39,189 nt of DNA from a virus (lineage: Duplodnaviria > Heunggongvirae > Uroviricota > Caudoviricetes): IMG/VR virus record IMGVR_UViG_2703718862_000013. One strand, 5' to 3'. Shown one piece after another: positions 1 to 39,189 of the stretch; position 1 is the first letter of the stretch, and every line of letters begins with the position of its first letter. The notes under the pieces are model-generated. The model saw only the letters and a program-made list of their open reading frames with translations, ran no database searches and had not been told where the DNA came from. The translations under genes and the position numbers were made by a program.

Positions 1-100
1 CGCGGCGATTTTTTTGATACCGATTTGCATTTCATTTGATACTGCTGAAAAACGCCGATACGCAACTTATTTGATACTAAATCGGCGCTTTTCTTTTGAG
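1..100. repeat. Terminal repeat array, candidate transposase-binding sites at the prophage right end
   Basis: Four copies of (T)TTGATAC / GCCGATAC at 16-20, 38-42, 57-61, 73-77; window starts CGCGGCG, resembling Mu R1 interior (TGAAGCGGCG...). Confidence 0.4.
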
Positions 101-123
101 TTTTAGAATGAGTTTTTAAGCGC

Positions 124-861
124 TCATTCACTCTCTTTCAAACCAGTTTTAACTGTTTGTGGTTTTGGGTAAGGCTGGACTTTGAATAGCTTTGTGTTGA
201 GGCGTTTTCTGGCCCTCTTGTTCAGAAACCGGATGTAACGAAACTGTCGGAACTTATGCACACTGGCTCTGTCGATATTAGCCCTCAGATGTTCACCTCG
301 TTGTCCGCCTCGTTTAATGGCATTCCTGCAAATCTCGTGATACCACTCGCCATCAAGTTCATAGAATATTGTTTCATGGCTGCCTACATAATCAAAATTG
401 CTTGCCTGATACACGACACCAAGACAGCCACAACGCTCATCTGCAAACGACTGAACCCACTGTACCTGCGGATAAAGCTGCCTGATTAGCTTGAGCGCGT
501 AACTGATTGCCCTTGATTCGGAATTTCTCGGCATACAGTCATGCATCCATAGCCGGTTCAGCTCCATATATTCTCGGTTCTGCGTACCCGTTACGACGCG
601 TGCACCACTGTTTGGGTTAAGGGCGTAACCCCATTGCATTACGCCAACAAGTTCCCGTTCTGAAAATATGCCCAGATGAAGGTAGGAGTTATTTACGAAA
701 CGGTGGCTGTAATGTTTATTGACGATAACCAGTCTGGCCAGCCAGCAACTTATTGTCTCAACCCGCAACTCACGGGAACCATAACCAACGATATTGTCGT
801 TATAGCGAATAAGTTCAGGCGTGCTGATGATACGGGATGTGACTTGCTTTCTGTTCCCCAC
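124..861 (-). CDS. mom: Mom DNA-modification protein (adenine modification, anti-restriction)
   Basis: Recalled Mu Mom signature [11 protein letters not shown]...[26 protein letters not shown]...[11 protein letters not shown]...RGGQRG...LRAN; last gene before phage end. Confidence 0.85.
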
Positions 862-1015
862 GACAGGATTTCCTTGTGTATGTGGGGTGCTCTGTGGCGC
901 TCGGAGATGTGATTTGATTGAGGGTTTTACAGCGCGGACATTTTACTTCCAGATAACTGAAACTGGCCCGTGCCAGTAGCTTATTGCAGTGTCGGCACCG
1001 TATGTTTCGATACAT
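815..1015 (-). CDS. com: Com zinc-finger translational activator of mom (ORF open to 1060; start at MYRNIRC likely)
   Basis: [10 protein letters not shown]...VKCPRCK matches Mu Com C4 zinc finger; overlaps mom 5' end as in Mu. Confidence 0.8.
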
Positions 1016-1039
1016 GGCCGCATAACCTCCTGCTTTGTT

Positions 1040-1210
1040 GTTGATGCCTTTCTCATGCAATCGATCGACAAAAACGATCGATTCGATTTGTTTAATTGAT
1101 ACAACAAATAGATTGAAAAGTCATCAACAATGATTCAGGGCGGTGATTATTTACTTAAAGAAAACGAAGAGTTAGGCGGTGAAAACGATCATAAAATGAT
1201 CATTTTATTG
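1040..1210 (-). promoter_or_regulatory. Candidate mom operon regulatory region with two palindromic GATC pairs
   Basis: CGATCG-acaaaaa-CGATCG (1051-1069) and GATCAT-aaa-ATGATC (1187-1201) upstream of com. Confidence 0.35.
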
Positions 1211-1275
1211 ACTTTTTATCCAGTGAAGGTAGGATCGCGCGTATATGTAGTATGTTTCAAATCAACAGGATACTA

Positions 1276-1314
1276 CATAAAAGGGAAACCCAGCATAGCT
1301 GGAACTATGCTGGG
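1276..1314 (-). terminator. Intrinsic terminator, minus strand, insulating the com-mom unit
   Basis: Perfect 10-bp stem CCCAGCATAG/CTATGCTGGG (1289-1314), 6-nt loop, U-rich tract after it on minus strand. Confidence 0.5.
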
Positions 1315-1501
1315 CCGATTTAGACAAGTTTGCATCAATGCTTTACTTCGGGACTACATAAATGGCGACTCAGATAGCGCGAACTATTCTGGGTCAATCT
1401 GTAAAAAACTGCATCAATGCTTCACTCTGAGCTCGTGGTGTATCCTATGATATTCCCCGGCCTCCTGTAAAGCAGAGATGCATCTGTTCAGGCAGGAGAA
1501 A

Positions 1502-1708
1502 ATGGATAAACTGACCACCGACCAAAAGTTACAGGCTGCGCGAATTGCAGCTGATATCACAATTGCAGCAATGACATCCACCAGTTGTGTCTTTACCTCT
1601 TTTCATACAGCTGGTGATTCATCAGCTATGCAATTATGGAACGCGTGCTTTTCTGATGTAATTCGGGCAATCAGCGAGTCAACTGACCCTCACGAACCGC
1701 AAAAATAG
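1502..1708 (+). CDS. Hypothetical small protein (68 aa from MDKLTT)
   Basis: AGGAGA Shine-Dalgarno before ATG at 1502; converges on 1671..1871. Confidence 0.3.
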   Translation: MDKLTTDQKLQAARIAADITIAAMTSTSCVFTSFHTAGDSSAMQLWNACFSDVIRAISESTDPHEPQK

Positions 1709-1871
1709 CGCATCTTGGGGTACACAGGATCTGCATCGCTATCCACATTGCAGTGGTGAAGTTTCGATCCTGTAATGTATTTTCATCAAGTCCTGAACGT
1801 AGCGCATTGATAATTTCTGCGCTTAATATTTCCAGACCTTTGGTATCGGGCTGCTTTTTGTTCTTGTCCAT
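1671..1871 (-). CDS. Hypothetical small protein (66 aa)
   Basis: GAGGAA Shine-Dalgarno 7 nt upstream of ATG; follows terminator/promoter-like element. Confidence 0.4.
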   Translation of the reverse strand: MDKNKKQPDTKGLEILSAEIINALRSGLDENTLQDRNFTTAMWIAMQILCTPRCAIFAVREGQLTR

Positions 1872-1907
1872 GATTATTTCCTCTGACTGGTATATACATC
1901 GCCCATG

Positions 1908-1945
1908 AAAATCAAACCGACAGGAGAAGCTGTCGGTTTGTATTG
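1908..1945. terminator. Bidirectional terminator-like hairpin
   Basis: Stem AACCGACAG/CTGTCGGTT with T-rich flanks on both strands; sits after stop of 1946..2191. Confidence 0.45.
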
Positions 1946-2191
1946 TTACATCATGGCACTGTCAGTTCCGGGCTGAACCGGCTCTGGTTGCTCTACGGGC
2001 TGAGGCTCATTCTCCGTGCTGTTTTCAGCCGGAGAATGGCCAACCATTCGGGCCAGCACTTCATCAACATATGCGTCGATTTGTGCCTCAAAATCCTTGC
2101 GAACCTGCGCCTTCAGCACGCGGTTCACTTCTTCAGAATAAAGTGCCTGTTTGACAAGCTCTTCAGTAACCGTGCCTTTAATCTCTGGCAT
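1946..2191 (-). CDS. Hypothetical protein, acidic with Pro/Glu-rich C-terminus
   Basis: ORF in operon position after esterase gene. Confidence 0.45.
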   Translation of the reverse strand: MPEIKGTVTEELVKQALYSEEVNRVLKAQVRKDFEAQIDAYVDEVLARMVGHSPAENSTENEPQPVEQPEPVQPGTDSAMM

Positions 2192-2226
2192 GAATATTCT
2201 CCTTTCCTTTTCTGGTTCACAAAAAA

Positions 2227-2412
2227 TTAAATCTGACCGGAGTCTTTCGGCTGCGGCATTACAGCACCGCTTTTTATCTTTTCCTCTGCGGCTGCATCAA
2301 TTTTATTTCGAAAATAATTTCGGATAATTTTGTAACCTCCGCTGAGGAGATAAAGTAGACACACACACGTGCAAAAATAAAGCATAAATGTATGTAGTAT
2401 TGGCATAATCAC
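2227..2412 (-). CDS. Hypothetical small membrane protein
   Basis: Single hydrophobic helix ILHTFMLYFCTCVCLLYLLSGGY; likely ATG at 2406 with GGTGA upstream. Confidence 0.4.
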   Translation of the reverse strand: MIMPILHTFMLYFCTCVCLLYLLSGGYKIIRNYFRNKIDAAAEEKIKSGAVMPQPKDSGQI

Positions 2413-2441
2413 TCACCATTTTAAATAAAATGAATTACCCG

Positions 2442-4523
2442 TCATTTATTCACATTAGACGGAGAGACCGCATCGTTAACCTGCACTTTAATTGTGTCAA
2501 ACAACATCGGGTAAGTGGCTGCATTGCCGGTAATATCGGTCAGTGTCAGTTGATCCACCGTGAACCCGGCATTCACCCACTTCACAAGTTCAAATGGTTC
2601 ACCATCTTTCCCGTCCAGAACTGGGGTAACACTCATGCTATTACCACCTGCAAACCGTAACGAGAGCGTATGCCATTCATGATCAAAGACACCATACGAT
2701 CCTATCTGTTGACTTCCGCTCCCTTTGTGATACATCACATTCAGGTTAGCTGAATCCGTTTGCAGGAAACATGATGCGATGAGGTTATTTTTTCCGTCAC
2801 CGTCAGGCCAGTTACTTACAGCCCAGTAAATACCAACACCATACCGGTTTTCCGCAATGCCCGCATCCGATGGAATTTTGAAACGGAGGGAAATATCACC
2901 ACCTCTGGCGAACAAATCCCTGGCATTATCAGCTGTGATCGGATGATACATTTTCCATGAGGCCATGCTGTTAGGCGCTTTATTCACCCTTAACGCTTTG
3001 TTACCACCTGTTGCAGCAGCATCCGTGACAAAGGTTGCTTTTCCGGAAGCCGCATTCCACCCCTGATCTTTCATTGGTTCTGTCGGGGCGTTTGCAGTAT
3101 ACGAAACGATGATCTTCATCTGATCGCTCACGTCCTTCACATCCCCGGTGGGTTCAGGCTCACTCTTACCGGTATCAGAATGTTCTGTTGCCGTTACACC
3201 GCGGAAGAAAGCAGATTTTTGTCCTGACAATGTCAGAATCGCTGTTGCCAGACGGTCTGAAATAATTCCACGGCGCGCCCATGAACTGAAATGGCTTGCC
3301 CTGTCGTTTGATGTCCAGTTAGTCGAATCGCGACTTATGGCACCATAATAGCCAATACCTGGAATATCCGGGTCTTCATCTGGATTATTTGTCGGTACAT
3401 TTTTTCCATTTTCATCCACAACAAATGGAACAAAGTGAATGTTCTTTGCTTCATTAGCATATTTGCCATAAACAGCTTTGTATTGTTCTGGATATGTATT
3501 TTTCCAGTAATACGTCGTATCACCACAGATCCACGGTACAGAAGCCATATCTCCGGCTGGAGATTGCGCAGAAAAAGCCGAAAGTTCACGCCTGAATGTT
3601 TCGACCATCGTCACAAACAGACCGGAATGTTCAGCATGTTTTCCTGTTTTCAGATCATTCTCGCCCTGCATCCAGACAACGGACAGGAGAATATTTCTGG
3701 GGTTACTGCTGAGAGCCGCTTTTGTTCGGTTAACAAGATCGCTGAACAAAGGTTTATTGACTCCCCAGCGCGATGATGCAGATGTTGCTCCGGAAGCTTC
3801 AGTAAATTCACCATCAGCACCATCGGTAAATGCAGAGCCTCCTCTGGCACAGGGAACCAGAAGGATACCAGCCTCTTCCGGGATAAAGGGCAGGAGTTTT
3901 TTTGCAATATGCAAACCCTGGCCGACACAACCATACTGACCTTTTGAAAGATCTGCTTTTGGATGATTATGGTTACTCATATCCAGCACATCATGAAGAC
4001 AGTGATCTGCCGGAATTATATCGTTGTAGGCGCATTCAACCCCGCCAGGTGTAACCGTGTTACGGCGAGCCAGCTGTTTAATACGTGGATCAGGTCGATC
4101 ATAGGTATCAGGCAAAGGAAGACCTTCACCAAATGACGATGCATTCGACTGACCAGCAATAACAACCACGTAATACCAGGACGGAGTTTGACCTGCAACT
4201 TTATCTCCTGCTGAGGAAGTGTATGTTTCCGCATTGTTCCAGTCTGACGGTTCAGTAGTACCGGCAACATCAGCACTTAACGGAATGACAGCACCAATAC
4301 CCGCTCCGGTAATTTCCACGTTCGGATCACCGGATACTGGCCTTACCCACAGGCAATCCCGTGTATTAAAACTGATGAGACAGTCAGCAAATGTCATACC
4401 TCCTTTCGTTTCAGCCGGAGGAAAGGGAGCCTCAAGAAATGCCGCTGTACCACCGGAAACTTTAACGGTAAAGTTTCCGGGCATTGATGATAGTTGAACC
4501 CATTTGGACGTCATAATATTCAT
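2442..4523 (-). CDS. nanS-p: NanS-p-like sialate 9-O-acetylesterase (SGNH/SASA domain) with N- and C-terminal extra domains
   Basis: VVVIAGQSNA...GEGLPLP, PRIKQLAR, LHIAKKLLPFIP, VPCARGGSAFT, WMQGENDL, CGDTTYYWK, EDPD..GYYG, ARRGIISDR match recalled NanS (YjhS) family; AGGA RBS. Confidence 0.75.
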   Translation of the reverse strand: MNIMTSKWVQLSSMPGNFTVKVSGGTAAFLEAPFPPAETKGGMTFADCLISFNTRDCLWVRPVSGDPNVEITGAGIGAVIPLSADVAGTTEPSDWNNAETYTSSAGDKVAGQTPSWYYVVVIAGQSNASSFGEGLPLPDTYDRPDPRIKQLARRNTVTPGGVECAYNDIIPADHCLHDVLDMSNHNHPKADLSKGQYGCVGQGLHIAKKLLPFIPEEAGILLVPCARGGSAFTDGADGEFTEASGATSASSRWGVNKPLFSDLVNRTKAALSSNPRNILLSVVWMQGENDLKTGKHAEHSGLFVTMVETFRRELSAFSAQSPAGDMASVPWICGDTTYYWKNTYPEQYKAVYGKYANEAKNIHFVPFVVDENGKNVPTNNPDEDPDIPGIGYYGAISRDSTNWTSNDRASHFSSWARRGIISDRLATAILTLSGQKSAFFRGVTATEHSDTGKSEPEPTGDVKDVSDQMKIIVSYTANAPTEPMKDQGWNAASGKATFVTDAAATGGNKALRVNKAPNSMASWKMYHPITADNARDLFARGGDISLRFKIPSDAGIAENRYGVGIYWAVSNWPDGDGKNNLIASCFLQTDSANLNVMYHKGSGSQQIGSYGVFDHEWHTLSLRFAGGNSMSVTPVLDGKDGEPFELVKWVNAGFTVDQLTLTDITGNAATYPMLFDTIKVQVNDAVSPSNVNK

Positions 4524-4613
4524 CCTGTTCCTGAATAAACAGAATTATCATATCCACAGACCGATAAACGCCATTTTGCGTTAATTCAGTAAAGGCCCAA
4601 CAAAGGGAGCGTC

Positions 4614-5174
4614 TTATTTTTCCAAAACGCTCGCAGGATAATAACGATAAAGGGTTGAAAGGCCGATATCAAAAATAAGTGCCACCTGTCTTCGGCTGAC
4701 CCCCCCGGCCAGTAAACGCCCGACCTGCTCGTATTGTTCCTGCGTGAGACGACGGGGTCTGCCGCCGGTTCGTCCCCTTTCACGGGCAGCTGTAAGACCA
4801 GCCCGTGTCCGTTCGACAATCAATTCACGCTCCATTTCTGCCAGCGCACCCATTATGTGAAAAAAGAAGCGCCCCATGGGGGTTGACGTATCAATGCTGT
4901 CAGTAAGACTACGAAAATTTATCCCCTGTTGCTGTAATTCATCTGTCAGCGCAACAAGGTGGCGCATACTGCGCCCCAGCCTGTCCAGTTTCCAGACCAT
5001 CAGCGTGTCACCGGGTTTTAGTTTCTTCAGTGCCCGCTTCAGTCCCGGCCGCTGCGTTGTTTTTCCGCTCATTTTATCTTCAAAAATCTGCTCACATCCT
5101 GCACATTCCAGCGCATTTCTTTGTAAACCTGTGTTCTGGTCATTTGTTGATACGCGTATATAGCCAATCAGCAT
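4614..5174 (-). CDS. gin: Site-specific DNA invertase, serine recombinase of Gin/Hin/Pin/Cin family
   Basis: MLIGYIRVSTNDQNT...GDTLMVWKLDRLGRSM...GRPRRLT is near-identical in pattern to recalled Mu Gin; adjacent to invertible segment. Confidence 0.95.
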   Translation of the reverse strand: MLIGYIRVSTNDQNTGLQRNALECAGCEQIFEDKMSGKTTQRPGLKRALKKLKPGDTLMVWKLDRLGRSMRHLVALTDELQQQGINFRSLTDSIDTSTPMGRFFFHIMGALAEMERELIVERTRAGLTAARERGRTGGRPRRLTQEQYEQVGRLLAGGVSRRQVALIFDIGLSTLYRYYPASVLEK

Positions 5175-5236
5175 GTATTTACCTTCCTTAAAAAGAGGTG
5201 GAAAGGCCTTTTAAAGCAGATATACGGCATCCCTGA

Positions 5237-5386
5237 AACCTCGGTTTACGGGAAACGGTAAATAAGGCGGCGAATGCCCTGCCATCGGACGGCACCGCTG
5301 CGGCAGCAAACAGACTCGCCACCCCAGTAAATATTAATGGTGTTCCTTTCGACGGGACGCGGGATATAAACATTACGTCAGGAATG
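5237..5386. repeat. Inverted repeat, left arm (duplicate of tail-fibre constant region)
   Basis: About 150 bp, ~92% identical to reverse complement of 6521-6671; same reading frame NLGLRETVNKAA..NRLATPVNINGVPFDGT.DINITSGM. Confidence 0.85.
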
Positions 5387-5608
5387 CCGGAATCAACGGC
5401 CAATCAGCGTTATGTTACAGGGGTAAGACTGGGAGCGCAGGCATTAAGCAGCGGACTGGAATATAATTACTCCCTGTCATCAGGAAATGTGATTACCGGT
5501 TTTAAGACTGACGGAGACTGGGAAATGCGTGGTGGTGATGACCGTGTTTATTACAGACAGATACAATATTGTATTAATGGGAATTGGGTATCCGCTGCAA
5601 GTATTTAA
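5237..5608 (+). CDS. Silent alternative tail-fibre C-terminal cassette (Sv'-like), no start or promoter in this orientation
   Basis: Frame continues from IR-encoded constant residues into a 73-aa alternative C-terminus related to, but diverged from, the current S C-terminus. Confidence 0.7.
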   Translation, partial: NLGLRETVNKAANALPSDGTAAAANRLATPVNINGVPFDGTRDINITSGMPESTANQRYVTGVRLGAQALSSGLEYNYSLSSGNVITGFKTDGDWEMRGGDDRVYYRQIQYCINGNWVSAASI

Positions 5609-5725
5609 TTAACGGCTCATGGCGTACGGCAGGCAGCGCCTGATATATGCGTTATCTCAGACAACCCCTGTCCGTATATAGCGATAGTATTATTCCTGTT
5701 TTTATCATTGATTCACATGGTGATG

Positions 5726-6250
5726 TTTATGCAACTGATTAATGTTAAACGATATTACCCGGAAAACACCCTCTATGGTAATGATGTACAGTATTTTCAG
5801 AGTGAAGATGGTAAGGATTTCTACGAGTCCCTGCCATTATTCACCAAAAAATATAAACTTTGTATAACACCTGACAGCGGCATTATCTGCTCAATATCAC
5901 AGGACGCTTCGGCGCTGTATCCTGCGGGGTTCTCTGTGGTTGAAGTCGACGAACTCCCTGAAGGTGCTGATATTTCGGGTAACTGGAAGTTTGATAATGG
6001 CGTGATCTCCCGTATTCCGGTTAACTACGCAAGAAAACTGGAAGCAATGCGCCAGTTATATCTTAATCAGGCATATGAAAAAATTAATGACTGGAGAACA
6101 GAATTACAGCTGGGCACCATCAGTGATGAAGACAGAGCCGCACTTACCCGATGGATGGCATACATCAGTCAGGTGAAAAAAATGGAACCATCCGCCATTA
6201 AAACTGAAGCTGAATTTGATGCCATTAAATGGCCCGAACAGCCTGAATAA
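5726..6250 (+). CDS. Tail-fibre assembly chaperone (Tfa, U'-like), silent in this orientation
   Basis: Typical Tfa C-terminus ...RAALTRWMAYISQVKKM...EFDAIKWPEQPE; GGTGA RBS before ATG 5726 (ORF open from 5708). Confidence 0.8.
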   Translation, partial: FMQLINVKRYYPENTLYGNDVQYFQSEDGKDFYESLPLFTKKYKLCITPDSGIICSISQDASALYPAGFSVVEVDELPEGADISGNWKFDNGVISRIPVNYARKLEAMRQLYLNQAYEKINDWRTELQLGTISDEDRAALTRWMAYISQVKKMEPSAIKTEAEFDAIKWPEQPE

Positions 6251-6251
6251 C

Positions 6252-6280
6252 TTAAAGGGTGCTTATCGCACCCTTTTTCT
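6252..6280. terminator. Terminator hairpin between convergent U' and S
   Basis: GGGTGC-ttat-GCACCC followed by TTTTTC on plus strand. Confidence 0.55.
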
Positions 6281-6284
6281 TTCA

Positions 6285-7196
6285 TCAGACAGATGAAACT
6301 GTACGCCATGCATTACTGATATATATCTGCACAGGACGGAAATAAACCCCGCCAATGTTATCGGCAGAGTTTTTTCCTGTTTCCTGCACGTTAATACCGG
6401 AAAGCATACAACCGGAAGGCGCACTGTAATTCCATGACATTTCATTGCCTCCGGGTGAATGATAGCTCTGTGCTCCAAGCTGAACGTTCTGTACATACCG
6501 GCCATCTGCGGTTGACTGCGTCATTCCTGACGTGATGTTGATATCCTGCGTCCCGTCGAAAGGAACACCATTAATATTTACTGGGGTGGCGAGTCTGTTT
6601 GCTGCCACGGCGGTTCCACCCGATGGCAGGGCATCAGCAGCCTTATTTACCGTTTCCCGTAAACCGAGGTTATTGATAAAGGTTCCTTTGTCCGGGATAT
6701 CCGCGCCATTCTGGTCCCTGCGCAGATAACGCGCATCGCCTTCTCCCTTACTGTAAACATCAAGATTCAGACGAGCCGTCGGTTTATCCAGTACATCGTC
6801 AAAATTCCGGGATTTCTCCAGTGCTCCCACATCAGCAGCAGCCAGACTGTCTTTTCCTGATAATCCTCCCAGCCCCAGATGACGGCGGGCAGCAGCCTGT
6901 GCTTCTGCACCTGCATCCGCAATCTCCTTAAGGTTGTTTTTCCGGCTGTATGCGTTTGCTGCAATGATTGCCTTAATGGCTGTCACCAGCTGGTTCAGTT
7001 TTGCCTTATCCGGCTGAACCTTTCCTTCTGTCAGAATGGCAAGCAGCTCTGCCTGCACGATGTTCAGCCAGTCCTGACCGATATGGCTGATCCCTTTGCG
7101 TCCGTCACCTTCAGTAAACCATTTAACCTGCGTGCCCTGAGAGGGGGCCAGTGGTGGCATATCGGTCACACCTGAATTGTTGTCGACAAAATACAT
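6285..7196 (-). CDS. S: Tail fibre protein (S-like), constant N-terminus plus currently joined variable C-terminus
   Basis: Position after baseplate genes; C-terminal third lies inside invertible segment. Confidence 0.85.
   Translation of the reverse strand: MYFVDNNSGVTDMPPLAPSQGTQVKWFTEGDGRKGISHIGQDWLNIVQAELLAILTEGKVQPDKAKLNQLVTAIKAIIAANAYSRKNNLKEIADAGAEAQAAARRHLGLGGLSGKDSLAAADVGALEKSRNFDDVLDKPTARLNLDVYSKGEGDARYLRRDQNGADIPDKGTFINNLGLRETVNKAADALPSGGTAVAANRLATPVNINGVPFDGTQDINITSGMTQSTADGRYVQNVQLGAQSYHSPGGNEMSWNYSAPSGCMLSGINVQETGKNSADNIGGVYFRPVQIYISNAWRTVSSV
6521..6671. repeat. Inverted repeat, right arm (inside S coding sequence)
   Basis: Reverse complement matches 5237-5386. Confidence 0.85.
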
Positions 7197-7753
7197 TACT
7201 CCGTCTCCTCATGACTGTTTTCGTACAGATATAAAAACGTCTGCCAGGCTGGCTTATAACGGTTTAAAATGCACTCCAGCGCACTTGCATCATAAATTCG
7301 CAGTGGCGTAAGAATATCGTCCAGTACATTCATGTGACGGTATCCCACCGCCGTCTTCACTGTCACAATACTAATCCATTGTGATTCCGGTGATGGCTGG
7401 ATATCTATTTCATAACCAAACTCTGTTGCAAACCGGATATAAAATTCACGGTTAAGAGAGGGTTTCATCCGGTATTTATTCCCGGCATAACGCTGACGCT
7501 CCTGAATGGTTGCGCCGGTCATATCACATTCCGGTAACCCCAGATAACGCTCCCAGTCTTCCAGCAGCAGACGGGATGAATCAGGAAAACGTTCTGCCAG
7601 CATCTGGTTACCGATCCAGGAAACACGCTCCGTGGAATGACTGAGACCCAGGCACAAAGCCGCAAGAACGGATGACGGCCGCTTGTCCCATGCCAGACCG
7701 TCAGGCAGCAACTGCAGCAGGGCGCGCTGATGCGGGGTCAGGGTTACAGCCAT
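7196..7753 (-). CDS. Tail/baseplate protein, Mu gp48-like
   Basis: Synteny between baseplate J-like gene and fibre. Confidence 0.65.
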   Translation of the reverse strand: MAVTLTPHQRALLQLLPDGLAWDKRPSSVLAALCLGLSHSTERVSWIGNQMLAERFPDSSRLLLEDWERYLGLPECDMTGATIQERQRYAGNKYRMKPSLNREFYIRFATEFGYEIDIQPSPESQWISIVTVKTAVGYRHMNVLDDILTPLRIYDASALECILNRYKPAWQTFLYLYENSHEETE

Positions 7754-8829
7754 GTGATTTCCCCCACGGTCAGCAACTCTGTATCTCCGGCCATCACGGA
7801 TTTCAGCGGACTTCGAACGTCAAAATCTTCCAGTCCTTTCACCCCTGCAACAGCCCGCCAGAATGATGAAGGCAGCACCAGTCCACCCGGCCGCGATTCG
7901 TTATAAAGCAGGTCCGTTAATGCCTGTTTTACGGCAGCCTGATTTTCCGGCGTTTTGGGTACAATCCTGATCTCAAACGCCACCGGCTTATTGGTCAGCT
8001 TAAACACGCTGATTGTCGGCCCAAGTGGCTGACCAACGGGCTGGCCCGTCGCCGGATCATCATGACTGCGGATATAATCCGCCACCCGCTTCACATCACC
8101 TTCACCGGGGAAAATGTCAGGGTTGTTGTCCTGAACGAACGTTACACCCACGCTGCCCGCCTGCGGCCATTCCGGGCGGCACCATGCCCGCGTCACGCCC
8201 GGCACCTCACGCGCCCAGCGTTCAAAATCGTACTGCGTGCCACCGGACGGCGGATTCTGTACCCGGAAAACCAGGCGGGAAAGCAGCTCCGGCACGGTTT
8301 CCACATCCGCACCACCGGTGAGTCCCGTGCCGGTCACCGTGGTCGTCTGGTTGATCCCCGCCTGCGGTGTGATAAATGTCAGTTTTGTCCCTGGCGGGGC
8401 ATTTCCGGCGCGCCCCGCACTTTCCGCCTCCACATTAACATTCAGTGTTCCGGCTTTTCCGGTCGCAGAGCCGGTGATGCGGTACACAACACCATCGCTT
8501 CGCTGAAGGAGTACACCTTCTGTGATCCCTGCATCCGTGGTCAGCATCAGTTGTACCGGTCCGTCTGCTCGGGAAGCCGGTTTACGGATGACACCCCAGA
8601 ATGCGCAGTGTTTCAGGAGTTCGGCTTCATCAGCTTCTGTCGGAATTATCTGCCGGGAGATCCAGGCCAGATGTTCATGCTCCTGTGCTGACAGACCCGC
8701 CAGTGCATACGCAATGGCATTCAGGGTGGTTTCATTCACTCCCGGCTGCGAACCGGGCAGGCGCTGGCTGATATCCTGTTGTGTCTGTGTGATCAGTTGC
8801 GCCAGTGGTAAGGGCTGATAAGGCATCAT
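7744..8829 (-). CDS. Baseplate J-like protein (Mu gp47-like)
   Basis: Size and synteny. Confidence 0.75.
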   Translation of the reverse strand: MMPYQPLPLAQLITQTQQDISQRLPGSQPGVNETTLNAIAYALAGLSAQEHEHLAWISRQIIPTEADEAELLKHCAFWGVIRKPASRADGPVQLMLTTDAGITEGVLLQRSDGVVYRITGSATGKAGTLNVNVEAESAGRAGNAPPGTKLTFITPQAGINQTTTVTGTGLTGGADVETVPELLSRLVFRVQNPPSGGTQYDFERWAREVPGVTRAWCRPEWPQAGSVGVTFVQDNNPDIFPGEGDVKRVADYIRSHDDPATGQPVGQPLGPTISVFKLTNKPVAFEIRIVPKTPENQAAVKQALTDLLYNESRPGGLVLPSSFWRAVAGVKGLEDFDVRSPLKSVMAGDTELLTVGEITWL

Positions 8830-9263
8830 TCCCCCTTCATATCAGCATAAAAAATCATCGGATGTCTGCTTCCGTCCGGCAGGGTGATTTTCACGGAAAG
8901 CGAAAGGCGATCATGCCCCACACGCATGGCATGACATACCACGGATGTGGCAGCACCGCTTTTATGCAGCCACGCCAGCGCTTCATCAGCATAGGCCTGT
9001 GCACGGCTGACCACGGAGGACAGCGTCTTTTCACGGCTTAACAGCCAGAGACGGGAGCCAATGGGGCGCTCCCGGAAACTGTCTCCCCACCATCCCCGAC
9101 GGTCACGGGTGCCGTCAGGGATTTCATCGGAATCCAGCGCCCGCCTGTCCGTAAACAGTGAAATAATGACCGCAGTCAGCAGGCTGTTATCCGTCAGAAG
9201 ATCTGCGCCGTTCAGTTGCAGGGAACCACAACCCTGATCCCAGACGACAGCAATATCAGCCAT
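8826..9263 (-). CDS. Baseplate protein, gpW/gp25-like (Mu gp46-like); start at MADIAVV
   Basis: ORF open to 9407 but ATG at 9263 abuts upstream stop; synteny. Confidence 0.6.
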   Translation of the reverse strand: MADIAVVWDQGCGSLQLNGADLLTDNSLLTAVIISLFTDRRALDSDEIPDGTRDRRGWWGDSFRERPIGSRLWLLSREKTLSSVVSRAQAYADEALAWLHKSGAATSVVCHAMRVGHDRLSLSVKITLPDGSRHPMIFYADMKGE

Positions 9264-9870
9264 TCTCTGGTCCTCCCGTTTTGCTGCCTTCACCGTTATC
9301 GTGATGCACATGACCTGAATAGGTGATCCCGGCAATAACCGCTTCGGACATCGTGAACGTCCCCTGTGATCTTCCGGTGCCGTCAATGGACACATTGCCT
9401 TTGACATGCAGGTTTTTATCCACCGTCACATTGCCCGTAAAGGTGGCTTCCGGCGTATCCACCCGCATCCCCTCGTCGGCGTAAATCTCCAGCATTTTGC
9501 ATGTCACAATAATGCGACCATCCTTTGTTAACCGTATCCGGTGCCCCTCATGGTGATACACCCCCGTATCTCCGGCTTTGAGTCCGGTCGGACGGCTGCG
9601 CCGGTCTTCCACCACAAGCACCACAGTCTGATCCCGCTGTCCGCCCAGACAGGCAAAAAAGGTTTCTGCACCCGGCAGGGGAACGCTGATCTGCCCGTAC
9701 TGCTGGGGGCGCTCCACATCATCAAAGGTTTCGCCGTCCATGCCGGTGAGCTGCACATTCTGCATTTTCAGTTCGTCATGTGTGCCGGTCAGAACGCCCC
9801 GGCCAAACAGCAGGCGAATACCGCGCGTTACCGGGGCAATCAGGCGGCTGAACACTTCATCATTCATCAA
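9256..9870 (-). CDS. Baseplate spike/assembly protein V-like (Mu gp45-like)
   Basis: Size and synteny. Confidence 0.7.
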   Translation of the reverse strand: MMNDEVFSRLIAPVTRGIRLLFGRGVLTGTHDELKMQNVQLTGMDGETFDDVERPQQYGQISVPLPGAETFFACLGGQRDQTVVLVVEDRRSRPTGLKAGDTGVYHHEGHRIRLTKDGRIIVTCKMLEIYADEGMRVDTPEATFTGNVTVDKNLHVKGNVSIDGTGRSQGTFTMSEAVIAGITYSGHVHHDNGEGSKTGGPENG

Positions 9871-10984
9871 AGCTGATCCCCTGTTTTTTCATCTGCTGGC
9901 GAATAAAGGCATCAACATCGTCACCGGAACCACCCCGGCCCTTACTGTCCGGCTCTGCCGGAACGATAAAGCCGTCACGCGGTGCCAGTACCAGCCGGGT
10001 GACTTCCCCGTTCTGTTCATCCAGTAAAAACTCCACCTGACAGACCAGCAGTTCAGTCTGTTCTATACCGAAACGCTGGGCCGAAACACCGGTCAGCAGA
10101 TTGACATCCCATAACCGGCCATCATCCCGGAACCAGCCACGCACGGTGGCAGAAAACCGTTCTGAACGGGCAATCGCACGGCGCATTTCACGCAGGGCAC
10201 GCTGCCGTGCACCGGTGGTGTCTGTCTGTTGATCGGCGAGGATGATTTTCGGCCGGTAGCGGCCGATCTGCTCATCACTGATGACGCCCACAGGTGCTGC
10301 CAGCCGGGCGGCGGACTCGCTGTCTCCCCGTTTGCCACCACCGCGCCCGTGTCCCCGGACACGGTATTCACTGTATCGTCCTCGCCAGTCCGTGTTGTAA
10401 TCGGCATCAAGCAGGTTATCTCCCAGCACCAGTCTGTCCGTCTGCTGGCTTCCTGCCTGGGTGAACACCAGATCGCCGTCAGCATTACTGGTCACCAGCA
10501 CCCCGCGATGCCGGGCAGAACGGGTCAGCGCATCCGCCACGGTTTCTGAGTTTTCCAGCGTAAAAGAGCTGAAAGGGCGTGCAGCCGTGTCGTCGTTAAC
10601 CTGCCAGCGCACAGCTATCCCGAAGGGCGCACATAAATCTGCGGCAATCTGTGCCAGCGTCCGGTTGCGCCACTGACTGCCGGGGTGGATGGCGGCACAG
10701 TCCACCAGATCGCCGGTTTTATCCCGGCCGCTGATGCTGATCTGATGACGGGTTGCACTGATCCGCTGACTGACCTGATCCAGCCAGCCACTGATGACCG
10801 TCTGCCCGTTAATTCTGAGCGTCAGGGACTGACCGGTCCGCAGGGCTGAGGGGATGCGCTCACCGGGCAGCATCAGCCCCAGTTCAAACGACCCGGCCAG
10901 ATGCTCCAGCGAGCGACGGACGCTGACCGTCAGCCAGCCGGAAAAAATACTGCCGCCGATATACAGTTCAATCCTGCTGCTCAC
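9860..10984 (-). CDS. Baseplate hub, P2 gpD-like (Mu gp44-like)
   Basis: Size and synteny downstream of tape measure and gp43. Confidence 0.7.
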   Translation of the reverse strand: MSSRIELYIGGSIFSGWLTVSVRRSLEHLAGSFELGLMLPGERIPSALRTGQSLTLRINGQTVISGWLDQVSQRISATRHQISISGRDKTGDLVDCAAIHPGSQWRNRTLAQIAADLCAPFGIAVRWQVNDDTAARPFSSFTLENSETVADALTRSARHRGVLVTSNADGDLVFTQAGSQQTDRLVLGDNLLDADYNTDWRGRYSEYRVRGHGRGGGKRGDSESAARLAAPVGVISDEQIGRYRPKIILADQQTDTTGARQRALREMRRAIARSERFSATVRGWFRDDGRLWDVNLLTGVSAQRFGIEQTELLVCQVEFLLDEQNGEVTRLVLAPRDGFIVPAEPDSKGRGGSGDDVDAFIRQQMKKQGISFDE

Positions 10985-12326
10985 TGATCACCTCCACGCT
11001 GCGGCCACCCGGAACAAAAACCGGATCGGGGATGTTGTTTCTGCGGACAAAATACTGCCAGCGGCGGCTGTTGCCGGTGGCACGGTACAGCGTGACCAGT
11101 GCCGGTTCGGTGGTTCGCACCATGACCTGAAAAGCGCCGGGAAGATGAACACTCCGCGTGGTTAAATCTTCTGTCAGCGCAAGCCCTGCATCACGTAATG
11201 CAAGGGCGGTGCCGGTATGGCCCTGTGCGGACAGATCCAGTACCTGTTGTTCCATGGCATCACTCAAATCCCGGTTGATACGCTGCACATCGGCAGAACT
11301 TTCCAGCCAGGCCAGTCCACCCGCACGGTCAGTATCCTGAACGTGCGTTGTATTCTGCCGGATGACCTGATCCAGCAGTTTCCCGACCGTCTGCGCCTGC
11401 GACACCAGGGTTGCACTCTGCATGACGCTCCGCAGCAGACGGATATTTTTCTGTGCCGCAGGCGTCAGACCAATCAGGCGCTGCGGATCATCCTGTTCGC
11501 TGAGGGTGTAACGCAGGGAAGAAAGTGTGCGGTACAGCTGCGGCATTGCCTGCTCTGTCATGCTGTCACGGTTTGTGGTCAGGCTGCCGGACGGCCTTCC
11601 TGCCTTCCCGGTCAGTGACAGGGAAGGATTGCCGGGCAGCCCGGTCAGCACGGCAAATATTCCGGCCAGCGATTCAGCCATGCGACGGGGCGCATTAATC
11701 AGGGCGGCGGCATTGCCTTTAATGGCGGTAAAACTGGCCGTAAAGGCACTGACATCCTGCACAATCCCCATCCCTGAAACGGCATTCTCCAGCGCATCAA
11801 TCTTATCGCTGATGGTGTCGGTCATGGCCTGAACATCATGCAGACCGTCTGAAATCACCGTCCAGCCGTCTGAAAGCGTGTTAAACAGCTGATTCATTGC
11901 TGAACCGCTTTTCTGCTCCAGCGCAGCTGCCGTATCTTCTACCACCGAAGGGGCGGTATCGTCACTGGCGGGTATCACGTTGATCGTGAACTCAACCGTT
12001 CCCTGCTCGCTGGCGTTATAACGGCTTTCAAAGCTGTTTATCAGCACGTTTAACGTGCCGTAATCCGGGTGCATCAGTTCACCGGCACCGGGTGCACGCA
12101 GCGCATCACGCAGGCGGCTTCGCTGTGTCTGAAGATCGTCTCCGGTCACCAGAACCGTGAATGTGAACTCCGGGAGTTTTGGCCCCAGATCATCCGCACC
12201 GCCGCTTTCACGCAGTGGGTATTCACGGCGCACAATGTTACGTCCGCCCCGTTCCCGCTGCTCCTGATAAACCAGGAACGGTACGCCACGAAAGGAGCCA
12301 CGCCCCGGCGTGTCAGTAGAGGCCAT
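10968..12326 (-). CDS. Tail protein, Mu gp43 (P)-like
   Basis: Size and position immediately after tape measure. Confidence 0.65.
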   Translation of the reverse strand: MASTDTPGRGSFRGVPFLVYQEQRERGGRNIVRREYPLRESGGADDLGPKLPEFTFTVLVTGDDLQTQRSRLRDALRAPGAGELMHPDYGTLNVLINSFESRYNASEQGTVEFTINVIPASDDTAPSVVEDTAAALEQKSGSAMNQLFNTLSDGWTVISDGLHDVQAMTDTISDKIDALENAVSGMGIVQDVSAFTASFTAIKGNAAALINAPRRMAESLAGIFAVLTGLPGNPSLSLTGKAGRPSGSLTTNRDSMTEQAMPQLYRTLSSLRYTLSEQDDPQRLIGLTPAAQKNIRLLRSVMQSATLVSQAQTVGKLLDQVIRQNTTHVQDTDRAGGLAWLESSADVQRINRDLSDAMEQQVLDLSAQGHTGTALALRDAGLALTEDLTTRSVHLPGAFQVMVRTTEPALVTLYRATGNSRRWQYFVRRNNIPDPVFVPGGRSVEVISEQQD

Positions 12327-14370
12327 AGTTCCCTCCGTTCCAGACGTTCACATCCAGGCCATGCTGTGCGGTATCATCCACATCAATACTGCGCGCCCGC
12401 CAGCCTTCAGGGGCCACAAGCTCTACCCGTGCGGCGGTTTTCGCGGTGGCCTGTCCGCCGTTTTCGTCACTGCTGCCACGCAGTTTCTGCCAGGCCTGCG
12501 TCAGCCAGCCCCCCAGATAATCACCGAGATAGCTGCCCACTGTGGAACCAATGGCAACCCCGACCGGACCGGCAGCCGCCCCCAGCGCGCCACCGGCGAT
12601 ACTTCCGGCAAGGGAACCCACGGCACCGGCTTTATCGGCTGCACTGGCGCTGCTGTCCAGCAGTACAGGAGCCGCCATGGCACCGGCCCACAGGGCACCC
12701 CCACCCAGCCGACCGGCACCACGGAACAGCCCGGCAAAACGCCCCAGCCCCATGCGGTTTCCGGCCGCCGAAAGCAGACCACCGGCACGGCTCATCATAC
12801 GACCGAAGAAGCCCTGTTTACCGGCGCTCTCCGCCAGCTGCTCACCGGCGGTCACGACAGTCGTGACACCCCGCCCGCGTCCGGGGCCGCGTTTTTTACG
12901 GTCGCGCACGGTTTTGCCGTCACCGCTGACCACCACATCCCCGCCGCCTGAGGCCAGGCCACCCGCAGGCCAGTTGGTGACCAGCACGGGCTGAACGGCA
13001 GCAGGATTTACCCCGGTAAGGAAATTCAGGAAGCGGCCAGCGCGTCCGGGCTGCGTTCCCGGCACAGTGGTCTGCGGTTTGCGGAAGGGCGACGTCAGCA
13101 CGGAGGTCATCGCCATACCATAGCGTAAGGGGGTTGCGCCGAGACGTAATGCTCCCGCCCCCGCAAACCTGAGCACCTTCAGCGCGCGGGAGGCGAGATA
13201 CATATACATCAGGTATTTTGCGGCGGTCTGCGCCCCCTGACCAATACGATCCAGTGCATCGCCATAACCGGCGTCGCGCAGTGCCTGAAGCGTTTCCCTG
13301 ACTTTCTGAATGGCACGGTAAAAGCCGGTTGCAGCGTCTCTGGCATACTCGAATCCCTGATTCAGGGCCGAGGCCGTCTGTGTGGCCAGCTTATCCTGTA
13401 AGCCGCTTTTCTGTGCCGCATCAGCATAATCCAGGAAGCCTTTCAGGCTCTTTTTCAGACTGTCAAACGGTCCCTTTGCCATCACTTCACGGGCAAACTG
13501 ATCCCAGACGTCGCCCATCATGGACGTCATTCCCGTCCAGGAATTCATGGCGTTTTTCTGGGCACCTTTTGCCTGTTCGGCCATCACCTGAAATAACAGG
13601 CGAATGCTGTCCGGCCCCAGTTTTCCTTTTTCGCCTTTCTCACGGATGAGCTTCTGGTTTACGCCCAGCTTATCGGCCAGTAACTGGTAAACGTTAATCC
13701 CGTATCCGGTCAGAATATTGGCGTCCGCTGCCTGGATACTCTGGCGGGCAAACATCTGTTTGAGTTGCAGGGACGCACCCTGTGCATCTGACAGTGACCA
13801 GCCGTGATAGCCGCCCTGATCCTGAAGCATGGTAATAAAGCGACGGGCTTCCCTGTCACTCATGCCAAACCCGCGACTGGAGGCGTATTCCTGCATAACC
13901 CCCGCCAGCCCCCAGGTGGTGTCTTTGGCGTTCTGTACTGCCCAGGCTTTCACTGCTTCCGTTTTTGCCTTATCGCCATGATTAATGGCGTTGAGACGCA
14001 GAATATAGTTCTCCATCTCTGCGGCCGGGCGGATAAAGGCTTTATTAAAACCGTAGACCGCAGCCCCTCCCGCCAGCATCCCGTAAAGGTTGCTTATCCG
14101 CCCGATGGTGCCGGTAATGCTGCCCTGCAGGCGGTCAAAATCTGACGTTACCGTGCGGATGCTGCCACGAACACCGGCAAGCGTTCGCTGCATACGGGAG
14201 CCGACAAGTTCTGTTTCCTGACCGGCCCGGCGGGCTGCATTTCCAAGACCACCCAGGCCTGTCCTGCCGGAACGGGAGAACGCCCCCAGCTCCTGTGACC
14301 ACTGGCGGGATTTGGCGGAAATATTGCCGAGTAAATCGACAATCAGGGAGGCTTTCAGGTTTTTTGCCAT
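12313..14370 (-). CDS. N: Tail tape measure protein
   Basis: 685 aa, Ala/Gly-rich with predicted long helices; between chaperone and baseplate genes. Confidence 0.85.
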   Translation of the reverse strand: MAKNLKASLIVDLLGNISAKSRQWSQELGAFSRSGRTGLGGLGNAARRAGQETELVGSRMQRTLAGVRGSIRTVTSDFDRLQGSITGTIGRISNLYGMLAGGAAVYGFNKAFIRPAAEMENYILRLNAINHGDKAKTEAVKAWAVQNAKDTTWGLAGVMQEYASSRGFGMSDREARRFITMLQDQGGYHGWSLSDAQGASLQLKQMFARQSIQAADANILTGYGINVYQLLADKLGVNQKLIREKGEKGKLGPDSIRLLFQVMAEQAKGAQKNAMNSWTGMTSMMGDVWDQFAREVMAKGPFDSLKKSLKGFLDYADAAQKSGLQDKLATQTASALNQGFEYARDAATGFYRAIQKVRETLQALRDAGYGDALDRIGQGAQTAAKYLMYMYLASRALKVLRFAGAGALRLGATPLRYGMAMTSVLTSPFRKPQTTVPGTQPGRAGRFLNFLTGVNPAAVQPVLVTNWPAGGLASGGGDVVVSGDGKTVRDRKKRGPGRGRGVTTVVTAGEQLAESAGKQGFFGRMMSRAGGLLSAAGNRMGLGRFAGLFRGAGRLGGGALWAGAMAAPVLLDSSASAADKAGAVGSLAGSIAGGALGAAAGPVGVAIGSTVGSYLGDYLGGWLTQAWQKLRGSSDENGGQATAKTAARVELVAPEGWRARSIDVDDTAQHGLDVNVWNGGNYGLY

Positions 14371-14373
14371 GGG

Positions 14374-14568
14374 TTACTGCTTCGTTCTGAGAATTTTTTC
14401 GGTCTGTCGGCAGTGCCGGTAAAGCTGCGATAAGGGGAGGTTAAGCGCCCACTCCGGGCCGCTTTTTGTCACCATCCCCAGCACAATTGCGGCTTCTTCA
14501 ATCTGATCCCGGCACTGCATCTGGTCGCCCCCGTTCAGCGACCAGCTTTCCTGCCATCGCGGAATCAA
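14374..14568 (-). CDS. Frameshift extension of tail assembly chaperone
   Basis: Overlaps 3' end of chaperone in the -2/+1 frame; ends 4 nt before tape-measure start; G-run in overlap. Confidence 0.5.
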   Translation of the reverse strand: MIPRWQESWSLNGGDQMQCRDQIEEAAIVLGMVTKSGPEWALNLPLSQLYRHCRQTEKILRTKQ

Positions 14569-14974
14569 GCAGGCTTACCGCCGCCATCAGACGGGAGAGA
14601 TCGCGCTCGCTGAGCTGTCCGATCTGACGCGGAGATAATGGCCCCTCAATCTGGCCGACAGCGGCAATCTGACGGCGCAGCAGCGCAATGCCGCGCAGTG
14701 CCGGAGAGGCCACCAGAACCGGACCGTTTCGGGTTTCCATAAGACGCTCGGCCTCACTCTCCGCATCAATGCTGTCTTTCGCCGTCAGTTCGCGGAAGGT
14801 GACGCGGTATTCACGGGATTCACCGAACGGCAGGCCGTCGAGCAGATCCACATAGCCGTTCACCAGCTGTTCAGCCAGCCCGGCGGTGCGGGGATCGCCG
14901 TCCTCAAGTGCATCCCGGATAGCCTCCATCACGGCCTCGTCAGAAACCGCCGTTTTTTTCTTACGTGTGGTCAT
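14498..14974 (-). CDS. Tail assembly chaperone (Mu gp41-like)
   Basis: Acidic protein between tail tube and tape measure. Confidence 0.6.
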   Translation of the reverse strand: MTTRKKKTAVSDEAVMEAIRDALEDGDPRTAGLAEQLVNGYVDLLDGLPFGESREYRVTFRELTAKDSIDAESEAERLMETRNGPVLVASPALRGIALLRRQIAAVGQIEGPLSPRQIGQLSERDLSRLMAAVSLLDSAMAGKLVAERGRPDAVPGSD

Positions 14975-14988
14975 TGCATTTTTCCTGA

Positions 14989-15354
14989 TTACTGGACACG
15001 GGTACTGGTGGCGCTGGCGAACTTCGCGGAGATATCACCGCCACCGTCAATCGAGGCCGGTTCACTGCTCCAGGCCTTCGTCATCATGTGGACTTCACCG
15101 GTATCGGCCACAAACTCAATCGTGACCGCAGTCCAGGTGTTGATTTCATCGGCAGCCGGTGAACCTTCTCCGCCAGCCGGAAATTTACAGTCCAGCGTCG
15201 CCTCACGGGGTTTCTCGCGATAGCCGTAGACTTTCGCGCCTTTCACCACTTCACGCTCAAAGCCGGACGGGGAGAACGTGGCTCCCTCAAGGGTGGCGTA
15301 CTCCTGTCCGTTCACACGGATGGTGGCCGTGCCCTGATACTGTTTTCCGCTCAT
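14989..15354 (-). CDS. M: Tail tube protein
   Basis: 121 aa, immediately downstream of sheath gene. Confidence 0.75.
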   Translation of the reverse strand: MSGKQYQGTATIRVNGQEYATLEGATFSPSGFEREVVKGAKVYGYREKPREATLDCKFPAGGEGSPAADEINTWTAVTIEFVADTGEVHMMTKAWSSEPASIDGGGDISAKFASATSTRVQ

Positions 15355-15362
15355 GCCTTACC

Positions 15363-16865
15363 TCACAAAATGAAACGGATCTGTGCTGCCAGGAAGCGGA
15401 ACTGGTTAACCAGATCCGGCGTGCATAACACGTCAAGGCGGTTTCGATCTGACGTATTACGCTCCACAAGCAGATTCTTTTTAAACGTGTCCAGATTTTC
15501 GACCAGCCCGAGTTCCACCCACTCTTCACCCAGCGAAATTAACTGAAGCTTCATGATCTCCGGCGTCACGATATTCTGACCGGCACGAACGGGCGTCCCG
15601 TCATCAGCCAGTTTATGGCGCGGAAAACGTTGAGTGATGAAAGTGCGCAGGGAATAACGCAGATATGACAGGGTGTAGATGGTTTCCACATCCAGATAGC
15701 TGGGATCACTTTCGCCGTACACGTTCTGGCGATACATCGTCACCTGACGCTCAATCTGAACCATATCCCCGGCCGCCACACTGACCGTGGCAATCCCTCC
15801 CCACAGCAGACTGTTACGCTCTTCACGCGTCAGACGATCGGCCGGGGCCGGGGCCATGCGTGACGGAAGCGCCAGCGTCTGAAGCGGACGCGCAGGATCT
15901 GCTCCCAGAGAGGGTGCACAGGTGGCACAGACCGCCGCTGCCCAGAGGTAATCCGGTTCAGGGGCTTTGGGAATGGATGTGCAGGTCGCCAGAAAATCAT
16001 TGCGTTTTGCCCCGAATGCCTGCACCTCACCAAACGTGCCGGTATGTGCCAGCCACAGCACGCCGTCAGACATTTTGGCCGGTCCCCAGCGTTTCAGAAG
16101 TTCATCACTGATGATTTTCAGGTTTGCATCGTCCTTGTAGGGCATGACAACATAGTTGTACTGGCGATCCCCCATTCCGGCCACACTTCGGGTGATATCG
16201 GGATTGCGGGCTCTTGAGGAGGGAAAGCCTGTCTGGGGCGTCAGCCCTGACGGCAGGGTTTCACCGTCGTGATAATTCAGGCGCAGATCGTGCACAGAGC
16301 ATTCACCAATGAAGCGGGCGCTCACTCCCATACTTCCTTTCAGACCGCCTGCATTACTGCCATCAACAACCGCAGATACAGCTGTGAATGGCGCATCAGT
16401 ATCCTTATTTATCAGGGCAACAAGCGCATCAATGATAGCTTTTCCTTTTTGTCCGGCTTTTACGGGCAGCGCATAGCGTCGTCCACCAATATAGATGCAG
16501 AGCAAACCATCGGTCGCAGCCGTACCGGTAAGGTTAAAGGCGGCGGCATTTGCCCCGCCTGTTCCGGCCCCCTGCGCAATAGCATACAGTTCCGCATCAG
16601 GATTGATGGCAATAAATTCAGCCACCATCAGAGCGATCATGGAGCCACGCCCCCAGAGCTCCACAGCCTGAGAGGCGCGAGTGATCCTGACCGGAACATC
16701 CAGCACACCGGTACCGTCCACAGCATTCTCTTTCATTCTCGCCTGACCAAACAGCAGCACACACTGACGCTGTGCCGGGGTGCCGGTGACCGCCATGGAG
16801 TTATTAAACTCAACCCCAATCAGCGGTATACGGCGGTCATTACCGATCCCGTCAAAATTAATCAT
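15363..16865 (-). CDS. L: Contractile tail sheath protein
   Basis: 500 aa, synteny. Confidence 0.85.
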   Translation of the reverse strand: MINFDGIGNDRRIPLIGVEFNNSMAVTGTPAQRQCVLLFGQARMKENAVDGTGVLDVPVRITRASQAVELWGRGSMIALMVAEFIAINPDAELYAIAQGAGTGGANAAAFNLTGTAATDGLLCIYIGGRRYALPVKAGQKGKAIIDALVALINKDTDAPFTAVSAVVDGSNAGGLKGSMGVSARFIGECSVHDLRLNYHDGETLPSGLTPQTGFPSSRARNPDITRSVAGMGDRQYNYVVMPYKDDANLKIISDELLKRWGPAKMSDGVLWLAHTGTFGEVQAFGAKRNDFLATCTSIPKAPEPDYLWAAAVCATCAPSLGADPARPLQTLALPSRMAPAPADRLTREERNSLLWGGIATVSVAAGDMVQIERQVTMYRQNVYGESDPSYLDVETIYTLSYLRYSLRTFITQRFPRHKLADDGTPVRAGQNIVTPEIMKLQLISLGEEWVELGLVENLDTFKKNLLVERNTSDRNRLDVLCTPDLVNQFRFLAAQIRFIL

Positions 16866-17107
16866 TGCGGTTTCTCCTTATCGGATGCCGGTTGGGCGAC
16901 CGGTTTTTCTGTCGCAGTCGTTGCATCCGCAGATACAGCCGGAGCCTCTTCAGCGGCTTTTTCAGCCTGAATGACATCGCCGTCATCAAGACGCCGACAC
17001 CAGAACGGCGTGAAGGTTTTTTCCTCCCCCTCCTGTGCCAGCGGGCGCATTGTGTCGGGATCACGAATCAGGCGTCCCGGCGCGGGTTTGATAAAGATGG
17101 TTTTCAT
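16862..17107 (-). CDS. Hypothetical virion protein (Mu gp38-like position)
   Basis: Translationally coupled small ORF. Confidence 0.5.
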   Translation of the reverse strand: MKTIFIKPAPGRLIRDPDTMRPLAQEGEEKTFTPFWCRRLDDGDVIQAEKAAEEAPAVSADATTATEKPVAQPASDKEKPQ

Positions 17108-17668
17108 TTACAGTTCCTCCGGCGGTTCGACCGCCGTTGTCGTGTTCCCCGGCAAATCAATATGTGCCTCAAACGGCGGCGTACCGGGCGGCTCCACAAA
17201 GGTTTCGTAATGACGCAGGAAGTCGTCCAGCGAGCTGATATCCGTCAGTGGCGCGATCATTTCCTCGCAGGAGAAATAAAGCGCATACATCACGGCCCCA
17301 CTGTTCGCCTGGGTTTCGGTGTAACCGTTGACCGCCTTTTCAAAGTAAAGCGGTGAGGTTTTTTCTGTTCTGAAGCCGTTAAGCACGGCAATCAGCCGGG
17401 CCACAATCTGATACAGTCCGGGACGGCTGGCCTCACGCCCGTTGAGCATGTCGCCGATGACGTAGAACACCCAGTGACTGACCAGGCGACCACGGGTACG
17501 GCCTTCACCGGCACCCAGCCAGGCAACGTAGATCGCCGGAGCGTTAATCAGCATGGTGCGCAGTACGCTGTCGCTCCAGTCGCCGGGATGCGTGTCAACA
17601 GACACAAGTTCATTCCCGAAATACTCACGGATACGGGCGATGTATGCCTGTTCGGTTTCCGTAATCAT
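17108..17668 (-). CDS. Tail-completion/neck protein (Mu gp37-like position)
   Basis: Synteny; start ATG overlaps TGA of extended gp36 frame. Confidence 0.6.
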   Translation of the reverse strand: MITETEQAYIARIREYFGNELVSVDTHPGDWSDSVLRTMLINAPAIYVAWLGAGEGRTRGRLVSHWVFYVIGDMLNGREASRPGLYQIVARLIAVLNGFRTEKTSPLYFEKAVNGYTETQANSGAVMYALYFSCEEMIAPLTDISSLDDFLRHYETFVEPPGTPPFEAHIDLPGNTTTAVEPPEEL

Positions 17669-27363: not shown

Positions 27364-27735
27364 TTACTTCGTCTTTCCTGCCGGAACAGCAGGCGTTCCG
27401 GCCATATCAGTAAATTCATGTTGTCGCCGCGCCTCCAGACGACGAATACTGGCCTTGTCCACGTTGCAGTTCTTGATCACCGCCAGCAGTTGCAGGTTGT
27501 AAGTGACCGATGCCCCAAACGTGAACGGCTCCGGCGCAGGAGGCACCAGGCAGTCAGCCAGCCATTCAGCGGGGATCGGCACCGGCTTCACAGGCACGTA
27601 TTTCACAGACGGCCCGGCGCACCCGATCAGCCACATCATCAGGAACAGGGGCAGAGGCCGCAGGCACTGCTGCCAGCGACCGGCGGACAACGCTCTGCTG
27701 CCCCTCGCTGTGCTGAATGTTCTGTTGTTTTTCAT
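27364..27735 (-). CDS. Outer-membrane spanin lipoprotein (o-spanin), start uncertain
   Basis: Lipobox-like L-I-G-C preceded by hydrophobic stretch, Pro-rich; overlaps i-spanin in another frame. Confidence 0.5.
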   Translation of the reverse strand: MKNNRTFSTARGSRALSAGRWQQCLRPLPLFLMMWLIGCAGPSVKYVPVKPVPIPAEWLADCLVPPAPEPFTFGASVTYNLQLLAVIKNCNVDKASIRRLEARRQHEFTDMAGTPAVPAGKTK

Positions 27736-28066
27736 TCGTGGCCGCCTCACTGATTTGTGAAATGAGTTGCAGGGTGCGTTGCTGGTTTGCCAGCACCAGA
27801 CGGGCTTCGTCCCGTTCGCGCACAAGCACATGATTATTGTCCTCAAGGCGCTGCGTCTTCTGGTGCATTCCCCATACCACGGCAGCCAGCACGCTCATCA
27901 CCCCCAGCGCCGCCATACAGCCTCCGGCAATCAGGGCCGGTAAGGGATTATTCACCGCAGCCACAGCACACCCCGCAGCAGCACAACGGCACACAGCAGC
28001 GCAATCATGAGCGGTCGCCAGAAGCGGTTCAGACTTTCGGCAAATCGTAGCGACATAACCATTCAT
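27566..28066 (-). CDS. Inner-membrane spanin (i-spanin), start uncertain
   Basis: N-terminal TM segment followed by coiled-coil; directly after endolysin. Confidence 0.55.
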   Translation of the reverse strand: MNGYVATICRKSEPLLATAHDCAAVCRCAAAGCAVAAVNNPLPALIAGGCMAALGVMSVLAAVVWGMHQKTQRLEDNNHVLVRERDEARLVLANQQRTLQLISQISEAATNEKQQNIQHSEGQQSVVRRSLAAVPAASAPVPDDVADRVRRAVCEIRACEAGADPR

Positions 28067-28529
28067 CCGCCGAACGGCGGGCCTCAAGACCGGGGAGTTT
28101 CACCCCCTTCGAATAAATCCAGCGGATGTACTGCTTACAGGACGCGGGCATCTGCCCGGCATTGATCAGGCGCAGAAGCGTGGAGTTGCGGAAGTTCGTT
28201 TCACCAGCCCAGAAGATCCACGAAGCCAGCGCCACCGTCTGACCACGGGTAAGCGGCACCTGAACACGCCGATCAATGGCCGCAAAGGCCCATTTCATGT
28301 CCTTTTCCAGTAGTTCCAGGCATTCTTCATCCGTCAGGGTCATACCCGGTTTCACATCCGGGCCGGTATGGCCGTAACAGATGGTTGGTGTACCGGTGGG
28401 ATCGATATACGTGGAGTTTTCTTTCCCTTCCCAGTAACCGGTGTAATGCGTGGCAATCGTGAACGTCCCGGCACCGGCCAGAACAAGGGCAATCAGCTTT
28501 TTACGCAGTGGTGCGGGGAGTTTTGGCAT
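28029..28529 (-). CDS. lys: SAR endolysin (phage lysozyme)
   Basis: Hydrophobic N-terminus LIALVLAGAGTFTIA; YIDPTG..TICYGHTG and NFRNSTLLRLIN match recalled P21-type lysozyme. Confidence 0.85.
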   Translation of the reverse strand: MPKLPAPLRKKLIALVLAGAGTFTIATHYTGYWEGKENSTYIDPTGTPTICYGHTGPDVKPGMTLTDEECLELLEKDMKWAFAAIDRRVQVPLTRGQTVALASWIFWAGETNFRNSTLLRLINAGQMPASCKQYIRWIYSKGVKLPGLEARRSADEWLCRYDLPKV

Positions 28530-28600
28530 TGTTACGCTGTCTCATGATGTTCTCTGAGTCAGCGTAACGGTGAAGGAAAGGCGGCAGGCTTTGCGGAATA

Positions 28601-29023
28601 TCAGAAAAGTGGCGGTTGCGTTCTTGCCAGATGCAGACGGCGCTGTTCGCGTATGACGGTATAAATCTGGGTTTCTGACATCCTGTAATGGCGGCGCAGG
28701 GTTTCAATTTTTTCGCCCTGGCTCCAGCGGGAAAAAATCTCATTATTGCGCAGTTCGGTGAAAAGGGATTCACCGACCGGGAGATAATAACCACGCCCGC
28801 CCATGTACCCGGCCTGTGCGGCCGCAACTTTACGGGCAAGCATTCCTGCCTGAGCAGGTTCAATCCCCTGACGGTGCAGTTCAGCACTGATCACATCAAC
28901 CAGGTCCCGCAGCGTGCCGGGCCAGTTCTTTTTCAGCTCATCATCAGGAATGTCATCCAGACGGTCAATCAGCGCGTGCAGCTGTTCGCTGTCACCAAAC
29001 ATGCTCATCTGTGTTTCAGCCAT
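28601..29023 (-). CDS. Mor/C-family transcriptional activator
   Basis: C-terminal HTH region ...YYLP.G.SL...LRN.EIF..W.....I..L...Y..S...IY.VIR..RR...QPPLF resembles recalled Mu Mor; Mor versus C not distinguishable here. Confidence 0.75.
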   Translation of the reverse strand: MAETQMSMFGDSEQLHALIDRLDDIPDDELKKNWPGTLRDLVDVISAELHRQGIEPAQAGMLARKVAAAQAGYMGGRGYYLPVGESLFTELRNNEIFSRWSQGEKIETLRRHYRMSETQIYTVIREQRRLHLARTQPPLF

Positions 29024-29055
29024 ACCCGCCTCCGGTCATCATTACACAGGGCAAG

Positions 29056-29088
29056 TTTAAAATAAAAATCCCGCGCTGTGGCGGGATT
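29056..29088 (-). terminator. Intrinsic terminator hairpin, copy 1
   Basis: AAATCCCGC-GCTGTG-GCGGGATTT with U-tract on minus strand. Confidence 0.6.
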
Positions 29089-29363
29089 TAGAGGCGCTGT
29101 AAATCATAACCCGAAATGAGCTGTGTATTTATTGATCATTTTCCGGTGTAACTATATGATAAAGATCGTTTTTATTTTTAAAAATACAAACCCTGAAGGA
29201 GTTTTTCTTATCAAAAAGCTTGTGCATATTGCGGGTTATTGTTGTTTCATCAACATGAAAACCAATTATCCCAACTCTTAAAGCACACCAGGCTTGCTCC
29301 AGTGCAAAAACAAATAATTTCAGTCTGCCTGACAGCGTTCCACCGGAATAAAGGAAGATATCC

Positions 29364-29786
29364 ATGAAACAACCTCCATCTTTGCTTTTATCGTGCCCAC
29401 CAGAACTGGCCCATGAACTCAATGATCTGGCGAAAGAGTATAAACTTACAAATCATAATATAGAAGCAGCAACACTTAGTGCTGCCGGAAGCGATATTGT
29501 ATTGATCGTTCTGGCCGCAGCTTCATGCGATGGGTTCTGGCAGGCATTAGCCAGTATGTTTCAGACGTGGTTACATCGTAAACCAACAAAACAAACACCC
29601 CCGGAAAAGAAAGTTATTCGTAGCGTCATTGTTCGTAGCTGGGAACACTATCAGGAGACAACTAAACAAACTGAATTTTATAACTTTGATGCTGATGAGC
29701 TGGCTAAATTGATAGCGTTATATGAAAAACCAGATGAAACAATTGGTTGCATAATCCCGTCAGAAACGGAAATTCAGGAAAAATAA
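29364..29786 (+). CDS. Moron-encoded hypothetical protein (140 aa), opposite strand to surrounding operon
   Basis: Strong AAGGAAG Shine-Dalgarno; AT-rich island; stop abuts terminator hairpin. Confidence 0.5.
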   Translation: MKQPPSLLLSCPPELAHELNDLAKEYKLTNHNIEAATLSAAGSDIVLIVLAAASCDGFWQALASMFQTWLHRKPTKQTPPEKKVIRSVIVRSWEHYQETTKQTEFYNFDADELAKLIALYEKPDETIGCIIPSETEIQEK

Positions 29787-29809
29787 AATCCCGCACTGTG
29801 GCGGGATTT
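29776..29809 (-). terminator. Intrinsic terminator hairpin, copy 2 (immediately after gemA stop)
   Basis: AAATCCCGC-ACTGTG-GCGGGATTT with UUUUAUUUUU on minus strand. Confidence 0.6.
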
Positions 29810-29812
29810 GGG

Positions 29813-30322
29813 TTAACAGGGGAATGATTTTTCATACAGCCTGCAAACGCGCTCATAACTCATCACTGCACGCTCCGACATATCCAGGGCTGCCAGCATT
29901 TTGCGGCGGTGCCAGCGTTTGAGACGCTCCAGCACATCAGAGGCCAGCTCGGGGTGTTGCTCCAGCCACTGCCAGTTAGCCACACCTTCGCCGCCGTTCT
30001 GCGCGGCCGTCTGCGATTGCACCCAGCGGTTAAGGGCCGTTTCCGCACCATCAGAAATAAAGCCCTGCCGGTGCATCACTTTCCAGATGGCGCGAATTTT
30101 GGCGGTCACCGTACCCGGCTTTAAGGCCCGGTTAACCGGTTTCTGACGCACTTTAAAACCGCGTTTTTTGAAAACATCCAGTACGCGGGATAACTCATCC
30201 GGTGACATATCCCGGCAACTGGCTTTACCGGTGGCTGCCAGCAGTGCGGATGTATAGGTTTCATCATCCAGAGCAAGCTCGCGTTTTGCCACATGAATGG
30301 CAGATATCAGTTTTCCTCTCAT
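29813..30322 (-). CDS. gemA: GemA-like protein (Mu gp16 family)
   Basis: LISAIHVAKRELALDDETY..LL...TGK.SCRDMS..EL..VLD..KKRGFK matches recalled GemA family N-terminus. Confidence 0.7.
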   Translation of the reverse strand: MRGKLISAIHVAKRELALDDETYTSALLAATGKASCRDMSPDELSRVLDVFKKRGFKVRQKPVNRALKPGTVTAKIRAIWKVMHRQGFISDGAETALNRWVQSQTAAQNGGEGVANWQWLEQHPELASDVLERLKRWHRRKMLAALDMSERAVMSYERVCRLYEKSFPC

Positions 30323-30630
30323 ACCGTATTTACCTTTTTACGGACATGGAAAGCCTTTTCTGGCTCATTCCACCGGATATGATGCGTTGGCGGAATAATC
30401 ATTATGTGCCAGCCATCTCTGGTTGTTATTCGGCAGAAAAACTCACCGCTGTATAACACAATGGCCTGCTGAATAAGCGCATCCGCAGCCAGCTCAAGCA
30501 GATATCTTTTATCAAAAAGGCTGATAATTTTCCGGCATAACCACCGGGTGATAACAAATGCGCCGAAAAACGATGTGATATATAAACACCAGAACAGCAG
30601 AGAAATATTGTCCGTTATTTGCTCATCCAT
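30319..30630 (-). CDS. Hypothetical protein with N-terminal TM helix
   Basis: ORF in early operon. Confidence 0.4.
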   Translation of the reverse strand: MDEQITDNISLLFWCLYITSFFGAFVITRWLCRKIISLFDKRYLLELAADALIQQAIVLYSGEFFCRITTRDGWHIMIIPPTHHIRWNEPEKAFHVRKKVNTV

Positions 30631-30955
30631 TGTGTATCTCCCGTAATTCCGGTAAAGCCGAAATATGGCACCAGTGCGTCACCTGTCCATCCTCATCTTC
30701 AAGGCAGGCTCCGGTTTCTTCATCAACAAAAAAACCTTCATACCCGATATGGCCGATGCGCAGCTCCTGTCGGTGACCGTACTGAACAATCAGTACAACA
30801 GCCTCCATATCAGGCGGGAAAGCATCATTCAGTGAATGCCAGGGATAACCGCGCAAATCCCCGAAATAAACCCCGGTCAGGGTTCCGCCACAGACCGGCA
30901 TCCCGGCGGCACATACCAGAGGTTCGTCTGATTCAACAAATAAGGTCGTTATCAT
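30623..30955 (-). CDS. Hypothetical early protein
   Basis: ORF in operon. Confidence 0.4.
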   Translation of the reverse strand: MITTLFVESDEPLVCAAGMPVCGGTLTGVYFGDLRGYPWHSLNDAFPPDMEAVVLIVQYGHRQELRIGHIGYEGFFVDEETGACLEDEDGQVTHWCHISALPELREIHNG

Positions 30956-31503
30956 GGCGTTAACTCCCGTAATACAGCGTCCCCGGCAGTCCGGCGATGG
31001 TGATAAATAAAATTCACCGTACTCTCGGATAATTCAAATTTCTCGCCTATTTCCCGGAAGGTAAGACGTCGTGGTGATTCAGCATCCCGTAATTCACGAA
31101 TAAGATGAACATCATCGTCAGGTATACGGGTGAAGGGCAGCAATTCTCCGTATTTTTTCATGCTTACGCCAATATATCGCGCCCGATTGTGGACAGAATC
31201 CCGGTCTCGCCCCAGATATTCTCCTATTTGCTTACCGGTCATCGTTCTGGCATTTTTTCGGATAAATTTATCTTCATCATGTTTAAATCTTGGACGTTTG
31301 CATTTGAGCAACTCCGGGTAAGTACCGCGTAATAAAACAATCCGGTTATGTACACCCCAGAAACTTCTTTTTACCCTGACAGCAATATCCTTAACCGGGG
31401 TGGATGAATAAAGCGCAATCAGCAGCGCATCTTCTTCAGGTGTCCACGGACGGACATGAGCGGGGGCGCGACCTTTTCGCCCCATGGGTTGTAAAATCAT
31501 CAT
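30952..31503 (-). CDS. Putative DNA-binding protein with repeated HTH-like segments
   Basis: C-terminus ...LTFREIGEKFELSESTVNFIYHHRR loosely resembles Mor/C HTH. Confidence 0.45.
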   Translation of the reverse strand: MMILQPMGRKGRAPAHVRPWTPEEDALLIALYSSTPVKDIAVRVKRSFWGVHNRIVLLRGTYPELLKCKRPRFKHDEDKFIRKNARTMTGKQIGEYLGRDRDSVHNRARYIGVSMKKYGELLPFTRIPDDDVHLIRELRDAESPRRLTFREIGEKFELSESTVNFIYHHRRTAGDAVLRELTP

Positions 31504-31506
31504 ACA

Positions 31507-32022
31507 TCACCCCCTGACTCGCTTTTCAGCAGCATAAAACTCATCAGACAGAATTTCGGTCATTTTCTGATTTGCGGGTTTTACGCCGCACTCAAGGTAA
31601 ATCACATCGTCAACGCAGAACCACTTCACAGGGCCAAACATGATTGCCGAGAAATCAATACCCAGCCAGAACAACAGTGCATCGGTTCTGGCATACGTGA
31701 CGGGCGAATATTCACGCCACAGACTGTTAAGTTCGTCAGAGGCAACGCGCAGGGCTTTGGGAATACGTGATGTGCGCGGTGTGCAGCTCCAGCCATTCGA
31801 CGCAGTCGGTTTTCGCCATAAGTCGCGATGAAAAGGATATTTGTCATCCATAAAGCGCAGCCCCTTAAAACAAAAGCCACTGATACTGAATTCAAATACC
31901 GACCGGCACGCAACATTCAGCACGGCCTCAAGGCGTTTCGCCTCATCTTTTACCGTCTGGCAGTCCTGCTGGTATTTTTGCCACGCAGCCAGCGCGGCAG
32001 GGTTTGATGTTTTAAAGAACAT
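31507..32022 (-). CDS. Hypothetical early protein
   Basis: ORF in operon. Confidence 0.45.
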   Translation of the reverse strand: MFFKTSNPAALAAWQKYQQDCQTVKDEAKRLEAVLNVACRSVFEFSISGFCFKGLRFMDDKYPFHRDLWRKPTASNGWSCTPRTSRIPKALRVASDELNSLWREYSPVTYARTDALLFWLGIDFSAIMFGPVKWFCVDDVIYLECGVKPANQKMTEILSDEFYAAEKRVRG

Positions 32023-32555
32023 TACTCTACCTCCGCAGAAATCGCGGCAGGCGCAGCCGTCCGGTCAACAATCAGGTAACGCAGAACATGTTCGGTGATA
32101 TTCCAGCCGCTTAAACCGCAGATAATGACGCCCAGGCGAATGTCGATATACGCCATCACAAACTGGGGCACGCCTTCTTTCATGGCCTGCTCATCAACTT
32201 CAGCCACCACATAAACGGTTTCACAGGTCAGAACGCCCTGAGCAAATTCCCACGCCATCGACGGAATATCATGCCCCTCAATCCACGGCAGGGATTTTCT
32301 GAAGCTGCACCACTGAACATCATCAGCCGCACCTTCCTGGCTGCATTTGCGACGAACCGGCTGCACCGGGCGGGGACGCGGAATATCATAAAAACCGTTA
32401 CATTCCGTCAGCACCCCGGCATCGACCGCATCACGCAGAAAATAAACCATCGAGGATGGCGGCATATTCATTTTTTCAGCCAGAATGCCGCAGGTCAGAC
32501 GCCCGTAAATACTCAGCCAGTTTTTAACCCCTTCAAGCACTTTTGCATCAATCAT
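32022..32555 (-). CDS. Hypothetical early protein
   Basis: ORF in operon. Confidence 0.45.
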   Translation of the reverse strand: MIDAKVLEGVKNWLSIYGRLTCGILAEKMNMPPSSMVYFLRDAVDAGVLTECNGFYDIPRPRPVQPVRRKCSQEGAADDVQWCSFRKSLPWIEGHDIPSMAWEFAQGVLTCETVYVVAEVDEQAMKEGVPQFVMAYIDIRLGVIICGLSGWNITEHVLRYLIVDRTAAPAAISAEVE

Positions 32556-32558
32556 GAA

Positions 32559-33101
32559 TTATTCCTCCGTCAGCGCCACATATTCAGAATGTTTAATCTC
32601 CTGGCATTCTTCAGGAATACCCCCTTTTATTTCCCTGCCATAAGCGCCTACTTTAAACACCACGCACAGGGCATCACGGGAGAGCGACGGGGTCCACCAG
32701 GAGTCCATGTTAAACATGGAGGGGATTCTCATTACCCCCAGCTTTTCACAGAGCCAGACAAGGAAATCAGGACGCTTTCTTAACTCGCGTTCAGCGGCTT
32801 CAATCATTGCGGCAATCGCCGGTCCTTCAGGGCATGACTCATCAGGTCTGGCAATAAAGCACGGTCCGTCCCCGATAAAAGCCACATCATCGCGCTTACG
32901 CCAGCCCGCAGGCAGAGTACCAGAAAAATAAAACTCACTGATTACGTCCATGGCAAACGGCTTTAAGCGCAATCCGGCAGCGCCTGTATTTTTCAGTAAC
33001 GCCCGAAGAATACTGTTGCGTAGCGGTAAAACAGTCTGTTGATATTTGGTGAAATATTTATTTGTCTGCACACGGTCTAATTTGAAATAAAAATATGCCA
33101 T
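32559..33101 (-). CDS. Hypothetical early protein
   Basis: ORF in operon. Confidence 0.45.
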   Translation of the reverse strand: MAYFYFKLDRVQTNKYFTKYQQTVLPLRNSILRALLKNTGAAGLRLKPFAMDVISEFYFSGTLPAGWRKRDDVAFIGDGPCFIARPDESCPEGPAIAAMIEAAERELRKRPDFLVWLCEKLGVMRIPSMFNMDSWWTPSLSRDALCVVFKVGAYGREIKGGIPEECQEIKHSEYVALTEE

Positions 33102-33198
33102 ATATCCTGTTCCTTATTTTCAGTTTACAGGCGCAGGCAGTCCCCTGACGCGAGCGCCATACTTAAAACGATGTGATATTTAAAGATTTAATGCGGTG

Positions 33199-33729
33199 TT
33201 ATTTATTCAGTCCGGCGTCCTGTTCAAAAGGCTCGACATAAAAACTTTCAGCGCCTTTATTCACCTTAATACCGGCAATGCCTTTCACTGCATCCGGCTC
33301 CGCCAGGACCGCTTCCTTGTTCACTTCCTCTTTCGTGCGGATGAATCGCTCAAGCCCCATACGGCGCAGCATTTCAATCACACCTTCCACATCACGACTG
33401 ACGCTGCATGATGGATTCCCCAGTCGCCATGACACCGTTCCGGTGGTCAGATTGGCAGTTTTGGTTTTGCCGCCGTTCGTCAGCTCATCACGGTTGGTTT
33501 TGCACCAGTCCTGAATCCCCTTAAAAAGCACTTTGATTTCTTTTTTAAGGTTTTCAATCTGCGGCGTATAACGGGCGGTGATTTCTGCCACTTCATCATT
33601 CATCGCTGTTTCCAGGCGCAGCGCCTCTCGCTGAATATCGCCCAGGGTGCGGATATCGCGGCTGACCTCTTCACGGGTCTGCGGTGCCGCCTCTGCTGCG
33701 GCCTTTAATTTTGTAACGCGTTTTGCCAT
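33199..33729 (-). CDS. gam: Gam host-nuclease inhibitor (Ku-like DNA-end-binding protein)
   Basis: RDIRTLGDIQREALRLETAMNDEVAEIT...WCKTNRDELTNGGKTKTANLTTGTVSWR...ERFIRTKEEVNKEA...PFEQDAG closely matches recalled Mu Gam. Confidence 0.85.
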   Translation of the reverse strand: MAKRVTKLKAAAEAAPQTREEVSRDIRTLGDIQREALRLETAMNDEVAEITARYTPQIENLKKEIKVLFKGIQDWCKTNRDELTNGGKTKTANLTTGTVSWRLGNPSCSVSRDVEGVIEMLRRMGLERFIRTKEEVNKEAVLAEPDAVKGIAGIKVNKGAESFYVEPFEQDAGLNK

Positions 33730-33740
33730 TTTGTTTTTCC

Positions 33741-34034
33741 TTATTGCAATGTATCTGGTCCGTTCTGAACAGAACGGCGTTCAACGGAGCTGCTTACCCC
33801 CATGGCCTGCATGGAACCCTGTAGTTCATCTGTCAGAAACTGAATGATTGTGGGGCTGTGATATTTAAGAATTTGTGCATAAACATCACAGGGTCCTGCC
33901 GGTCTGTTCTCTGTATCACGTTCGATTTTTACCGTGGCAGTAACCCCCTCCGTGATTTCCTCACTATCATTACCGGCTGGCTTTACTTCATGCATTACGT
34001 GGTCAAATTCAAAAATAACGCGTACTTTGCTCAT
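33741..34034 (-). CDS. Hypothetical small protein, paralog B (start at MSKVRVIFEF)
   Basis: N-terminus paralogous to adjacent upstream ORF. Confidence 0.4.
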   Translation of the reverse strand: MSKVRVIFEFDHVMHEVKPAGNDSEEITEGVTATVKIERDTENRPAGPCDVYAQILKYHSPTIIQFLTDELQGSMQAMGVSSSVERRSVQNGPDTLQ

Positions 34035-34038
34035 GGAA

Positions 34039-34311
34039 TTACCCCTGTTGATTAAATTCATTACCTTTAATAACCCCGGAACGCATGCTCATATCTTTCA
34101 TGAGCGCACTGGCTTTCATTGCCACAAGTTCAGCAAAGTCTCTGCTTTCCGCGAGCATAACCACCCCAAAAATCATGGCAGGTCCATCACCTTTCTGCTT
34201 TATCCCGGTTGAACGTATGTCCAGACTTATCCCCATGCGCACTGTTCCATCCGCGTTTTTATGGATAACGTGCTCCTTGTATTCGAAAATAATGCGTACG
34301 ACTTTACTCAT
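34039..34311 (-). CDS. Hypothetical small protein, paralog A (MSKVVRIIFEY...)
   Basis: ORF in operon; N-terminus shared with 33741..34034. Confidence 0.4.
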   Translation of the reverse strand: MSKVVRIIFEYKEHVIHKNADGTVRMGISLDIRSTGIKQKGDGPAMIFGVVMLAESRDFAELVAMKASALMKDMSMRSGVIKGNEFNQQG

Positions 34312-34589
34312 CCTCTGGTCCTCGTTCTGTTTGGATAACTGACCCGGCGTCTGACCTCACGGCAGAACCGAATCATGGCATTAAAGGCTTCTTCCTCCGT
34401 CACCGCTTCCGGTATCCCCGGAACCAGTAACTGCTCCTGTTCATCACGTCCATGACGCGCCATAACCTCAATCACATGCCGTACTGTGGCAGGCTTTCCG
34501 GCAACTATCGGCAATGCACCTTCCGGCAGGACGTAACCCAGTTCAATGAGACCGCTCGACCACGCCCACGCAATTAGATTTCGTTTCAC
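34308..34589 (-). CDS. Hypothetical early protein
   Basis: ORF in operon. Confidence 0.4.
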   Translation of the reverse strand: MKRNLIAWAWSSGLIELGYVLPEGALPIVAGKPATVRHVIEVMARHGRDEQEQLLVPGIPEAVTEEEAFNAMIRFCREVRRRVSYPNRTRTRG

Positions 34590-34590
34590 C

Positions 34591-34845
34591 TCACTCCTCC
34601 CAGTAAACCGTGCAGCCGCTGATGCGGGTAGCCTTCACACGGCGGCGCAGGCCGTTGGTCTGTATGGTGATTTCAATTTCACCGGTTCCCTTAACTTCGC
34701 TTACCGGCGGCGTGGTTTTCAGGGCATAACGTTGTGGGTAGCGTTTGCTGCGTTCCAGTACCGCACCGGCAAGTTCAGTCAGACGGCGTGCACTGTTCAG
34801 GGAGTCGAATAAATTCATTTTTTTACCGCAGGATTGCATATTCAT
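34591..34845 (-). CDS. Hypothetical early protein
   Basis: ORF in operon. Confidence 0.4.
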   Translation of the reverse strand: MNMQSCGKKMNLFDSLNSARRLTELAGAVLERSKRYPQRYALKTTPPVSEVKGTGEIEITIQTNGLRRRVKATRISGCTVYWEE

Positions 34846-34857
34846 ATAACACCTCGT

Positions 34858-35085
34858 TTATCTGACTTGTTTTGCACCAACAGAACGGCATATTCCCCTG
34901 TAAACTTCTGTCGCACCTTCGCGATCAAGTCCGGCAGATATCACCATTCGTGTGCGGTCATTAAATTCAAAAAGTAAATCACCACATTCTTTATTTTCGG
35001 CCAGTGAAATCACCTTCACGTTATCGAAATTCACCAGGTAAAAGCGTCCGTAAATATCCGGAATATTAAATACCGCCATAATCAC
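34858..35085 (-). CDS. Hypothetical small protein at the position of Mu kil
   Basis: 75 aa, immediately after B; positional analogy only. Confidence 0.35.
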   Translation of the reverse strand: MIMAVFNIPDIYGRFYLVNFDNVKVISLAENKECGDLLFEFNDRTRMVISAGLDREGATEVYRGICRSVGAKQVR

Positions 35086-36023
35086 ACCTGTGAGAGTAAT
35101 TCAGGGTTGGTATAAACCTCTTTAAAGGCCGCATTAATATGTTTTTCTGTCAGCACAGCGCCTTCACCACTGGCGGTGATCCACGCCTGGTTAAGCGTAT
35201 GCGTCAGAACACGTAATGCTCCCGGTTTTTCAGCGATAGCCTGCATGACGGCCAGCTCGGCCTCACCACTGATCCCCCATGCCCTGGCAATGGCCAGCAC
35301 ATCCGCCTTTTTGGCCTTGCGAAGTTGTTTTGTACGGGCAAGACGGCTGAACAGGCGCGATAAATCATCAACGGCGCGGCGTCCACCTTTAAACAGTCCG
35401 CGCGGGTTACCAATAAGCACCATCCCGATCCCCGTGGCGTCCTGGATTGCCCTGAGTTGCTCCAGACCGTCAATACCAAGATGATCCGCCTCATCAACAA
35501 TCACCAGTCCACGCGTTCCCATCAGGCGACGGCGGATTGCGCGGGATAATGCCCCTTTGTTCGCGCGGGTGTAATCAATCCCCAGTTCCTCTGCCAGCTC
35601 CAGCAGACACTCCGTGACGCTGGAATGCGCAGGCGACAGGGTGATCATCCAGGTGTTCGGTTGCTCCTGACAGTAATTACGGGCTGTGGCCGTTTTACCC
35701 ACACCCGGTACGCCCACAATGACGTTAATACAGCCCATCAGGCGAACCGCCTGAAACAGTGCGCGCAGCTCCTGGACTGTCTGCGTTTCAACAAACTGCG
35801 GCGGCTCGGGCAGTGCGCTTTGTTTATTCCAGTTCTCATACCAGGAACGCAGGGAAGCAGCCACAGCAGCGTTATCGCCTTTATATTTCCCCTTACGGAA
35901 AGCCGATAATGTGCCGTCGGAAATTCCCGCCTCTCTGGCGATGGCATACTGCGTCAGTACGCCGCCATCAATAAGTTCATCAATGGTCTTGATTACATCG
36001 TTAATATCGGTCATATTATTCAC
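35082..36023 (-). CDS. B: MuB-like AAA+ ATPase (target DNA activator of transposition)
   Basis: Walker A GVPGVGKT; LPEPPQFVETQTV, LVIVDEADHLG, KKADV.AIA.AW match recalled MuB. Confidence 0.9.
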   Translation of the reverse strand: MNNMTDINDVIKTIDELIDGGVLTQYAIAREAGISDGTLSAFRKGKYKGDNAAVAASLRSWYENWNKQSALPEPPQFVETQTVQELRALFQAVRLMGCINVIVGVPGVGKTATARNYCQEQPNTWMITLSPAHSSVTECLLELAEELGIDYTRANKGALSRAIRRRLMGTRGLVIVDEADHLGIDGLEQLRAIQDATGIGMVLIGNPRGLFKGGRRAVDDLSRLFSRLARTKQLRKAKKADVLAIARAWGISGEAELAVMQAIAEKPGALRVLTHTLNQAWITASGEGAVLTEKHINAAFKEVYTNPELLSQV

Positions 36024-36063
36024 CTCGCTTGAGACAGCATTCTCCGAGACAGAAACCTCAAAT

Positions 36064-36098
36064 AACCTGAGTCACCCCTCGGGTTATTTTTTTTATTT
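36064..36098 (+). terminator. Terminator-like hairpin plus T-run on plus strand at the A/B junction
   Basis: AACCTGAG-tcacccc-CTCGGGTT followed by ATTTTTTTTATTT. Confidence 0.35.
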
Positions 36099-38188
36099 CA
36101 GGCCAGCGGATCATTTTCTTTTAATTTCGCTTCGAGCAGTTGCAAACCCCGCTGGAAATTACGCTCGTATTCTTCGTCAGGTTCATCGTCAGCGACTGGT
36201 TGCTGAACGGTCACCGTATTACCCACAGGGCGGTATATGTTTTCCAGCCATGGCTCCTGCGGCTTGTGCTCCAGCACGTTGACAACCTCATCCTCGGCAT
36301 CACGGATTTTTTCCTCTGCGCGTTTACGCATACCTTTAAGGCGCTGCTGCTGTTTGTAGTATTCCGCGCTGACAGGGAAGGCTTCGCGTTTATTGCCGTC
36401 CCATACCGCCTCGCAAATCACGCTGCCATCCGGGCGGCGTACGGTAATTCGTTCGGCATCATGAATGTCATAGCTGATAAGCACTTTGCGGCCATGTTCA
36501 TCACGCAGCTCGGGCGCGTAGTAAATATTATTCAGCCAGCGTATTTCACAGCGTCTTACAGGGCGTTCCACCATCGGCCGGAACATGTCCCGCAATTCCA
36601 CATCGGACAGCCATTCAATTTCCGTGTCCTCTTCCGCCAGGCGTTTTTTTCTGAACTCCGCCGGGCTGTAATGTTTACCGTTCGGCTTTATGGGTAATTC
36701 ATCGTGCGGCCGGTTGTTGTACCACTCAACGCCGTCACGAATGGCATCAATCAGTTCAGACCAGGACGGTAAATCACGCATCGCTGACTGCTGCCGGGCG
36801 TTCAGCCGCTTGCCCTGTTGCAGGGCACTGAATGCCGAGCGTAAATCGCGGTTGGTTTTACGTAACGTCTCGCGATCTGCACCTTTCCCGAAATAGGTGC
36901 GGTATTTACGGGCTATGCGCATCGGTAATGTGCGGTTAAGCCGTTCGATAATGCCCCGTCCCTGCGGATTACCGGCAATCCCGGTCGGGTGATTAATCCC
37001 CAGTCGCGGTAGTATCCCCACAACCTCCTTATCCAGGATGTCGGCCGTTTCCCCCGAGCCATTATCCGAGTAATACAGAAACGGTTTGCCGTGATGGCGA
37101 ATGCCGTGCTGTATGGCACCGGCTACGGCGAAAACATTTTCAGCCAGGTCAAGGCTCCAGCCCACCACAAAGCGCGTGCCACCGTCGATAACAAAGGTCA
37201 CTTCCGGTGCAAATGGTCGCCCGTGAACCGGGTGCGCACATTTCAGCTTCATGCCGTGACCGTCACCAATCCAGACATAATTCACCGGCATTCTGGACCA
37301 GTCGCGGCGCGTGAATCCCTCAAGCTGGCGGTATTCACTGCCGGTCACCCGGCCTTTTTGTTTCACCACTTCCGGCAGTTTCTTCATCGCGCGGCGAATG
37401 GTGTCATAAGAGGGCATGATATCGAGCATATAAGGCTCATCAGCGTGCCGGTGCTGCCATTCGGCGACAAAATCCTCGTAAGCCTCGGTCATTGGTCGGC
37501 CGTTTGACTGGCGATACTGCGCCAGAAACTCGGGCAACCAGCTAATATCTTCGGCTTTTATTTCCTGACGTTTACCCGGTGCCAGTAAAAGTAGGCGTTC
37601 AGCGGCGTTCTGCGCCTTGTTAAAGGCCGCAATCCAGCGTTTCAGCGTGATTTCACTCAACGCGCGGCTGTTTCCCTTTTTGGCGTTCGCCGTTTCAACC
37701 ATTGCCACAATGCGTTCGTCCAGTTGCGAGCGTGACAGACGGTCAACAATAAACCGGATAGCTTTAGCGCAGCTGAAACCGGGTTGTTGCGCGAATTTAA
37801 GCACCTCGCTGACAATCGCAATTCGTGCATCGGCCACCTGGCGCTGTTTTTCAGTCAGTGCATTGATACGTTCGACCATCAGTTGGGGTGATCCGCGATA
37901 TGCCTCCACCGCATCAACCACGGCAGGTGAGCGTCTGGCCTTTGTCACCACCGGAACCGGTGACTCATCGGCTTTTTGCGCCATCAGTTGCAGGGCGTAG
38001 CGTTCACGTAATGCCTGCTGCGTCACTTCAGGTAAACAGTCGATGCTGTATTCAGTTGCTTTAGATCCTGAGCGACGACGGGAACAACAGCTTTTCCCTT
38101 GTGCGTAACGTTGTAATGCCTGGCGAATACCTTTTGTAGTTGCAGGCATTCCGGGCGCACCAATCAGTTCTTTTGCAATGAAATACAT
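36098..38188 (-). CDS. A: MuA-like DDE transposase
   Basis: 696 aa; WIGDGHG and SDNGSGE catalytic-core-like motifs; N-terminal DNA-binding domain; between ner and B. Confidence 0.9.
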   Translation of the reverse strand: MYFIAKELIGAPGMPATTKGIRQALQRYAQGKSCCSRRRSGSKATEYSIDCLPEVTQQALRERYALQLMAQKADESPVPVVTKARRSPAVVDAVEAYRGSPQLMVERINALTEKQRQVADARIAIVSEVLKFAQQPGFSCAKAIRFIVDRLSRSQLDERIVAMVETANAKKGNSRALSEITLKRWIAAFNKAQNAAERLLLLAPGKRQEIKAEDISWLPEFLAQYRQSNGRPMTEAYEDFVAEWQHRHADEPYMLDIMPSYDTIRRAMKKLPEVVKQKGRVTGSEYRQLEGFTRRDWSRMPVNYVWIGDGHGMKLKCAHPVHGRPFAPEVTFVIDGGTRFVVGWSLDLAENVFAVAGAIQHGIRHHGKPFLYYSDNGSGETADILDKEVVGILPRLGINHPTGIAGNPQGRGIIERLNRTLPMRIARKYRTYFGKGADRETLRKTNRDLRSAFSALQQGKRLNARQQSAMRDLPSWSELIDAIRDGVEWYNNRPHDELPIKPNGKHYSPAEFRKKRLAEEDTEIEWLSDVELRDMFRPMVERPVRRCEIRWLNNIYYAPELRDEHGRKVLISYDIHDAERITVRRPDGSVICEAVWDGNKREAFPVSAEYYKQQQRLKGMRKRAEEKIRDAEDEVVNVLEHKPQEPWLENIYRPVGNTVTVQQPVADDEPDEEYERNFQRGLQLLEAKLKENDPLA

Positions 38189-38189
38189 A

Positions 38190-38438
38190 TCATGACGCCT
38201 TTCTCATATAGCTCTTAACCTGGTATCTGCTGGGCCAGATTTCTTCAGGTGACACACCAAGAGCATCAGCAATTATTTGTTGATATGGGCGGCAAGGGGT
38301 GCGTAATACGCTTTTCAGCGAATCCCTGCTGTAACCAGCCTTTAAAGATAAAGAGCGCAGTGATAAGCCAGCCATGTGCAGGCGCGCCTTGATGATTTCT
38401 GGCGGCCAATCGTGATCTGAAACTTCTCTTCTACTCAT
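38190..38438 (-). CDS. ner: Ner-like DNA-binding regulator
   Basis: ...IIADALGVSPEEIWPSRYQ matches recalled Mu Ner C-terminus; GAGGAA RBS. Confidence 0.8.
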   Translation of the reverse strand: MSRREVSDHDWPPEIIKARLHMAGLSLRSLSLKAGYSRDSLKSVLRTPCRPYQQIIADALGVSPEEIWPSRYQVKSYMRKAS

Positions 38439-38604
38439 ACTTCCTCTATTCTAAAAAGTTACCCGCACGGATATTCGGACGGATATCTGTACGGGTAAAC
38501 GATAGAACAAGAAAAGAACCAAATCAAGGTATTTTATTCTTTTTGTTCTTTATATTGTTTTCATCAATAAAATCAATTAGATAAGCGCGAAGGAACCTAA
38601 AGGC
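38439..38604. promoter_or_regulatory. Divergent early/repressor promoter-operator region
   Basis: Imperfect ~17-bp inverted repeat GTTACCCGCACGGATAT / ATATCTGTACGGGTAAA (38458-38499) containing direct repeats CGGATAT; AT-rich. Confidence 0.55.
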
Positions 38605-39189
38605 ATGAACATGAAAAAAAGTTCTTTTCTTGACGAAGGAAAAGAACCAGTAATCGAGCGAATATTTCGCCTTGCAGAGCGTTACAAATCGAGAAGTGAG
38701 GCGGCTAGGGCCTGGGGAATCAATATTCAGACATTGCAGAACTATTACAAAAGGAGAAACAATCAGCCACCACCACAGCCAAGAAAGCACCATCTCCAGA
38801 ACATTGCTGAAAAAGAACATGTATCAATGGAGTGGCTAATCTATGGTTATAATAATGAGTCAATCACAAAAAAAGAACTATTAGAACAAATAGAAAGAAC
38901 AAAAAAACAAGATGTAAATGATGGTGACTCCATCATCATGAGGGCGTGGGACTCGCTAACTTCATCTGAACAAGAGATTTTGTCCAATTTATTGATCAGA
39001 AAAGGGGCCGAGTTACTAACCATTTTACTTGATACTGATATTCAAAAGCTGCACTCATTGAGTGGGGTCAAAAGAGCATTGGCATTGAGTCTGCAAGAGT
39101 TACCCGATGATACTGTAAGAGAGATTTATGAAGAATGTGAGGCTAAGGTTAATCATTTAAATGTAACCCAGAAAAAGGCCGGTGCGTAA
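38605..39189 (+). CDS. Prophage repressor (c-position), HTH DNA-binding protein
   Basis: Divergent from ner; HTH-like SRSEAARAWGINIQTLQNYYKRR; AAGGAAC RBS; stop is last codon of window. Confidence 0.65.
   Translation: MNMKKSSFLDEGKEPVIERIFRLAERYKSRSEAARAWGINIQTLQNYYKRRNNQPPPQPRKHHLQNIAEKEHVSMEWLIYGYNNESITKKELLEQIERTKKQDVNDGDSIIMRAWDSLTSSEQEILSNLLIRKGAELLTILLDTDIQKLHSLSGVKRALALSLQELPDDTVREIYEECEAKVNHLNVTQKKAGA

Follow-up and report, generated by a model that had tools for sequence, protein, structure and literature searches.

A predicted Ner operator and a putative hybrid immunity repressor in the early control region of a Mu-like prophage

Bacteriophage Mu serves as the reference for how transpososomes assemble and how a lysogenic repressor can also block transposition; the model built on it rests on an N-terminal domain shared by repressor and transposase. 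The C-terminal domain of the Mu repressor, Mu c, mediates oligomerisation and ClpXP-controlled stability, inactivation proceeding by ClpXP at the C-terminal tail and not by RecA-mediated self-cleavage, and the Ner sites of Mu and D108 serve to turn down early transcription. The D108 site, a perfect inverted repeat of 11 nt around an 8-nt spacer, lies 25-54 nt upstream of ner and was reportedly footprinted with Ner by Tolias and DuBow. Mu and D108 each have a repressor and a transposase with homologous N-termini, and in both phages operator and enhancer overlap (PMC3820752; PMC3145075).

We compared these systems with the early region of a viral sequence of 39,189 nt; the whole of this stretch is called the window. 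The ORF map places a Mu-type early region in reverse orientation in the last 4 kb of the window, with the repressor gene divergent from the early operon (Table 1). This is the left-end place and orientation of c in Mu, D108 and SfMu, where c is likewise divergent from ner-A-B, and it is kept in all related loci. The window Ner is 40-43% identical to Mu Ner. The window stretch is 99.8% identical to a prophage of Escherichia coli STEC2018-607, while the copies in O157:H7 and other STEC strains have ~91% DNA identity to the window allele. A stretch with at least 90% identity is carried by 194 of 5426 complete E. coli genomes, chromosomally in every case. From the many O157:H7 matches, the element appears to be a member of the E. 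coli Sp18-type family of Mu-like prophages. Sp18 itself is reported to be intact, to have its DNA packaged and not to be inducible by mitomycin (PMC2669165). The same ner-A-B backbone, repressor family and palindrome are found in Sp18 (E. coli O157:H7 Sakai) and in two isolated phages, Pseudomonas VW-6B and Yersinia vB_YpM_Tongde.

Table 1. Genes, sequence elements and predicted control sites of the early region (window coordinates).
Feature	Position	Strand	Details
B-like ATPase gene	35082-36023	-	ORF map
Mu-type transposase gene	36098-38188	-	ORF map; Mu transposase C-terminal domain 2e-17, Mu DNA-binding domain 5e-6 (Pfam)
Transposase N-terminal domain	38006-38185	-	Residues 2-61; PF02316, 5.3e-6
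ner	38190-38438	-	82 aa; Ner/HTH_35 family; gene 1 of early operon; PF13693 2.5e-19, phrog_769 3e-26
Conserved element CTATTCTAAAAAG (also given as CTATYCTAAAAAG)	38446-38458		Between ner ribosome-binding site and palindrome
Palindrome (predicted Ner operator)	38459-38498		40-bp near-palindrome
Palindrome, left arm	38459-38477		TTACCCGCACGGATATTCG
Palindrome, right arm	38480-38498		CGGATATCTGTACGGGTAA
CGGATAT direct repeats	38468-38474; 38480-38486		Within 12-nt direct repeat CGCACGGATATT / CGGACGGATATC
Four related heptamers of palindrome	38459-38465; 38468-38474; 38483-38489; 38492-38498		TTACCCG; CGGATAT; ATATCTG; CGGGTAA
Predicted early promoter Pe	38499-38527	-	-10 TATCGT (38504-38499), -35 TTGATT (38527-38522), 17-nt spacer
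Predicted main repressor operator	38502-38551		Dyad around Pe -35, over spacer; inverted repeats I3, I5, I7
Predicted half-sites of main operator	38502-38508; 38513-38519	+	ATAGAAC; AAAGAAC
Predicted half-sites of main operator	38536-38542; 38545-38551	-	ATTCTTT; GTTCTTT
Candidate -10 of weak repressor promoter Pc	38568-38573	+	TAAAAT; ~32 nt upstream of ATG, in AT-rich stretch
Immunity repressor gene	38605-39189	+	194 aa; divergent from ner; ORF map; phrog_3037
Second operator-like inverted repeat	38621-38647		GTTCTTTTC-N9-GAAAAGAAC; repressor codons 6-15 (..SSF..GKEP..); I8, 100% complementary

Profile matches and a structural model identify the repressor as a domain hybrid, consisting of an XRE/CI-type head and a C-terminal domain of the Mu c type. 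The helix-turn-helix (HTH) occupies residues ~16-80, with the recognition helix at 41-49 (INIQTLQNYY), and is followed by a flexible linker and a helical C-terminal domain (~103-192). A full-length match to phrog_3037 ('transcriptional repressor') was obtained (3e-56, residues 1-192 aligned with profile 3-189), and the repressors of VW-6B, Tongde and a Mu inserted in a Stx phage belong to this same PHROG family. In the AF2 model both domains had a pLDDT of ~90; the head was a five-helix bundle with a helix-turn-helix (helices 16-24, 30-37, 41-49, 61-71 and 75-80), the linker was disordered and the C-terminal domain was helical. A Foldseek search with the head returned P22 c2, 434 Cro, SinR and ImmR (TM 0.70-0.74, rmsd 2.3-3.1 Å), and the Mu repressor winged helix was not matched.

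The initial annotation had described the repressor N-terminus as a generic HTH unlike that of Mu c, a description with which these results agree: no N-terminal profile match to Mu c was obtained, and the Pfam search gave no PF02316 match even at E<=1, compared to 5e-54 for Mu c. The HMM comparison proposed at that time confirmed the lack of a Mu-repressor match but did not place the window protein in an HTH family, as it gave only sub-threshold matches to HTH_23 and HTH_psq and lay below the gathering score for PF01381 and PF07022. Weak PF07022 matches were obtained for 12 of 19 repressor relatives (best 7.4e-6), and more distant family members pass PF01381. The head fold is common to P22 c2, the 434 repressor and 186 CI (PF01381/PF07022). 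The lambdoid and 186 CI systems also resemble the arrangement predicted here in that dyad operators overlap the lytic promoter at its -35 and spacer and the repressor has a promoter divergent from the lytic one. Unlike those repressors, the window protein lacks the S24 peptidase and the 186-type C-terminal domain, and has a Mu-c-type tail instead.

Homology to Mu c over the full length of the repressor was looked for, and was found in the C-terminal part only. A BLASTP comparison of the two proteins gave nothing significant and a PDB sequence search with the repressor gave no meaningful match. At the profile level, only residues 89-191 of the repressor match phrog_7148, the Mu c family (4.5e-7), and residues 90-185 of Mu c match phrog_3037 (1e-4). 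With a 32-sequence alignment of the repressor family as the query, hhalign gave a weak match to the single Mu c sequence (E 0.01) and a significant one only against a four-sequence alignment of Mu c, D108, SfMu and PhiR68 (91.6%, E 8e-7), in which residues 103-182 were aligned with Mu c 97-178 over 80 columns and nothing was aligned in the N-terminal part. The two proteins are also of similar length (194 aa, against 196 for Mu c), neither has a peptidase domain by Pfam, and both have a lysine-rich C-terminus of the form ..KKAxx (..TQKKAGA in the window, ..EVKKAV in Mu c). The non-inducibility of Sp18 by mitomycin fits a Mu-c-like repressor that is not of the LexA type. The idea of a swapped immunity module, also put forward in the initial annotation, is thus upheld for the DNA-binding head, which differs from that of Mu c, but not for the C-terminal ~80 residues, which are homologous to it.

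To judge from the relatives of this repressor, the tail is not restricted to one kind of head. A search of 1.84 billion representatives with the family profile found 773 relatives, 151 of them at E<=1e-10. Some were matched only through profile positions 98-193 and have a PF02316 N-terminus (whole-library E 1e-13 to 1e-18); others matched through the same positions carry a classical PF01381 HTH. Two further proteins (P0032 and P0035) have a different head and a tail nearly identical to that of the window repressor. This range of heads on the same tail indicates that the C-terminal domain of Mu c is a shared, portable module that occurs with three or more kinds of DNA-binding head.

The head of the window transposase, in contrast to that of the repressor, is of the Mu type. 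With hhalign, residues 2-61 matched the DNA-binding heads of the Mu c family (92.4%, E 5.3e-7), whereas the comparison with the phage's own repressor family gave no match (0.1%). In Mu c the PF02316 winged helix is shared with the transposase; here the repressor has an XRE/CI-type five-helix HTH and other predicted half-sites. By these comparisons, the repressor/transposase N-terminal homology of Mu is broken in the window phage and its two heads are judged to be unrelated, so that recognition of a shared site by repressor and transposase in the manner of Mu would not apply.

The anatomy of the switch was compared across 42 distinct related loci, and the promoters were placed by their positional conservation in these loci, a default consensus scan of 38300-38750 having found no promoter or terminator. 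The best sigma-70-like match on the ner strand fell at the aligned position of Pe in 36 of the 42, and the predicted -10 adjoins the palindrome in the same number. The hexamers are near consensus in several loci (e.g. TTGACA-17-TATGCT) and mediocre in the window. The predicted Pe start (~38492) lies within the right arm of the palindrome. For Pc the evidence is weaker, with a -10-like hexamer at about -35 to -38 from the repressor ATG in 14 of the 42 loci. Reading from the ner ATG, the order of elements across the loci was the ribosome-binding site, CTATYCTAAAAAG, the palindrome, the Pe -10 and -35, a larger dyad flanking the -35, the AT-rich stretch with the Pc candidate, and the repressor gene with its internal pair of half-sites.

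Two sets of inverted repeats, one around the Pe -35 and one inside the repressor gene, are most likely the repressor's own sites. The heptamer AAAGAAC/GTTCTTT occurs in four exact copies within 38499-38660, compared to 0.05 expected, and in three more with one mismatch. Loci with the recognition helix TLQNYY have AAGAAC half-sites and those with TLNSY(F/Y) have AATACC, while intermediate helices go with intermediate operator arms; this tracking holds across several Ner backgrounds. It is this covariation, together with the enrichment of AAAGAAC, that leads us to assign both sets to the repressor, although few independent evolutionary events may lie behind the covariation. The internal inverted repeat has the same arrangement in L005, in VW-6B and in most loci. 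The first 15 codons of the gene (KEP..SF..GKEP) thus seem to contain repressor half-sites, and a constraint at the level of DNA may explain the conserved N-terminal peptide of the repressor.

The palindrome lies outside these two predicted operators. Its 19-nt arms are complementary at 16 of 19 positions (84%) and separated by 2 nt, a degree of pairing attained by none of 2000 dinucleotide-preserving shuffles of the 166-nt intergenic region, and no second inverted repeat of this quality exists anywhere in the 39-kb window. The initial annotation had reported an inverted repeat at 38458-38499 with two CGGATAT copies, correct to within 1 nt at each end. The family consensus is TTATCCG nn CGGATAA, present twice, so that the palindrome is a nested dyad of four related half-sites. 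The CGGATAT direct repeats are the two inner half-sites with their flanks, a by-product of this dyad and no feature in their own right.

The palindrome is in register in 27 distinct related loci, and its distance from the ner start codon is fixed at 21 nt in all related loci examined. Both arms change together. Across the 27 variants, 87.9% of the palindrome cells are paired, compared to at most 44% in controls in which the partner was slid. Double changes occur in 11 of the 19 pairs, a number equalled by 3 of 500 shuffles, and affect 31 cells, a number reached by none of the 500. The four heptamers are also alike within a locus, with 5.1 of 7 positions identical compared to 1.9-3.1 in shifted registers, and several positions are invariant across loci. 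When two independent 16-bp palindromes were taken as the unit of symmetry instead, pairing was high, with no covariation beyond shuffles; the 40-bp dyad therefore appears to explain the covariation better. The length of the central spacer nevertheless differs by 2 nt among distant relatives, so there is some truth in each description.

The operator sites suggested in the initial annotation are supported insofar as the palindrome is operator-like beyond chance. As to its owner, the palindrome is probably the operator of Ner and not the immunity operator of the repressor, since a change of repressor type leaves it as it was. The window and L002 have repressors of different type but the same palindrome, and it is identical in L013/L045 and L019/L049, which likewise carry different repressor types. 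The Mu inserted in a Stx phage has a palindrome essentially equal to that of the window and an identical Ner, with a repressor of 45% identity and different operator arms. Half-sites of the kind that tracks the repressor recognition helix are absent from the palindrome, and the near-identity of the window and L002 stops just to its right, where the operator arms differ.

The position of the palindrome is also as expected for a Ner site. It lies 21-60 nt upstream of the ner ATG, equivalent to the inverted repeat of D108 and SfMu (25-54 nt), and is predicted to span ~+1 to +34 of the early transcript. The predicted Pe start lies inside it and the -10 directly beside it, so that a bound protein would block early transcription. 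The Mu and D108 sites are likewise repeats placed between the early promoter and the start of ner, and they too accompany a Ner homologue. The sequences themselves differ. Half-sites are of the TTAYCCG type in the window, CCGTGAGCTAC in D108 and CTAAGT in Mu, and the palindrome has four half-sites over 40 bp where D108 has two arms. There is thus no direct motif support from the inverted repeats upstream of ner in Mu or D108, a mismatch that is expected with Ner proteins of only 40-43% identity. The chromosomal Ner homologue of E. coli, sfsB, is 42% identical, and no comparable palindrome was seen by eye upstream of it. Three loci with PF02316-type repressors (L137-L139) have a Ner too distant for motif transfer (33% for L137) and support only the general rule that a distinct repeat adjoins ner.

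The palindrome was always co-inherited with both Ner and the transposase in the loci sampled, so the comparative data cannot tell which of the two binds it. An attempt to pick the binder by matching the N-terminal sequences of Ner and the transposase to the palindrome variants did not separate them, because both are too conserved and always linked. One rival reading is accordingly that the transposase binds the palindrome through its N-terminal domain, which would make the palindrome all or part of the transposition enhancer. This domain is retained as a PF02316-type domain and hence needs a DNA target, and in Mu the target lies in the same intergenic region (PMC3145075). However, the Mu enhancer sites form two clusters with an IHF site between them (PMC3145075), whereas strict two-fold symmetry, with four equivalent half-sites beside the ner start and the Pe start, is the style of a Cro-like regulator. 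D108, SfMu and two PF02316-type loci, moreover, carry a ner-adjacent repeat distinct from their other intergenic repeats. We therefore regard an enhancer as an unlikely identity for the palindrome.

It is also conceivable that the palindrome acts as RNA, forming on the minus strand a hairpin followed by CUUUUU that would terminate or insulate read-through from the left end, and from which Pe transcripts would escape because they are predicted to start within the 5' arm. The minus-strand fold has an energy of -20.7 kcal/mol (z = -4.3), and CTATTCTAAAAAG, which is kept in nearly all loci, supplies a U-run right after the hairpin. Against this, strict Watson-Crick pairs make up only 75% of the palindrome cells, and the mismatches show no wobble bias on either strand (37 of the minus-strand wobble type versus 64). 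Base identities are conserved and each arm is itself palindromic; a protein-binding site needs this likeness of half-sites and these invariant positions and a hairpin does not, which argues against a purely RNA role. No Rfam family was matched above threshold (the match to the pntA sRNA, at 25.7 versus 54 bits and E 0.2, was treated as chance), and the scan described above found no terminator. An RNA function is thus very improbable.

The weakest of the rivals to the Ner reading is that the palindrome is the operator of the immunity repressor itself, like O3 of Mu next to ner; its place between the two genes beside the Pe -10 would suit this, and a shared site is conceivable because the family's repressors have a fairly conserved HTH, but the absence of AAAGAAC-type half-sites, the constancy of the palindrome across different recognition helices and central operators, and the break in window/L002 identity at its right edge make it quite improbable.

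With the palindrome assigned to Ner, the region, which is in reverse orientation here, would be the switch between lysis and lysogeny in an Sp18-type Mu-like transposable prophage. The XRE/CI-type head of the repressor would bind the AAAGAAC/GTTCTTT half-sites, four of which straddle the -35 and spacer of Pe while two more lie in the repressor's own gene. Its tail would be a helical domain of the Mu c type, with oligomerisation and proteolysis presumed by analogy with Mu. The first early gene encodes Ner, a Cro-like protein that would bind the palindrome and so turn down early transcription. This model, with a hybrid repressor acting at its own operators and the palindrome as a separate Ner site, combines observed sequence features, covariation, domain homologies and promoter-like signals with predicted protein-DNA pairings and transcription starts, and on balance we favour it. 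Since the repressor head is unlike the transposase head, the competition for a shared operator/enhancer known from Mu, where it couples immunity to the inhibition of transposition, would not be able to operate here in the same form. A more tentative suggestion is that the whole lineage (Sp18, VW-6B, Tongde and hundreds of prophages) has swapped a winged-helix for an XRE-type repressor head, while the repressor kept its Mu c tail and the transposase its Mu-type head. The enhancer would then be a different element, possibly with the palindrome doubling as Ner site and enhancer; alternatively, transposition would be repressed purely at the level of transcription.

Parts of this picture were already known, namely Ner, the family of prophages and how such a switch works in general; the protein, too, is already termed a repressor by PHROG and in the annotation of VW-6B. 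In the searchable literature we found no description of the XRE-head/Mu-c-tail architecture, of a large Mu-like lineage in which the heads of repressor and transposase are no longer homologous, or of the operator layout of Sp18-type phages. A common enterobacterial and Pseudomonas family of Mu-like phages, including Sp18 of O157, has a lambda-type head on the repressor but retains the Mu c tail and the Mu head of the transposase, and would thus naturally separate the two functions of repression and the blocking of transposition. These phages allow a test of whether occlusion of the enhancer by the repressor is needed for stable lysogeny. The operator types also predict immunity groups among Sp18-like prophages. 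The repressor is labelled 'C repressor' in VW-6B and 'hypothetical protein' in the RefSeq records examined, and the latter can now be annotated as immunity repressor.

Finally, the repressor stop codon forms the last three bases of the window, from which the initial annotation had concluded that the left phage end and attL lie outside it. This was borne out by the STEC2018-607 copy, in which phage DNA runs ~271 bp beyond the stop codon and ends in ...GGTATCAAATGATTCACCTGGTTACA. The junction there is with a disrupted gene upstream of bcsB, annotated as a PilZ domain protein, which we take to be bcsA. A second prophage copy diverges at the same base. Several IMG/VR proviruses likewise terminate at or within a few bases of the repressor stop codon, and the window edge is therefore probably a cut at a gene boundary rather than the phage end.

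The repressor gene and the intergenic region have a GC content of 0.37–0.40, against 0.53–0.58 in the transposase and B genes; the immunity region differs in composition from the backbone. Within this region, repressors of the family share a conserved peptide near the N-terminus, K-E-P..S-F..G-K-E-P, whose codons read AAAGAAC / GTTCTTT / AAAGAAC, the same half-sites as those of the predicted upstream operator. This peptide may be conserved because its DNA is itself an operator. Six of the seven copies of AAAAGAAC in the window fall within a single stretch; one exact copy lies in transposase codons 5–8 (IAKEL), where it may be functional or compositional.

Two further elements are shared by loci ranging from E. 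coli to Pseudomonas phage VW-6B: CCAAATCAAGGTATTTT, which forms the centre of the predicted operator dyad and includes the −35 of the predicted early promoter Pe, and TCAATTAGATAAG, close to where the repressor gene starts. Both come near to the IHF consensus WATCAANNNNTTR in sequence in many of the loci. An IHF site is also present in the corresponding region of Mu.

Two E. coli proteins, P0032 and P0035, have a different N-terminal domain, which scores with PF07022, joined to a C-terminal tail (EECEAKVNHLNVTQKKAxA) almost identical to that of the window's repressor. P0032 and P0035 look like products of recent domain shuffling among repressors. In two Mu-like loci whose repressors have a PF02316 head (L138 and L139), ner is adjoined by CATGAG(C/T)TAC direct repeats, which are similar to the arm of the D108 repeat, GTGAGCTAC; other repeats, of the TTTGATATTAAC type, lie separately, closer to the repressor gene.

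TTTGATACY occurs four times in the window (0.48 expected), with three copies in the first 80 nt. Its reverse complement, GGTATCAAA, is found twice at the left end, which lies beyond the window in the related locus L004 and terminates ...TTACA. Such repeats near both ends are likely to be transposase end-binding sites. It seems that the window begins within the right end of the phage and stops about 271 bp short of its left end.

Coordinates of the repeats and regions described
Feature	Sequence	Position	Strand
TTTGATACY, three copies	window	13–78	
AAAAGAAC, exact copy	window	38167–38174	minus
AAAAGAAC, six copies	window	38167–38878	
Repressor gene and intergenic region	window	38450–39189	
CCAAATCAAGGTATTTT	window	38519–38535	
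TCAATTAGATAAG	window	38573–38585	
Half-sites in repressor codons	window	38614–38650	
GGTATCAAA, two copies	L004	3741–3861	
CATGAG(C/T)TAC repeats	L138	2305–2345	
CATGAG(C/T)TAC repeats	L139	895–945
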